Source: an uncultured Phycisphaerales bacterium (GTDB lineage: Bacteria; Planctomycetota; Phycisphaerae; Tepidisphaerales; Tepidisphaeraceae). Taken from it: a stretch of 64,000 nucleotides of DNA. A program made the translations under genes and the position numbers. The notes beneath the pieces are model-generated. The model saw nothing but the letters and a program-made list of their open reading frames with translations. It made no database searches and was not told the DNA's origin. Below are positions 1-64,000 of the stretch, piece after piece. Every line of letters begins with the position of its first letter. Position 1 is the stretch's first letter. The stretch spans positions 2,400,001 to 2,464,000 of the forward strand of contig CAVWVQ010000003.1 in NCBI GenBank assembly GCA_963758525.1, written 5' to 3'.

Positions 1-2547
1 GCACTCGACCTGCCGGAAGCGGACAGTGGCAAGCGCATTTGGCTCCAATTCGACGGCGCGTTTCGTGACACGACGGTTTACGTCAACGGCTGGTTCGTCG
101 GCCATTACGAGAGCGGCTACTATCCCTTCCGGGCGGACATCACGGATTTGGTCCGCTTCGGCAAAAATAATACGATTGCCGCGCGCGTGGATGCTAGCCG
201 GTTCGAGGGTTGGTTCTACGAGGGTGCGGGTATCTACCGGCACGTCTGGCTCGACAAAAATGAGCCGGTGGCCATCGCGGGCGACGGCATTTTCGTTTAC
301 AGCAGGTTCCCCGGGAACGCGCCCGAGGGCGCGGCAGAACTGCACGCGGAAGTCCGGCTGAGCAACGCGCTCGACCACCCCGCGCAGGCGAGCATCGACC
401 ACGCGTTTTTCGATCCCAACGGGACGCCGGTCGGCGAAATGAAGCAGACGGCTGACGTCGCGCCACTCTCGCAAGAGACGTTTACCACCGACGGTGCAAA
501 CCAGCACCTCGCCCTGGACAAGTACGAACTCTGGTCGCCGGAATCGCCGAAGCTCTACAAGCTGGTCACGACCGTTTCGGTCGACGGGAAAGTCGTGGAT
601 CGCCAGGAGACCGCGTTCGGCATCCGGACAACTGTGTTCGATGCGAAAGAGGGATTCCTCCTCAACGGCAAGCACTACGAGATCTGCGGCACCTGCAATC
701 ACCAGGATCATGCCGGAGTCGGCGCAGCCATTCCGGATAGCCTGCAATATTTCCGCGTGGCAAGGCTCAAGGAGTTCAGCAACGCGTACCGCACCGCGCA
801 CAACCCGCCGACGCCGGAGTTGCTCGATGCGTGCGACCGGCTCGGCCTGCTGGTGATGGACGAGAGCCGAACGCTCGGCAGCGACGAGGCGAACCTGCGC
901 CGCTGGGAGACGCAGGTGCGGCGCGACCGCAACCACCCAAGCGTTATCTTCTGGAGCCTTTGCAACGAGGAGCCGATGCAGACCGACCCCAACGGCGGCC
1001 GGGTCGGCGCGACCATGCAGGCGCTGGCGAAGAAGCTCGACCCGACGCGCACCGTCACGGCGGCCGAAAACGTGGGCGATGTCTTTACCGGCTTGCCGGG
1101 CACGCTGGAAGTGCGCGGCTGGAACTACAATATCACCCAGGAGCGCGCGGTCGAGGTGGAAGCATATCGCGCCAAACATCCCAACCAGCCGAACCTTGGT
1201 AGCGAGCAGGGTGCCAATCGTGGCACGCGCGGCATTTATACTAGCGACCCGAAGCGTGGCTACGTCAGTGCTCGGCCGGGCAACATCGAGAGATGGTGGC
1301 CGTTCTTTGCCGACCGCCCTTGGATGAGCGGCGCGTTCGACTGGACGGGCTTCGACTACCGCGGCGAACCGACGCCGTATCAGCGCTGGCACAACATCAG
1401 CTCGACCCCCGGAATTTTGGACACCTGCGGATTTCCCAAGGATAACTTCTACTATTTCCAATCCTGGTGGACGAACAAACCGGTGCTGCACCTGGAGCCG
1501 CACTGGAACTGGCCGGGGCAGGAAGGCCAGGAGATCGAAGTGGATGCGTTTAGCAACGCGCCGGAAGTCGAGTTGTTTCTCAATGGCCAAAGCCTCGGGC
1601 GCAAACCGGTGCCGCGGAATTATCACGCGGCGTGGCAGGTTAAATACGTGCCGGGAACCTTGAGCGCCAAAGGGTACGACAAGGACCGGATTGTCTCGGA
1701 AACCAAAGTTGAAACAACCGGCGCGCCGGTGTCGGTGGAGTTGACGCCCGACCGGGCGAAGATCAACGCCGACGGCGAGGATGTGAGCGTTTTCACCGTG
1801 GCGGTAATGGACGCCGCTGGCCGCGTCGTGCCGACGGCGATGAACAAAATTCATTTCGAACTTGCAGGCGCCGGTCACATCATCGGTGTCGGCAACGGCG
1901 ATCCGACTTGCCTCGAGCCGGATACCTACGTGGCCCAACCGCAGACGCAATCCATCCCTGTGAAAGGGTGGCACTGGAAGCTCGAGGAAATGCCGGGAAA
2001 TCACGAGATCGTCCCGCCGGCGGAGGTAAACTTCGACGATTCCTCATGGCCTGCGGTCACGACGCCCGCGCCCGGACCGAGCGGGGTGGTGCCCGATGGA
2101 GAAGCCGCCATCTTCCGTACGCATCTCGCGCTGACGAAAGAGCAGTTGGGCAATCCCGGGGTCCAGCTTCGCTTTCCTGACCTGGGCACCCACGGATTGT
2201 TTTACGTCAACGGCAAGCGCATTGCCGATACGAATGACTGGATGCCGCGGCCTCCAATCGACGTGCGTAAATCCTTGCACGTCGGCGACAACGTCATCGT
2301 CGTTTTTGCATTCAAGGAATCGTCGAAAGGCGACTTCAACACCGCCGCGAGTCTCGATCTGACCAGTGAGCCCGTAATGCCGCCGTCCCCCTGGATGCGC
2401 AGCGTCTTCAACGGCTTGGCGCAAGTCATCGTGCAATCGTCGAAAGAGCCCGGCACGCTCACCCTCACTGCCACCGCCGACGGATTGAAACCCGCGTCCG
2501 TCTCGGTGCAGAGCCAGGCGTGCACTCCGCGCCCGAGTCTGCCGTGA
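1..2547 (+). CDS. GH2 glycoside hydrolase (beta-galactosidase-like), 5' end outside window
   Basis: Frame is open from base 1 (RIWLQFDGAFRD..VYVNG). Motifs GIYRHVWL, GTCNHQDHAGVG, RDRNHPSVIFWSLCNEE, WTGFDYRGEPTP, GVGNGDP, plus C-terminal accessory domains. Confidence 0.93.
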   Translation, partial: ALDLPEADSGKRIWLQFDGAFRDTTVYVNGWFVGHYESGYYPFRADITDLVRFGKNNTIAARVDASRFEGWFYEGAGIYRHVWLDKNEPVAIAGDGIFVYSRFPGNAPEGAAELHAEVRLSNALDHPAQASIDHAFFDPNGTPVGEMKQTADVAPLSQETFTTDGANQHLALDKYELWSPESPKLYKLVTTVSVDGKVVDRQETAFGIRTTVFDAKEGFLLNGKHYEICGTCNHQDHAGVGAAIPDSLQYFRVARLKEFSNAYRTAHNPPTPELLDACDRLGLLVMDESRTLGSDEANLRRWETQVRRDRNHPSVIFWSLCNEEPMQTDPNGGRVGATMQALAKKLDPTRTVTAAENVGDVFTGLPGTLEVRGWNYNITQERAVEVEAYRAKHPNQPNLGSEQGANRGTRGIYTSDPKRGYVSARPGNIERWWPFFADRPWMSGAFDWTGFDYRGEPTPYQRWHNISSTPGILDTCGFPKDNFYYFQSWWTNKPVLHLEPHWNWPGQEGQEIEVDAFSNAPEVELFLNGQSLGRKPVPRNYHAAWQVKYVPGTLSAKGYDKDRIVSETKVETTGAPVSVELTPDRAKINADGEDVSVFTVAVMDAAGRVVPTAMNKIHFELAGAGHIIGVGNGDPTCLEPDTYVAQPQTQSIPVKGWHWKLEEMPGNHEIVPPAEVNFDDSSWPAVTTPAPGPSGVVPDGEAAIFRTHLALTKEQLGNPGVQLRFPDLGTHGLFYVNGKRIADTNDWMPRPPIDVRKSLHVGDNVIVVFAFKESSKGDFNTAASLDLTSEPVMPPSPWMRSVFNGLAQVIVQSSKEPGTLTLTATADGLKPASVSVQSQACTPRPSLP

Positions 2548-2582
2548 GAATGCAACCTCTGTGCAACAGGTTGGGCTTCCCC

Positions 2583-2965
2583 ATGAACATGCTGCTGAGA
2601 AATTGCCTTTTTCTTTTCGGTCTATCGCTGGCTAGCCGGAAACTCAGCGGCGGGGACGCCGCGCCAGCGTCTGCGCATCGACGACGATTGGAAATTTTTC
2701 CTGGGCGATCCGAAGGACGCTTCAACCACGGACTTCGCCGATTCCGGCTGGGCGGACGGTGACATTGCCGCATGACTGGAGCATCGAGGGCAAGATGGAC
2801 CGGGAAGCACCGATGGGCGGACAGGGCGGCTTTCTTCCCGCCGGCCACGTCTATCACGGCCGCGCGCTGATCGTCCTGCTCGGATCGAAGACGACGGGAA
2901 CGCTCGACCTCAAGGCCGACTCACCGGGGCTCGCCTCCTCCAATGTGGCCATCGACTGCCGGTGA
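2583..2965 (+). pseudogene. GH2 relic: signal peptide and N-terminus joined directly to the C-terminus (internal deletion)
   Basis: Across frameshifts it reads MNMLLRNCLFLFGLSLA..PRQRLRIDDDWKFFLGD..TVTLPHDWSIEG..GGFLPAG|HVYHGRALIVLLGSKTTGTLDLKADSPGL. The tail resembles the C-terminus of the upstream GH2 (FNGLAQVIVQSSKEPGTLTLTATADGL). Confidence 0.8.
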
Positions 2966-3062
2966 TTGGAATTTAGCAAACCCGTGTGGCGGGGATTTTC
3001 AAGAGCTGGGCGACGCGTTCGAACGTAGCGGGCAAAATACCCCGCTCCGATGGCAACCCCTC

Positions 3063-5726
3063 TCACTGACCTGCCGGCGTCGCTGCTGGCGCGGCCTTAG
3101 GCGTTGACGCCGGCGCGGCCATGGGCAGCGCAATTCCCGGCGTGATGAACTCCCTCACGCTCCTGACCGCCAACTGCGCGTGAAAGTCCGCGGCGGAAAG
3201 GTCGTGCTCGCAATCCACCTTAATCGTGATCGGCGTGCCGGGCTCGAGGTGCACAAAGTTGTCCGAATACAGCGCCTTCGGATCGCTCGAGAGATCGATC
3301 CAGGTCCACAGTGCCGGCTGCGCACTCTCGAGCGTCACGCTGAATTGCTTTCCGGCGCCCGCTACCTTTGTCTGGATCGAGGGCGTCGGAAGCGTCAGTG
3401 CCCCCGGCGATGCGAAGAAGCAAAGGTTGGTCTCTGCCGATCCGCCCTCGGGTGTCACCGTCATCCACAGCAATAGACTCGAAAGTCCCGCCGCCTTTTC
3501 CTCATCGCTGAGCACGACCGACTCGGCAAGCAGGGTGCCGTTGGCCGGAAGTTGAATGGTCGTTTCCTTGTGGCGCAGCACTTTTCCGTCTGTGGTCGTC
3601 AGCCGCCATGTCAGCGCCGCCCGCCCACCCGTGAGCCGATCATTGATGACGTGGATACCCACCTTCCCTTGCGTCGAGTCCACATCGCCGGAAACGAGCA
3701 CCGGCGCATACATGTGTCTCGCGTGATACTGCGACGCTTTCCACCGATGATAATAGTCAATCATCGACCAGGTTTGCCCCGGCCAGGAATCGTTGTATTG
3801 CCAGATCAGCGCCGCGGTGGAATGCGGCCAGTCCCGGCGCAAATGCTCGACGGCGAAGCGAAGTCCGTATGCCTGGACGATCTGGCTCAACCAGCAAAGG
3901 TCATCGAGTTTGTCCGGAGTTTTTCCAAAGTACCGGACCACCTGGCTCGCGATTTCCTTCTGCGAGGAGAGTTCGTGATCTTGAAGGATTGGCGAGTTGG
4001 CGCCGCCGGCCAGGTCGGCATCCGTGGCGAAACGCCGGTTCGATGCCGGCTCGAGATACGATTGGATTCCGAACTCCGCGACGAACCCGTGGGTTTCGGC
4101 ATAGTGGGAGAAGGGACTGTTACCGTGCCCGAGTCCCCAGTCGTGCGCGTCCGGGGCTCCGGCGCCGCCGCTGGATTGTTGGTAAGGCTGCCCCGGCGCC
4201 AGCTGGCGCACGGCTCCGCCGATCACCTGGTCGAAAAGCTCCGGGTAGCCCACATAATTCCTGATCTCGTTGTTGCCGCACCAAATGGCGATCGAGGGGT
4301 GATGCCGGACGCGCAGGATTTGGTCCTCGAGTTCTGCCTTCACGTTGGCGATGAACTTTTCGCCGAAAGTGGGGTACGACGTATTGGCAAACTTGAACTC
4401 GAACATCAGCGCGATGCCCAGTTCATCACAGGCGTCAAAGAGCGCGTCGTCCTCGTAAAATCCGCCGCCCCAGAGCCGGATGAAGTTGAAGTTGCACGCC
4501 GCCGCGTCCTGCATATACCAGCGCAGCACCTGCGGCGTGATCCGCGCCAGCAGATTGTCGGGCGGAATCATGTCCGCTCCCTTGGCGAAAAACGGCTGCC
4601 CGTTGACCTTCAACGTGTAGGCCGATTGCGTTCGCCGCGTCCCCGGAACCGTCTCGAAGTGCCGCAGCCCGATCCGTTTCCTCATCGTATCGAGGACTGT
4701 TCCCCCGGCATCCACGAGCTGCACCTCCAAGGTGTACAGGTTCTGCTCCCCCAGCCCGTTCGGCCACCAAAGTTTCGGCTTGGGAACGGTGAGCGTGAGC
4801 GCCGCCGTCAGATTCGCGAGGGGTTGCTTGACCGGTGCGCCGTCTTCCAGGAGGCGCGCACTCACCTGACAGCCTGAGGGAGGCTGGCCCGCTAAATCCG
4901 CCGTCACGTCCAGACGCACGGAACCATCGGCATCATGGTGCTGGAGCACGCCCAGCTTCGCCAGCCGCGAATCAAATGCCCGCAGTTCAATGCCCTTCCA
5001 GATGCCCATCGTCAGAATCGGACGGCACCAGTCCCAACCCCATTGGTACGGCGCTTTGCGGATCCAGCCCCAGCTCCGGTTGTGCATGGAAGCGCGCATT
5101 CTTGACAGGCCTTTGGCATCGTCAGGAAGAACGTTCGGGTGGAGTTTGAAGTAAGCCTCCGCCAAGGCATTCGTTTCCGCTAGATTGGGGACCGGTCGAA
5201 ATTGGATTTCGAGATCGTTCGTGCCCGGCTTCAGGGATTGCCGGACATCAAAGACCCATGTGCGAAACATGTTGTTCGTCGAGCCGAGCACGGTGCCGTT
5301 CAGCGTCACCGTTGCCAGGGTATCCAGGCCGTGGCAGACCAATTCCACCGTTTTCATCGCCAGTTGCTTCGGCGTGGCCTCGAAGGTCGTACGATAGATC
5401 CAACCGGTCTGCGCTACCTTGTCCTCGATCTGGTACCCTGGCTTGTCCTTGTTATTATCCCGGTAATAGGGATCGGGAATCTTTCCTGCTCGCAATAAGT
5501 CGCTGTAATGATCGCCTGGCACCTGCGCAGGAAGCTTCTCGCTTTGCCCAACCTGCTGGAGCGTCCATGCGGTTCCGCCCAAGTTCAAGATCAGCACGCG
5601 GCCAGGAAGCGGTGGCCCAGCGGGTGCCGCCTGAAGCTGCGCGCCCCGCGTCTGATCCCAGCGACTCAATGCCCACCCTGCCACGCCCATTCCGCTTATT
5701 TTGATAAAGGTGCGACGATCCATCAT
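3063..5726 (-). CDS. GH2 beta-mannosidase-like glycoside hydrolase, Tat-exported
   Basis: RRTFIK Tat signal. Motifs GLDTLATVTLNG..NMFR, IRKAPYQWGWDW, WWPNGLGEQNLY, RLWGGGFYE, HHPSIAIWCGNNE, WQYNDSWP..WSMIDY. Confidence 0.92.
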   Translation of the reverse strand: MMDRRTFIKISGMGVAGWALSRWDQTRGAQLQAAPAGPPLPGRVLILNLGGTAWTLQQVGQSEKLPAQVPGDHYSDLLRAGKIPDPYYRDNNKDKPGYQIEDKVAQTGWIYRTTFEATPKQLAMKTVELVCHGLDTLATVTLNGTVLGSTNNMFRTWVFDVRQSLKPGTNDLEIQFRPVPNLAETNALAEAYFKLHPNVLPDDAKGLSRMRASMHNRSWGWIRKAPYQWGWDWCRPILTMGIWKGIELRAFDSRLAKLGVLQHHDADGSVRLDVTADLAGQPPSGCQVSARLLEDGAPVKQPLANLTAALTLTVPKPKLWWPNGLGEQNLYTLEVQLVDAGGTVLDTMRKRIGLRHFETVPGTRRTQSAYTLKVNGQPFFAKGADMIPPDNLLARITPQVLRWYMQDAAACNFNFIRLWGGGFYEDDALFDACDELGIALMFEFKFANTSYPTFGEKFIANVKAELEDQILRVRHHPSIAIWCGNNEIRNYVGYPELFDQVIGGAVRQLAPGQPYQQSSGGAGAPDAHDWGLGHGNSPFSHYAETHGFVAEFGIQSYLEPASNRRFATDADLAGGANSPILQDHELSSQKEIASQVVRYFGKTPDKLDDLCWLSQIVQAYGLRFAVEHLRRDWPHSTAALIWQYNDSWPGQTWSMIDYYHRWKASQYHARHMYAPVLVSGDVDSTQGKVGIHVINDRLTGGRAALTWRLTTTDGKVLRHKETTIQLPANGTLLAESVVLSDEEKAAGLSSLLLWMTVTPEGGSAETNLCFFASPGALTLPTPSIQTKVAGAGKQFSVTLESAQPALWTWIDLSSDPKALYSDNFVHLEPGTPITIKVDCEHDLSAADFHAQLAVRSVREFITPGIALPMAAPASTPKAAPAATPAGQ

Positions 5727-5759
5727 GCAATCCTTGGCTGGTGTGAGCAGATCACAGGA

Positions 5760-6589
5760 TCAGGTGCGTTGGAGATATGCCTCGCGGATCAGCTTCAGAT
5801 ACTCATTCTGATCCATCGCCCAATAGTGGTCGGAGAAGATCTCCACTTCGTTGAAGCCGCGGAATCCGGTGGCTTCGACCCAACCGCGGATGGTGCGGAT
5901 GTCGATGCAGCCATCGCCCATCAGGCCGCGGTCGTTGAGCATGTGGCGGGTCTCGACGCGCCAGTCGCAGACGTGAAACCCGAAAAGGGTTTGCTGCCGC
6001 CCGGCGAGTTCGATTTCCTCCCTGAGGTCCGGGTCCCACCAGATGTGATAGACGTCGGCGGCGATGCCGAGCATCGGATGCTGCAACTGCTCGCAGATCT
6101 CGCGCGCTTCGGCCATGCGATTGATGCAGCTGCGGTCTGCCGCGTACATCGGATGCAGCGGCTCAATCGCCAGCTTCACGCCCGCCGCTTCCGCGTACGG
6201 CAAAACAGCTGCGATTCCGTCGGCAACCTGCTTGCGCATCCGCCATCGGCATGCCGGGCACCGCGCCGACGACCAGAACGATCATCGCCGCGCCGATCTC
6301 GCGCTTCGTCAACGCATGTGCGGTTCAAGTCGATGGCCGCTTGTCTTGCCTCTCGCTCTTTCGCCGGGAAGAACCCCCCGCGCACCAGTGCCGGCACGGA
6401 CATCCCCGCGTCCCGCAGCATCCTGCCGGACTCGCGCGGGCCGGCTGCTTCCAGCGCATTTCGCCAGACGCTGATGCCTTTGACGCCGATGCGCGCGTAG
6501 CCGTCGATGCACTGGCGGAGCGACCAGGGTTTGTTGGTCGCGGTGTGAATTGCGCAGCGAGAGAGATCGGTCAGATGCGAAGCGGGCAT
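5760..6589 (-). CDS. Sugar phosphate isomerase/epimerase (xylose isomerase-like TIM barrel), split by frameshift(s) near 6240-6310
   Basis: The N-part ([10 protein letters not shown]) and C-part ([47 protein letters not shown]) are in different frames. Confidence 0.85.
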
Positions 6590-6666
6590 GCTTTTAATTC
6601 CTTGTATTGATCGCGCCGTCGCTGCGCTTCTGCCGAGCACGCGAATCGCTTCGAGGCGGTTTCGCC

Positions 6667-6784
6667 ACCTGCTTAGCCGCGCCGCGAAGCGAAGCGCGTC
6701 CAGCCAGCGTGTTCAGACGAATGGCGCTGCACGTCAGAGAAGCGCCGTTGGACGCGCTCCGCTTCGCGTCGCGGCTAAACAGGT
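6667..6784. repeat. REP-like long inverted repeat (TTAGCCGCGACGCGAAGCGGAGCGC family)
   Basis: 36-bp arms at 6667-6702 and 6749-6784, 33/36 complementary. Related copy at 57918-57972. Confidence 0.85.
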
Positions 6785-6830
6785 AACGGAGCGGCTGCAA
6801 GCTCCTGAGGCCGACGTTGCAACGCGCGCA

Positions 6831-8000
6831 TTACAGCGCCGGCACATCAATCCACTTCCGCTCTTTCCAGCTCTGCAATCCCAACTCCGCAAGCTGCACA
6901 CCTTTGGCTCCTTCGCGCAGCGACCAGCGGAAGGGCTCATCGAGCGCCACGTGCCGGAGAAACAGCTCCCACTGGATCTTGAACGCATTGTCGTACTCGG
7001 TGGCGGCGGGAATTTTCTGCCAGCCTTCGTAGAAGTTGATCGGCTGAGCGATGTCGGGATTCCAGACCGGCTTGGGCGTCTCGGAAATGCTCTGAACCCA
7101 CGCTTCGCGCAGGCCGGCAACGCATGTCCCCTTTGTGCCGTCCACCTGGATCGTGAGCAAATCATCGCGGCGAACGCGCGTGCACCAGCTCGAATTGAAC
7201 TGGCAAATCGTCCCGTCCTCGAGTTGGAACATTGCGTATGCCGAGTCGTCCGCGGTGGCTTTATACTTCTTGCCGGATTCCGCGACGCGCTCGGGAAGAT
7301 CGGTGGCTCCGTAGGCGACGACCGATCTGATGGGGCCGAAGAGATTTTCGATGACATATTGCCAGTGACAGAACATGTCGATGATCACGCCGCCGCCGTC
7401 TTCCTTGCGGTAGTTCCAACTGGGGCGCTGGCTGGGCTGATCGGGAATTTCGCCGGTGAAAACCCAGTATCCGAATTCACCGCGAACCGAGAGGATGTTG
7501 CCGAAGAAGCCCTGCTGCCGAAGCATCTGGATTTTCCGCATTCCCGGCAGCCAGAGCTTGTCCTGCACGACGCCATTCTTCAGCTTTGCGCTTTCGCAAA
7601 GTTTGGCCAGGCGGAGCGCTTCGGACGTTTCCACCGCGGTGGGCTTCTCGCAATAAATCGCCTTGCCCGCTTTCACGGCCTTCTCGACGAAGCCAGCCCG
7701 CTGCAGCGTTCCCGACGCGTCGAAGAAGATCTGATAGCTCTTGTCGCCCAGCGGAGCGTTCAAGTCCGTCGTGTATTTGAGCGGCTTGCCGATCACGGCG
7801 GGGCCGTGCGCTTCGGCGAGCGCCTTGAGCTTCTCCTCGCTGCGGCCGGTGAGAATCGGATCTGGCATCAGGCGGAGGTTATCGTTCACCTTGATCCCGC
7901 CCTGCTTCATAATGGCGACGATTGAACGAATGAGATGCTGGTTGGTGCCCATGCGCCCGGTGACGCCATTGAGAATGATGCCGATGCTGCGCGTTTCCAT
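6831..8000 (-). CDS. Gfo/Idh/MocA family oxidoreductase
   Basis: [11 protein letters not shown]ossmann motif, [27 protein letters not shown]. Confidence 0.93.
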
Positions 8001-8030
8001 CTAAGCCTTCTTCCTTTTGATCGGTGAATG

Positions 8031-8675
8031 TTATTTCTGCGCCGGCCGAGTTTGCTCCGCGAGCTGAACAGCCTTGCGGGTGATCTCGGCAATTTGCTTG
8101 AACTGCTTGCCGGCAAGCAGTTCCTTGGTGACCATCCAGCTTCCGCCGCACGCCACGACCTTGGAGAACTGGAGATACTCCGCGAGATTCGCCAGCGTGA
8201 TTCCCCCGGTGGGAATGAATTGCATCATCCCGTACGGCGCGGCAATCGCCTTGAGCGTCTTGATTCCGCCCATCGCTTCGGCCGGGAAAAACTTCACCAC
8301 GGTCAGGCCATGATCCAGCGCCATCTCGATGTCCGTCGGATTCGACGTGCCGGGCGTGATGGGAATCTTCTGCTCGACGCAATAGCTCACAACCTTGGGA
8401 TTGAACCCCGGCGAGACGATGAATTTGGCGCCCGCGTCGACCGCCCGCTTCACAGTGTCAACATTGAGCACGGTCCCGGCGCCGACAAGCAGCGTTGGCT
8501 GGCGCGCCATCGTGCGGATCGAATCGGCGGCTGCCGCGGTACGAAATGTCACCTCGGCGCAGGGGAGTCCGCCTTCGATCAACGCTTCGCCAAGAGCGGC
8601 GGCATCGCCGGCGTCTTCAATCGCGATCACGGGAATGATTTTCAACTGCCCGAGCCGCTGAATTAAGTCGTTCAT
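8031..8675 (-). CDS. eda: KDPG/KHG aldolase
   Basis: EVTFRT, VGAGTVL, FIVSPG, VKFFPAEAMGG, FIPTGGI, ACGGSWMV. Confidence 0.95.
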   Translation of the reverse strand: MNDLIQRLGQLKIIPVIAIEDAGDAAALGEALIEGGLPCAEVTFRTAAAADSIRTMARQPTLLVGAGTVLNVDTVKRAVDAGAKFIVSPGFNPKVVSYCVEQKIPITPGTSNPTDIEMALDHGLTVVKFFPAEAMGGIKTLKAIAAPYGMMQFIPTGGITLANLAEYLQFSKVVACGGSWMVTKELLAGKQFKQIAEITRKAVQLAEQTRPAQK

Positions 8676-8694
8676 GGGAACCTCCGTCGAAACC

Positions 8695-9489
8695 CTAAAG
8701 TCGTGGAAGTGTCAGCCCGCCATCGATCATCAGAACCTGCCCGGTGGCATACGACAACTCGCCCTTTGCAAGAACGCTTACCGCTCGGCCGACGTCTTGC
8801 GGCGTGCCCCACCGCCGTTCCACGGTCAGCCCGCCGGCGATTAATGCGTCGTACTTTTCCTTCACGCCCGAGGTCATGTCGGTGGCGATCACGCCAGGGC
8901 GCACTTCATAGACGTCGATCCCAAACTCCGCCAGCCGAGCCGCCCAGAGACTGGTTGCCATCGCGATACCAGCTTTGCTGATGCAGTAGTCGCCGCGGTT
9001 GACTGATGCGACCGTCGCGCTGACCGACGAAACATTGACGATGCAGCCGCGAAAAGTCGAGTTGTCTTTTTTCTGCTGCACCATCCAACGGGCGACGGCC
9101 TGTGTCAGAAAATACGGCCCGCGCAGATTGATGGAAATCAGTCGATCGAAGCTCTCGGGAGCCGCATCGAGAATATCGGCACGAACGTCGGGCGCAACGC
9201 CCGCGTTGTTCACCAGGACATCAAGCCGGCCAAAACGCTCGCGAACGAAATCGAGCAGCCGGGTGTGATCCTTCGTGTCAGCGACATCGGCGCGGCAATA
9301 GGCCGCCTCGGCGCCGGCTGCGCTCAATTTCGCGATGACGTCACCCACGTCGGCTGCATTGCGCCGGCCATTGATCACCACATTGAATCCCGCCGCCGCC
9401 AGCGCGCTTGCCACGCCCAAGCCAATTCCCCGGCTGCCGCCGGTCACGATGGCTGCTTTACGGATGTGTTGTGATGTGGCATCGGCCAT
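8695..9489 (-). CDS. Short-chain dehydrogenase/reductase (3-ketoacyl-ACP reductase-like, probably sugar-acid reductase)
   Basis: TGGSRGIG, NNAG, YCISK (YxxxK). Own start MADATSQH follows a purine-rich RBS-like stretch (AAGAAGGGA). Confidence 0.9.
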   Translation of the reverse strand: MADATSQHIRKAAIVTGGSRGIGLGVASALAAAGFNVVINGRRNAADVGDVIAKLSAAGAEAAYCRADVADTKDHTRLLDFVRERFGRLDVLVNNAGVAPDVRADILDAAPESFDRLISINLRGPYFLTQAVARWMVQQKKDNSTFRGCIVNVSSVSATVASVNRGDYCISKAGIAMATSLWAARLAEFGIDVYEVRPGVIATDMTSGVKEKYDALIAGGLTVERRWGTPQDVGRAVSVLAKGELSYATGQVLMIDGGLTLPRL

Positions 9490-9512
9490 GGATCGAATCC
9501 CTTCTTCTTTTC

Positions 9513-10920
9513 TTATGCCTGATCGAAGAAGGTCAAATATTTTCCACCCTCGGCCATGCGTTTGACCAGCAGCGACAATTCGATCATGTGATAATCCCCC
9601 CACAGGCTCGATTCGCCGCAGGGAACCTTCCGGCCCGGCGGAATGTAGTCCCAGCCGTTGGGGCGATGATAGACCGAATGCAGCAGCAGACCCTGGTGCT
9701 CGGGGGATTCTGAGAGATATGCGCGCGCCCAGCAGCGTTTTGGCGACGGTGAGGCCGGCCTGCAGATATTTCGCGCCCTCGGCGCCAAGATAATTTCCCA
9801 GGCGGATCAATCCCTGCGCGGCGATCGCCGCAGCGGAGGAATCGACCGGCTCGTGATCGTTGAACGGGTCGGCCGGGCGACTGCGCCAATCTCCCAGCCG
9901 CCACAGCTCCGGCGCGCCGTCGTCCCAGTAAACCAATCCGTCCGCGGCCGAACATTCATTGATGTAATGGTCGCAGGTGGCCATTGCGGCGCGGGTGTAG
10001 CAATCCTTCACATCGCGGCGCGAAAGCCCGACGGACGACTGAAACGTCGCGTCATCAATGCCCGCGAAAAATTCGAGTTCCTCGGCATACCCGAGCATCG
10101 CCCATGCCAGCCCGCGCGTCCAGGTGCTGAACGGCGAGTATCCCTGCTGCGAAGATCGGCACCGGAAGTTCCCATCGTTGCGATTGAAGATCGCTTCATG
10201 GGCCGTCCGACCGCGCACGTCATACGTATGCGAAGAGTCCCCGTGAAAAACGATGTAACGGCTTGTGCACAGTCCGTGCAGCACCGACCGCTTGAGCAGA
10301 TCGGCCGCGCGATCGTTCTCGTGCATCAGCTTGTGACCAAGCTGCCACGCGCAGCCGAGAATTCGCACTGTGCGAAGGGTGTCGACGAAGAGCGACTGCG
10401 GCCCGTTAAACGAGTAAACGTAGCCAAGGCTCCCGCTGTTTGCCGCGTGCGGCGATTTCTCCGCGACGGGCACGCCTGACCAGCGCGCCGCCTGCACCGC
10501 GCCGCTGGCCTTAATCGCCATGTCATAAAACGCCAGCTCCCATTCGTTTGCCGGGAGCGCTTTCTCGCGCATCAGCCGGCGCAGGTTGCCGTAGGTCGAT
10601 AGATTGTTAAATCCATGATCGTGAACGCCGGTGTGCGTCACATGGGGCGCCATGAAACGCACCGTGTTTCGCCGGCCCATCTCCAGCAGGTCCTGCTCGC
10701 GCGTCGCGTCGAATGCCAGGATGGCACAGCCGTATTGAAACCCTTGCGTCCATTCCGTCCAGCCGCGCGTGGCGTATTGTCCCTCGATCGTGAAAACCGG
10801 CGTCCCCTTGGAAGTGTCCCAGCTTCGCTCCAGCGCCCGGACCTTGGTGGCGGCGAGCTCAAAAAGTCGCGTCAGGGGCTTTTGCAGTTGTGCCGGGGTG
10901 ATCCGCTCGTCTGTTTTCAT
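9513..10920 (-). CDS. GH88/GH105-like (alpha/alpha)6 unsaturated glucuronyl hydrolase, frameshift near 9725
   Basis: WTEWTQGFQYG, HDHGFNNLSTYG, STWTRGLAWAMLG, PVDSSAAAIAAQG. The C-terminus (LLHSVYHRPNGWD..SSLWGDY) is in the 9513-9788 frame. Confidence 0.82.
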
Positions 10921-11249
10921 TGATGCCGTGTCGTTTCGATCCTTCAAACCGTGTCTGTTCGCCAATGCGATTCAACGCAGCCGACATCGCAAGCTCGCGG
11001 AAGTGTCTTGGCCATCTCGAAAAGTTCGCTTCGTCCTTCGCCGTTGAATCGACGAGCGCATTATAACGCCCGCGAGCGTCGCGCCTATCAGATTCGGTTA
11101 AACCGTTCGTCCGTGCTTTTGACTCGTGGCAACACGGTCCCCCGTCGCGTTCCCTGCCGAGCCATCGACCGCAAGAGCGCTTCCGGCCACAATGCATCGG
11201 CGCAGCCAACGCGGGGTGGTGCCTTGAGGGGCAATTCACTCACCTCAGC

Positions 11250-11656
11250 GTGATCGGGAGCTACCGCCGAGCCCAAAAGTATTTGAGTGCAATTACTGAG
11301 ACGCGAACTCCAGCGGGGCTTTTCGAGTTCAGCGGCCGTCGTGGCAATCCGTTGGCGCTGCCATATCTCAAGGGATCGAAGCTTTACATCGCGACGGACG
11401 CATACTTCAAGGGGTAGAGTCGGCGATCTTCGACTTTCATATCGCCGGCTATCAGATATGTCAGGTTTGGGTATCGGCCGGCAATCGGAGTGGTATTCAA
11501 CGGAAGGGGAAGCCGATCACGGCGCAGCACGTTGACGACTTTAGAAACGTGCTGTTTGCCATTCGAGAGACAATCAGAATCCGGCGGGAAATCGATGAGA
11601 CGATCGAAAACCACGGGGGATGGCCGCGCGCGTTTGTGAGGGACGGAAAGGCATGA
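11250..11656 (+). pseudogene. C-terminal remnant of type ISP/IIG restriction-modification enzyme
   Basis: Manual translation, with one G restored at ~11412: KLYIATDAYFKG(V)ESAIFDFHIAGYQICQVWV..RKGKPIT..FRNVLFAIRETIRIRREIDETIENHGGWPRAF. This matches the typical YFxGV..F.IGGYQV..W...RKGR..ETIR...ID....GGWP tail. Not in the ORF track. Confidence 0.75.
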
Positions 11657-11992
11657 CACAGCCAAGCGAGGAGAGCACAGCCCGCTACTTTGTTGACGAG
11701 GCCGACGACCCGACGCTGTTCAGCAGCAAGGGGAGGGTGCTCGTGGGCAGCGACGGATGTACACGCTATTTTCTGCAATTACCTGCTTTGGGCGGTGCAG
11801 CGGTGCTACGAGTACGGGCAGGCCGTGAAGGCTGAGAAGGCCGGTACATCGAGCTCGTCTGGCCAGACGGGCACAGCCATCATCATCGTGCAGGACGGCA
11901 AACGCCTCCGCGTCACAGCAGAAGAACTGCGCCAGCAAGCGTCAGAATCAGTTGGCAGAAGCGCACATCGACCGGATCGTCCAAACGTATAA
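11653..11992 (+). pseudogene. DUF3800-family relic with internal deletion
   Basis: ATGA overlap with the R-M remnant. N-terminal motif RYFVDEADDPTLFSSKGRVLVGSDGCTRYFL is joined out of frame to the C-terminal motif NYLLWAVQRCYE. Confidence 0.65.
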
Positions 11993-12097
11993 GAATCTGC
12001 CGTCAAAGCAGAAGAGACAAGAACCCGATAGCAGATGGTGAACCTGGCGCTCGAAGCCCCTCGCGGGCGGTTGCCGATCTTGGGTAGACTGGGTTGG

Positions 12098-15000
12098 ATG
12101 GAGCCAACGCCGGATCAGCTTCAGCCGATTCAGGAATTCTATGACCAGGGTCTGATGCTGCGGGCACACGCGGCAGCGCAAACCATCGGGCGCGTGCAGG
12201 AATGGCGAGGAGTCCAGGGGCGCGTGCTGGGGGGGCGGCTGGCGATGAACCTGGGCGCGCCGCGTCTGGGCCGCGTGCTGCACATGCTCGCGTGGCGCGA
12301 GCATCCGCAAGATCCAGCCGCGCAATATTATTATGCCCGGGCGATTTATGAGCGGCGGGGTCCGTTGCCGGCGTGGGAGTTCCTGCTCAAGCAGGGCGAA
12401 CTGCCGCAGGCCGAGCCGGCGCAGCGGGCCGACTGGCTTTCGCTGCATGCACAGATCGCGGGGTTTCTGCGCGATTTTCAGACTGCCGAGCAGTGGCTCG
12501 CCCGCGCCGAGGCGGCCGATCCAAATCATGTCTGGGTTTTCATGGAGCGGTCGGATCTGCTCGAACGGCAGGATCGTTACCAGGACGCTCTGGCGGTCGC
12601 GCGCAACGCGCTTGCCCTGCGGCCCTGGTACCGCCCGGCGGTGCAGCAGGCGGCCAATCTGCTCCAGATGCTCGATCGCGACAGCGACGCGCTGGAACTG
12701 CTTCGCGATGCGTCGACGCACATCGAAAGCGCTCCTGTGGTCATCCAGCTTGCGGCTTTGGAGACGGAACTGCATCTCTATGACGAGGCCCGCAAAAACT
12801 GGGAGCGAGCCGTCGAGCTCTCTGCGCTGCTGGAGAAGGGGCTTGCCAAGTGGCTTGCGGGCCGCAGATCCGACGCGGCCTACTACTGCGGAGATTTTGA
12901 GCAGGCCGCGGCGCTGGCGAAAGAAGCGGGCAACCCGTTTCATGAAAAGATCGCCGAGAAATTGCTCGAAACCAAAGGCCAGGGTCGGCGGGTGGCGCTG
13001 CCGGTGGGGTTCGTCCGCCAGCATCACATGACCTGCGCCCGGCAACGCTCTCCGCGCTGAGCCGGTTCTGGTCGATCGAGGCGGATCATCTGGCGCTGGC
13101 TGAGGCGATCTGCTACGACGGAACTCCGGCGCACAGCGAGCGCCACTGGGCGGAGATGAACGGCTTTGTCGCGCGCGAATTTACCGTCAACTGGGATTCG
13201 GCCAAGGCGCTGATCGACGCGAACATTCCCTTCACCTTCACCACCACGCACGCGACCAGCAGCCATCTGCAGGCCGTGACCGGCTACGACAGCCTTCGCG
13301 GCACGCTGCTCATCCGCGACCCGTTTCAGCGATATTCCGGGGAGTTCGTCGGCGACATCACGTTCGACGTGTTCCGTTCGACGGGTCCCCGCGGGATGGC
13401 GATGCTGCCGCGCGACCGGGCGGCGCAGCTCGAGGCGATCGCGCTGCCGGATCAGGCGTCGTATGACGGGCTCTATGAAGTGCAGCGGGCGCTGGTGGCG
13501 CACGATCGCGCCCGCGCGGCGGCCGCTTGCGAGGCGATGGTGCAATCCGAACCGAACCATCGGCTGACGCTCTGGGCTCGCCGCTCCCTTTCTTCGTACG
13601 ACAGCGACACGTCGCAATCGCTCGTCTGGATCGACGAGCTCCTCAAGCTGTTTCCAACGGATCCCGGACTGCGCCTCGGCAAGCTTTCGTGTCTGCGGGT
13701 GGTGGGCCGTCGGGCGGATCGCCTGCAGTTGCTCGACGCGATCTGCAATGAGAAGCAGGTCGATCCGATCTTCTGGGAGCAATACGCCCGCGAGTTGAAT
13801 GACGACGCCCGCGAACTGCCGCGAGCCCAGCGGTTGCTTCGCCGCGCCCTGCGGTATCGGCGCCGCGAGGCCTCGATCTATCACGCGCTGGGCAACCTGC
13901 GGTGGGAACAACGCCGTTTCGATGAGGCGCTGCAACTGTATCGCTTCGCCTCCTGCATCGACGACAAGGACGAGCGGCTGGCACGCACGTGGTTCATCGC
14001 GTCGCGGCACCTCAAGCAGACGGACATCGTGCTCGCGCAGATGCGCGACCGCTTTCGTCGGTTCGGCCGGCAGTCCAGCCAGCCGGCGCGCACGCTCTTC
14101 TGGGCCTGCGAGCAGATCAATCAGCCGGACGAGGGATACCGTTTGCTGGATGAGGCAATGGCGCTGCGTCCGGACGATGGAGAGCTGCTGGCTTTTGCGG
14201 CGTCGCAACATGCACGACACGGGAAGGTGGATCGCGCGCTCGAGCTTCTCGCGGCCGCCAAGGGCAAGGCGCGGGAGGCAACCTGGCTGCGCACCGCGGC
14301 GGGAATCGCGGCGATTCGCGGGGAAGCGCGCCAAGCTCTGGAGCTCTGGCGGCAAATCGTCTCCGCCGAACCGCTCGCGCTCGACGCCCACCGGCAAATT
14401 GCGATGCTCCTTGCCGAGACCGAGGGGCGGGCGGCGGCGCTGACGCACCTGCGCGCGTTTGCCGCGCGTTTTGAGCACAATTACGCGATGCAGCAACTGC
14501 TGATCGAGTGGCTGCGCGAGGAGGGCGCGGCGGCGGTCGAGCCGGCGGTGCGCAAGCTGATGGAGATTCATTCCGCCGACGCGTGGGCGCGGCGCGAGCT
14601 TGTCGGGCCGCTGCTGAGCCTCGGGCGGTTTGACGAAGCTGCCGCCGAGGCCGAAGAAGCGCTTCGGCTCGATCCCGCCGACCCGGGCTCGCATTATTTT
14701 CACGGACTCGTGCTGGCGCGAACCGGCCGGCTTCCCGAAGCGCGATCGGCATTTCGCCAGGCGATCTCACTTTCGGTGGACGCTGATTACGCCATTTCGC
14801 ATCTCATGTCGTCCTGCGACACACTCGCGCAGCGCAAGGAAGAGCTGGCGTTCCTGAAGCAGGAGCTGCAGCGGCAGACCATTTTTGGCGACGGGCTGCT
14901 GGCCTACCGGAATCATGCCCGCGACACGCTCGATGCCGAGGAGCTTCTCGCATCGCTCCGCGAGGCGTTGGCAGCCCGACCTGATCTGTGGCACGCCTGG

Positions 15001-17081
15001 TCGGCGTTGATCCGTCAGCTGGCGGACATGCGGCAGTCGGAAGAGGCGCACGACATCGCTTTGAAAGCGACCGCACGGTTCCCGCTGTTGCCGCGGCTGT
15101 GGCTCGATCTGGCGGCCGTTTGCAGGGTACGCAACGATCGCGAGGGGGAGATCGCCGCGCTCGGCGAGGCGCTGGAGATCAATCCCGCCTGGGGCGACGC
15201 CGTGCGGCAATTGGCCGATGTGTACGACCGTGCGGGGGAGACCGCCCGCAGTTGCGAATTGCTCGAGCAGGCGACGGTGCGATCTCCGCTGGACTCGACG
15301 ACGCAGGGGCGCTGGCGTCGATGTTGTGGAAGCTGAACCGGCGCGAGGAGGCATTGGAGCGGGCCGCGCGCGCGGTTCGGCAGGACCCGGGCCTGCAATG
15401 GGTTTGGAATGCCATCAGTCGCTGGGCGGCGGAGCTGAAGAAGCCGAACTATGCGATCGATCTGGCGCGGGAGCTGACCGTGAGCCGCGCCGGCGAGGCG
15501 CGATCATGGCTGGTGCTGGCGGGGATGCTCTCGGAGAAGGCGCAGGTTGACGAACGGCTTGCCGCGCTCGACCGCGCCGTCGCGCTCAATCCCCGGCTCA
15601 TTGAAGCGCACGATCAGCGGGCGTGGGTGTTGCACGACGCGCAGCGGAATGAAGAGGCATTGGCTGCGTGCCGGCCGGCAATCTGGGGCGAGACGCCTCC
15701 GATCCGACTGCGCGGACGCGCCGCGTGGATCGCCGCCGAAACCGGCGACATTACCGGCGCCATCACGGCGATGCGCCAGGTGGTCGCCGAGGATCCGCAC
15801 TATTACTGGGGATGGTCTCGTCTGGCGACCTGGTACCGCCAGACCCGCGATTACACGCAGTTTCTCTCGACCGCGCAGACGCTCGTCAGCCAGTGGCCTC
15901 TCGACGCGGTATCGCGCGGATTTCTCGGCCAAGCGCTGCGCTTCACCAAAGACCCCAAGGGCGCCAAAGAGGCCTTTGCCGACGCGCTGCGGCTCGATCC
16001 TGACAACGAATACGCGGCGACATCATTGTTCGACATGGCGATCGACGACGAAGACGTCGCCGAGGCCGCGAAGGCGCTGACGTTTGTTCAGCGGCACGGT
16101 CGCGATGCCGCCACGATTGCGCGCGAATGCCGGCTCGCGACCGCGCGGCGCGATCATCCCGCCGCCCTCAATCTGTTTAGCGAGCTATGCCGCCATGAGC
16201 GGGCAGATCGCGGCCTGCTCGACTGGGTGATCAAACCGCTTGCCCCAATGGCCGGGGAGGGGACGGTCAACCGCACGTTGCGTGCCTTGGCGACCGAACC
16301 GCAAACCCGCCGGGCGGCGGTCGCCCGCCTGCTGATCGATCGGCTGGTTAAAGCCAAACATTTTCGTGAAGGGGAATTGCTTGTGGAAGAGCTTGTTGCG
16401 GTCGGCGGTGACTTCGCTCACGAAGCCGCGCAAGCCTGGCTCAGCGGTCTTGGCACCAGTGTGAATGAAACGCTGCTGAAGCGTTTCGTGCATAAGCACC
16501 GGAAATTCCTTCGCGAAAATGACGTCGATTGGGGCACCGCCGGGTACGCGATGCATTGCGCCCACCGCCATCGCCAGGTGATTTCCTGGATGGCCGACTG
16601 GAAAGAGCGAAAGGGAACGGCCGCGTGGATGCTGGTGAATCTGGCCCAGTCTTATCGGGCACTGAAAGAGGATGCCGAATCGCACGCGATTCATGTTTTT
16701 GCCGAGGCGCTGCCTGCTCCCGGGTTCGAGCAGCCGCGTTCGATTCACCGCCTCTGGCTCGCCGCCGACGCGGCGCGCGACGGGCACCATGACTCTGCCG
16801 CGGCACTATTGGCAAAAGTAAAGATGGACTCGTTGCATCGCGATTACCAATTCTTGCGCAAGGTTGTGGACGCGATGATGATCGCTCTGCGCCCGCCGGC
16901 CCCCGGCAGCTTTGCATCCATCCGGCAAACGCTTGCTGCCGCGCGAAAGATCCATCCGAAATTCGGCAAGGACCGGGAACTGAAGCGCATTTACCTCCAG
17001 GCGCTGAGGACCATTTCCCCGCGCGGCGGCGGATTTGGGGCGCGGTGGTGGTGCTTCTGGCACCGCGTGAGTGTGCAGTAG
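12098..17081 (+). CDS. Large TPR-repeat protein with embedded C39-like cysteine peptidase domain (~1660 aa; frameshifts at ~13039 and ~15308)
   Basis: Restoring one C and one G in homopolymers joins three ORFs. VRQHHMTCAPATLSALSRFW..SHLQAVTGYD..LLIRDP gives the Q-C-H-D papain-fold motifs, flanked by many TPRs. Confidence 0.82.
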
Positions 17082-17180
17082 CACCGGCGGTCGCTACAAT
17101 TGCCGCACGTTGCCTGCGGGCGTCGCAGCACGCCGTCACGAGTTGCACCTGTCACATTGGTGAAGAGCGGAGTCAAGGTT

Positions 17181-17804
17181 ATGAAACGTATGATCGAAGC
17201 ACTGGAATCGCGGACTCTGCTCTCGGGCACAACGTCCGCGACGCTGGCTGGTGACAATTCGCTGATCATCTCGGATGCCGCCGCCGTCAAAGGCGCGATG
17301 AACGAATTGTTCGCCGTGGACCTGGCGAACGACAAGACGATTGCGACTGATCTGGCAAGTGGTCACGCGGCCGGCACCAGCGGAATCGTAGCGTCGATCA
17401 AGGCCGCTCAGACCAAAGCCAAGGCCGCGTTCATGAAGGATATCAACGGCCTGGTCAATCCAGGGCTGGCGCTTGCCAAAAGATCCGGGACCGCCGGCAA
17501 TTCGCTGCTGCTCAGATCGACCAAGCCGAAGATCGCCATGGTTGCGATCGATGCATCCGCCCTTGGAAAAGTTGCGATCAAACCGCTGGCCAAAATCCAG
17601 GCGCAACTGGCCAACACGAAGATCTTCACGGATCTGGAGGCGTTGCGGACTCTCAACTCCGGCAACACGACGGTCTCCGCCGCCATCACCGTGGCGGAGC
17701 AGGGCGAGGATGCTCAGGCAGCCAACGTCACCGCCGCCGCCATGAAATTCCAGACCGACTTAAACACGCTCAGCACGCATTTGGTGAATATCTTCTCGGG
17801 TTGA
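17181..17804 (+). CDS. Secreted alanine-rich helical protein with planctomycete LEPRxLL-type signal
   Basis: N-terminus MKRMIEALESRTLLS, with GGAG upstream. Confidence 0.75.
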   Translation: MKRMIEALESRTLLSGTTSATLAGDNSLIISDAAAVKGAMNELFAVDLANDKTIATDLASGHAAGTSGIVASIKAAQTKAKAAFMKDINGLVNPGLALAKRSGTAGNSLLLRSTKPKIAMVAIDASALGKVAIKPLAKIQAQLANTKIFTDLEALRTLNSGNTTVSAAITVAEQGEDAQAANVTAAAMKFQTDLNTLSTHLVNIFSG

Positions 17805-17830
17805 TCCGCGAGCGACGGCCCTGCTGAACG

Positions 17831-17856
17831 CGCCTCGCGAGCGAGGCGGCTAAAGG
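17831..17856. repeat. Single REP-like palindrome (CGCCTCGCGAGCGAGGCGGCTAAAGG)
   Basis: Same unit as the doublet at 39982-40092. Confidence 0.7.
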
Positions 17857-17981
17857 CATAAGGCCGCTCTGCTGACACAAGGACATTCGGGATCCGATAA
17901 CGTGGGAAAATCTTCCCGGGACCTATCTTCGGCTGGTTCCGGGACGATATTCGTTGGGTGAACTGCGGTCCGTTGACAGCG

Positions 17982-19229
17982 ATGAAGTTGATCCGCCAGG
18001 CGGCGGCCTCCAGTTATTGGTCGCCGGAGAAGCTCCACGCGCATCAGGAGCATTTTCTGCGGCTGCTGCTGGAGCACGCGTATGCGAATGTGCCGCTGTA
18101 CCGCCGGATCTACGACGAGGCGGGGTTTCGGCCCGATCACTTCCGGTCGCTGGACGACCTGGGAAAAATCCCCCGGCTCCACAAGGCGATGTTGAAAGCC
18201 GCGCCTCGTCAGGACGTTGTGGCGCGCGGCATCGACTTCTCTCAATGCACGATCGTCTGCACCAGCGGCTCAACCGGGATCCCGCTGAAGATGTATCTGG
18301 GCGCTTTCGAGATGCAGTGGCAGCGGGCAGTCGCGTGGCGGATTCTCTTCGAGCATGGTTACCGCCTGACCGACCGGACGCTGGAAATCCGCATGACGCC
18401 CGGGCCAACCCACTGGCTGCAAAATCTGGGTATCGCCCGAAAAGACTGGCTGTCAATCCTCGATCCGCCGATCTCTTGGGCGCGGCGGCTCGCGAAACGC
18501 AATCACCAGATCGTCATCGCCTCGGCGACAACGCTAGGCGCGCTTGCGGAAGCGGTCGAATCGGCTGGCCTGAAGATCAATCCGCCGCGGCTGATCATTT
18601 CCGACAGCGAAACGCTTGCGCCCAAACGCGGGCGCTGATTACGCGCGTATTGGGGACAGGGCCAGTAGACGTGTTCGGGTTGGTCGAGGTGTCAAACTTC
18701 GCGTGGGAATGCGAAGCGAGGAACGGCTTTCACATCAGCGCCGACAGCCATCTGGTTGAAGTTGATGCCGCGCCCGGCGAGATCGGACCGATGATCGTCA
18801 CCGACCTGCGGATGCGCACCATGCCGATCATCCGGTATGACTGCGGGGACATGGCCGAGGCTTCACCTGGCGATCAGAGATGTTGTTGCGGGCGAACGCT
18901 TCCGCTGCTCCCGCGGATTTTCGGGCGGGCGATCGACTCAGTCTTGCTCCCCGACAGCCGACGGCTCTTCTGGCCGTTCTTCCACGAAATTCTCGGCGCA
19001 GGATGAGCTGTTGCAGTGGCGTGTCACTCAGACCACGCCTCGGCGGATTTGCCTCCAGTTGTCACTGTTGAACGACGATCTGGCGCGATGTGAGCGTATT
19101 GCTGAAGAGGTTCGCAGGCAGTTGCCGCGGGATTTGGAGCTGGTGACCGAGCAAGTTGAGCGGTTCGAGTATGTACCGAATGAAAAAGTTCGGCAGGTGA
19201 TCTCGCTGGTCAAGCCGGGTGTGCATTAA
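17982..19229 (+). CDS. Phenylacetate-CoA ligase (PaaK/CapK)-like adenylate-forming enzyme, frameshifts near 18625 and 19000
   Basis: HAYANVPLYRRIY, CTSGSTGIP, VFGLVEV, IVTDLRMRTMPIIRYDCGD, C.CGRTLP..GR. Confidence 0.82.
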
Positions 19230-19342
19230 TGAGGGCGTGCGCCAGGCGACACGCGGAGATGAGCGGTCTTTAGCACTGTTGCGGCTCGGTCATCCGTTTA
19301 CTTCTCTTCGCGCGGTTAAAACCCGGGCGCGCGAACGCCCAA

Positions 19343-19460
19343 CTCCCTCTCGCGGTACGCCGGTAGAGGGTCAGGGTGAGGGTGATTTCAAACGTCAGGC
19401 GCCGCTGGTCCTCGAAATCACCCTCACCCCAACCCTCTCCCAGAGTACTGGGAGAGGGAG
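19343..19460. repeat. REP doublet (CCCTCTCCCnGnGTACnGGGAGAGGG family)
   Basis: Inverted arms ..GGGTGAGGGTGATTTC / GAAATCACCCTCACCC.., each with an internal hairpin. Second copy at 46341-46469. Confidence 0.85.
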
Positions 19461-19514
19461 TGATGAAACGGGCTGCGAACAGGATCCGAAATCGTCCGTG
19501 AGGGCGGAGTTGCA

Positions 19515-20906
19515 ATGAACAAAGTCATCGATCTTGAAATCTCGGACAGAACGACAGTTTGCAAAGCGCGCGTTGAGGAACGGCGATCCGGATCGCATGG
19601 CTCCTCCGCGCCTTCCCTCGTTACCGAGACGCTTGCGACCGCAACCCTTGTCCGTCGCCTGCGCCGGGCGATGCGAGATGATGCGTCACGTGTGTCGGCG
19701 GATCGCGATCGGCTTCTCCGCGAGATGGTTCGTCACGCCTGGGAGCGCGTGCCATTTTATCGCGAGCACTGGAGCGGCGGCGGATTCGATCCGGGGGAGT
19801 TCCGCGGGGAGAGCGACCTGCATCGCATCCCGTTGGCGCGTCCCGCTCAGATCAAAGCGGCGCTGGCCGCGGGGCGGCTGCTGCCTGAAGGGGTGCGGCC
19901 CGAGGACTGCGGATTTCTGGAATCGAGCGGGTCATCATCCGGCGTTCCGTCACGCTACTATCGCGGCGTCAGCGAAGAGCGCATCCGCCGCGCCGTCGGG
20001 CTTCACATTTGGCGCGAGCACGGCTTCGGCTGGCGACACTCCACTGCGCAATTTCAAATCAAGCCCGGCAGCCAGCACGTTCTTCAGCGGCTTGGCATCG
20101 CCCCGAAAACGTGGATTGGATCGACCTTGCCGACCTCTGAGCAGCTCGAATTGTTCCTCAGCGCAGGTGCTGATGTTGTGGCCGGCACGGCAACCGCGCT
20201 GCGGCGCATCAGCCGGGCGATCGAATCGTCGGTACGCAAACCAATGAAAGCGCCCCGCCTGGTGATTTGCGCCGGCGAACTCGCCGACGAAACCACCCGC
20301 CGGCTCGTGCGTCGAACGCTCGGCGCGGAAATCGTTGCGCTCTATGGGATGACGGAGGTCGGTTATGTCGCCTTCCAGTGTGAGCTGCGCAGATCGATGC
20401 ACGTGAATCCGCTTTCGCACATCGTCGAAATCAATCGAAACGGCCGCCACGTTGCCGGCGGAGAGATCGGAGAATTGGTCATCACCGATCTTCATTCGCG
20501 GACCACGCCGTTGATCCGCTACGCCAATGGCGATCTCGCGACTGCCTCTTCCTGCGCGTGTCCCTGCGGACGTTCGTGGCCGCCGATCGCGGCAGTGGAG
20601 GGCCGCGCGTCTGGTTGCATCACTTTGCCCGACGGGCGCGTGCTGACGACTCGCCAGATCGTCGATCACATGGCTGACGCCGCCGACATCGGGCTGTATC
20701 GCATCCGCCAGCACGCGATCGACAAGTTCACCATCGAATTCTTCGACGAGCTTACTGAGGCCCGCCGCACGGCACTGGTCTCCCGCCTGGGCGAGATCAC
20801 CGGCCGGGCGGATATTGTCGTTCGATCCGCTGCCGCGCCGTCGACCGATGGGACGGGCAAGACGCAGTCGGTCGTCTCCGAAGTTCCGCCGGTCATCCAG
20901 GCGTGA
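19515..20906 (+). CDS. Second PaaK/CapK-like adenylate-forming enzyme
   Basis: HAWERVPFYRE, ESSGSSSG, YGMTEVG, LVITDLHSRTTPLIRYANGD, CPCGR..EGR. Start codon uncertain. Confidence 0.85.
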   Translation: MNKVIDLEISDRTTVCKARVEERRSGSHGSSAPSLVTETLATATLVRRLRRAMRDDASRVSADRDRLLREMVRHAWERVPFYREHWSGGGFDPGEFRGESDLHRIPLARPAQIKAALAAGRLLPEGVRPEDCGFLESSGSSSGVPSRYYRGVSEERIRRAVGLHIWREHGFGWRHSTAQFQIKPGSQHVLQRLGIAPKTWIGSTLPTSEQLELFLSAGADVVAGTATALRRISRAIESSVRKPMKAPRLVICAGELADETTRRLVRRTLGAEIVALYGMTEVGYVAFQCELRRSMHVNPLSHIVEINRNGRHVAGGEIGELVITDLHSRTTPLIRYANGDLATASSCACPCGRSWPPIAAVEGRASGCITLPDGRVLTTRQIVDHMADAADIGLYRIRQHAIDKFTIEFFDELTEARRTALVSRLGEITGRADIVVRSAAAPSTDGTGKTQSVVSEVPPVIQA

Positions 20907-21037
20907 GGTCCCGCGATAGCTTTCTTGAGCGAGTTGTGAGCAGGTGGCGTATTGCCGTTTTCTGCCGTAAAATTGGGTGCTGGACGGGCAGACGGTTCGT
21001 CGATCGCCGGTTCCGGGGGCCGTCGATACTCCCGCTT

Positions 21038-22735
21038 TCAGTTCCGAATCGCCGTCAGCTTGTGCACGCACGTCACCGCCAGCGAGCCGTCGCCGACCGC
21101 GAAACCGACGCGTTTTGTCGATCCGGAGCGGATATCGCCGGCGGCAAGGATGCCGGGGGTCGTGGTTTCCAGCGGGCAGGGCTCGCGGTCCTTCAAGGGC
21201 CAGCGGCCGGATTTGAGGGCGTCCACGCCGGTGAGGATGTAGCCGAGCTTGTCGCGGGCGATGGTGTCGGGGAGCCAGGCGCAGCCGGGGTCGGTGCCGA
21301 TGAACACGAAGGCGGCGCTGACCGGCAGACGCTCTGTGGGCGCACCATTGTGCGGCGTGTCGCTGTCAGCACTGAAGGCGCGCAGCGTCACGCTCTCCAT
21401 CCGGCGTTCGCCGTGCACGGCGGAGATTTCGACGCCTTCGTGAACGACGATGTTCCCCGACGCGAGAATGCGGCTCACGAGGTACTCGGACATGCCAAGC
21501 CCAAGCTTTCGGCGGATCAGCAAATGCACCTTTCGATCGCGACAGCATTCGGAGAGAAACATTGCGGCCTGACCGGCTGAGTTCCCCGCGCCAACGACGG
21601 CAACGTCGAGATCGTTATACAGCATTGCTTCAACCGTCGTGCAGGCGTGGTGAATCCCCGCGGACTCAAATCGCTCGGCTCCTTCGGCCTCCAGCTTGCG
21701 CCAGCGCACGCCGGCGGCGATGAGCACCGTCTTGGCCCGCAGCAAGGTTCCGCAATCTAACTGCAGCAGATGACAATCCCCCGGCGTCGAAGCGGCGGTG
21801 ATGTGCTCAACCTTCACGGGCGCGACCATCTTGGCGCCGAACTTGAGCATCTGCAGGACACTGCGGGTCGCCAGTTCCGCGCCGGTCAGTCCGCTGGGGA
21901 AGCCGATGAAGTTTTCGATTTTCGACGATCCGGCCGCTTGTCCGCCGGGGCCGAGCTTGTCGAGGACGATGGTGCATAGCCCCTCTGACGCGGCATAGAC
22001 AGCCGCGGTCATTCCCGCCGGACCCCCGCCGACGATCGCAAGGTCCACCTGTTCCGAGGGGCAGTGCCTCCATACTCCCGCGCCCTGAGCGAGTTCGCGG
22101 AGGGTGGGGTTGAACAGCAGACGGTCTCGACTGAGTTCGACGACTGGAGACTTTCGCGGCGAGCCCCAGCCCTGCATTAACTTGAGTCCCTGATCGGAGG
22201 TGGAGTCGTACCACGTAAAGGGCACGAAATTCTTGAAGAGGAACTCGCGGACCTGCATGGTGTCGCGGCACTTTCCCGGTCCGACCACCCGCAATCCGAG
22301 CACGCCGGCAGCGGCAAGCAGCCGCCGGCGTTCCTGGAAGGCGATCAGCATTTTTTCCCCGAGCATCGGGACTTTGGTCAGCAACTCGCGAAGCTTGTCG
22401 CCGGGAATGCGGAGCACGCGAGTTTCTCCCCGTGCGACAAAACTGACGATGATCGGCCGGCGCGTGAGCATGTCGATATCGCCGGCAAAATCGCCGGGGC
22501 CGTGCAACACGATGCTTTCGTCGTCGTTGGACGGGTTGAGCACTTCGATTCCGCCGGCCTCCACGACCAGCAGATCGATGTCCGATTCGCCGGCGCGCAT
22601 GATGAACTGGCCATCAGCGAACTCGCAGACGGTGGCCATGGGCCGCAAGGCGGCGAGCTCCGAATCGGTGAGCTTGGGGAAGGCAATCGGGTCGGCGGCG
22701 GATTTGCCAGGAATCTCGATTAGAACGTCGCTCAT
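21038..22735 (-). CDS. cNMP-binding domain / thioredoxin reductase-like FAD-dependent oxidoreductase
   Basis: N-terminal cNMP domain (GPGDFAGD), IVGGGPAG..AASEG, GQAAGSSKIENFIGFP, VVGAGNSAGQAA, AAGDIRSGSTKRV..AVGDG. Confidence 0.9.
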   Translation of the reverse strand: MSDVLIEIPGKSAADPIAFPKLTDSELAALRPMATVCEFADGQFIMRAGESDIDLLVVEAGGIEVLNPSNDDESIVLHGPGDFAGDIDMLTRRPIIVSFVARGETRVLRIPGDKLRELLTKVPMLGEKMLIAFQERRRLLAAAGVLGLRVVGPGKCRDTMQVREFLFKNFVPFTWYDSTSDQGLKLMQGWGSPRKSPVVELSRDRLLFNPTLRELAQGAGVWRHCPSEQVDLAIVGGGPAGMTAAVYAASEGLCTIVLDKLGPGGQAAGSSKIENFIGFPSGLTGAELATRSVLQMLKFGAKMVAPVKVEHITAASTPGDCHLLQLDCGTLLRAKTVLIAAGVRWRKLEAEGAERFESAGIHHACTTVEAMLYNDLDVAVVGAGNSAGQAAMFLSECCRDRKVHLLIRRKLGLGMSEYLVSRILASGNIVVHEGVEISAVHGERRMESVTLRAFSADSDTPHNGAPTERLPVSAAFVFIGTDPGCAWLPDTIARDKLGYILTGVDALKSGRWPLKDREPCPLETTTPGILAAGDIRSGSTKRVGFAVGDGSLAVTCVHKLTAIRN

Positions 22736-22753
22736 GGCGGTATTGTAGTCTCG

Positions 22754-22990
22754 CTATCGAATTGAAGACTGGTTTCTTGTGGGCACGGGCATCCCGCCCG
22801 TGTTGTCTTCGCTCATGCCGGTCTTCGCAAAATCGGCGCGAATGGGGGCCAGCAGCTCGTCGATTGTGGGCTTGGTCACCGTATCCGCGACGAGTCTAGC
22901 GGTGTATGCGGGCACAGACTGCCCGCTGACGGCCGCACGCTTCTCAAGCCGTGCTGCCACATCGTCGGGGATCGAAATAGTCATATCCAT
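22754..22990 (-). CDS. Ribbon-helix-helix/CopG-like putative antitoxin, C-terminus probably truncated by a REP
   Basis: MDMTISIPDDVAARLEKRAAVSGQSV..DELLAPIRADFAKTGMSED with a GAGGAG RBS. The tail runs into the palindrome GGCACGGGCATCCCGCCCGTG (22779-22802). Confidence 0.6.
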   Translation of the reverse strand: MDMTISIPDDVAARLEKRAAVSGQSVPAYTARLVADTVTKPTIDELLAPIRADFAKTGMSEDNTGGMPVPTRNQSSIR

Positions 22991-23261
22991 GCGAGCTCCT
23001 CTCGCAAAATTATATCACAAAATCATGCCGCTGAGCATTCTTCAGGCGGCGGGTCGTCGGGCAGATGACCACGGCGCGCGCCCGCACGCCGCGTGAGTTG
23101 CCCGTGCCAGAAGAAAAATGCCCCAAGCACGCAAAGTGACAGGCCTCCGGTGTTGCAACTGTTTCAATGCCGGCTTTTGAAGCATCCCGCGGCATACCAG
23201 CCAAAAAAGCGTTCCAATCACAAGTTTAGAATTTGGCGGGGAATACGAATCGAACATGTTT

Positions 23262-23277
23262 TGGCACGTCGTGCGCT
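23262..23277 (+). promoter_or_regulatory. Putative sigma54 -24/-12 promoter
   Basis: TGGCACGTCGTGCGCT = GG-N10-GC, about 40 nt upstream of the hydrolase start. Confidence 0.6.
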
Positions 23278-23317
23278 ATGCGTTCGCACGAGCTTTTTGA
23301 GTCAAGAGAGGAGCGTC

Positions 23318-23997
23318 ATGGACAAGAACGCCACGGTAACCGTGCGGGCCGAGCCCTATGAGTATGAATTTGTGCCGGCCAAGTGCGCGCTGCTGATCAT
23401 CGACATGCAGCGAGACTTCCTGGAGCCGGGGGGATTTGGAGAAATGCTGGGGAATGACGTTTCCCAATTGCGGCGAACGATCGAGCCAAACAAAAAATTG
23501 CTGGCGGCTTGGCGCAAGGCGGGGCTTCAAGTCATGCACACACGTGAAGGGCATCGGCCGGATCTCACGGATCTGCCGCCGGCCAAGAAGGTGCGCGGCG
23601 CAGCGCGACTTGCATAGGAGACGCGGGTCCGATGGGACGCATCCTCGTCCGCGGCGAGGCGGGACACGACATTATCCCTGAACTTTACCCGCTCCCGACT
23701 GAGCCGGTGATCGACAAGCCTGGCAAGGGGGCGTTCTTCGCCACCGACTTGCAGGCGATTCTCAATAACCGCGGAATAACCCATCTGATCGTAACTGGTG
23801 TCACGACTGAGGTCTGCGTCAACACCACCGTTCGCGAGGCCAATGATCGCGGCTATGAATGTCTGATCCCCGAGGATTGCGTCGGTTCTTACTTTCCGCA
23901 GTTTCAGGAAATGGGGCTCAAGATGATCAAAGCCCAGGGCGGGATATTCGGGTGGGTCACCAACTCTTCTCAGATTCTCGATGCCATCAACAGTTAG
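23318..23997 (+). CDS. trtA: Isochorismatase-family cysteine hydrolase, triuret hydrolase-like (frameshift near 23605)
   Basis: [84 protein letters not shown]. These are TrtA-type residues rather than BiuH-type (GYVD, GITTDVC). Confidence 0.78.
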
Positions 23998-24114
23998 ACG
24001 ACCATGCACGACCGAGTGTCATCCTCTCAACATTTAGCGGCTGTCCCATGGGCAGCATGTCGTTCGGAATGGACGCGTACTCGCGCCCATTCATCCATTT
24101 AAAAGGAACTTGTC

Positions 24115-25746
24115 ATGAGCACGCTCGAAGCTTCTCCATCATCAGACTTTAAGCCCAAGTTATGGGTGCCGGGAGACTGGAACGCGTTCTTCGGATTTGG
24201 AACCAACATCCTGGTCAACCTGCTGACGCTCAGCGCCCTGCTGCTGTTCGTGCTGCAGATGCCGCCGGACATGGTGTTCAAACGCATTCTTCCCGCCGCG
24301 GGCATGATGATGTGCATGAGCACGATGTATTACGCCTGGCTGGCGTATCGTCTGGCGAAAAAGACAGGGCGATCGGATGTGTGCGCGCTCCCCTCCGGCA
24401 TCAGCGTGCCGCACATGTTCATTGTGACATTCGTCATCATGCTTCCCGTGAAGCTTGCTACAGGCGATCCCGTGAAGGGATGGCAGGCGGGTCTTACCTG
24501 GGTGTTCATCCAGAGCTTCGTGCTGATGCTCGGCGGCTACATCGCGCCGATCGTCCGAAAGATCACGCCGAAGGCTGCTCTGCTCGGCGCGCTGGCGGGC
24601 GTATCCATCACCTTCATTTCGATGAAGCCCGCGCTTGAAATGTATATGACGCCGGTGATTGGCGTCGTCTGTTTTTCGATCATTCTCGTGAGCTGGTTCG
24701 GTGGCGTGAAGTTTGGCGGGATCCCCGCCGGGCTGGTTGCCATCGCGGGCGGTATGCTGCTGGCGTGGGGATCGACGCTTCTGCCCGAGGCGTATCACAT
24801 CGGCGGGATGAGCGCCGAAGGCCTCAAGGCGTCGTTCAAGACCTTCGGATTCCATGGACCGCTGCCGACTGTTGGCTTGGTGCTGGGTGGATTGCACTGG
24901 AGCTTCCTCAAGACGATTCTCGTCACCGCTATTCCCTTCGGCATTTATGACCTGGTGGAAGCGATGGACAACGTCGTCAGCGCTGGCGCTGCCGGCGATG
25001 AATATCCGACCACCCGCGTGCTGACCGCCGACGGCGTGGTCAGCCTGATCGGCTGCCTGATGGGCAACCCATACATCAACGCCGTTTACATCGGCCATCC
25101 CGGCTGGAAAGCGATGGGCGGCCGCATCGGCTATTCCGCGGCCACGGGGGTCATGGTCATCATCCTCTCCTGGTTCGGGATCATCTCGCTGATGACCGCC
25201 ATCATTCCGGTCGTCGCGATTTCGCCGATCCTGCTCTACATCGGTATGCTCATTGGCTCGCAAGCCTTCCAGGAAAATCCGCGACGCCACGCTCCGGCAG
25301 TCGTTGCGGCCCTGGTTCCCTCCATCGCGGCGTGGGGCAAGCTGATGATTGATAACTCGCTGGGCGCGGTGGCGGGCATCCACAGCGTAACTCCAGAGAT
25401 GATCGCCTCAATGGCCCAGACCGGCGTGCTTTACAAAGGGCTCAGCGTGCTCGGGGGCGGCTCGATCCTGGCTGGTGTGGTGCTCGGCGCGATGGTCACC
25501 TTCATCATCGAGCGCGAATTCCTCAAGTCGGCCGGATTCGCGGCAGCAGGCGCCGTCCTCAGCTTCCTCGGACTCATGCACGGGGAAGCTGTCGGACTCG
25601 GGCAGTCTCCGACGGTGGTGGCGGCATATCTGATCGTCAGTGGCGTGCTGCTGGGCTGCCACATGTTCGCGGATGTGCCGGCCGTCTCTCCCGCGGAAGA
25701 AGAAGAGGAACAGGCCGGCGAAGGGGAGCTCGTGCCGGCGACGTAA
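24115..25746 (+). CDS. NCS2/AzgA-like nucleobase-type permease
   Basis: Polytopic membrane protein with GDWNAFFGFG, ALPSGISVPH, P.AALLGALAG, YDLVEAMDNV.SA.AAGD.Y, VYIGHPGWKAMGGR.GYS. Confidence 0.88.
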   Translation: MSTLEASPSSDFKPKLWVPGDWNAFFGFGTNILVNLLTLSALLLFVLQMPPDMVFKRILPAAGMMMCMSTMYYAWLAYRLAKKTGRSDVCALPSGISVPHMFIVTFVIMLPVKLATGDPVKGWQAGLTWVFIQSFVLMLGGYIAPIVRKITPKAALLGALAGVSITFISMKPALEMYMTPVIGVVCFSIILVSWFGGVKFGGIPAGLVAIAGGMLLAWGSTLLPEAYHIGGMSAEGLKASFKTFGFHGPLPTVGLVLGGLHWSFLKTILVTAIPFGIYDLVEAMDNVVSAGAAGDEYPTTRVLTADGVVSLIGCLMGNPYINAVYIGHPGWKAMGGRIGYSAATGVMVIILSWFGIISLMTAIIPVVAISPILLYIGMLIGSQAFQENPRRHAPAVVAALVPSIAAWGKLMIDNSLGAVAGIHSVTPEMIASMAQTGVLYKGLSVLGGGSILAGVVLGAMVTFIIEREFLKSAGFAAAGAVLSFLGLMHGEAVGLGQSPTVVAAYLIVSGVLLGCHMFADVPAVSPAEEEEEQAGEGELVPAT

Positions 25747-25780
25747 AATCGAAATTGCCGTTCACTGTTCTCGACAAGAG

Positions 25781-25817
25781 CTGCAAGCTCCACGTTTCTG
25801 TGGAGCTTGCAGTCTTT
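25781..25817. terminator. Intrinsic (possibly bidirectional) terminator between convergent genes
   Basis: Perfect 13-bp stem CTGCAAGCTCCAC/GTGGAGCTTGCAG followed by TCTTT. Confidence 0.75.
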
Positions 25818-25865
25818 AATGCTCTGATTTTGTACGGTTGACCGTTATGGGATGGAGACAGGTCG

Positions 25866-26285
25866 TCATGGTTTGGCTGAGAGATCGAAGCTCCCTGCCG
25901 GCACGTTGCCCGAGAGCAGGAACACCTGCACCATCGTGCCGCTGGTGAAGACCTGAACGACCGCGCCGGACGCGGGGTCCACTTCCGCGGCCGCCTCGCG
26001 CACGTCCATCCCGGTAATCCGTCTGATTTCTTCGCGCAGCGTTGCCGACGCGCTCAGAAATAACTGCCGATGAAACTCCTGCACCTTGGCTGCGCCATCC
26101 GCGCTCTGCGCCATCGCCTGTTCGGCCGGAGACAACGCGCCGTGCAGCGTGACCACCAGCGTATCCCCGCTGAGCACAACGCTGACCGATTTAGGCTCGT
26201 GGCCGGTCCGCGCCTGCTGGAACGCGGTTGCGGCCTGGGCAATTTGCTCTGCCATTGTTTGTTTGGAATGCTGCGTCACATTCAA
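25866..26285 (-). CDS. DUF2294 (MpsC-like) protein
   Basis: MAEQIAQAATAFQQARTGHEPKSVSVVLSGDTLVVTLHGALSPAE..EFHRQLF..IRRITG..GTMVQVFLL. Confidence 0.85.
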   Translation of the reverse strand: MNVTQHSKQTMAEQIAQAATAFQQARTGHEPKSVSVVLSGDTLVVTLHGALSPAEQAMAQSADGAAKVQEFHRQLFLSASATLREEIRRITGMDVREAAAEVDPASGAVVQVFTSGTMVQVFLLSGNVPAGSFDLSAKP

Positions 26286-26306
26286 ACCCCGTCTTCGCGA
26301 AGTGCG

Positions 26307-26420
26307 AAAAAAAACCGACGTGCTTCAACACCGCTGAGGTGCTCAATCACGCCGGATTACTCTGCAACAAGCCCCCCGACTGCGCGGGTTGCCTTTTATT
26401 TAGTCGTCCGACGACTGTAG
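26307..26420 (-). ncRNA. Candidate cis-regulatory leader RNA (attenuator/riboswitch) with intrinsic terminator
   Basis: On the minus strand: hairpin AGUCGU-cgg-ACGACU, stem GCAAC-CC..GG-..GUUGC, then terminator CCGGCGUG..CACC-ucagc-GGUG..CACGUCGG-U8 about 20 nt before the DUF2294 start. Confidence 0.6.
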
Positions 26421-26507
26421 ATATTGCCCATTTGGCGGGCCTTTTCAGGTCGGCCTGCTTGTAACCCTACCCCTGTAACTCTGGAATAGCAATAAGTAAT
26501 ATAGCAG

Positions 26508-26888
26508 CTATCTTCGTTTTGCTTCACGGAAGACAGGCAATCCAGCCAGAGTGAACAAAACGACCTCCTCGCCGGTCACGGTGCTGATGTCGTGATGCAG
26601 ACTCATCGATTTATTGCCGGTGATGCTCTCCACCATCGCCTCCATGGTGGGCCGTGCGATTTCGATCAACTGGCTGCGCACCTGCTTCAGCAGATCTCTG
26701 CCTTTCTCGGGCGGGAGCGTTTTCACCAGGTGCTGCTCCGCGGCGGTCAGAACGCCGGTCAGTCGGACGACAATCAGGTTATCGATCAGGTGGGCGCGAA
26801 CGTCCTTGGGGCCTCGCCCCATGTATTCCTGTTCAAAACGGCTCATGCCCTCTGCAATAGCGCTCTCGATTTCGCCCTGAGTCTTCAT
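26508..26888 (-). CDS. DUF2294 (MpsC-like) protein
   Basis: MKTQGEIESAIAEGMSRFEQEYMGRGPKDVRAHL..VRLTGVLTAAEQHL..GRDLLKQVR..SLHHDISTVTGEEVVLFTL. Confidence 0.9.
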   Translation of the reverse strand: MKTQGEIESAIAEGMSRFEQEYMGRGPKDVRAHLIDNLIVVRLTGVLTAAEQHLVKTLPPEKGRDLLKQVRSQLIEIARPTMEAMVESITGNKSMSLHHDISTVTGEEVVLFTLAGLPVFREAKRR

Positions 26889-27009
26889 CAGGAAAAGGAG
26901 TATACCATGCAACTAGACATCGCTGGTGATTTCCCTTTGATCCCGGAAATGGACGGGAAGCGCTACGAGCTTTATTCAGACGGCACATTCGCCGAGGTCG
27001 ACCGTTAGA

Positions 27010-28611
27010 TCAGCTCAAATGCCGCAATTGCCGCTTGGGAAGTCGACCGACTGGCGTCGAGCGGCGGGCGGATATCGCAGCCTCCGGCAACCAGGGCCGG
27101 AGAAAATCGGGGCAGTCGCTTCGGCCGCCACGCTGGTAGTCGTTCCAAAGGGTCTGCGCAATCAGGGCCGGATCGAGATGCGCTTCGTTGCGCAGATAAG
27201 TGGCCACGGACTCAGCAAGATGTTGCAGGGAAATGCCATGCTGGCGGCCGAACTTCCGGGAGAGCCAGTCGCTGAAGTTGAGAAAATGGTGGAAGGGAGA
27301 GCCGCTGGTCCAGAGGAGCGGCGTGGTGTCGATGAAGTTGCCGCTGTTGGCAACCAGGTCCCAATAGCGCGAGAACCGGCGGAGGCGCTGCATGGTCGGG
27401 AAGTCGATGCTCGCGGTTTGCAGGATTTCATAGGGGGGAGTCGGACTGTAGACCATGCCCCACTGGGCATCGTGACGCACGATCGGGGTGCCGCGGAGGC
27501 GCTTCAGCAGGCCGACCTGGATCTCGTGGGGGGCGAGGCGGATCAGTCGATCGAAGCCGACGCCGAAGCTTTCGAGGTCTTCGCCGGGAAGGCCGACGAT
27601 CAGATCGGCGTGGATGTAGACGCCGGTTTCCTTGCGAAGAAAACGCAGGTTCTCTTCGACTTTGGCGTTGTCCTGACGGCGGCTGATTCTTGCCGCGACG
27701 TCGTCATTGAATGTCTGAATTCCCACTTCGAACTGTAGCGCGCCGCGCGGGAACCGTGCGATCGGCTCTCGCAACGCGCTGGGCAGGCGATCGGGGATCA
27801 TCTCGAAGTGCAGAAACAAGCCGGGCTCGTAACGCTCGTGAAAGAATTCCAGAATCGCGCGGCCAATCGAGAGATTGAGGTTGAACGTGCGGTCGACGAA
27901 TTTGAAGCGGCGGAGTCCGCGATCGAGCAGGCGCTGCATCTGCGCCAGGAACAAGTCAACTGGCACGTTCCGCACGGGAACGTCGAGCGAGGAGAGACAG
28001 AACTCGCAGCGAAACGGGCAGCCGCGCGAGGCTTCGACGTAGACCACGCGATGAGCCAGGTCCTGTTCGTCGTACAAGTCGTACGGCAGGGCGAGCTGCG
28101 TAAACTGCGGGAGCGAGGCCGCTATGATTTTGCGCTCGGGGCGCTCGCCATCGAGCAGTCGCTGACAGAGTTCCGCGAACGCGAGGTCCGCTTCGCCGGT
28201 GACGACGTAATCGGCAAGGCGGACAATTTCCTGCTGATCCGTTTCGTGGCTGACTTCCGGCCCGCCAAGAACGACGAGCACGTCGGGGCGGATACGTTTC
28301 AGATCGGCCACTAGCTGCGTGGCCGGGGCGACGTTCCAGATGTAGACGCCGATTCCCACGACTTTCGGATCGAACGCGAGAATTTTTTCGAGGATGTCGA
28401 CCGACCGCTGGCTGACGTCAAACTCAGCGAGCGACGCCCGTGCGCGCAGCGGGCCAAGGTTGGCCAGCAAATATCGCAAGCCGAACGCGGCATGAGCGTA
28501 CTTGGCGTTGAGGGTGGTGAGGACGATGTCCCGTTGACTGCAATCGCCGTCCATCCCCGTTTTTTGAGATGACTGTTCGCAATGGGGAGTTGTCGCGAGT
28601 ATGTCCGGCAC
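27010..28611 (-). CDS. B12-binding radical SAM protein (DUF4080-type)
   Basis: [37 protein letters not shown] (CxxxCxxC), [18 protein letters not shown]. Confidence 0.92.
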
Positions 28612-28906
28612 ACGGGAAAGTATAGTGAGATTTTATGAGCGGTGCATTGGAAACCCCCGGTATGCGCACGGAGTCCGGCGACAAATCGCTCGGCCCTGCC
28701 TGGCGCGACTTCGATAAGCCCTGCCGCGTTCGGCAGTGCGCTTACTGCTTTTGATGACTGCGCGAGGAGATATTTCACGTTCGCAGTCGAACCTGGAAGT
28801 CGAGCGATTGCGTGGGAATTTCCAGCCTCCCGCCAGCGCGGAGCCGAGCGACTTATCGCCGGACCCCGTGCGCCCGTCATTTGCGGATTCGAGCGGCGCG
28901 GGACGC

Positions 28907-31900
28907 TCAATTCGGGCATCCGATGTACACAAACGGCGCCCAGAAAAACGGCTCCGGCCGTTTCGCGCGCAGCTCCTTGCGAACCTCCACAAACGCCTGC
29001 AACGGCGTTGCGTTTTGCAGGCGCTGATACAAATGCCCCATCATTTGCGCGGTGCTGGCGTCGTCCACTTCCCAAAGGCTCGCAATCACCGCCGGGCTGC
29101 CCGCGTACATGAAACCCCACGGCAGACCGAAGACGCCCTCGCCTCCCGATGTATCGCGGCTGTCGCCGACGCTGTCGCAGGCGCTGAGCACCACCAACTG
29201 CGCATCGGCCAGCTTGCCCCACCAATTATCAAACAAATCCGCCAACGTGAGGAAGCCGGTGTCCTGCTGTGTTGGCACCATCGGCTCGGTCAGCGCGACG
29301 CTGCTATACACTGCCCGGTCGCCATGCTCCATCAGGCCATGCGTCGCCAGATGCACATAGCGAGCGCCAGCCGCGGCAGAGGACAGCCGCTGGTTGGTGG
29401 CGTCTTCTCCCAGCAGCACCACGATGGATCCGGGTGTATCACCGGGAACCTGCGCCGCGTAAGAATGACCAGCCAGCGTCTGGTAGATCGTCTCCACTTC
29501 CACCCGCGTCCCCGGCAGCGATGGCAGCGCGCCGTTCGCGTAGCCTCCACGCAGCGCGCTTGCCATCTCCGATCCCACATCGGGAACGTGGCCGGCGCTG
29601 GCAACGGCGTGTCCTTGAGCACTCTGCGCCGTGATTCCCACTTTTCCGTCCAGCGGCATCGCGGGACTCAGCCATTGCCCGTCGCGCCAGAATCGAATGA
29701 TCGGCATGGGAAGGCTCGGATCGTCGGCATGGGCCAGGAGCAGTTGAGCCCGCGCCTGCTGGAACTGTTCCATTGAAATGACGCGGTGGCCGTCGAGCGA
29801 GACAATCACGCAGCCGGGCGCGAGCCCGATTCGCTGGCCGATGGACCCGGGTTTCACGTCATTGACGAGGACTCCCTGAGCCGGCGCCGCGACGACTGGC
29901 TGCGCCCTGCGCTGAAAAATCCCATCCCCCAGCAACACCGCCTGACGGGATGGCCCATGCCCGGCGGCGAATCGCTCCACTTGCTCCCGATGCGCTTTGA
30001 GCCGATTGACCAGCACCGTCGCCGACGGCCCATACGCCAGCGGCGGGCCGTCATCCAGCCAGTAGTGACGCTGGGCAACGCTCTCCGTCGACACGGGCGC
30101 TGACACCAGCAGCGTTTCCAGGGGCAAGCGGTCCAGGGCGCCATCGGGAACGACGTATGTTAATTCTGCCGGCCGAAGTTGGTCCCAGACATCCTTCGGC
30201 ACCAGCGCCTGAAACAGCTCATATCCCAGGTTGGTTTGAGATGGCTGAGTCGCAGCCTGCGCGCGCTCCTCCGGCGCAAGCCTCGCGCCTCGCACCGACT
30301 GGCCCTCGCGCAGGATGGTGGACAGATATCGGATCACCGCCTCCCGCAGTGAAGCGGCATCGACATTTCTGCCATCCGCCCAGTGCAAGGGTCGGCCGAT
30401 GATCGGGGCGCCCGGCGGACCGACGAGAAATACATCTGCCCCGACATCCGAGACACTGAAGACCAACATTCGCTGCGACGGCCCGAGCGACGCTTGAATC
30501 TGATCGGCCGACAGCGGCTTGATGTCGGCCGCGCCGTGCTCGGCGGCGAGGTTGTACACCACGCGCTGTGCCGCCAGGCAGGCGTCCTCGTCGCTGCCCA
30601 GTGCTTTCTCGCAATCCGCCAGGCGTGACGCCTCGGCTGAATTGCCGATCAACTTGTTGAGGATGGCCCGCGTCTGCGCCATGCGATCCTCCGCGGCGGC
30701 AAAGTCCGCCTGCGCCTGGTCGATCTGTGCAACCAGCGCCAAATCGCCCGAGGCCTGCGCCTTTTTTCTCGCGGCTCCCAGCACGTCGCCGCCCTGCAAG
30801 CGGTCGCCCCGCTCAAGCGTATCCAGCAAGCTGCGGCTTCTGCCTCGCTCAAGATATTCCAGCGCCAGATCCGCGCGTCCAAGCTGCAGTTGCGCCGTCA
30901 CCATTCCCCGGAATGGCCCCAGCTTCTGCTCGGCAAGGCTGAAGAACTTCATTCGATCCTGATCCGTGCCGCCAAATGACAATCGCACCTGCTCGAGCCC
31001 TTCGATGGCAGTTTTGAATGATTCCACGGCCTTTTCCGGTTGCCGCTGGTCCAGTTGCAGCCGGCCGAGCTGACTGGCGTATCGACACCCCTCCACGGCG
31101 TGCAGCCGCTGCGCGATGGACAGGGCTTGCGCGAGGTCAGCGGCGGCCTCCGAGTTACGGCCAAGCGCCTCCAGGGTGACGGCCATATTGCTCAGCGCCA
31201 TCGCCACGCCCGGATGGTCACTTTTTCCAAGAAGCCGCTGCACGATGGCAAGCGATTGCTCGTGTACGGGCAATGCTTCTTTTGGGCGGCCAAGTTCATC
31301 CAGGCAATAGCCAATATTGCCCATGGCCAGGGCCAGGCCGGGAACCTCGGTGCCGCCGGCGAGTCGTTGTCCCATCGCAAGGGCTTCCTGGAATTTCGCC
31401 AGCGCTTCCTCCGTGCGGCCGACGTTGTGCAGGCAGCACGCAAGATTGTTCAGGCCGACCGCCATTTCGGCATTGTCCTTTTTGCCGCACAGCCGGTACC
31501 CCATCGCCATCGCCTGCTCCATTTTCGGCAATGCCTCATCAAAGCGGCCAAGAGCCTGCAGGCACATGGCAAGGTCTTCCAGTCCCAGTGCCGTGTCGCC
31601 GGTATCGCTATCACCATAGAGACGATGCTCAATGGCAAGGGCCTGCTCAATTTTGGGGTATGCTTCCGCCGCGCGGCCAAAACCCTCCAGGATCTGGGCC
31701 AGAAGCACCAGGCTTCTGGCCACTTCGATATCGTCCTTTCCGCCACTGAGCCGCTGGCACATCGCCAGTGCCTGCTCAGCTTTGGGCAGTGCGTCCGCGC
31801 GGTGGCCCAATACAAACAGCAGCAGCGACACATTCCTCAGACTTTGCGCTACGGCAATGTTGTCCTTATCACCGGCAATTCGTTGCCGAATACCCAAAAC

Positions 31901-32359
31901 GCGTTGGTGCACCGCGAGCGCTTCCGTCCAGCGGCCAAGCGAGTAAAGACAGCCCGCATAATCCGTCATGCCAATCGCAAAGTTCGGATCATCCTTCGCG
32001 CCATAGAGCCTTTCGTACATCTCTCCCGACTGCTCGTATTTGCTGACCGCATCCGCCGGGCGTCCTACCGCCTGCAGGAAAACGCCGACGTAGTACAGGT
32101 TCGTCACGACGTCCCGGTTATCCTGATTCGGATAGAGACGCTGCCGCATTTCCAAAGCCGCCTGGCATTTTTTCAGTGCCTGCGGATATTGCCCCAGCGA
32201 GCCAAGAAATGTGCCGATTGCCTGGAGCTGGGCTGCCGCCGCCGGTGAGTCGCCGGCGAGCCGCGTTGTTGGCTGTGTTGTGGACTGCGTCGAAATCGGC
32301 TGAGCGATAAGGAGCGACGGTACAGCCAGCACCAGAGCACCACGCACCAGCGGGTGCAT
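28907..32359 (-). CDS. Secreted TPR-CHAT (caspase-like) protease with PDZ insertion
   Basis: Signal peptide, ~9 kinesin-light-chain-type TPRs, VVPDGALDRLPLETL, HLATHG (His), VVLSACDS (Cys), VIASLWEVDD, PFFWAPF. PDZ segment GVLVNDVKPGSIGQRIGLAPGCVIVSLDG. Confidence 0.9.
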   Translation of the reverse strand: MHPLVRGALVLAVPSLLIAQPISTQSTTQPTTRLAGDSPAAAAQLQAIGTFLGSLGQYPQALKKCQAALEMRQRLYPNQDNRDVVTNLYYVGVFLQAVGRPADAVSKYEQSGEMYERLYGAKDDPNFAIGMTDYAGCLYSLGRWTEALAVHQRVLGIRQRIAGDKDNIAVAQSLRNVSLLLFVLGHRADALPKAEQALAMCQRLSGGKDDIEVARSLVLLAQILEGFGRAAEAYPKIEQALAIEHRLYGDSDTGDTALGLEDLAMCLQALGRFDEALPKMEQAMAMGYRLCGKKDNAEMAVGLNNLACCLHNVGRTEEALAKFQEALAMGQRLAGGTEVPGLALAMGNIGYCLDELGRPKEALPVHEQSLAIVQRLLGKSDHPGVAMALSNMAVTLEALGRNSEAAADLAQALSIAQRLHAVEGCRYASQLGRLQLDQRQPEKAVESFKTAIEGLEQVRLSFGGTDQDRMKFFSLAEQKLGPFRGMVTAQLQLGRADLALEYLERGRSRSLLDTLERGDRLQGGDVLGAARKKAQASGDLALVAQIDQAQADFAAAEDRMAQTRAILNKLIGNSAEASRLADCEKALGSDEDACLAAQRVVYNLAAEHGAADIKPLSADQIQASLGPSQRMLVFSVSDVGADVFLVGPPGAPIIGRPLHWADGRNVDAASLREAVIRYLSTILREGQSVRGARLAPEERAQAATQPSQTNLGYELFQALVPKDVWDQLRPAELTYVVPDGALDRLPLETLLVSAPVSTESVAQRHYWLDDGPPLAYGPSATVLVNRLKAHREQVERFAAGHGPSRQAVLLGDGIFQRRAQPVVAAPAQGVLVNDVKPGSIGQRIGLAPGCVIVSLDGHRVISMEQFQQARAQLLLAHADDPSLPMPIIRFWRDGQWLSPAMPLDGKVGITAQSAQGHAVASAGHVPDVGSEMASALRGGYANGALPSLPGTRVEVETIYQTLAGHSYAAQVPGDTPGSIVVLLGEDATNQRLSSAAAGARYVHLATHGLMEHGDRAVYSSVALTEPMVPTQQDTGFLTLADLFDNWWGKLADAQLVVLSACDSVGDSRDTSGGEGVFGLPWGFMYAGSPAVIASLWEVDDASTAQMMGHLYQRLQNATPLQAFVEVRKELRAKRPEPFFWAPFVYIGCPN

Positions 32360-32519
32360 TGCTGTGACTGTGGCTGCCGAATATGCATGACGCTTGCCTG
32401 TCAGTCGTTACGATCCCGGCTGCACTCGACTGCAAGGCTGAGTTTCAATTATACAGAAACTCAGGCTTGAAAAGGACGGGTCCGGGTCTTTCCGGCGCGG
32501 GAAAGTATAGTGGACGATT

Positions 32520-34475
32520 ATGAGCGAAAGCGAAAGCTTGGAAGAACTCGTGCGGGAGACGGTCGAGGTCACCGGAGCATCGCTCCCTGCACTGCTGGAG
32601 AAGGACGCTCCGATCCTCGATCGGGCCGCGATCAGTGCTGACGGGCCGGGAGATTTCTATCTTGTCGGTCTGATCGGGGGCAAGGAAGTGGGCAAAAGCG
32701 CCTTGGTCAACGCCCTGGCGGGGGAGAAGGTGACAGTCAGCACCGCGTATGGGCCGGGGACGGAAGTGGCAATCGCTTACGCGCACGCTTCTCAGGAGGG
32801 CGGGGTGGGTGCGCTCCTGGAGCGGATCGTTCCGGGAAAGTTTCGCGTCGTGAAACATCAGGTGGCCGACCTGCGCGGGCTGGTGCTTCTGGATTTGCCG
32901 GATATCGACAGCCATTACCGGGATCATCTGCAGACCACCCGCGCGGTGCTCCGGCATCTGCTTTTTCCCGTGTGGGTCGGAAGCGTGGAGAAATATGCGG
33001 ATCAGCAGCCGATGCGATTGCTGGCGCAGGTGGCGGCGGGGAACGCGCCGGAGAATTTTGTGTTTTGTTTGAATAAGGGGGATCAAGTGGAAGAAGGCAC
33101 GGAGGCACGGAGGCACGGAGGCACGAAGGGTGAGGAAGGGGGAGGGGGAGAGGCACGGAGGCGCGAAGGCACGGAGGCAGCGGAGGGACAGGCACGAAGG
33201 CACCAAGGCACGGAGGCACGAAGGGAAGGAACGGGGGGAGAGGATTCTGTCTCGGCTCCGCGTTTGTCTGCTGCACCTTTCTCCCCTCCACTTTCTGCTT
33301 CTCTGCTCTCTCGCGCGGGGGGCGAGGCGGTGGAAGAGTTGCGGGAGGATTATGCGGAAAGAATTGGCAGGACATTGGGTTTGGCCAGCGCGCCGCGGGT
33401 GTTTGTGATTAGCGCGATTCAACCTTTGCGGTTTGACTTGCCGGAACTGCGGGGGATGTTGATGCGGGCAAAGGCCGCTTCGGTCGTCAAAGAGTCGAAG
33501 GAACTTGCGACGCAACGGCAGGAGCGGTCGCTATTGAGTTGGTTGGGCACGCAGGAACTGCCGGTTCGGGCGCGGCGGCTGGCGCGGTTGCGGGAGGAGG
33601 CGGAGGAGTTGCTCTCCAACCGGCTGGGGGCGGCGCTGCTGGAGCGCATGGCGCCGCGCCTCGCCGCCGACGCGGGGGCGCGGCTGGCGATCGGGGATGA
33701 AGTGCTCGAAGAGCGAGTGGCGCGCTGGCCGATCGTGAATCTGGTGCATACGCTGTTTTCCCCGTTTCTGGTCATGGCGCGTGGCATGACCTCGCGGCAG
33801 GCGGTGGCGCCGCGAAGCGCCGAAAGCCTCGTGGACGCGTGCATGCGCGAGACGGAGGAGCCGGTGTCGACGCTGCTGCAGTCGGCCTTCGGGCAGTTGC
33901 GCCGATCGCAGCCGATCGTGGGAGAGTTGTATGCGGGGAATAAATTGTGGGAATCGGCCCCGGCCGATGCCGCGGCGGGGGAGTTGTCGCGCCGGTTGTC
34001 GCAGACGCTGCTGCATCAGCGTGCAGCCGTGCGCCAGCAGATGGCCGGGCGCGGGGCATGGGCTGGCCTGCCGATCCGCTGGCTGCTCACGATCGGCGCG
34101 GTGCTCTGGTTTCCGTTTGTGCAGCCGATTCTCAGCGAGGCGATGGCGAGTCATCGATCCGTCAGTTCACTGGCAGCAGCGGCACTGGTGATTGAAGTGC
34201 TCGGCGTCGATTACCTGCTCAAAAGTGCAATCTTTCTGTCGATTTGGTTTGTCGTGCTCTGGCTCGTCCTGAGATGGAACACCCAGCGCACAGTCGATCG
34301 TCTCGTGCAACGATGGGGCTCGGCGGATGTCGCCGACGCGTCAGTGAACCTCAGCGCGCAGTCGATGCAGTGGATGGAAGATCTCCTGTCGCCGATCCGG
34401 AATTCGGAGGAGCGGATCCTTTCGCTGGCCAAGCGGGTTGAGCAGTTTGACGAATCGACTCGCCGGGCGGGATGA
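32520..34475 (+). CDS. Dynamin-like/TRAFAC GTPase with C-terminal TM helices and in-frame repeat insertion
   Basis: G1 GGKEVGKS, G3 DLPDIDS, G4 NKGD, helical stalk and two TM segments. Confidence 0.82.
   Translation: MSESESLEELVRETVEVTGASLPALLEKDAPILDRAAISADGPGDFYLVGLIGGKEVGKSALVNALAGEKVTVSTAYGPGTEVAIAYAHASQEGGVGALLERIVPGKFRVVKHQVADLRGLVLLDLPDIDSHYRDHLQTTRAVLRHLLFPVWVGSVEKYADQQPMRLLAQVAAGNAPENFVFCLNKGDQVEEGTEARRHGGTKGEEGGGGEARRREGTEAAEGQARRHQGTEARREGTGGEDSVSAPRLSAAPFSPPLSASLLSRAGGEAVEELREDYAERIGRTLGLASAPRVFVISAIQPLRFDLPELRGMLMRAKAASVVKESKELATQRQERSLLSWLGTQELPVRARRLARLREEAEELLSNRLGAALLERMAPRLAADAGARLAIGDEVLEERVARWPIVNLVHTLFSPFLVMARGMTSRQAVAPRSAESLVDACMRETEEPVSTLLQSAFGQLRRSQPIVGELYAGNKLWESAPADAAAGELSRRLSQTLLHQRAAVRQQMAGRGAWAGLPIRWLLTIGAVLWFPFVQPILSEAMASHRSVSSLAAAALVIEVLGVDYLLKSAIFLSIWFVVLWLVLRWNTQRTVDRLVQRWGSADVADASVNLSAQSMQWMEDLLSPIRNSEERILSLAKRVEQFDESTRRAG
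33093..33325 (+). repeat. GGCACG(G/A)A octamer array plus pyrimidine-rich tail, inside the GTPase ORF
   Basis: About 10 octamer copies, then GGATTCTGT..GCTCCG..CACTTTCT..CTCTCGCGC. Homologous to the intergenic element at 51083-51233. Confidence 0.85.
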
Positions 34476-34500
34476 CGAAACTGCGGGATTTCGCGCAGAA

Positions 34501-34592
34501 ACCGAGGGTGCAAGCACCGCTCGGCGTTCACGTTTTAAATCGCCGCTGACTGACAGAGATCTCCGAACGCCGAGGGTGCTTGCACCCTCGGT
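34501..34592. repeat. REP doublet (ACCGAGGGTGCAAGCACCGCTCGGCGTTC family)
   Basis: ~29-bp inverted arms between convergent genes. Second copy at 39089-39169. Confidence 0.85.
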
Positions 34593-34605
34593 ATCGCGCT
34601 CCCGT

Positions 34606-35037
34606 TCACGCACCCGCAGATGAACTCTGCAAATGGGCATGCGCCAGCCGAAGGATTTCGCGCGAGCTTGCGTAGGTGAGTCGCTTCATGGCGGGTTCGA
34701 AGGGCAGATACGCGAAACCAACGTGTTCGTCGCTCAGGCGGATAGTGCCCTGTCCCACTTCGGCGAGGAAAAAAACAACCGTCTTGTGAACCAACTGATG
34801 CTTGCGATCGCGAAAGTAGTAGTTAATTTCCTGGTGGAAGCCTGCCATCGGCGTAGGATTGGCTAGTGACGTCTCTTCCTGCAACTCGCGCACTGCCGCC
34901 GTCAGATCGTCTTCCCCTTTTTCCACGTGCCCCTTGGTGAAGTCCCAATGTCTTCCATAATCCAAGAGCAGATATTCCCAATCAGCCGCGCTGCGACGGA
35001 AGATCACGAATCCGGCCGAGCGCTGAATGCGGGACAT
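34606..35037 (-). CDS. NUDIX hydrolase, Ap4A hydrolase-like
   Basis: SAGFVIFR..YLLL..HWDFTKGHVEKGEDDLTAAVRELQEETSL (Nudix box), KTVVFFLA, LSDEH. Confidence 0.9.
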   Translation of the reverse strand: MSRIQRSAGFVIFRRSAADWEYLLLDYGRHWDFTKGHVEKGEDDLTAAVRELQEETSLANPTPMAGFHQEINYYFRDRKHQLVHKTVVFFLAEVGQGTIRLSDEHVGFAYLPFEPAMKRLTYASSREILRLAHAHLQSSSAGA

Positions 35038-35165
35038 GAAAAGGCTTTTAACGAAGCGCCGCGGCGGCTGCAAGGGTTGCAGCGCCGCGGCAAGGTAAAA
35101 CGTTACGACAGAGGCTGTCCCGCCCCAGGCTCACGGCGAACCATTATGAGAATGCGTAGCCCGGC

Positions 35166-35345
35166 CTATACCGCGGCTCCGTTAATCATCCGGATAATGA
35201 AGATGATGACCGCAAGGACGAGGAAGATTCCCAGCACCATCTTGCCCATCCCGGCGCTCATTCCCGCCACTCCCTTGGCGCCCAATACATAAGCGACCAG
35301 TGCGATTACCAAAAACACCAGACCGGCGGAAAGCAGCGTATCCAT
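35166..35345 (-). CDS. DUF1328 (UPF0391) small membrane protein, 59 aa
   Basis: Manual translation MDTLLSAGLVFLVIALVAYVLGAKGVAGMSAGMGKMVLGIFLVLAVIIFIIRMINGAAV with an AGGAG RBS. Below the ORF-track cutoff. Confidence 0.85.
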   Translation of the reverse strand: MDTLLSAGLVFLVIALVAYVLGAKGVAGMSAGMGKMVLGIFLVLAVIIFIIRMINGAAV

Positions 35346-35410
35346 GGGAGAGCTCCTGAGTGAGGGGTTATCATTTCGCGGGCCGCGCCCGCTAAACTTG
35401 CATTGAGCTA

Positions 35411-36330
35411 GGCTCTGTCTGACGGATCGAATGTTCGGCGCTCGTTAGGTATTGCGCGTTCTTCTATGATCGTCATGATGTTCTCCACATGGAGGACAGA
35501 TGGCGCACTACGAACTCACGGATGATCACTGGAACCTGATCAAGGCACTTTTCCCCGTACAAAAACGTGGCGGACGATGGAACGACCACCGCATCACGCT
35601 CAATGGGATGCTCTGGATTCTTCGCTCCGGAGCTCCATGGCGAGACATGCCCGAACGCTACGGGAAATGGAAGAGCGTCTATGATCGCTTCAACCGCTGG
35701 CGGCGCGAAGGCTTCTTCGATCGCATCCTCAAAGCACTGCGGATTCGACTCAACAAGGAGGGCAAGATCGATTGGGATCTCTGGCTCGTCGACGGCTCCA
35801 ATGTGCGTGCTTCTCGCGCTGCCGCCGGGCGCAAAAAGGGGGCGCGGCCTCGACTTCGAACCGGCCGACCACGCGCTGGGCCGCTCGCGCGGCGGATGGG
35901 GATCAAAGTTCCACGTGGTTACTGACGGAAAGGGCCTTGTGCTCGCCGTCACCGTTACCGCGGGGCAAACGCACGAATCCACGCAGCTCCACAAGGTGAT
36001 GCACGCGGTGCAGCACCCCTGCACATCGGCTGGCCGGGGAAGATCGCGGGCGACAAAGGGTACAGCTACGAAACCGTTCGCCAGTTCCTGGCCGATTGCG
36101 GGATCGAAGCCGTCATCCCGCGCAAATCCAATCAGCCACGACCAAAGGGCGAGCGATTCGATAAAAGCAGCTACCGCAAACGAAGCCGCATCGAGTGTGC
36201 TATCGGATGGCTCAAGGAATGTCGTCGGCTGGGAACACGCTATGAGAAGCTGGCTCTTAACTTCTTGAGCTTCGCCAAACTCGCTATCATGCTGAAATAC
36301 CTGAGGGTTCTCGATCCGTCAGACAGAGCC
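35411..36330 (+). mobile_element. IS5-family insertion sequence (IS427-like subgroup), 920 bp
   Basis: Perfect 20-bp TIRs GGCTCTGTCTGACGGATCGA / TCGATCCGTCAGACAGAGCC. TA duplicated within a CTAG target. Confidence 0.93.
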
Positions 36331-36333
36331 TAG
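35500..36333 (+). CDS. IS5 transposase (OrfA/OrfB; slippery A-run at 35833-35842, further indel near 36020)
   Basis: LTDDHWNLI..NGMLWILRSGAPWRDMPERYGKWKSVYDRFNRW, VDGSNVRA, GRSRGGWGSKFH, DKGY, YRKRSRIE..LKECRRLGTRYEK. Confidence 0.9.
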
Positions 36334-36412
36334 TGGCAAATGGTGGGCCAGCGCGATGTTTACGTGTGTCCCCCTCATGTCCGACAGATGCAACGGACAG
36401 ATGTGTTAGCCC

Positions 36413-37990
36413 ATGGCGGATGACAGCAACAATTTGTCGCGTTCCATTTCTCAATGGCACAGACTTCCAGAGCGAAGCGTCATGCGGTGGCTCAGTGGCC
36501 TTGTCCCTATTACCTGGAGCCGCAGCGCCGGATGGTATCTGCGACTGCTGGCGCTGATTTACCTCGCGGCGTTCATCTCCCTTTGGGTGCAGGTTGAGGG
36601 CTTAATCGGCAGCCAAGGCATCGCGCCGGTCGAACCCTACTTGCAGGCGGTGCGATCGCACATGGGATATATCCCGTGGTGGCAGGTGCCGACTCTTTGC
36701 TGGATGAATACATCCGATGGCTTCCTCTGGTTGCAATGCGGCGCCGGCGCGCTGCTGTCGATCGTCGCGGCGCTCGGGATCGCACAGGTTCCGGTTTTCG
36801 CATTGCTCTGGCTTCTTTATCTGTCATTGACGGTCGCGAGCCAGCAGTTTCTGGGATACCAATGGGACAATCTCCTGCTGGAGGCGGGATTCCTTGCGAT
36901 CTTTCTGGCGCCGGTGCAATGGCTCGCATGGAGGCCGCGCTGGGCGGAGCCGCCAGTCATCGTCATGTGGCTGCAGCGATGGCTGATCTTCCGTCTGATG
37001 TTTCTCTCCGGCGTGGTAAAGCTCAACAGCGGCGACCCCAATTGGCGCAACCTCACCGCGCTGACGTACCACTACTGGACGCAGCCGCTGCCGACGTGGA
37101 CAAGCTATTACGCGTCGCATTGGCCCGTCGGATTTCAGAAGTTTTCCGCGGTCAGCATGTTTGTGGTCGAATTGGGAATGCCGTTGCTGATGCTAGGGCC
37201 GCGCCGTCTGCGAACGGCCGCAGCCCTGGGCGTGATCGTGCTCCAGTTGCTTATTCTTGCTACGGGCAACTACGGCTTCTTCAATCTGCTGGCCATCGCG
37301 TTGTGCGTGCCGTTGCTGGATGATTCGATGTTGCCGAGGTTGTGGCCGGGGCTTGCCCGCGCGCCAACGTCGCAACGGCCAGTGTCTGAGCAACCACGGT
37401 TTTGGATCACGGCAGCCTTGGCCGTTGTTGTTGTCCTGGTGACGGGCGTGCAATTTGCACGCACGTGCGGGCTGATCAGCAACTCTCTGCCGCTTCCTCT
37501 CGAACTTGTATCTGAGACGCTTTCGCCGCTGCGCTCGATGAACTCGTATGGCTTGTTCGCCGTGATGACGACGCAGCGCCACGAATTGATCTTCGAGGGA
37601 AGCAACGACGCCGCGACGTGGAAGGAATACGGCTTCAAGTGGAAGCCGGGTGATGTGAAGAAGCGGCCGGCTTTTTGCATCCCGCACCTTCCGCGATTGG
37701 ACTGGCAGCTTTGGTTCGCCGCGCTCGATCCACAGGGCAACATGCCGACGATTGACGGGCTGGTGCGGGGGATTCTGCGCGGATCCAAGCCGGTGATGGG
37801 ATTGATGGATACAGACCCGTTCGCGGGTCGACCGCCGCGATACGTGCGTGTAAAGGTCTACGATTATCGATTCACGAACGCGAACGAGGGATCGCGAACG
37901 GGGGATTGGTGGGTACGCACCGATACGGGGATGCATACGGATGCCTACACTCTCGCCAATGTCGGATCGTCGGATTCAGGGAGTGAGTGA
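36413..37990 (+). CDS. Lipase maturation factor (LMF) family membrane protein
   Basis: GLIGSQGIAP, FLGYQWDNLLLEAGF, FRLMFLSGVVKL, HYWTQPLP, SYGLFAVMT, PHLPRLDWQLWFAAL. Confidence 0.92.
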   Translation: MADDSNNLSRSISQWHRLPERSVMRWLSGLVPITWSRSAGWYLRLLALIYLAAFISLWVQVEGLIGSQGIAPVEPYLQAVRSHMGYIPWWQVPTLCWMNTSDGFLWLQCGAGALLSIVAALGIAQVPVFALLWLLYLSLTVASQQFLGYQWDNLLLEAGFLAIFLAPVQWLAWRPRWAEPPVIVMWLQRWLIFRLMFLSGVVKLNSGDPNWRNLTALTYHYWTQPLPTWTSYYASHWPVGFQKFSAVSMFVVELGMPLLMLGPRRLRTAAALGVIVLQLLILATGNYGFFNLLAIALCVPLLDDSMLPRLWPGLARAPTSQRPVSEQPRFWITAALAVVVVLVTGVQFARTCGLISNSLPLPLELVSETLSPLRSMNSYGLFAVMTTQRHELIFEGSNDAATWKEYGFKWKPGDVKKRPAFCIPHLPRLDWQLWFAALDPQGNMPTIDGLVRGILRGSKPVMGLMDTDPFAGRPPRYVRVKVYDYRFTNANEGSRTGDWWVRTDTGMHTDAYTLANVGSSDSGSE

Positions 37991-38016
37991 AGGGTGCTGA
38001 TTGAGTTGCTTCGCGC

Positions 38017-38043
38017 GTGGCATGGGCGTCCCGTCGCCCATGC
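38017..38043. repeat. Single REP-like palindrome (GGCATGGGCG..CGCCCATGC)
   Basis: Hairpin related to the REP at 22779-22802. Confidence 0.55.
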
Positions 38044-38206
38044 GAGGTCCACCATGAGTAATAGCAATCAAATTTTCAGATGCGTCTTGATTGTCGACTT
38101 GATCAAACATTTCAATTCCGACGTTCTGGCAAAATCTGGGCTCTGCGGAAATGTCGTCCCACGCGGATCAGTGTGGACGGCAAATTGCCGATAACCAGTT
38201 AAAGAG

Positions 38207-39058
38207 ATGAGCTACGTCGTCTGTCAGATCTTCGGCGGCTTCGGCAATCAGCTTTTCCAGTATGCGGCCGCGCAGAGCGTCGCCGCTGCGTCCGGCCGAA
38301 AGCTGCTCCTCTGGCCCGCAACCCACCTCACCCCCGACCGGCCCTATGCCTTGAGCAAGGTCGCTCCCCCCGAGCAGTTGATCACACATTCTCGCAACCG
38401 GATGTTGCAGTGGTATGTCGAGCCGAAGAGCGCGCGCGTCACGCGGACCATCGCGGCACTTCTGCGGCTTTCCTGCCGAGTCACCTGGCTGATCGACAAG
38501 CAGAAAGGGTACGACCCGAGCATCGAGTCGATTCCAGGGATTCTGGTGCTGATGGGATTCTGGCAGAGCGAACGCTATTTCTCTCAGTCGAAAGAAAAGG
38601 TCGCCGGGACAATTCGCCGCGCGTTTGGAATTGAGCCGGTCTCTAATGCAGACACGTCGGTATGCATCCACGTCAGACGCGGCGATTACATCGGCAACGG
38701 CCATCTGTCTCTCACGCCGATGAGCTACTTCGAGCAGGCGATTTCGTACATGCGATCGAAACTGGGGGCTCCGCAGTTCACGGTCTTCTCCGACGACCCG
38801 CAATGGTGCCGCGAGCAGTTCCGCGGATTCGCCGACGTGACGGTCCCTGACAACTCCGGCCGGCAGGAAGATCAGTTTCGGGAATTTTCCCAGATGGCGG
38901 GATTCGGCCATTTCATCATCTCCAACAGCACCTTCAGTTGGTGGGCCGCCTATCTGGGCACGCACCCCGGGAAAATCGTGGTCGCGCCAAAGCGATGGTT
39001 TTTGCCCCAAGCCAAGGCAGACTTTGATCCTGGACTGGACGGATGGGTGAGATTGTAG
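38207..39058 (+). CDS. GT11 alpha-1,2-fucosyltransferase
   Basis: GGFGNQLFQYA, GFWQSERYF, IHVRRGDY, VFSDD, IISNSTFSWWAAYL. Confidence 0.93.
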   Translation: MSYVVCQIFGGFGNQLFQYAAAQSVAAASGRKLLLWPATHLTPDRPYALSKVAPPEQLITHSRNRMLQWYVEPKSARVTRTIAALLRLSCRVTWLIDKQKGYDPSIESIPGILVLMGFWQSERYFSQSKEKVAGTIRRAFGIEPVSNADTSVCIHVRRGDYIGNGHLSLTPMSYFEQAISYMRSKLGAPQFTVFSDDPQWCREQFRGFADVTVPDNSGRQEDQFREFSQMAGFGHFIISNSTFSWWAAYLGTHPGKIVVAPKRWFLPQAKADFDPGLDGWVRL

Positions 39059-39088
39059 TTGCCACGCGCCAGCGAGGGTTTGGGAGCC

Positions 39089-39169
39089 GGGGAACCGAGG
39101 GTGCGAGCACCGCTTGGCGTTGGGGAGACCATCGCGAACGCCGAGCGGTGCTTGCACCCTCGGTTCCCC
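39089..39169. repeat. REP doublet, same family as 34501-34592
   Basis: GGGGAACCGAGGGTGCGAGCACCGCTTGGCGTT ... AACGCCGAGCGGTGCTTGCACCCTCGGTTCCCC. Confidence 0.85.
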
Positions 39170-39368
39170 GGACGCTGCCCTATTGCGGCGCACGAAAAGC
39201 TTCACTCTCAATGGGTCAAGGCACCACTTTTAGCAGCATCGGCATCCCGCACGTCTTTTTTCCCGCTTTGAAGGCGAAGATTCCCGAATTTACGGCGCGA
39301 TTCAGTCGATCCGCGTTACAATGAACGGCGGTCGAATCGGGCCGCCGGGGGAAAGAAAGGGATAGGCC

Positions 39369-39950
39369 ATGTCCACACTCTGCCCCAGTTGCGCCTCCAG
39401 GAACCTGGAAGGCGCTGACGAATGTTCGTTCTGCGGCGCGGATCTGCGATCCGTGGCGCTAGGCTCGGACCGCGGCGAAGAGGAACCGTCGGCGATGCAT
39501 CTGCCGCTGACGGCGATGGATCTCACCGTGGCCCACGCCGTCGCGCCAGACGCGCCGGTTGCCGACGCGGTGGACCTTCTGGTGGAGCAAAACATCGACA
39601 TTGTGCAAGTCGTCGAGAACAACCAGTTGATCGGCGTCTTGTCCGTGCGCGACGTCATGACGCGCTTGGGAGTCGATTATCCGGCCAAGCTCTCGCGACC
39701 GGTGCGCGAGTTCATGACCACGCGCGTCGAAACGCTGCCGCCCAATGCGCCGATTACGTTCGGCATCAACAAGATGGACGTCGGCGGATATCGCCACGTG
39801 CCGATCGTCCAGGACGGCCGGGTGGTCGGCGTCGCTTCCGCGCTGGATATGATGCGTTATCTGCTCAAAACCAGCCGCGAAGACACGGGTACGCAAGGGA
39901 CGATGACGCCCCCTTTTGACGCAGGGCCGCCCAGCGCCTTTTACACGTGA
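39369..39950 (+). CDS. Zinc-ribbon + CBS domain protein
   Basis: CPSC..CSFC followed by a CBS pair (GVLSVRD, GGYRHVPIV). Confidence 0.88.
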   Translation: MSTLCPSCASRNLEGADECSFCGADLRSVALGSDRGEEEPSAMHLPLTAMDLTVAHAVAPDAPVADAVDLLVEQNIDIVQVVENNQLIGVLSVRDVMTRLGVDYPAKLSRPVREFMTTRVETLPPNAPITFGINKMDVGGYRHVPIVQDGRVVGVASALDMMRYLLKTSREDTGTQGTMTPPFDAGPPSAFYT

Positions 39951-39981
39951 CGCCACTTGCCCGCGTGCGAAGCACTCCGAT

Positions 39982-40092
39982 TCCTTTAGCCGCCTCGCTC
40001 GCGAGGCGTGGCCAGCGGCGCCGCTTTGCGAACGGCGCTTCACGGCATATCCGCGCCGTTGGACACGCCTCGCGAGCGAGGCGGCTGAAGGA
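39982..40092. repeat. REP doublet (TTTAGCCGCCTCGCTCGCGAGGCGTG family)
   Basis: Long inverted arms between convergent genes. Confidence 0.85.
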
Positions 40093-40145
40093 GAAGGAAG
40101 TCGCTTCCGCGACTGCTGGGTGAGCAGACGACGAGGGGTTGACGA

Positions 40146-40742
40146 TCACCGCAAATTGAGAAACTCCAGCATGTGCTGCTCGAAGATCTTCTGCGCCTTG
40201 GGATCGTTAAGCGGAAGCCGCAGCTCGTTGATGACTTTGGTCCCCATGCCGATCCACTCGCGCCAGCAGTCGGCGCAGATTTTTGCGAAGATCTCCTGGC
40301 CTTGGGCATTGGAGAAAGGGGCCGACGCCATCCGCCGCGCCACCCGGCCGCAGCGCTGACACAAGACCTCACCCTCGCCGACCGGCTTCTCCACCCCGCT
40401 GGCCTTCAGTTCCGGAACGGGCGCCCCAAGCTCCTTGAGCTCGCGCAGCATGTCGTTCTTCGGCATCACGTCGCCGCGCTCGTGGGCCACGTTCACACCA
40501 GCGGTCAGTTGCTCGATCGCCTGATCCTTCTGCCCCAGTTTCAGCAGCGCGGCGGCCAGCAGTTGATACGCCTTGCTCAGCTTCGGATTCAGCGCCAGAC
40601 AGCGTTTCAGGCTGGCGGCAGCTTCCGTGGCGTTGCCCGCGTCAAGATACGCCCGGCCCAGCGAAAAATGCCCAAGTTCATTGTTCGGGTCATCCGTCGC
40701 CATCTTTTTGAACTGTTCGATTCGGCTCGCGCTATCGGCCAT
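40146..40742 (-). CDS. TPR + YggX-like Fe(II)-trafficking/oxidative damage protection protein
   Basis: N-terminal TPRs (DPNNELGHFSLG). C-terminal C..C..GQEIFAKICADCWREW..TKVINELRL. Confidence 0.88.
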   Translation of the reverse strand: MADSASRIEQFKKMATDDPNNELGHFSLGRAYLDAGNATEAAASLKRCLALNPKLSKAYQLLAAALLKLGQKDQAIEQLTAGVNVAHERGDVMPKNDMLRELKELGAPVPELKASGVEKPVGEGEVLCQRCGRVARRMASAPFSNAQGQEIFAKICADCWREWIGMGTKVINELRLPLNDPKAQKIFEQHMLEFLNLR

Positions 40743-42695
40743 GATTGCTGCTCCTCAAAGGCTCATTATAGGATCGCGCCGCCTCGGCGGCCGTGCCCAG
40801 TCGCGTGAGCGTATCTCCATCGCGGTCGTAGAGGTAGATCACCCGCCAGGGTTGCGTTCGGGCATAATACTGGAAGAGGCGGATGTTCTGGGCGCCCAGG
40901 TCATGCGCTCGAATGATGCGCGCGTCATCGGGCCAAGGGGTGTCGGTGTTATAGACCGGCTCGTGATAGGGCAGGTTCACGCTCCGATTGAACGGGTGAT
41001 ATCTGAAGAGAACCACCGCGGGGTCCGGCGGCAGTGCCGCCAACGCATTCTCGATGCGGACCAGATCCATCCACTGGCTCCAGTTGAATCCATCGGTTTC
41101 GGCGATTGCGCCGATCGACATCGCCACGACGGCAAGCGCAAAGATCGCGGCCAACTTTGGCCACAGCGACCGCAATTGTTCGATCCCCAGCACCGCGAGA
41201 AGGAGTACGCCGGGAACGAGGACAATGAGGTAGTGCGGCTGATACCAGACCGATAACGTATACAATACGCAGAAGAGTCCCGCCGTTCCCGCGAGCGCGC
41301 GTCGGCGTCGATCCGCAAGCCCCAGCAGGCCGACGGGGATGAGGGTTGCCAGCAGCGGATTGGGCAGTGTCACGGCAAGTGTCTCGGGCAATCGGTTTTT
41401 CCACCACATGCTCAACACGCTCTCAGTTTCATGCCGGTAATAGTTCGGCCAGGTCGATGTCACCATCAGCTCAAGATCTTCGGCGAGTTTGGGCGCAGGG
41501 CGCGATGCCAATCGATCTGATGAAACCCGACCATTGGTCCCGGAAAGTTTTCGGCCGCAAACTCTCCCTCGGGAGTTACGGTCCACCTTAGCGTCATCGC
41601 CTTGTTCTGAATCGCCTGCACCGCCAGGAATGGCGCAGCTGACAGAACAAACAGCGCGACCACCGGCAAGAGCGCCAACGCCACTTTCAGGAAATTCCTT
41701 TTCCCCCTCACCTGGTCGTCCGGTGCAGGCCCGCGGCGCGGGGCGTTGGTCGATGACGGTCCGTCGGAGTCGAATCTGACCTTGAATGCACCGTGACCCC
41801 CAGCGCGCCGCTCTCCGGAGGTCCCAGACGACGTGATAAACACACGAGCTTCTTCAGACGATTCGGCGAGCATCGCCCAACACACCGGCACGAGATACGC
41901 GAGGGCGTCGAGTGGTCGAGTGATCAATGCCCAGCCTGCCAGGGCGCCGATCAGCAGCACCCATCGCGTTTCGCGATCCCCACGCCATCGCAGCCACGCC
42001 CAGATCAACAACAGCCCCAGCAGCAGCATTGGGGTTTGCGACAGGAGCATCAGCGCAAGTGATCGAAACGTGGGCAGCGATATCATCATCAGGGCAGCCA
42101 GCGCCTCCGCGACCCCATCGACCAGCTCCGTTACGATGCGATACACCAGCCCGACGCTCGCTCCAGCCGACAGAACCGGAATTGCCCAGAACGGCAGATG
42201 CAGCCAGACGCCCGCAACATCCATCAACGCGGTGCCGGGATAATAGATCGACCCATATGTTGGCGATGTAAAGATCAGGTACGAGGAAAAGAAGTCAGCG
42301 ACTTCCGGCGGGATCGCCGGCATCCAGAGTCGCCCGTGCGCCAGCATTTGAAGCTGGATCATGAAACTGTGCTCGTCTTGATACCGCAGGATAAAGTCCC
42401 AATCCTGCGCGTAGGCAACCAGAAGCAACACTGCCGATGCCGCAACCGCAATCAAGATCGCCGCGCAACACCGGCCACCCGCCGACGGCGTGCGAATCCG
42501 CGCGAGTTGCACCGACACCAATTGCCGGGCCGCGGGAATGCATCCCAGGATGATCGCGACGCCTGTCAACTTCAGCTGCAGCGCAGTTCCCAGGGGCGCA
42601 TGCATCGAGAAGTACCAGATCAGCGCCCCGATCAGCCAGAGCAAGACCGTTCGGACTCCGCCCGCCCCCTGCAGTCGATTACCCAGCGTTTTCAT
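40732..42695 (-). CDS. GT-C fold (ArnT/PMT-like) membrane glycosyltransferase, copy A (frameshift near 41500)
   Basis: [38 protein letters not shown]-terminal [21 protein letters not shown]. Start MKTLGNRL parallels copy B. Confidence 0.75.
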
Positions 42696-42723
42696 CTTGA
42701 TTACATTAGTACAAGAGCTTTCG

Positions 42724-44534
42724 CTATCGGACATGTTCGTTGCGTCTCACAACCCCATCATAGTTTCGCGCCGCCTCGGCGGCCGTGCCCAGTCGCGTGA
42801 GCGTATCTCCATCGCGGTCGTAGAGGTAGATCACCCGCCAGGGTTGCGTTCGGGCATAATACTGGAAGAGGCGGATGTTCTGGGCGCCCAGGTCATGCGC
42901 TCGAATGATGCGCGCGTCATCGGGCCACGGGGTGTCGGTGTTATAGACCGGCTCGTGATGCGCCACGTTCACGACCGGATCGTTCGGATGATAGCGAAAG
43001 AGGACGACCGCAGGGTCTGGCGGCAACGTCGCGAGATTGCTTTCGATTCTGACCAGGTCCATCCACTGGCTCCAGTTATCCGGATCGGTTTCGGCAAACG
43101 CCCCGATCGACATCGCCACGACGACCAGCGCGAATATCGGCGAAAGGCCCGGCCAAAGCAGTCTTGCCTGCGCAATTCCCAGCATCGTCATTAGAAGCAC
43201 GCCGGGCACGATGACCATGATATAGTGCGCCTGATACCAGACGGAAAGACTGTACAACAGGCAGAACATTCCCGTCGCTCCCGCAAGCACCCGCCGACGC
43301 CGATCCGTCAGCCCCAGCAGCCCGACAGGGATCAACGTGGCCAGGAGCGGGTTGGGCAGCGTGACTTGCAGCGTTCGCGGCAGGCGCTCTTTCCACCATG
43401 CCGCCGGGAGGTTGCGAATCTGGTGCGCCCGGTACGCCGGCCAGGTTGATGTTTCGAGCAGTTCGCGATCCTCGGGAAGTTTCGGCTTCGGCGCGTGAGA
43501 CCAGTCGATGCGGTGAAAGCCGAGCATTGGCGCCGGAAAGTTCTCCGCCGCAAATTGCGCCTCCGGCGGCCGGATCCAGCTCCCCGTCATTCCCGAATTT
43601 TGAACCGCTTGGAGAAGCAGAAACGGCGCTGCGGCCACGGCGAAGAGAGCGGCTGTCTGCAATCGGGCGAGCGACAGGTTCGGCGCAACTCTGTTTCTCC
43701 TCTCCGCCAGCATGGCCCAACACACCGGCACGATGTATGCCAGCGCGTCGAGCGGACGAGTGATCAGCGCCCAGCCTGCCAACGCTCCCATCGCCAGCAC
43801 CCATGCGGGACAAGGGCTTTTCCGCCAGCGAAGCCACGCCCAGATGAGGAGCAGTCCGAGCAGCAGCATCGGCGTCTGCGAGAGAAGCATCAGCGAGAGC
43901 GACCGATATGTCGGAAGCGATGCCATCATCACGGCGGCCAGCGCGCCGGCTTCCCCGTCCACCAATTCCGTGACGATGCGATAGCAGAGCCCAACGCTCG
44001 CGCCTGCGGTAAGAAGCGGAATTGCCCAAAACGGCAGATGCAGCCAGATGCCCGCGACGTCCATCAACGCGGTGCCGGGGAAATAGATCGAGCCGTAGCG
44101 CGGCGACGCCAACACCGCATAAGAGGAGAAGAAGCCGGCGATTTCAGGGGGAATCGCGGGCATCCAGAGCCGCCCGCGGGCGAGCATCTGAAGCTGCAGC
44201 ATGTAACTGTGTTCGTCCTGGTAGCGCAGGATAAAGTCCCAATCCTGCACATAAGCAAGCACGAGAAACAGCGCCGATGCCGCGATGGAAATGATTATCG
44301 CCGCGCAAATCGCTGGCTCGCCGACGGGTCCCGAATCCGTTCAAGCTGCCTCGAGATCGCTCGTCGCACCGCCGGGACGCACCCCGCGACCACCGCGATG
44401 GCCGCCAACTGCCATTGCAGCGATGTCCCCCATGGGGCGTGAAGACAGAACAGCCAGACCAGCCCCCCGATCAACCACAGACCCAATGCCCGGATGCCAG
44501 CGCCGCTTGCGAGTCGATTACCTGGCGTTTCCAT
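42724..44534 (-). CDS. GT-C fold membrane glycosyltransferase, copy B (frameshift near 44295)
   Basis: Full-length paralog of copy A. Start METPGNRL overlaps the folE stop. Confidence 0.78.
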
Positions 44535-45144
44535 CTTTGGCGTACATCAGCGCGAGCACCTCCGCCCGACTGGCAGAGTTCTCCTTAAAGATACCACGCA
44601 ATGCGCTGGTGACCATGACGCTGCCCGGCCGCTTCACGCCCCGGATGGTCATGCACGTATGCGATGCCTCGATGACGCACGCCGCGCCAACCGGATTCAG
44701 CTCGTCCATCAGCGCGTCGGCAATTTGCGTGGTCAATCGCTCCTGCACCTGCGGCCGCCGGGCATAATCCTCGACGAGCCGCGCCAGTTTGCTCAGACCG
44801 ACGACGCTTCCTGCCGGGAGATATGCGACGTGGGCCTTGCCGGTGAATGGGAGCAGATGATGTTCGCAAAGCGAATGGAACGAGATATCGCGCAGCAGCA
44901 CGACTTCATCATATCGCTCATGAAAGACGGTTTTGAGATGCCGTCGCGGATCGACTCGCAATCCTGCCATCAGCTCTGCATAGGAGCGTGCCACACGGCC
45001 GGGGGTCTTTGCCAGGCCCTCGCGATCGGGATTTTCACCGACGGCCAGCAAGATCTCGCGAACCGCCTTCTCGATCCGCTCCTGATCGACCTGGCCTGCG
45101 TCCGAATCGTGGCGTTCAGTTTCCGGTTTGCGATTTGCCGCCAT
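44518..45144 (-). CDS. folE: GTP cyclohydrolase I
   Basis: [58 protein letters not shown]. Start codon uncertain. Confidence 0.96.
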
Positions 45145-45332
45145 TGTCTCCACCACCATTCTCTGTTCGGCCCGATTATAGCCCGCTAATTCATCACGAT
45201 TCATTTCCGCGACCTGGAAACGAATGGCGTTGGTCTCGCGCTTTGATCCGGGTGATCCGTCCAATCCGTGGTTCTCCATGCGTATTGCGGGTTAGGATGC
45301 TCTTGTTCTGGAGAGAACTGATAGGACAGGCG

Positions 45333-46310
45333 ATGGCATTTCAACCCCACTTGCCGACTTCCCTTCCGCGGATCATCGGGCATCGCGGCGCGAGCGGGGT
45401 GTTGCCGGAACTCACTCTGGAGTCGTTTCAGCTGGCAATGGAATGCGGCGCCGATGCCATCGAGCTCGATCTGGTTGCCACGCGGGATGGCCGGTTGATC
45501 GCCCGCCACGATCTGGAACTTTCGGCGACGACGGATGTCGCGGACGTGTCGTGCTTCGCGTCGCGACGCACGCAGCGGAGCGTGGAGGGCCAGGTCATCA
45601 CGGGCTGGTTCGCCGAGGACTTCACGCTGACGGAGATCAAGTTGCTGCGGGCCCGGCAGCGTTTCTCATTCCGCGACCACTGGCAAGATGGCCGATTCGA
45701 AATTCCGACGCTGGAGGAAGTACTCGATGTCGCGAGCAATGCACAAACCGGTCGAAGCGTGGCGGTCTATCTGGAGTTGAAGCACGCCGCGCACCATGCC
45801 GCGGCTGGGCTGCCGCTTGACGAGCCACTGCTGACCGCTTTGCGGAACAGCGGGATTCGGTGGACCAAATCTTCGTGCTGCATTGAAAGCTTCGAGCCGG
45901 CGATCCTTCGAGCGCTTCGGCCGCGGATCGACACGGCAATCGTCCAGTTAATCGAGTCGGCGGAAATGACGTCCGCGGCACGGCTTGCGGAAATCAAAGC
46001 CTATGCCGACGGGGTTGGAGTCTGGAAGCGACTCATTGTGCCGACCATGGCCGGGAGCGCGGATGAGGCGGACGAGTCAAACCTTTCTCTTGCGGCGGCA
46101 ACGTCGCTTGTGAACGACGTACACGCGGCGGGGCTGTCGATCGAAGCGTGGACGTTCCGCGATGAGCTGCGATTTCTGGCCGCGGAGTATCGCCGCGATC
46201 CGGAGGCCGAGTATCGGCAGTTCTTCGAACTGGGTGTGGACGGAGTGATCACCGATTTCCCGCGGACCGCTCACGCGGCCCGGGCGCGTTTCTTCGGCGG
46301 GTCGCGGTAG
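45333..46310 (+). CDS. Glycerophosphodiester phosphodiesterase
   Basis: IIGHRGASG..PE.T, IELDLVATRDG.LIARHD, EDFTLTEIK, IPTLEEV, GVDGVITDFP. Confidence 0.92.
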   Translation: MAFQPHLPTSLPRIIGHRGASGVLPELTLESFQLAMECGADAIELDLVATRDGRLIARHDLELSATTDVADVSCFASRRTQRSVEGQVITGWFAEDFTLTEIKLLRARQRFSFRDHWQDGRFEIPTLEEVLDVASNAQTGRSVAVYLELKHAAHHAAAGLPLDEPLLTALRNSGIRWTKSSCCIESFEPAILRALRPRIDTAIVQLIESAEMTSAARLAEIKAYADGVGVWKRLIVPTMAGSADEADESNLSLAAATSLVNDVHAAGLSIEAWTFRDELRFLAAEYRRDPEAEYRQFFELGVDGVITDFPRTAHAARARFFGGSR

Positions 46311-46323
46311 TTTCAGGACCTGT

Positions 46324-46541
46324 TAGAGCTCGTTGCATTACCCCCCTCTCCCGGTACTCCGGGAGAGGGCTGGGGTTGAGGGTGATTTTGACGACCAATA
46401 GGTGCCCGACGTTCAAAATCACCCTCACCCCCGCCCTCTCCCGGATTACCGGATTACCGGGAGAGGGGGCAAGTCGCTCGAAGTTCTGAAACGGGCTCTA
46501 ACCATGTGACGAAGCCTCCGCGAGTTCTGAAACGGGTTCCA
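46324..46541. repeat. REP doublet (46341-46469) nested in MITE/IS-end-like sequences
   Basis: CCCTCTCCCGGTACTCCGGGAGAGGG arms. Outer inverted TAGAGCTCGTT/AACGGGCTCTA. AGTTCTGAAACGGG occurs twice (46482, 46523). Confidence 0.75.
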
Positions 46542-46589
46542 CGACTAAGCCGCCTCGAAAATTCCGTCGCTCCATCTACAATCCGTCAC

Positions 46590-48120
46590 ATGCCGCATCT
46601 CCTGGGAATCGATATCGGGACCAGTGGAACCAAGACGCTGATTTGCGATGAGGACGGAACGGTGCTTGCCACCGCGATGGCCGAGCATCCGATCTTCTCG
46701 CCCAAGCCCGGCTGGTCGGAGCAGAATCCCGCCGACTGGTGGAGCGCGGCGTGCAAGGCGACGCGCGCCGTGCTGAAGAAGTCGAAATTGAAGCCCGCCG
46801 ACATCGGCGGCATCGGGCTTTCGGGACAAATGCACGGGAGCGTCTTCCTTGGCGAGGGGACCAAGGCGCTGCGTCCCGCGCTGCTCTGGAACGATCAGCG
46901 CACGGCCGAGCAATGCGCCGAAATTGAATCCAAGGCCGGCGGGCGCGAGGCGCTGATCGAGCTGGTGGCAAATCCCGCGCTGACGGGATTCACCGCGCCC
47001 AAAATCCTGTGGGTGCGTCAGCACGAGCCGAAGGTGTACGAGAAAACAAGGCACATCCTTCTGCCCAAGGATTACATCCGTTACCGCATGACCGGGGAAT
47101 ATGCGACGGAAGTGAGCGACGCGAGCGGCACGCTGCTGCTGGATGTGGCGAACCGCGTCTGGTCGGACAAGCTGCTGGAGTTGCTGCAGATCGATAAGGC
47201 GCTGTTGCCCAACGTGCACGAGTCGCAAGTGGTGACCGGCACGATGAGCAGCGAGGCAGCCCGGGAGATGGGGCTTGCCGTCGGCATTCCCGTGGTCGGC
47301 GGCGGAGGAGATCAGGCGGCGGGCGGCGTGGGAAACGGCATTGTCATGCCCGGTATCGTCAGCGCGCAACTGGGCACCAGCGGCGTGGTCTTCGCCCACA
47401 GTGATCAGCCGACGCGCGATCCAGGCGGCCGCGTCCACACGATGTGTCATGCCGTACCGGGCAAATGGTGCGTCTTTGGCTGCATGCTCTCCGCGGGAGG
47501 CAGCTTCCAATGGCTGCGCAACCAACTGGGGACGTCGGAAATAGCTGCCGCGAAAAAACGGGGCGTCGATCCATACGAGCTTCTGGTGGATGAAGCGGCC
47601 AGCGCCGGCCGGTTCGGAAGGACTTTTCTTTTTGCCCTATCTCACCGGCGAGCGCTGCCCTCATCCTGACCCAACGGCCCGTGGCGGTTGGATCGGCATC
47701 ACCGCCCGCACCACCCGCGCCATGCTCATCCGCTCCCTGCTCGAAGGTGTCACCTTCGGCATGCGCGATGCCCTGGAAATCATGCGGCAGATGAACATCC
47801 CCGTCTCCCAGGTGCGCGCCACCGGAGGCGGCGCCCGCAGCGCCTTCTGGCGACAACTGCAAGCAGACATTTACAAATCCCCCATCGTCCTCACCAATGC
47901 CGCCGAGGGCCCCGCCTACGGAGTCGCACTGCTTGCGGGTGTCGGGACCGGCGTGTGGAGCAGCGTCGAGCAAGCGTGCAAGGGATGCATCCGCCAGACG
48001 AGCAAAGTGTCTCCGGCAAAAAAAACCGCAGCGCTGTACGACCGCGGCTTCGCCACGTATGACAAGCTCTACTTTGACTTGAAGCCCCGATTCGCGGAAT
48101 TGGCGGCGCTGGGTTCGTGA
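46590..48120 (+). CDS. xylB: Xylulokinase (frameshift near 47605)
   Basis: [73 protein letters not shown]. Confidence 0.93.
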
Positions 48121-48130
48121 GCCAGACTCA

Positions 48131-48325
48131 TCATTGAAACCGCTCCGGAGTCACTTCCAATCGCAGTGGTATTTCACGAATTTCCGTTGGCCGGATAAGA
48201 AGGTTATTGCCGGCAGCGGGAAAGAACGCTGGCGCAAGTGCGCGGGCATGCGACTCGTCGTCGGCCCAAAGGGTTCCGATAATCCGCTGGCGATCCAGAT
48301 CGTGTTGTATTACTGAGAAGCTCAT
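48131..48325 (-). CDS. Small hypothetical protein (64 aa)
   Basis: AAGGAG RBS before ATG. A sigma54-like TGGCAC-N5-TTGT lies ~65 nt upstream. Confidence 0.55.
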   Translation of the reverse strand: MSFSVIQHDLDRQRIIGTLWADDESHARALAPAFFPAAGNNLLIRPTEIREIPLRLEVTPERFQ

Positions 48326-48462
48326 ATACCACTCCTTCACATCCCTTCGGGCCAAAAGCAATCGCACCATTGCGGACCTTGATGAGACACAAAGGGTGTG
48401 CCAAAGCTGGTATTCGCACGCCGCCAATTGAGGCGATTTGCGGGCAACCTGTTTGGAAAGCC

Positions 48463-50164
48463 TTAGTCAAAAAGCGTGGGTTCGGGCTTGAGAGCGGGCT
48501 CGGCGGTGAGCGCGCGGGCGAAGTTGGGCGAACTGTCGTACAGCGCCGCGACGCGGGCGACCTGATCGGCATCGGAGGGACGTTTATCCCAACGAATCCG
48601 CTTAATGCGGGGAAAGCGGAGCGCGTAGCCGCTGGCATGACGGGCGCTGCGCTGGATCTGGTCGAAGGCGATCTCCAGAACAACTTGCGGCATCACTCGG
48701 AACACGCGACCAAAGCGCCCGACGGCGATTTTCTGGAACAACTCCGTGAGCTGCGCAATCTCCGCGTCGGTGACGCCGCTGTAGGCTTTGCCGACGTTCA
48801 CGAGGGCCGCGGCAGGATCAGATGGATCGCGGTCCCAAACCGCAAAAGTGTAGTCGCTGAGCACATCGCGGCGTTTCCCATGGCCGAACTCGGCAGCCGT
48901 GACGACGCAGTCGAGCGTTGGCAGATGGGTCTTCAGCTTCAACCAGGCTTGCCCGCGGCGTCCGGGGGAGTAAATCGAATCAGGGTCCTTCAGCACGATC
49001 CCTTCATTGCGCCGCTCGCGGGCCAGATCGAACGCGATGGTGATCTGCGGTGCATCTTTCGCTTCCGTTACCGTGGTCTTGAGGAGTCGTTCAAAGCCGT
49101 CGAGCAGCGCACGGCGATTGCGCAGCGGCTCGCCGATCAACAGTCTGCCGTCGACATAGAGAAGATCGAACGCCACAAAGACCACCGGGTTGTCCCGCAG
49201 CATGGCATGCGTCAGCGCCTTTCGGCCCAGACGTTTCTGCAGATGAACGAAGGGAAGGACCTGGCCGTCGCGCCAGGGAACAATTTCACCATCGAGCAGA
49301 AAATCACCGGGCAGTTTCGCAATCGCTTCAACGACGTCGGGAAAGCTTTGGTCGACCTGGTCCATCGTGCGCGTATAGATCGCGATGCGCTGGCCGGATC
49401 GATGGATTTGCGCGGATGCCATCGAGCTTGTCTTCCGCCCAGAACGCGCGGCCGGCGAGCGTCTGGGCCGCGGCGGCGGCATCTTCCTGCGGGGTTGCGA
49501 GCATGAACTGAATGGGATGAAAAAGACGGAATGCCGCGGTCTCCAGAGCATCGTTTCGCGCGAGCACGGCCACTTCATCGAGATCGCCGACAAGAAGCTG
49601 GCAGCGCTGAATCTGCAGGAGCGTTTTGCCAAAAGCCAGTGCGACCGCTGCCTGAAGAACGCCCTGCTGCGCGCCGGTGCGCAGATCGCCGAAAATAATC
49701 TTGGCAACATACGCTGCTTCACGGGGATGGGTGCAGTGAGCCAGCAGGCGGGCGAGAAGTTCACGTTTGAATTCCTGGACGCCGGTGGCGGCCAGATCGT
49801 CGAATGCGACTGCGACATCCTGGAGCGTAATCGAGTGGAGCGGCGACGGAGGCGGAACATCGGGCCAGACAGCGGAGATCGCTTCGCCGACTTCTCCATG
49901 CCTGCGAACGAGCTCGTGGAATTGCTGCGGCGCAACCCGCAGCAACTTGATCGCGACTTGCGAAAATGTGGCGAACCCAAGATTCAGCGTGCGTTCGTCC
50001 GTCGAAGCGAACGGGCGACCGGCGGCGAATCGCACCGCCAGGCGCAGGTCGCGTTCGGCCAGCGTTCGGAAATACTCGGCAAGCAGCTTTTGCTTGATAA
50101 GTTTTGAAGCGGTAGCCGCCAGCGCGTCGTTCACATGAGCGAACTGGAGCAGTGTTGCGTCCAT
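48463..50164 (-). CDS. ATP-dependent DNA ligase (frameshift near 49410)
   Basis: DLRTG, QFMLA, EDKLDGIR (motif I), LLDGEIV, FVAFDLLY, EGIVLKD..Y.PGRRG..WLKLK, VGKAYSG, ALRFPRI..IRWDK. Confidence 0.93.
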
Positions 50165-50307
50165 TCTGACAGAAGTTCTGTTCCACTCCGATGCAGCTCG
50201 CAAATCGAGCGCGAGAGAAGACCCAACAGATCCAACAGCTTACCCACCTTCTGGAATGATTGGGCGATGCGTGCGGCTTTTCCATGAGGCTGGCTGCCTA
50301 GCGCGGT

Positions 50308-50499
50308 TCATTCCCGTTTCCCGCCGGCCTCGTCATCGGGCAGCGGCGTCTGGCCGTCCTCCTCCTGCACTTCCTCTTGAACAACGCCGTCTTCCACGTC
50401 CGGCGGCATGTGCGAGATCTGCTGCGCTTCGGGCGGCGAGAACTGTGCGCCACTTCTCTCGGTGTCTCCGCCGGTTGGGTCGAAAATTCCGCGAATCAT
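50308..50499 (-). CDS. Small acidic hypothetical protein
   Basis: MIRGIFDPTGGDTERSG.. with typical codon usage. Fills the gap between lig and osmC. Confidence 0.5.
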   Translation of the reverse strand: MIRGIFDPTGGDTERSGAQFSPPEAQQISHMPPDVEDGVVQEEVQEEDGQTPLPDDEAGGKRE

Positions 50500-50648
50500 T
50501 TTGGACCTTTCGTCAGGCGTAACGCAGACGCAAATAACGATGCAACCCCCGTACCACAATACGCAGTTGCGAATGCCTCGGGCGCGGGCCTACCATGTGA
50601 CTCGCATCAATTGGAAGCACAACATCATTTTAGCGGAAGGAGCTTGTT

Positions 50649-51077
50649 ATGCCGGTTCGAAGCGCGGACGCAGTGTGGGAAGGCGATCTCAAATCTGGCA
50701 AGGGAAAAGTGAAGGTGGAGAGCGGATCCTTCGAGGGGCAATACTCATTTTCGACCCGTTTTGAGAGCGGCAAGGGGACTAATCCCGAAGAGCTGATCGC
50801 GGCTGCCCACTCCGGCTGCTTCGCGATGGCGCTGTCGGCGGGGCTGGGCAAAGCCGGCTTCACTCCAACGAAGATTTCCACAACCGCGAAGGTCACGCTC
50901 GACAAGGTTGGCGAAGGATTCAAGATCACGCTGATCAAGCTGTATACCGAAGCGTCGGTGCCGAAGATTGACGAGAAGCAGTTTGCCGAGATCGCGACCG
51001 CCACCAAGAGCGGTTGCCCGGTTTCGCAGGCGCTGTCGGCGACGAAGATCGAATCGGAAGCGAAGCTGGTGAAGTAG
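50649..51077 (+). CDS. osmC: OsmC peroxiredoxin
   Basis: AVWEGDLKSGKG, YSFSTRFE, GTNPEELIAAAHSGCFAMAL, CPVSQAL. Confidence 0.95.
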   Translation: MPVRSADAVWEGDLKSGKGKVKVESGSFEGQYSFSTRFESGKGTNPEELIAAAHSGCFAMALSAGLGKAGFTPTKISTTAKVTLDKVGEGFKITLIKLYTEASVPKIDEKQFAEIATATKSGCPVSQALSATKIESEAKLVK

Positions 51078-51082
51078 GCATT

Positions 51083-51233
51083 GAGGCACGAAGGCACGAA
51101 GGCGCGAAGGCACCGAGGCACGAAGGCACGAAGGCACGAAGGCACGACGGGAATGACGCTGGCGCGGCGGATTTTGTTCCGCTCCGTCTCCTCTTTACTT
51201 TCTACCGTCTGGTGCTCTCGCGCAGGGCAGAGG
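51083..51233. repeat. GGCACGAA octamer tandem array plus pyrimidine-rich tail (intergenic copy)
   Basis: 8 near-perfect octamers, then GGATTTTGTTCCGCTCCG..TTTACTTTCT..GCTCTCGCGC. Confidence 0.88.
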
Positions 51234-51279
51234 GCCGCGGCTTTTTGGTTGGGGTGCTTCAATCGATAGCCCTGATAGC

Positions 51280-52422
51280 TTAGGGGGGCGGGAGGACCAT
51301 GCCCGGTGTGGCTCGGGGGTGGTTCGCGAGGCGATGGTAGAGCGCGACGGTGCGTCGCACCTGGAGATCGAAGCTGAGGTTCGTTCGGACGTGGGCGGCG
51401 GCGGCGGCGCCCATGCGCCTCAATCCTTCAGTGTCGGAAAGGAATGAGATCGCGGCGGCGACGAACTCCGCGCGATCAATCGGCGTCGATCGCCCGGTGA
51501 CGTCTTCGATGATCTGCGACATCGTGCCGCCGGTTCTTGTTCGCAGCACGGGAATGCCGGTGCTCATGGCTTCGACCGCCGAGAAGCAAAAGCCTTCGCG
51601 CAGCGACGGGACGAGCAGCGCGTCGGCGGCATGATACACGGGCAACGGATCGCAATAGCCCACCAGCTTCACGCGGTTGCCCAAATGTTCCGCGGCGATC
51701 CGCTCGCGGACGGGGCTGTCGTGCGGGCCGTCTCCAGCCAGGACAAAATGCAGTTGCCGCAGCCTGTCCTTCGCCGCAGATGCAACGTCCAGAATCCAGT
51801 CTTCATTTTTCGGTACATCGAGCCGTCCCACGAACGCGGCTACGACCGCGTTATCGGGGAGCTCGAGTTGTGCACGAGCGGCAGCGCGGGTCGCAGCGTC
51901 GGGAATCGGAAAGCGGGCAGGATCGACGCCGTGCGGAATCAGGGCGATTCGTTCGGCAGGAACCGCGGCGCTTTCGATGAGCCATTGCCACGCTTCTTCG
52001 GAGGGAACGTGGACAAAGTCGCCGAAATCGCTCAGCCATCGGCGCGGCCCCGCCAGCGAAATCCCGGGCTGGTGCAGCGTGTACAAAATCGGCGGGCGCT
52101 GCTTCTGACCGAGCCGGCGCGCGACGAGCGTCGCCCGGCGATAATGGGCGTGGATGATGTCCGCCGGGTGTTCGCGGAGGATGCGGCGGAGCTTTCGAGC
52201 GCTCTGCCACAGCGAGGGGAGATTTCCCTTCAGCGGAAGTTCGATCCACGGCCAGGGAGCGTTGTCAAACAACCTGCGCCATGCGCCATGTTCACCAGCA
52301 ATGCGGAGATCGTGTCCTTGCGCATGCATCGCCGAGCAAAGATCAAACAAGTACCGGCTCACGCCGCCGGCATCCGAGCCGGCGGTGAGATGCAAAATTC
52401 GCAGTGGGGGATCGGTGCTCAT
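51280..52422 (-). CDS. GT4 glycosyltransferase
   Basis: GGVSRY, DIIHAH, IPHGVD, FVGRLDVPKN, AGDGP, PSLREGF..AVEAMSTG.P. Confidence 0.92.
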   Translation of the reverse strand: MSTDPPLRILHLTAGSDAGGVSRYLFDLCSAMHAQGHDLRIAGEHGAWRRLFDNAPWPWIELPLKGNLPSLWQSARKLRRILREHPADIIHAHYRRATLVARRLGQKQRPPILYTLHQPGISLAGPRRWLSDFGDFVHVPSEEAWQWLIESAAVPAERIALIPHGVDPARFPIPDAATRAAARAQLELPDNAVVAAFVGRLDVPKNEDWILDVASAAKDRLRQLHFVLAGDGPHDSPVRERIAAEHLGNRVKLVGYCDPLPVYHAADALLVPSLREGFCFSAVEAMSTGIPVLRTRTGGTMSQIIEDVTGRSTPIDRAEFVAAAISFLSDTEGLRRMGAAAAAHVRTNLSFDLQVRRTVALYHRLANHPRATPGMVLPPP

Positions 52423-52432
52423 CCGCGACGCT

Positions 52433-53107
52433 TCAGAGTTTGTTTTCTCCGTCTCGGGGCCTGCGAGCAGTTTCGTCGAGCGTTGCGCCGGACGTCGGCG
52501 AGCTCAGGCAATCCGGGGACGGGAGGAGCCCGGAATCGATCGTCTGCATCACGCGTGGCCCGAGGACTCGCGCCGGATTTCCCGCGGCGACGACGCCGGT
52601 GGGAATGTCGCTGACGACCACCGCGCGGGCGCCGATGACGCTGTTATCCGCGATGCTCACGCCCGGCCCGAGAAACGCCTGCGCCGCGATCCACACACCA
52701 TGGCCAATTCGCACCGGTTCGCGCACCAGCGGCAGTTCGACGCGCGTGTAATCGTGCGTGCCGGCGCAGACATACGTCTGCTGGCTCACGATCGAATGCC
52801 GACCGATAGAGAACTCGCCGAGGTTATATATCTGCACGTCGTCGCCCAGCATGCTGAAGTCGTCCATGCGGAGCAGCCAGGGGTGCCAGATGCGGACGGA
52901 TCGCCGCACGCAGGAATTGACGCCCATTTTCGCGCCAAACCGGCGAAGCAGGAATCGTCGCCACCGATAAGCGCGCGGAAGGCTGAAGCGGAAGAACGTG
53001 ATCTCAATCAGATACCAGAGCATCCGCCCGGCGTACTGCCCGCGCGTCCAAGGCCGACTCGCGGAGCGGTCCAACCGCTGGAAGACATGCGGCGGCGTTG
53101 AGTTCAT
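52433..53107 (-). CDS. wcaF: WcaF-like hexapeptide acetyltransferase
   Basis: WRRFLLRRFGAK.G, IWHPWLL, IYNLG, VSQQTYVCAGTHDY, WIAAQAF.GPGV, AAGNPA. Confidence 0.85.
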   Translation of the reverse strand: MNSTPPHVFQRLDRSASRPWTRGQYAGRMLWYLIEITFFRFSLPRAYRWRRFLLRRFGAKMGVNSCVRRSVRIWHPWLLRMDDFSMLGDDVQIYNLGEFSIGRHSIVSQQTYVCAGTHDYTRVELPLVREPVRIGHGVWIAAQAFLGPGVSIADNSVIGARAVVVSDIPTGVVAAGNPARVLGPRVMQTIDSGLLPSPDCLSSPTSGATLDETARRPRDGENKL

Positions 53108-53261
53108 CGCGGTCTGCTCCAGGAATTGCTCCGGCGCGAAGTATATGGGGGCCGGTGTCACGGCAAAAGGAGCGGCCCTTGCCACCCGTCGAGCAGCTCG
53201 CGCGGCGAATGACATGATGGTGCAATGTGTCACCAACCCGCAAAACGGTATAAATGGAATT

Positions 53262-54230
53262 ATGTCATTGCCGGTCGCAGAGCCGACATCCCCTTCTCGC
53301 GTCACCGGGCGCGGCAGCGCCGCGGATTATCTGCGATTGACCCGCCCCACCGACTGGCTGAAGAATCTGCTGGTGCTCACGGCCCTGGTGTTCGGAAGCC
53401 GGCTGACGCTCTGGACCGATTTTCGCGCGGCTGCCGCGGCATCGCTGGCTTTCACTCTGCTTGCCGCCGGGTTTTACGCGATCAACGACGCGCTCGACCG
53501 CTTCAGCGATCGAGCCCACCCGCTCAAAAAGCACAGACCCGTCGCCGCGGGCGAGATCGCGTCAACGCGTGCGGTTTTATTTGGCGCCGGACTCATTTGC
53601 GCGGGACTGGCCGCTGGGTTTTTGCTTTCCGGCAAAGTCGGACTGGTCCTGATTCTCTACGCCCTGCTGCAGGCGATTTACAACGCCGGAATTAAACGCG
53701 TCCCCTTCTACGACGTTGCCGCACTTGCCGTCGGATTTGTCCTGCGCGCCGCGGCCGGCGCGGCGGCAATTCATACGCACATCAGCGTCTGGTTCATGTT
53801 GGGCGTCTATTTCCTTTGCCTGTATCTGGGTTTCATCAAGCGCATGGCCGACCTGACCACGGCAATGAACAACGGCGCCGTCAACTGGCACTCGCCCGCC
53901 GGCTACGACGACCTGACCGAATTGAACTGGAACGCCGCCGTCAGCGGGGCCCTGGCGGTTGGAACATATCTGTCCTATACGCTTTCCAACCACGCCCAGG
54001 TGATTTTTGGTTACAAGGCGCTGCTCTTTGCGCTGCTTTCCCCGCTGGTCATCCTGGCGATGCAGCGGCTGTATCGCCGTGCCCGTCAGGGCTGTTCGGA
54101 CCGGCCGCTTGATGCGTTCACGCAGGATGCAGGCTTTCGGATGTCGGTGCTGCTGTTCGTTGCGATAACGATTCTCATGTTGTACGAATCGCACGCGGGG
54201 CCGTGGCTTAGCAAATATCTGCTCAAATGA
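53262..54230 (+). CDS. UbiA-family decaprenyl-phosphate phosphoribosyltransferase-like protein
   Basis: RPTDWLKNLLV, YAINDALD..DRAHPLKKHRPVAAG, GFVLRA.AG, FIKR. Confidence 0.88.
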   Translation: MSLPVAEPTSPSRVTGRGSAADYLRLTRPTDWLKNLLVLTALVFGSRLTLWTDFRAAAAASLAFTLLAAGFYAINDALDRFSDRAHPLKKHRPVAAGEIASTRAVLFGAGLICAGLAAGFLLSGKVGLVLILYALLQAIYNAGIKRVPFYDVAALAVGFVLRAAAGAAAIHTHISVWFMLGVYFLCLYLGFIKRMADLTTAMNNGAVNWHSPAGYDDLTELNWNAAVSGALAVGTYLSYTLSNHAQVIFGYKALLFALLSPLVILAMQRLYRRARQGCSDRPLDAFTQDAGFRMSVLLFVAITILMLYESHAGPWLSKYLLK

Positions 54231-54296
54231 TTGCGTTACCGCGCTACGTGTGATCCTGCGGCGATACAAGTTCAGGGTATAGGGACGAGTTGCATC

Positions 54297-54353
54297 GCGG
54301 TGCAGGCTTCCAGCCTGCTTTTGCAACACCGGCAGGCTGGAAGGCCGCACCAC
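54297..54353. repeat. REP doublet (GGTGCAGGCTTCCAGCCTGC)
   Basis: Inverted arms at 54297-54318 and 54332-54353. Confidence 0.75.
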
Positions 54354-54440
54354 AAAGGGAACTCGCGATCACCCAGCGTGTGATTCGGATTCCGCGCTCC
54401 GTGATTTCGCCAATCGGATTGGGTTGGTTACGATCCTCTC

Positions 54441-54989
54441 ATGTCCGACAGCGCCTCCATCTATGCCCCCTGGCGGATGAGTTACATCCGCTCTCTCTCC
54501 AAGCCTGGGGGCGCGAGTTGTTTTCTTTGCGATGCGGTGGCCGCGACCAGCGACGCCGAGCGCCGCGATCGGCTGGTGCTCTGGACATCCGCTCACACCA
54601 TCGTGCTGCTCAACCGCTATCCCTACACCAATGGCCATCTGCTGGTCGCGCCGTGCGCGCACAAATCCGATCTGGAAGCCCTTAGCTCTGAAGAGCAGCT
54701 CGACCTGACGCAGCAAACCGCCAGCGCCGTCGCGCTGCTCAAGCAGGCGGTCAGCGCTCAGGGATTCAACATCGGCATCAACATCGGCCGTTGCGCCGGC
54801 GCCGGACTTCCGGACCATCTGCACCAGCACGTCGTTCCCCGCTGGGCCGGGGATGTGAATTTCATGCACGTTGTCGGAGAAGTGAGCGTCATCCCCGAAG
54901 CGATGTCGCAGTTGCACGCGGAGTTGCTTCGGGTATGGGAAGCTACGGTTCGGAGTCCGAATGTCGAGGCTCCGTCATTGGGGCTTTGA
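54441..54989 (+). CDS. HIT family hydrolase (Ap4A phosphorylase-like)
   Basis: APWRMSYI, CFLC, LNRYPYTNGHLLVAP, GFNIG.N.G..AGAG..HLHQHVVPRWAGD.NFM. Confidence 0.92.
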   Translation: MSDSASIYAPWRMSYIRSLSKPGGASCFLCDAVAATSDAERRDRLVLWTSAHTIVLLNRYPYTNGHLLVAPCAHKSDLEALSSEEQLDLTQQTASAVALLKQAVSAQGFNIGINIGRCAGAGLPDHLHQHVVPRWAGDVNFMHVVGEVSVIPEAMSQLHAELLRVWEATVRSPNVEAPSLGL

Positions 54990-55060
54990 AAACCATTACT
55001 GTCGCAACTCTCAGCAGTTGGGTGTAACTTTTATTTGTGGCGATTGCAGATTTTGCGATC

Positions 55061-55128
55061 GTAGGGCGGGATTCATCCCGCCGTTTTCTCAGCCGGCCAA
55101 CAAATCGGCGGGATGAATCCCGCCCTAC
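55061..55128. repeat. GTAG-type REP doublet
   Basis: Perfect 23-bp inverted repeat GTAGGGCGGGATTCATCCCGCCG. Confidence 0.9.
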
Positions 55129-55215
55129 TCGGAGCCGATCGCCACTTTCGAGCGCCACACCCCAGCAGTTCCCTTCTTTTGCGTTTTTGCCCTTACGCCC
55201 GTAATTTAACTGCCA

Positions 55216-55488
55216 ATGCAAGATTCCATCCGCAACAGTCTCCAGCCCGGCGCCCGCGTGCGGGTGACCCAGCAGATCGCGGCCCGCGACTACGCGTGGA
55301 GCAATGAAACGACCGGTGCCGTGGTTTCTTACGAGCAGAAGCCAACCGGCAGTTGGTACGCCCACGGGAAAGATGACAAGCTCTGGCTCGATCGCCTGAC
55401 CGTCCGCAAGCTGGACGGCGAGCTGACGACGCTGAATCTCGATGAATTCAGTAAGATCGAGATCCTGCCTGCAAAAACGGGCGCTTGA
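55216..55488 (+). CDS. Hypothetical protein (small beta-rich)
   Basis: LQPGARVRVTQQI..TGSWYAHGKDDKLWLDRL..DGELTTLNLD with good codon usage. Confidence 0.75.
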   Translation: MQDSIRNSLQPGARVRVTQQIAARDYAWSNETTGAVVSYEQKPTGSWYAHGKDDKLWLDRLTVRKLDGELTTLNLDEFSKIEILPAKTGA

Positions 55489-55491
55489 TCC

Positions 55492-55797
55492 ATGGCAGGG
55501 CGCGATTACATCGCCGCGATCAATGATCATGGATTCCACGTCGAACGGGGTGTTTTGAACGTCCGCCAGATTGACGAGCTGATTGAGGTCATCGAACGAA
55601 GCGCTTCGTCGGACGAGCCCCATGCAATGCGCAACATGCGTCCGCTTCTATTGCACGCATCGTCTGCTGCCAGCGTCCCGTTGCATCGGCGTGTGATTCA
55701 TCTGGAGTTCGCCGCTGCCATGCTCCCGCTCGGCCTCGAATGGCACGAAAGCATTCCCTTGCCCCCCAATTCCCCCCGGATAGAGTATCCCGCCTGA
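55492..55797 (+). pseudogene. Phytanoyl-CoA dioxygenase (PhyH) family relic with internal deletion
   Basis: N-terminus (INDHGFHVERGVL..HAMRN) is fused to the C-terminus (MRPLLLHASS..HRRVIHLEF..LEW). The HxD core is absent. Confidence 0.68.
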
Positions 55798-56360
55798 TGT
55801 CGAAACCGCAGAACGCATCGACGGGTCCAACGCTTTCGCCGACCGCGGTCGCCGCCGCCGGCTGGCTGCTGCCGGGGGCGGGATATTGGCTTGTCGGACA
55901 GCGCGGCCGGGCAATCACGGTGGGCGTCACCATCATCATCCTCTTCGTTGCCGGGCTGCTCATCGGCGGGGTACGCGCGCTGGAAGTGCCCGGCTATGGG
56001 ACGCACGGGCAGCGCATCAACGTCTCGATCTATCGCGACCGCCGAAATCGAATCGTCGAAACCAGCGGCGATGATCTCTCCGACGAAAATGGCATCTGGG
56101 TGATCCGCGCACATCCCCTCGACGAAATACGCAACAAGCCCTGGTCGATTGCGCAGGTGATGACCGGGCCAATCAGCATCGCGGCGGCGTACAGTTCCGT
56201 CGCCGCGTCAGCGCGTTCCGGGCCGGGCGGTGCGCCGCTGGGTGCCAAATCGCACGCCCGTGTCAATGAGATCGGCGTGCTTTACACGGCGGTGGCGGGG
56301 ATGCTGAATTTGCTGGCCATGATCGACGCGGCACATCGCGCCACGCAGGAGGCGCTGTGA
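55797..56360 (+). CDS. DUF6677-like membrane protein
   Basis: AGWLLPGAGYW.VG.RGR ... EIGVLYTAVAGMLNLLAMIDA. Confidence 0.75.
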   Translation: MSKPQNASTGPTLSPTAVAAAGWLLPGAGYWLVGQRGRAITVGVTIIILFVAGLLIGGVRALEVPGYGTHGQRINVSIYRDRRNRIVETSGDDLSDENGIWVIRAHPLDEIRNKPWSIAQVMTGPISIAAAYSSVAASARSGPGGAPLGAKSHARVNEIGVLYTAVAGMLNLLAMIDAAHRATQEAL

Positions 56361-56605
56361 TTGTTCTCGCGTGGATTCCATTTCTTCAGCCGCTCCCCTT
56401 CGCGTGGCACGACGGCGTCTGGCCGTTTCTAATGCTGCCGCTCTGCATTGCGGTGGCAGTGGTCTATAAATCGATCAAGTGCGAATTCATGTCGCAGGTT
56501 CCTCGCCAGGCCGCCGAGATCACGCTCTGGATTCTCTTTGGCATGGGCAGCGCCGCCGTCGCCCTCGCCGGCATCGTCAAGAGCGTCGAGATGTGGCGCA
56601 GCTGA
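56357..56605 (+). CDS. Small membrane protein
   Basis: GTGA overlap with the previous gene. PF..P..W..LMLPLCIAVAVVYKSIK; two TM helices. Confidence 0.75.
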   Translation: MIVLAWIPFLQPLPFAWHDGVWPFLMLPLCIAVAVVYKSIKCEFMSQVPRQAAEITLWILFGMGSAAVALAGIVKSVEMWRS

Positions 56606-56684
56606 ACTAGATCTGAACCCTGACGCCCTGAACCCTGACCCCTCGCTGGCTCTTTACCGGCTCTTTCCGTACTAATACTCCGGC

Positions 56685-57248
56685 ATGAATCTTGTGCTGC
56701 TCGGCGGACTGATCGGCGGATCTCTTTTTTTGATGTGGCTGGAGCGGCGCGGACTGCGCACGACACTGGCGCTGAATTTCAAGGGCGACGTCAAACGCGA
56801 GAGCCGCTGGGCGGCGCAGTACGGCCAGGCCGCGTGCACGGCGGTGGCCGTGGTGCTGATCTGGCAGCTCGATCCTCCCCGGCGTCCAGCCGCGCTGGCG
56901 CTGATCGCCGCAAGCGCGGCGACATCGATCCTTTCGATGATCGTGAAGCGATTGCTCGGCCGCGTGCGACCGGGCCGTCCCGAGGCCGGCCGGTTTCTGG
57001 GACCATCGTGGCGTCACGCGAATTTTCGCGAGAGCTTTCCATCCAGTCACAGCGCCAACGCAGTGACGCTCACGGTCTTTCTCGCGTTTTTGTATCCGCC
57101 GGCGGCTATGGTCTTCTGGGCCCTGGCGCTGCTCTGCGCGACCTTGCGATACTTGCTCGATGCCCACTGGCCCAGCGACGTGCTTGGGGGCATTGCCCTC
57201 GGGTATGCCGTGACGTATGAAACGATCCTGCTGTTGAAAGTGCATTGA
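56685..57248 (+). CDS. PAP2-family phosphatase
   Basis: KRLLGRVRP, SFPSSHS, RYLLDAHWPSDVLGG. Confidence 0.92.
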   Translation: MNLVLLGGLIGGSLFLMWLERRGLRTTLALNFKGDVKRESRWAAQYGQAACTAVAVVLIWQLDPPRRPAALALIAASAATSILSMIVKRLLGRVRPGRPEAGRFLGPSWRHANFRESFPSSHSANAVTLTVFLAFLYPPAAMVFWALALLCATLRYLLDAHWPSDVLGGIALGYAVTYETILLLKVH

Positions 57249-57892
57249 TGTCGCTCAATTGGGACATCGCGCAGGTCGCCGACCGGCTCGGCGAAGCGCT
57301 GGCCGCCGCCGAGAGCGAGCTGCGCCTCGAGCAGGCGGTTTACGGACTGGACACGCGCGACGAACGCTCGCTGCAGACCCTTCTGGCCGAACGATTGTCC
57401 GCGCATTACAGCGTCGCGCGCGAAGTGCATTATCCGTCGAGCTTCGGAAAAAAACTGACGCATCGCATGCGCTGCGATCTGGTGCTCGCTCCGATTGGCA
57501 AACCGCTCCGGCTCGACACGACGCCGCCGACGCTCTTCGATCCTCCCGTGTTCTGCGAGCCCGGCGAGGCGCTCTGGCTGGAGGTCAAAGTCGCCTATCA
57601 ATATCGCGAGGGCAACGTCCGCCATACCGGATACGGCGCTCAGTGGCGCGCCGCGATCGTCGAAGACCTTCGCAAGATGGAGGCCGAACCCCACATTCAC
57701 GAGGCCGCGCTGGTGCTGATTGTCTTCAACGAATCCGACTCCGTGCTGGAGAAGGATCTCGAACTGTTTGAAGACATCCTCGTCAGGAAGGAGGTCCTCG
57801 CGGGATTCCGGCAGGTCCGCAAAGTGCCGCTTCTCGATCGCATCGGGCACAAGCTCTGCACGGTCTCCGTGTGGCCCACGATTCAAAGGTGA
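57248..57892 (+). CDS. Hypothetical protein with PD-(D/E)XK-like motifs
   Basis: TGATG coupling. Motifs REVHYP, RCDLVL, WLEVK. Confidence 0.7.
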   Translation: MSLNWDIAQVADRLGEALAAAESELRLEQAVYGLDTRDERSLQTLLAERLSAHYSVAREVHYPSSFGKKLTHRMRCDLVLAPIGKPLRLDTTPPTLFDPPVFCEPGEALWLEVKVAYQYREGNVRHTGYGAQWRAAIVEDLRKMEAEPHIHEAALVLIVFNESDSVLEKDLELFEDILVRKEVLAGFRQVRKVPLLDRIGHKLCTVSVWPTIQR

Positions 57893-57917
57893 TCCGGAGC
57901 AGTTATTACTTCCGCGG

Positions 57918-57972
57918 TTAGCCGCGACGCGCAGCGGAGCGCTTGCGGACTCGACAACTGCGTCGTGGCTAA
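57918..57972. repeat. Degenerate REP hairpin, family of 6667-6784
   Basis: TTAGCCGCGACGCGCAGCGGAGCGC ... TGCGTCGTGGCTAA. Confidence 0.7.
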
Positions 57973-57995
57973 GCAAAAACATTAGTCGCGCACGG

Positions 57996-58687
57996 TCATT
58001 TGGGCCTTTCCCCCTGCGACTGCGGCGTCCCTTGATCCAGCATCTCCATGCGCTCCAGATACGGAACCGACCGCATAGTTCCCACCGCCTGCAGGCGATG
58101 AATCACGTCGGAAACTTCCTTCGTCCAGCTTTGAACGTCGCGCAGCTCGGAAATGATCTGCCCGGCGTTCGCCGGCGGATTGCGAATCAGATCTTCCAGC
58201 GTGACCATCACCGCCTGCATCGGCTGACTGAGCTGATGACAGGCTTCTCCCAATGCCTGAATCAGCACGCGTTGCCGATCGGCTTCGGTCAGCAGGCGGA
58301 CGCTGCGCTGAATGCGCAGGGCCACGCCGATGCGCCAAGCAACACCGGAAAGATGATCGGTTTGACCACATAATCGTTGGCGCCGGCGTCGAGGCCGCGC
58401 ACGATGTCGTCGGACTCGCCCAGGGCCGTGACGAGAATGACGGGCAGCGTATCGTGCGTAAAGCGCTTGCGGATTTCCCGGACAACTTCCATGCCGGACG
58501 CCCCCGGCATCTGAATATCCAGCAGGGCCAGGTCGGGGGCTTGTTTTTCGAGGGCGGCAAGACACGACCTGCCGTCAGCAACCGCCTCGACGGCAAACCC
58601 GCTTTTGGCGAGCCGGCGCACCAGCATATCGCGGCTGAGCTCCTCGTCTTCGGCTACCAGAATTCGCGGGGGCTCGCTCATCACCAT
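57996..58687 (-). CDS. Response regulator receiver + HisKA/DHp-like helix pair (frameshift near 58335)
   Basis: ILVAEDE, PDLALLDIQMP, LPVILVTA, GANDYVVKP, then ACHQLSQPMQAV H-box. No HATPase domain. Confidence 0.82.
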
Positions 58688-58707
58688 GGAGTGCACGTGC
58701 CGGCAAT

Positions 58708-59636
58708 TCAATTACTCAGTCGGCGCCCGCAAAGCCCCTCAAGCACCTTCAGCGGAGAACTCTGAGGCGTCACCATCGCCTCGATCGGCACGATAAACGT
58801 CTGCTCCAGCGCAAACTGGCCCGACATCACCGCGTGCGGCACGGTGTCAGTATAGACCAGCCATGTCGAAAATGGAGGAAACTCGATTCGCTGCCTCTCC
58901 CAGTTCTTTTGAAAATCGTCGTTCTCTTTCAGATAGTCATGGAAGTGCAGCATGAACTTGTCGTAAGGAGACCGATCGGGAACGCCGACGATTTTGAGCA
59001 GTGGTGACAAGCCGCGCCGCAGCGGGCGCAACGGGGAGGCGGCCTGTTTCGCGAAGCGGTCCAGGCCCGCCTGGGCGCGAGGCGCTGGGCGATCTTCTCG
59101 AATGGACCGATGACTTCCCAGATGCGCGGCACCGTTGGATTGATATTGGTGAACACGCGCAGGATGCGCGCTCCATTCGTCGGGCGGGTTGGAAACGCAT
59201 CGACATGGGCCAGATCGTTACGCTTGTGCAATGGAAGATCGCGCCCCTGCTCCTCCACGGGACGAAAACTGGCGTAATCCAGCTTCCACTTGTCGGCGTA
59301 AGGCTTCAGAAAGCCGCGCAGAAACTCGGTGACGGTGCGCGAGTAATTGCGCATGAGTTCCTGCAGCCGGGCGGTTTCGGCCGGGTCGTCACCAGACGCG
59401 CCGCGCAGCACGTCCGGCACCGGCCGGTAGGAAACGTTCTTGTGATGGCGGAACCCGCTCTGCTTTTGCGAGAGAAGAAACTGCCGATCGTCCTCGGGAA
59501 AACTAAAGGGGATATTGGGAAAGTAAAGAATCTGCCCTTGCTCCAGCCGGCTGCAATATTCGCGGGCCTGGACATTGGGGTCTGCGGCGATCCATCCAGC
59601 GGGATATGAATAGTCGGAAATTTCCGTCCATGTCAT
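58708..59636 (-). CDS. Kdo hydroxylase (KdoO) family dioxygenase (frameshift near 59070)
   Basis: LEQGQILYFP, HKNVSY, ASFRP, HVDAFPTRPTNGARILRVFTNINP, RSPYDKFMLHFHDYLK, TWLVYTD.VPHAVMSGQFALEQTF. Confidence 0.88.
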
Positions 59637-59761
59637 GCAGGCAACCTCCTCATGAGAGAGATTGTCTGATGGAAGAGTCCTGTTGCCAATATTCAGGATA
59701 GACATTGCCGCCGTGACTTCCGAATTTCATTAGTCGCGTTCGTTGCGAGCAGCGACATCCT

Positions 59762-61780
59762 GTGTCGACTCGCGTATTTTGGAATGCGCGTATCTGGAAT
59801 GCCTTCATTCGGGCGGCTTGGGGCGATATAGTCACTGAAGTGACGCGAGGATCCAGAATTGCGGTTTTGTCGGCGTTTACCGCCGTCGCATTTTTGGCAT
59901 CTCTGGGACATCGCGATATCGCAACCAGCCACGAAGCCCGCGTGGCCCAGACTGCGCGCGAAATGGCCGTCACGGGTTGGCCCTTGTCGGCGCGGAAGGT
60001 GAACGCCCCGCCGGTCGCGCTGACCAGCATTCGTGGCATGGTCCGGCTCACGCCCGATCTTCTGGCGGAGCCGATCGCGGTCAATAGCTGGGCTGTCCCC
60101 CTTCTCAACGGCGAAATCCGCCTGCAAAAGCCGCCGCTTCCCTACTGGTGCGCGGCGATTCTCTTTCGGCTGTTTGGTTTCAGCGAAGCCGCCGCCCGTT
60201 TTACTCCAGCACTGATGGGCTCACTGGCGACGATCTTTGTATACGACCTGACTCGCATGCTGCTGGGCCGCTGGAAGGCGAGACTTGCCGCGCTCGTCTG
60301 GATCACCACTCTTTTCATCCCTGAAGAATTTCGCAAGGCGATGGCAGATCCGTATCTGGCGTTCTTCACGCTCGTCTGCATCTGGGCATGGATTAAGGCC
60401 GCCAAGATCGCGCGCGACGGGCGCAGTGCGCAAAACGATCCCCGGTCGGCGCCTCTGTGCGTCGTCATCTTCTACGTATCTCTCGCTTTGGGAATCCTTG
60501 CGAAAGGGCCGCCGCTTTTTTTGCACATCGGCATCGCTCTCGCTGCGTTTCACTATTGTTATCGCTGGCCGTTGCCGCGCGGGTTGGGCGGCCATCTCAT
60601 CGGACTGACGGCTCTGGCGCTCATCGCCCTCCCCTGGCCGATCTACGTCATCCGGCACATCCCCCATGCCGTCGATCTGTGGCGCTATGAATCGGTTGGC
60701 GAGCTTTCGGATAACGTCGAGAATGCCCGCCCGCTATGGTTCTACGCGCCCAACGTCGTCTTCATCGCCCTCCCCTGGGCAGCAGCATGGATCGCCGGCT
60801 TCATCGTGCCGCTGCGGCGCGCCAGGAATTCGAGGGTGAGCCGCTCTTCCCCCCTTCCCTGGTACTCCGCGGGAGGGTCGGGGTCGGGGCCGGGGCCGAG
60901 ATTGGAAACAGCGCAGACGTCCAAGACCCAGCAGGACCAGGAGAGTGAAGGACCCGCTTCAGTGCTCAGTCTCCAAGGATTTCCGCTACGTGCCTCTACC
61001 CGAGGCCGGCGGCTTTTCCCGATGATCTGGTTTGCCGCCACCGTCATCTTTTTTTCCTTAGTGCATCTCAAGAAGAATCCCTATCTCCTCCCCGCCGCTC
61101 CCGCGCAAACGCTGCTGATCGTTGAAGGGCTTGCCGCCGCGCTTGCGGTCGCCCGGCGTGCGCGCGGCTGGACCTGGGGCGGCGGAATTCTCGCCGCCCA
61201 GACCGCGATCGGAATCGCCGGATGCATCTTCGTTCTCATCGCCCTGCGCGTCGCTGCGCCACCGGCCTATCGCCATTTTGCAATGACGATCTGTGCCTTG
61301 GCCGTCTGTTGCTGGACGATCGTCGTTCTTCAATTACGAAACCCGATGGCGTGGGTCTGGTGGCAGGCAAGCGGGTATCTGCTTCTCATTCTGGGCGTGA
61401 TGCTGACGCTGGAGACAAGAATCGACAACGCCCGCTCCGCCAAGTCGCTTTGCGCCGAGTTGGCACTGCACGCCGAGGCCCCCGACACCGCCATCTTGCG
61501 AGCGCGATTGCCCGAAGAAGTCGCTGTCTATCTGCCGCTCAAGGAAGAGCCAGCCCTGGCACGGCACGTCCTGGTGGTCGTGGATGATCAGTTTGCGGCG
61601 CGCGAGCGTGTCAAAACGCATGTCCCACCGCCGATTCCGTCTCCCGAACATTTCGATAGCAGCTTTCCCGACGGCCGCGTTCTTTTTGTCGATCGCATCC
61701 CGATGAAGACTGCCCCCGGCGACGCGCGATGGAAGGTCTACGATCTGACCGTCGAGCGGTTGCGTTACGCAGCGAGATGA
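59762..61780 (+). CDS. ArnT-like (GT83) membrane glycosyltransferase
   Basis: HEARVAQTAREM, W.VP.LNGE.RLQKPPLPYW, EAAAR, LAKGP, RPLWFY, KKNPYLLP. True start may be near 59840. Confidence 0.87.
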   Translation: MSTRVFWNARIWNAFIRAAWGDIVTEVTRGSRIAVLSAFTAVAFLASLGHRDIATSHEARVAQTAREMAVTGWPLSARKVNAPPVALTSIRGMVRLTPDLLAEPIAVNSWAVPLLNGEIRLQKPPLPYWCAAILFRLFGFSEAAARFTPALMGSLATIFVYDLTRMLLGRWKARLAALVWITTLFIPEEFRKAMADPYLAFFTLVCIWAWIKAAKIARDGRSAQNDPRSAPLCVVIFYVSLALGILAKGPPLFLHIGIALAAFHYCYRWPLPRGLGGHLIGLTALALIALPWPIYVIRHIPHAVDLWRYESVGELSDNVENARPLWFYAPNVVFIALPWAAAWIAGFIVPLRRARNSRVSRSSPLPWYSAGGSGSGPGPRLETAQTSKTQQDQESEGPASVLSLQGFPLRASTRGRRLFPMIWFAATVIFFSLVHLKKNPYLLPAAPAQTLLIVEGLAAALAVARRARGWTWGGGILAAQTAIGIAGCIFVLIALRVAAPPAYRHFAMTICALAVCCWTIVVLQLRNPMAWVWWQASGYLLLILGVMLTLETRIDNARSAKSLCAELALHAEAPDTAILRARLPEEVAVYLPLKEEPALARHVLVVVDDQFAARERVKTHVPPPIPSPEHFDSSFPDGRVLFVDRIPMKTAPGDARWKVYDLTVERLRYAAR

Positions 61781-61867
61781 ATCTGCAAAACGGACGGACC
61801 GGCTTTAGGGCCCGCGCACGAATAACTTGCTCAAATAATTTCGAAGTTAGCGGAGGGCGATTCCCCT

Positions 61868-61933
61868 GTAGCACAGCCGTCTGGGCTGTGATTTCGGGCC
61901 ACAGCCGAGACGGCGCCAAGACGGCCGTGCTAC
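61868..61933. repeat. GTAG-type REP doublet (GTAGCACAGCCGTCTnGGCTGTG)
   Basis: GTAGCACAGCCGTCT..GCTGTG / CACAGCCGAGACGG..AGACGGCCGTGCTAC. Confidence 0.7.
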
Positions 61934-62057
61934 GCAATTGCGTCACCTGTAGCTTCGAAATTGCTCAAGCTATTCGTGCGCGAGCACGTAGATTGGCGAC
62001 TCACGACCGGGAAAATATCTTATCATCTGAGCATGGCGTTAGTGCGGATGGGCAAGA

Positions 62058-63164
62058 TCAATACGTCCTGCCGATGTACCCCACGATCGCCCGCTTCAGC
62101 TCGAGGGCATCGAACGCTCCCGTTTGTCGATAGAGCACTTTCCCGCCGGGCGCCACCAGCAGCGTAAACGGCACGGGCCCCTGCCAACTTTTATCCAGCG
62201 CATTCACCAGCGCGTCCTTGTCGTCGCTGCTCCAGATCCGGTTCTCGAATGCCAGGTGATGCTCCTTCAAGAATTCCAGAACCTGATCCTTTTTGTCCGC
62301 ATCGTCCATGCTGATGGTAATGGTCTCCAGCTTGCGACTTCGATAAATCCGGTTGATCTCCAGCAGCTCCGGCATTTCCGCCACGCACGGCCCGCACCAC
62401 GTCGCCCAGACATTGATCAGCCGAAGGTTCTTCGAGTCGTTCGCCGCCAGCTTTTTCACCCCGTCCGCATCGACCCCTTCCAGCGTCACTGGCTCGGCGT
62501 CCCATTTCTCAATCGCCTTTTTCGCGTTGCCGGACTTTTCGATCCACTTCGTCGAGCAACCAAAGACATGCGTTCTCTCCACCGGCACCGGCTTCCCCGC
62601 CAGGATCGCCTCAATCGCGTTGATCGCGTCGGTGTGATGGACCGTCTTCACATCCGAGTCATCGATGCGGCCCTCGTATCGCAGCTTCCGATCTCCGTCA
62701 AAGATAAACACATGCGGCGTCGCGACGCATCCATACGCGTGCGCCGTTTTCTGCGTATCGCCGTCATACAGATAGGGAAAATTAAACTGTTGTTCCTTCG
62801 CTCGCAGCTTCATGTCGTCGAATGAATCGCTGACGTCGGAGTAGCGTAACTCATCGAGCAGCAGCGCGTCGGGATTGTTCGGATTGATCGCGACCACGGC
62901 CACGCCCTTGTCGCGGTAGTCGGTTGCAAGTTTTTTGATGCGTCCTTCGTATGCCTGGGCCGTGGGGCAGTGATTGCAGGTGAAGACAACGACGAGGATC
63001 TTCGCCGACGCGAAGTCGTGAAGCGTGTATTGCTTGCCGTCGACACCGGGCAGGTTGAAATCGGGGGCGGTTGCGCCGATGTCCAGCGTGTGGACCTCGG
63101 CGGCATGGGACAGGGGAGACCAGAGAAGCAACGCCACTACGGCAATCAGGATGGGGCGGTTCAT
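62058..63164 (-). CDS. Exported redoxin protein with two thioredoxin-like domains
   Basis: Signal peptide, APDFNLPGVDG..FTCNHCP..TPHVF..YEGRIDD..GCSTKW, then INVWATWCGPCVAEMP. Confidence 0.9.
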   Translation of the reverse strand: MNRPILIAVVALLLWSPLSHAAEVHTLDIGATAPDFNLPGVDGKQYTLHDFASAKILVVVFTCNHCPTAQAYEGRIKKLATDYRDKGVAVVAINPNNPDALLLDELRYSDVSDSFDDMKLRAKEQQFNFPYLYDGDTQKTAHAYGCVATPHVFIFDGDRKLRYEGRIDDSDVKTVHHTDAINAIEAILAGKPVPVERTHVFGCSTKWIEKSGNAKKAIEKWDAEPVTLEGVDADGVKKLAANDSKNLRLINVWATWCGPCVAEMPELLEINRIYRSRKLETITISMDDADKKDQVLEFLKEHHLAFENRIWSSDDKDALVNALDKSWQGPVPFTLLVAPGGKVLYRQTGAFDALELKRAIVGYIGRTY

Positions 63165-63219
63165 ACCATTCAATACCGAGCATGCGAGCCGGCGCTGCGT
63201 GATGGATGACCCTCGAGCA

Positions 63220-64000
63220 TCACCGCGTATTCGACCCCATCGGCGTCAGCACGTTCAGCCGGCCGCGCTTGATCGTCAGCGGCACGACCGGATCTTCCGG
63301 ACACCGGGCGGCAAATTCATCGTAATATTTATTGATGAACGTGCGGGTCGCCCAGGCGGTGCCGTCGGCTAAGCCGCAGATGGTGGTGCCGGGCATGATG
63401 CCCATGGTTTTTTCCAATTCCATGAGCATGTCGATGTCTTTTGCCCGGCCCATGCCGTCCATGATGCGGTTGAGGATCTTGTGCATCCACCCGGAGCCTT
63501 CGCGGCAGGGAGTGCATTGGCCGCAGCTCTCGTGGGCATAGAAGCGGACGCAGTTGCGGAGGGCGGCAACCATGTCGGTGTGCTCGTTCATGACGATCAT
63601 GCCGGCGGTGCCGAGGCCGAGGCACCCGCCGCGGAAGCGGACGTCGTCGAAGTCGAGCTTGATGTCGAGTTCGTTGGGCCCGAGCACGCCCATGGAGATT
63701 CCGCCGCAGATGGCGCCTTTGTATCTGCCGCCTTTCATCCCGCCGGAGAGCTCATTAATGGCGAACTCGAGAGTGATTCCCAGTTCCTGTTCGTAGACGC
63801 CCGGCTTATTGACGTGGCCGCTCATGCCGTAGAGCTTGGGGCCTGGGGAGCTCTTGGTTCCCATGGATTTGAACCAGTCGGCGCCGCGCTCGATGATCGG
63901 GGGAACCAGGCAGAGCGTTTCCACATTGTTGATCACGGTCGGCCGGGCAAATGCGCCGGCGATCGCGGGAAACGGCGGCTTGTTGCGCGGCCAGCCGCGC
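63220..64000 (-). CDS. nuoF: NADH-quinone oxidoreductase subunit F, 5' part outside window
   Basis: PRNKPPFPA, INNVETL, SGHVNKPG.YE, LGTAGMIV, FYAHESCGQCTPCREG, GTTICGLADG. Confidence 0.95.
   Translation of the reverse strand, partial: RGWPRNKPPFPAIAGAFARPTVINNVETLCLVPPIIERGADWFKSMGTKSSPGPKLYGMSGHVNKPGVYEQELGITLEFAINELSGGMKGGRYKGAICGGISMGVLGPNELDIKLDFDDVRFRGGCLGLGTAGMIVMNEHTDMVAALRNCVRFYAHESCGQCTPCREGSGWMHKILNRIMDGMGRAKDIDMLMELEKTMGIMPGTTICGLADGTAWATRTFINKYYDEFAARCPEDPVVPLTIKRGRLNVLTPMGSNTR

Follow-up and report, generated by a model that had tools for sequence, protein, structure and literature searches.

The window, the whole stretch of 64,000 nt that was analysed, belongs to an uncultured Phycisphaerales bacterium and carries a leader RNA of about 110 nt (26413–26307, minus strand), which sits between two mpsC (DUF2294) genes. 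The upstream gene, mpsC type A (26508–26888, minus strand), encodes a canonical DUF2294/MpsC protein of 126 aa with a PF10057 score of 122.9 bits and is the candidate trans-acting regulator; its ATG start agrees with that of the database protein P0002. The first gene behind the attenuator, mpsC type B (25866–26279, minus strand), encodes a divergent paralog scoring 79.5 bits. Both proteins score above the PF10057 cut-off of 23, and PF10057 was the only Pfam family found in either of them. Judging from the N-termini of homologs, the type B ORF is more likely to start at GTG 26279 or ATG 26255 than at TTG 26285.

Directly upstream of mpsC-A, a gene for a B12-binding radical SAM protein with DUF4080 was located at 27010–28611 on the minus strand, and B12 radical SAM genes are elsewhere the first downstream gene of three RNA copies. 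On the plus strand (23093–25746), an isochorismatase-family cysteine hydrolase gene lies in two frames (23093–23617 and 23632–23997), both halves of which match PF00857, followed by a gene for a 543-aa membrane permease with no Pfam match. The frameshift may be an assembly error, and we presume that the two genes resemble a biuret hydrolase/NCS2-type permease pair.

The 5ʹ part of the leader RNA is an unbranched antiterminator rod of about 64 nt (26350–26413, minus strand), which is composed of short helices and four internal loops and has a variable apical loop; 93.7% of its alignment cells were paired, while slid controls for the rod pairing reached 26–45%. Its most conserved part is the base, where 26411–26402 pairs with 26361–26352 around a 3 × 3 purine-rich loop, and the unpaired purines at the base are near-invariant. 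The intrinsic terminator (26307–26355, minus strand; 94% of cells paired) consists of a hairpin at 26355–26315 and a U8 tract at 26314–26307, and its 5ʹ arm overlaps the rod by 4–6 nt. A terminator hairpin with U8 before the ORF, as well as mutually exclusive antiterminator and terminator folds, had been proposed in the sequence-only reading; the former was found in the sequence and the latter is supported across homologs. The seven-base complement that it had drawn between 26413–26407 and 26356–26350 is present, but the seventh pair, A26407–U26356, is specific to the window copy: it carries U at 26356, a position occupied by G in 98% of 147 homologs. Other details were corrected. The A-rich stretch taken for a linker is paired and forms part of the continuous rod (26413–26350), and instead of a central stem joining 26392–26388 to 26368–26364, both the minimum free energy (MFE) fold and the family pair 26394–26391 with 26372–26369 and 26388–26385 with 26377–26374.

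The hairpin (i) described earlier was present at 26416–26402 (26402–26416, minus strand) in the MFE fold, but its presence varies: 75% of cells were paired (24 rows), and at least five of its six pairs formed in 79 of 147 copies. We predict that it is an optional anti-antiterminator, which in the OFF fold would sequester the rod's 5ʹ strand and is compatible with the terminator. The 5ʹ extension of the leader (26426–26457, minus strand) has two small hairpins, is not conserved in sequence and folds within chance (z −1.2). The leader region folded better than shuffled sequences (z −2.86; 2 of 200).

The initial RNA family contained 24 copies from loci around the MpsC genes of relatives, including two rows from the unpublished genome G004. 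Changes on both sides were seen in 10 of the 21 rod pairs, and double changes in 12 of the 18 terminator pairs; 0 of 500 shuffles scored as well as the rod. Upon searching GTDB with a degenerate pattern, we found at least 136 loci; by title, the 136 pattern matches listed came from planctomycetes (132), deltaproteobacterium (2), Victivallales (1), and Alcaligenaceae (1). The covariation set comprised 147 non-redundant copies, with the G004 rows left out. In this set, 11 of the 12 top-scoring column pairs were predicted pairs; no single pair reached E < 0.05 against a rough home-made tree-based null (best 0.15), and no long-range covarying contact stood out. The rod base does not vary within the clade, to which the search pattern contributes in part, and the support for its base pairing comes from a hand-picked cross-clade alignment of 19 rows. 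In that alignment, the two basal G-C pairs of the rod were invariant (19/19), the middle pair of the second basal helix was C-G in 8 rows and U-A in 7, and the base of the terminator covaried across clades, with 94.7% of cells paired. A hairpin without homologs or covariation had been the counter-case raised earlier, and what we found were conserved homologs and covarying helices.

No Rfam 15 family reached the gathering score in the 64,000-nt window, where only chance-level matches appeared at E ≤ 10, in agreement with the earlier reading, which did not recognise a described riboswitch class; at six loci with a divergent RNA form, only a tRNA was matched. The literature search yielded no description of the RNA, with some motif-discovery supplements (PMC11109978, PMC5737381) and subscription papers outside its scope, so that a prior listing is possible; the accessible main text of PMC11109978 contained no MpsC terms. 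We regard the leader RNA as a new attenuator family, of a kind already known, with a strong candidate for its protein partner.

Upstream of the RNA, a promoter-like site was predicted at 26464–26492 on the minus strand, with a −35 element at 26492–26487, a 17-nt spacer and a −10 element at 26469–26464. A strict sigma-70 scan gave no promoter at the window locus; the looser pattern was chosen post hoc after viewing upstream sequences, with shuffles and the downstream region as controls. This motif occurred within 130 nt upstream of 46 of the 88 copies, against a mean of 3.2 and a maximum of 9 in shuffles; on the downstream side it was seen at 1 copy of the 88, against 1.8 in shuffles. Promoter-to-rod distances fell into two classes, 11–33 nt and 43–67 nt, and longer leaders often opened with an extra hairpin of variable sequence. 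An upstream gene's terminator followed by a promoter for the downstream gene, the other layout considered earlier, is at odds with a promoter-like motif lying upstream of the RNA.

In the predicted folds, the rod base was part of the nascent-RNA MFE structure in 146 of 147 copies, and the terminator fold had the lower energy in all 147 (median 9.0 kcal/mol, range 2.1–13.2; window copy 4.2), indicating that read-through likely needs a stabiliser. With the promoter-like motif upstream and the terminator favoured, the RNA is predicted to be a leader that is OFF by default. The most conserved RNA surface exists only in the predicted ON fold.

We listed 120 MpsC homologs, 37 of type A and 83 of type B, which are related at the profile level (A/B profile match 98.3%). 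The position of the two types relative to the RNA was assessed in 93 copies from 80 pattern loci with flanks, among the matches listed; 47 of the 93 had some MpsC in the locus. Genes for MpsC-A within 500 nt were divergent in 24 cases, upstream on the same strand in 4 and downstream in 0, while MpsC-B genes were directly downstream in sense in 19 cases and otherwise placed in 1 (split genes counted twice). When metagenome loci were picked by MpsC-A alone, the RNA was found within 500 nt in 65 of 80, and in 38 of the 43 with enough flank; 62 RNA copies were divergent from mpsC-A, 15 lay behind the gene, and none had mpsC-A as its downstream gene. With type A beside the RNA and type B downstream of it, A resembles a regulator next to its site and B resembles a target. 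The same gene geometry would be expected from a factor that makes an RNA ligand or from a DNA-binding activator.

Residues R25, K68, R71, D100, and E107 were kept in all 14 rows of type A and lone MpsC proteins and in 0 of 7 type B rows, and type A proteins have a conserved H/D/S/T/G/E patch (residues 98–107), which is absent from type B; the MpsC of Acetoanaerobium noterae lacks H98. The AF2 model of MpsC-A (pLDDT 92) shows a helix, two strands, two helices, and two strands. There was no PDB sequence match and no Foldseek match at E ≤ 0.001 for this fold, a wide structure search gave no clear solved fold (best Z 6.3) with neither HutP nor CAT among the matches listed, and comparison with Atlas gave no usable match. 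RbfA (KH type II/RbfA-like) aligned to the model with Z 5.4 and rmsd 3.9 over 88 residues, which is within the range of common arrangements. At another locus (L187, 2978–3903), a divergent RNA form lies between mpsC and a degenerate mpsC paralog without K68 and R71; this layout matches that of the window, through ancestry or convergence, with only 28% identity to type A.

Among 61 related genomes, 13 had both the RNA and MpsC (including the source genome and G004), 2 had MpsC only, 3 had the RNA only, and 43 had neither; these counts are inflated by kinship and horizontally moved stress islands, and as the RNA model R1 was trained on MpsC-adjacent copies in 12 of the 13 double-positive genomes, those cells are circular and the negatives are the informative ones. 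The distribution is patchy, and both same-genus relatives lack the RNA and MpsC. The two MpsC-only genomes carry a divergent RNA form, and the 4 copies in the three RNA-only genomes each lack core pairing or the U tract. Of the MpsC-linked copies, 63 of 76 passed the same three strict tests, most misses being wobble changes. In 150 genomes of the phylum outside the R1 training, R1 matched 3, all among the 13 that were MpsC-positive; a broader model, R2, matched 12, namely 11 with MpsC, a circular result for the 9 of them included in its training, and 1 weak match among the 137 without MpsC.

The divergent RNA form was located directly behind the gene in 10 of 12 lone-mpsC planctomycete loci, often with a clear −35/−10 pair; R1 found five of these ten at E < 0.01 and three at E 0.035–0.6, and two were picked by eye. 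The order mpsC then RNA was also observed in two Bacillota, with E 1.3e-8 in A. noterae and E 1e-5 in Anoxybacillus amylolyticus. Several observations count against antitermination by MpsC-A. Its model gives no structural sign of RNA binding, the window copy departs from the family at 26356, MpsC occurs without the RNA in G070, G123, a Staphylococcus pettenkoferi plasmid locus and a Staphylococcus-type mpsABC locus, and in the 1.5-Mb partial genome G207 we found 3 copies of the RNA but no match to MpsC. Upstream of a lone mpsC (L191), R1 gave a weak match (E 0.022) that R2 failed to confirm, and it was discarded. The leader of the S. pettenkoferi plasmid mpsA (ndhF) gene (L196, 1451–1491) has a terminator-like hairpin and U tract directly ahead of the start codon, with no match to the RNA core. 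In a 595-kb record titled 'uncultured phage' (L299, 4001–4371), mpsC was matched in two pieces (57% identity), and no RNA lay close by.

To describe the genes behind the RNA, 91 first downstream ORFs were taken from the pattern loci, of which 15 evident MpsC-B genes were not rescanned and 76 were scanned. A Pfam family was assigned to 43 of the 76, including YflT, HSP20, BON, CsbD, ferritin, DUF1328, transglycosylase-associated and PRC-barrel proteins, and further DUF3309, DUF3185, CsrA, SPFH, LemA, PAS kinases, and others. Another 65 ORFs contributed 16 MpsC genes and similar genes. We take these downstream families in the clade of the window to be general-stress genes. The sequence-only reading had expected dabAB, SulP and carbonic anhydrase genes downstream; none of DabA, SbtA, SulP, and carbonic anhydrase was present among the 76 and 65 first downstream ORFs scanned in the clade. 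DabA was present in 3 of the 61 related genomes, none of which had MpsC or the RNA, and mpsAB/dabAB were not found in the source genome.

The targets of the divergent form were of another kind. At its 12 loci, PEP carboxykinase (PEPCK) genes were downstream in 5 (one after a degenerate mpsC) and DUF4914 genes in 2; in A. amylolyticus it precedes SbtA (by annotation) and in A. noterae an oxalate/formate- or lactate-type MFS transporter, and the other targets were an operon with a gamma-carbonic-anhydrase-like gene, NuoE/F-like genes, and one unassigned gene. Compared with the targets in the clade, these indicate that the CO2 theme belongs to the divergent form and not to the clade of the window. 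The CO2/bicarbonate link suggested earlier thus applies to the divergent form in other lineages, and the Na+ sensing suggested with it is without support. The DUF4914 genes (L181, 1004–2914; L185, 1649–3682) occupy the position of the PEP carboxykinase gene in sister loci, a hint that their function is related to it.

The source genome (6.5 Mb, 91% complete) has 3 MpsC genes and 4 RNA copies: the window copy, two divergent copies, and one that is terminator-less. The two divergent copies (L032, 4014–9466; G000:C3 ~1.518–1.523 Mb) flank a response-regulator gene, each preceding a PAS histidine kinase gene, about 3.5 kb from the third mpsC, which is of type A and lies before a TonB-dependent receptor gene; at this locus the RNA switch may feed a two-component cascade. 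The remaining copy (L033 ~2860–2967; G000:C5 280860–280966) keeps the rod, has lost the 3ʹ arm of the terminator and the U tract, and lies upstream of a cation ATPase-like gene, which has possibly been left always on by a rearrangement.

The sequence-only reading had offered two kinds of mechanism, a ligand-sensing RNA and a protein-dependent attenuator bound by the upstream DUF2294 paralog. The second fits better, and the first retains a small share of probability. We propose, with moderate confidence, that MpsC-A is an RNA-binding antiterminator acting on the leader. Transcription is predicted to start about 45 nt upstream of the rod, and the rod would fold first during transcription. Unaided, the 3ʹ arm of the terminator would displace 4–6 basal rod pairs and the polymerase would stop at the U tract, while active MpsC-A would hold the conserved basal internal loop and allow read-through. 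The outputs in the clade, as observed from gene content, are mpsC-B together with stress and signalling genes, which may be co-regulated as one regulon. MpsC-B might conceivably serve as a non-binding feedback dampener. As to the signal, the older arrangement of mpsC, RNA, and PEPCK or SbtA faintly suggests that CO2/bicarbonate or pH status is the most likely one.

The proposed switch resembles the RAT/CAT systems (BglG/SacY/LicT), in which, as far as the accessible text of PMC5393181 and PMC12591593 describes them, an unbranched looped antiterminator hairpin overlaps at its 3ʹ end a stronger intrinsic terminator, the default state is OFF, and the regulator gene adjoins its targets. The likeness is an analogy only and the sequences are unrelated: the RAT overlap with the terminator is given there as 6–10 nt, compared to 4–6 nt here, and RAT/CAT systems are described as serving sugar uptake, whereas the MpsC-linked RNA precedes stress or CO2-related genes. 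The MpsC-linked rod differs further in its length of about 64 nt, its four internal loops and the lack of an Rfam match, and the flanking MpsC proteins have PF10057 only, without a CAT (PF03123) or PRD domain. Bacillus subtilis hutP–hutH, in the account of PMC12591593 accessible to us, similarly has a gene for a small stand-alone alpha/beta regulator followed by a terminator; HutP recognises NAG repeats in single-stranded form and makes the terminator less stable, whereas the conserved part of the MpsC-linked RNA is a paired rod. Unlike hutP, the MpsC-linked RNA has its own promoter-like site, and neither flanking protein had a Pfam HutP match.

The Na+-I riboswitch (DUF1646, RF03071) shares with our RNA an ON switch acting against an intrinsic terminator, and some of its targets handle oxaloacetate, according to the accessible text of PMC9337991. 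It is described there as two hairpins, P1 and P2, with a passive linker and a conserved P2 loop, in contrast to the single rod and variable apical loop of the MpsC-linked RNA. A variant of this class was considered and rejected: RF03071 matched 0 of the 61 genomes at E ≤ 0.1 with a positive Lactococcus lactis control, and the published 66 kefB sequence, as given in the accessible part of PMC9337991, is unlike the leader RNA. For MpsC/YbcI (PF10057) of the Staphylococcus mpsABC locus, the available text of PMC6689103 gives no assigned function, describes the protein as dispensable for MpsAB transport and reports no growth defect of an S. aureus ΔmpsC strain. The family is the same; the source genome differs in having no mpsAB/dabAB and two paralog types, and the Staphylococcus loci examined are without the RNA. 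The S. aureus ΔmpsC phenotype therefore tells no more than that MpsC need not be accompanied by the RNA.

Among the alternatives to antitermination by MpsC-A, a free ON riboswitch deserves the most weight, unlikely as we hold it to be. An ion or metabolite would bind the internal loops, and MpsC-A would be no more than a neighbour inherited alongside, perhaps activating a shared promoter region by binding DNA. Near-invariant unpaired purines, as at the rod base, and a terminator that is OFF by default are what an ON riboswitch typically shows, many copies per genome precede functionally related genes, and MpsC occurs without the RNA; moreover, divergent gene geometry is typical of DNA-binding regulators. 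This explanation is weakened by the near-confinement of the RNA to MpsC genomes and the decay of copies where MpsC is missing. An unbranched rod without a covarying long-range contact offers little pocket, and the difference in outputs between clades (stress genes versus PEPCK/SbtA) is poorly explained by a single metabolite.

We also considered a broader and rather unlikely scenario, in which MpsC-A would make or sense a previously undescribed, CO2/bicarbonate-linked signal with the RNA as its dedicated receiver. An old carbon-fixing/bicarbonate module, of Bacillota and some planctomycetes, would then have been expanded into a general-stress master switch of soil planctomycetes that acts by antitermination rather than through an alternative sigma factor, with the degenerate paralog providing feedback. 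Quite improbable, in our view, is a riboswitch whose signal molecule MpsC-A itself makes or modifies; MpsC-B would then be a paralog that is inactive or works in the opposite sense. Such a riboswitch would account no less well than direct binding for the co-occurrence, for the decay where MpsC is missing and for the position of mpsC-A upstream. The patch at residues 98–107 is conserved in type A and missing in type B, and second-messenger riboswitches typically control stress regulons. Against it, no enzyme fold or family match beyond PF10057 was found; H98 is not kept in A. noterae, and a 126-aa protein with many conserved Arg/Lys residues fits nucleic-acid binding at least as well.

Opposite polarity is very doubtful. 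Here the rod would be kinetically stable and the leader ON by default, with MpsC promoting termination as a repressor when CO2 is plentiful. The rod as the nascent MFE in 146 of 147 copies would suit such a repressor, as would two findings in the accessible text of PMC6689103, the normal growth of S. aureus ΔmpsC in air and a 1.7–2.5-fold decrease of mpsA mRNA in 5% CO2; but the terminator is the more stable fold in each of the 147 copies, with no more than 4–6 pairs to displace, the conserved surface exists in the ON fold only, and both Staphylococcus loci examined lack the RNA, so the phenotype may not bear on it. Finally, it is hardly credible that the element does no more than terminate the upstream mpsC constitutively, or is a DNA repeat without a switching role: the window hairpin does follow mpsC-A on the same strand with a strong U tract, but 62 of 77 MpsC-A-adjacent copies point away from mpsC-A and are unable to terminate it, the promoter-like motif lies upstream of the RNA and not after it, and conservation and covariation extend over the 60 nt that precede the terminator.

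Antitermination by MpsC-A, the reading we prefer, would give a first testable function to the widespread orphan family MpsC/YbcI/DUF2294, which is now named after a transporter that does not need MpsC. In its accessible text, a September 2026 preprint (10.64898/2026.09.08.750065) calls the regulation of the bicarbonate-supply genes of B. subtilis still to be explored. The mpsC–RNA–sbtA locus of A. amylolyticus, in a cultured named strain, makes the idea directly testable. With this RNA, transcription attenuators gain a new family that occurs in at least two phyla, and its targets suggest that RNA antitermination can run a regulon of the general-stress type.
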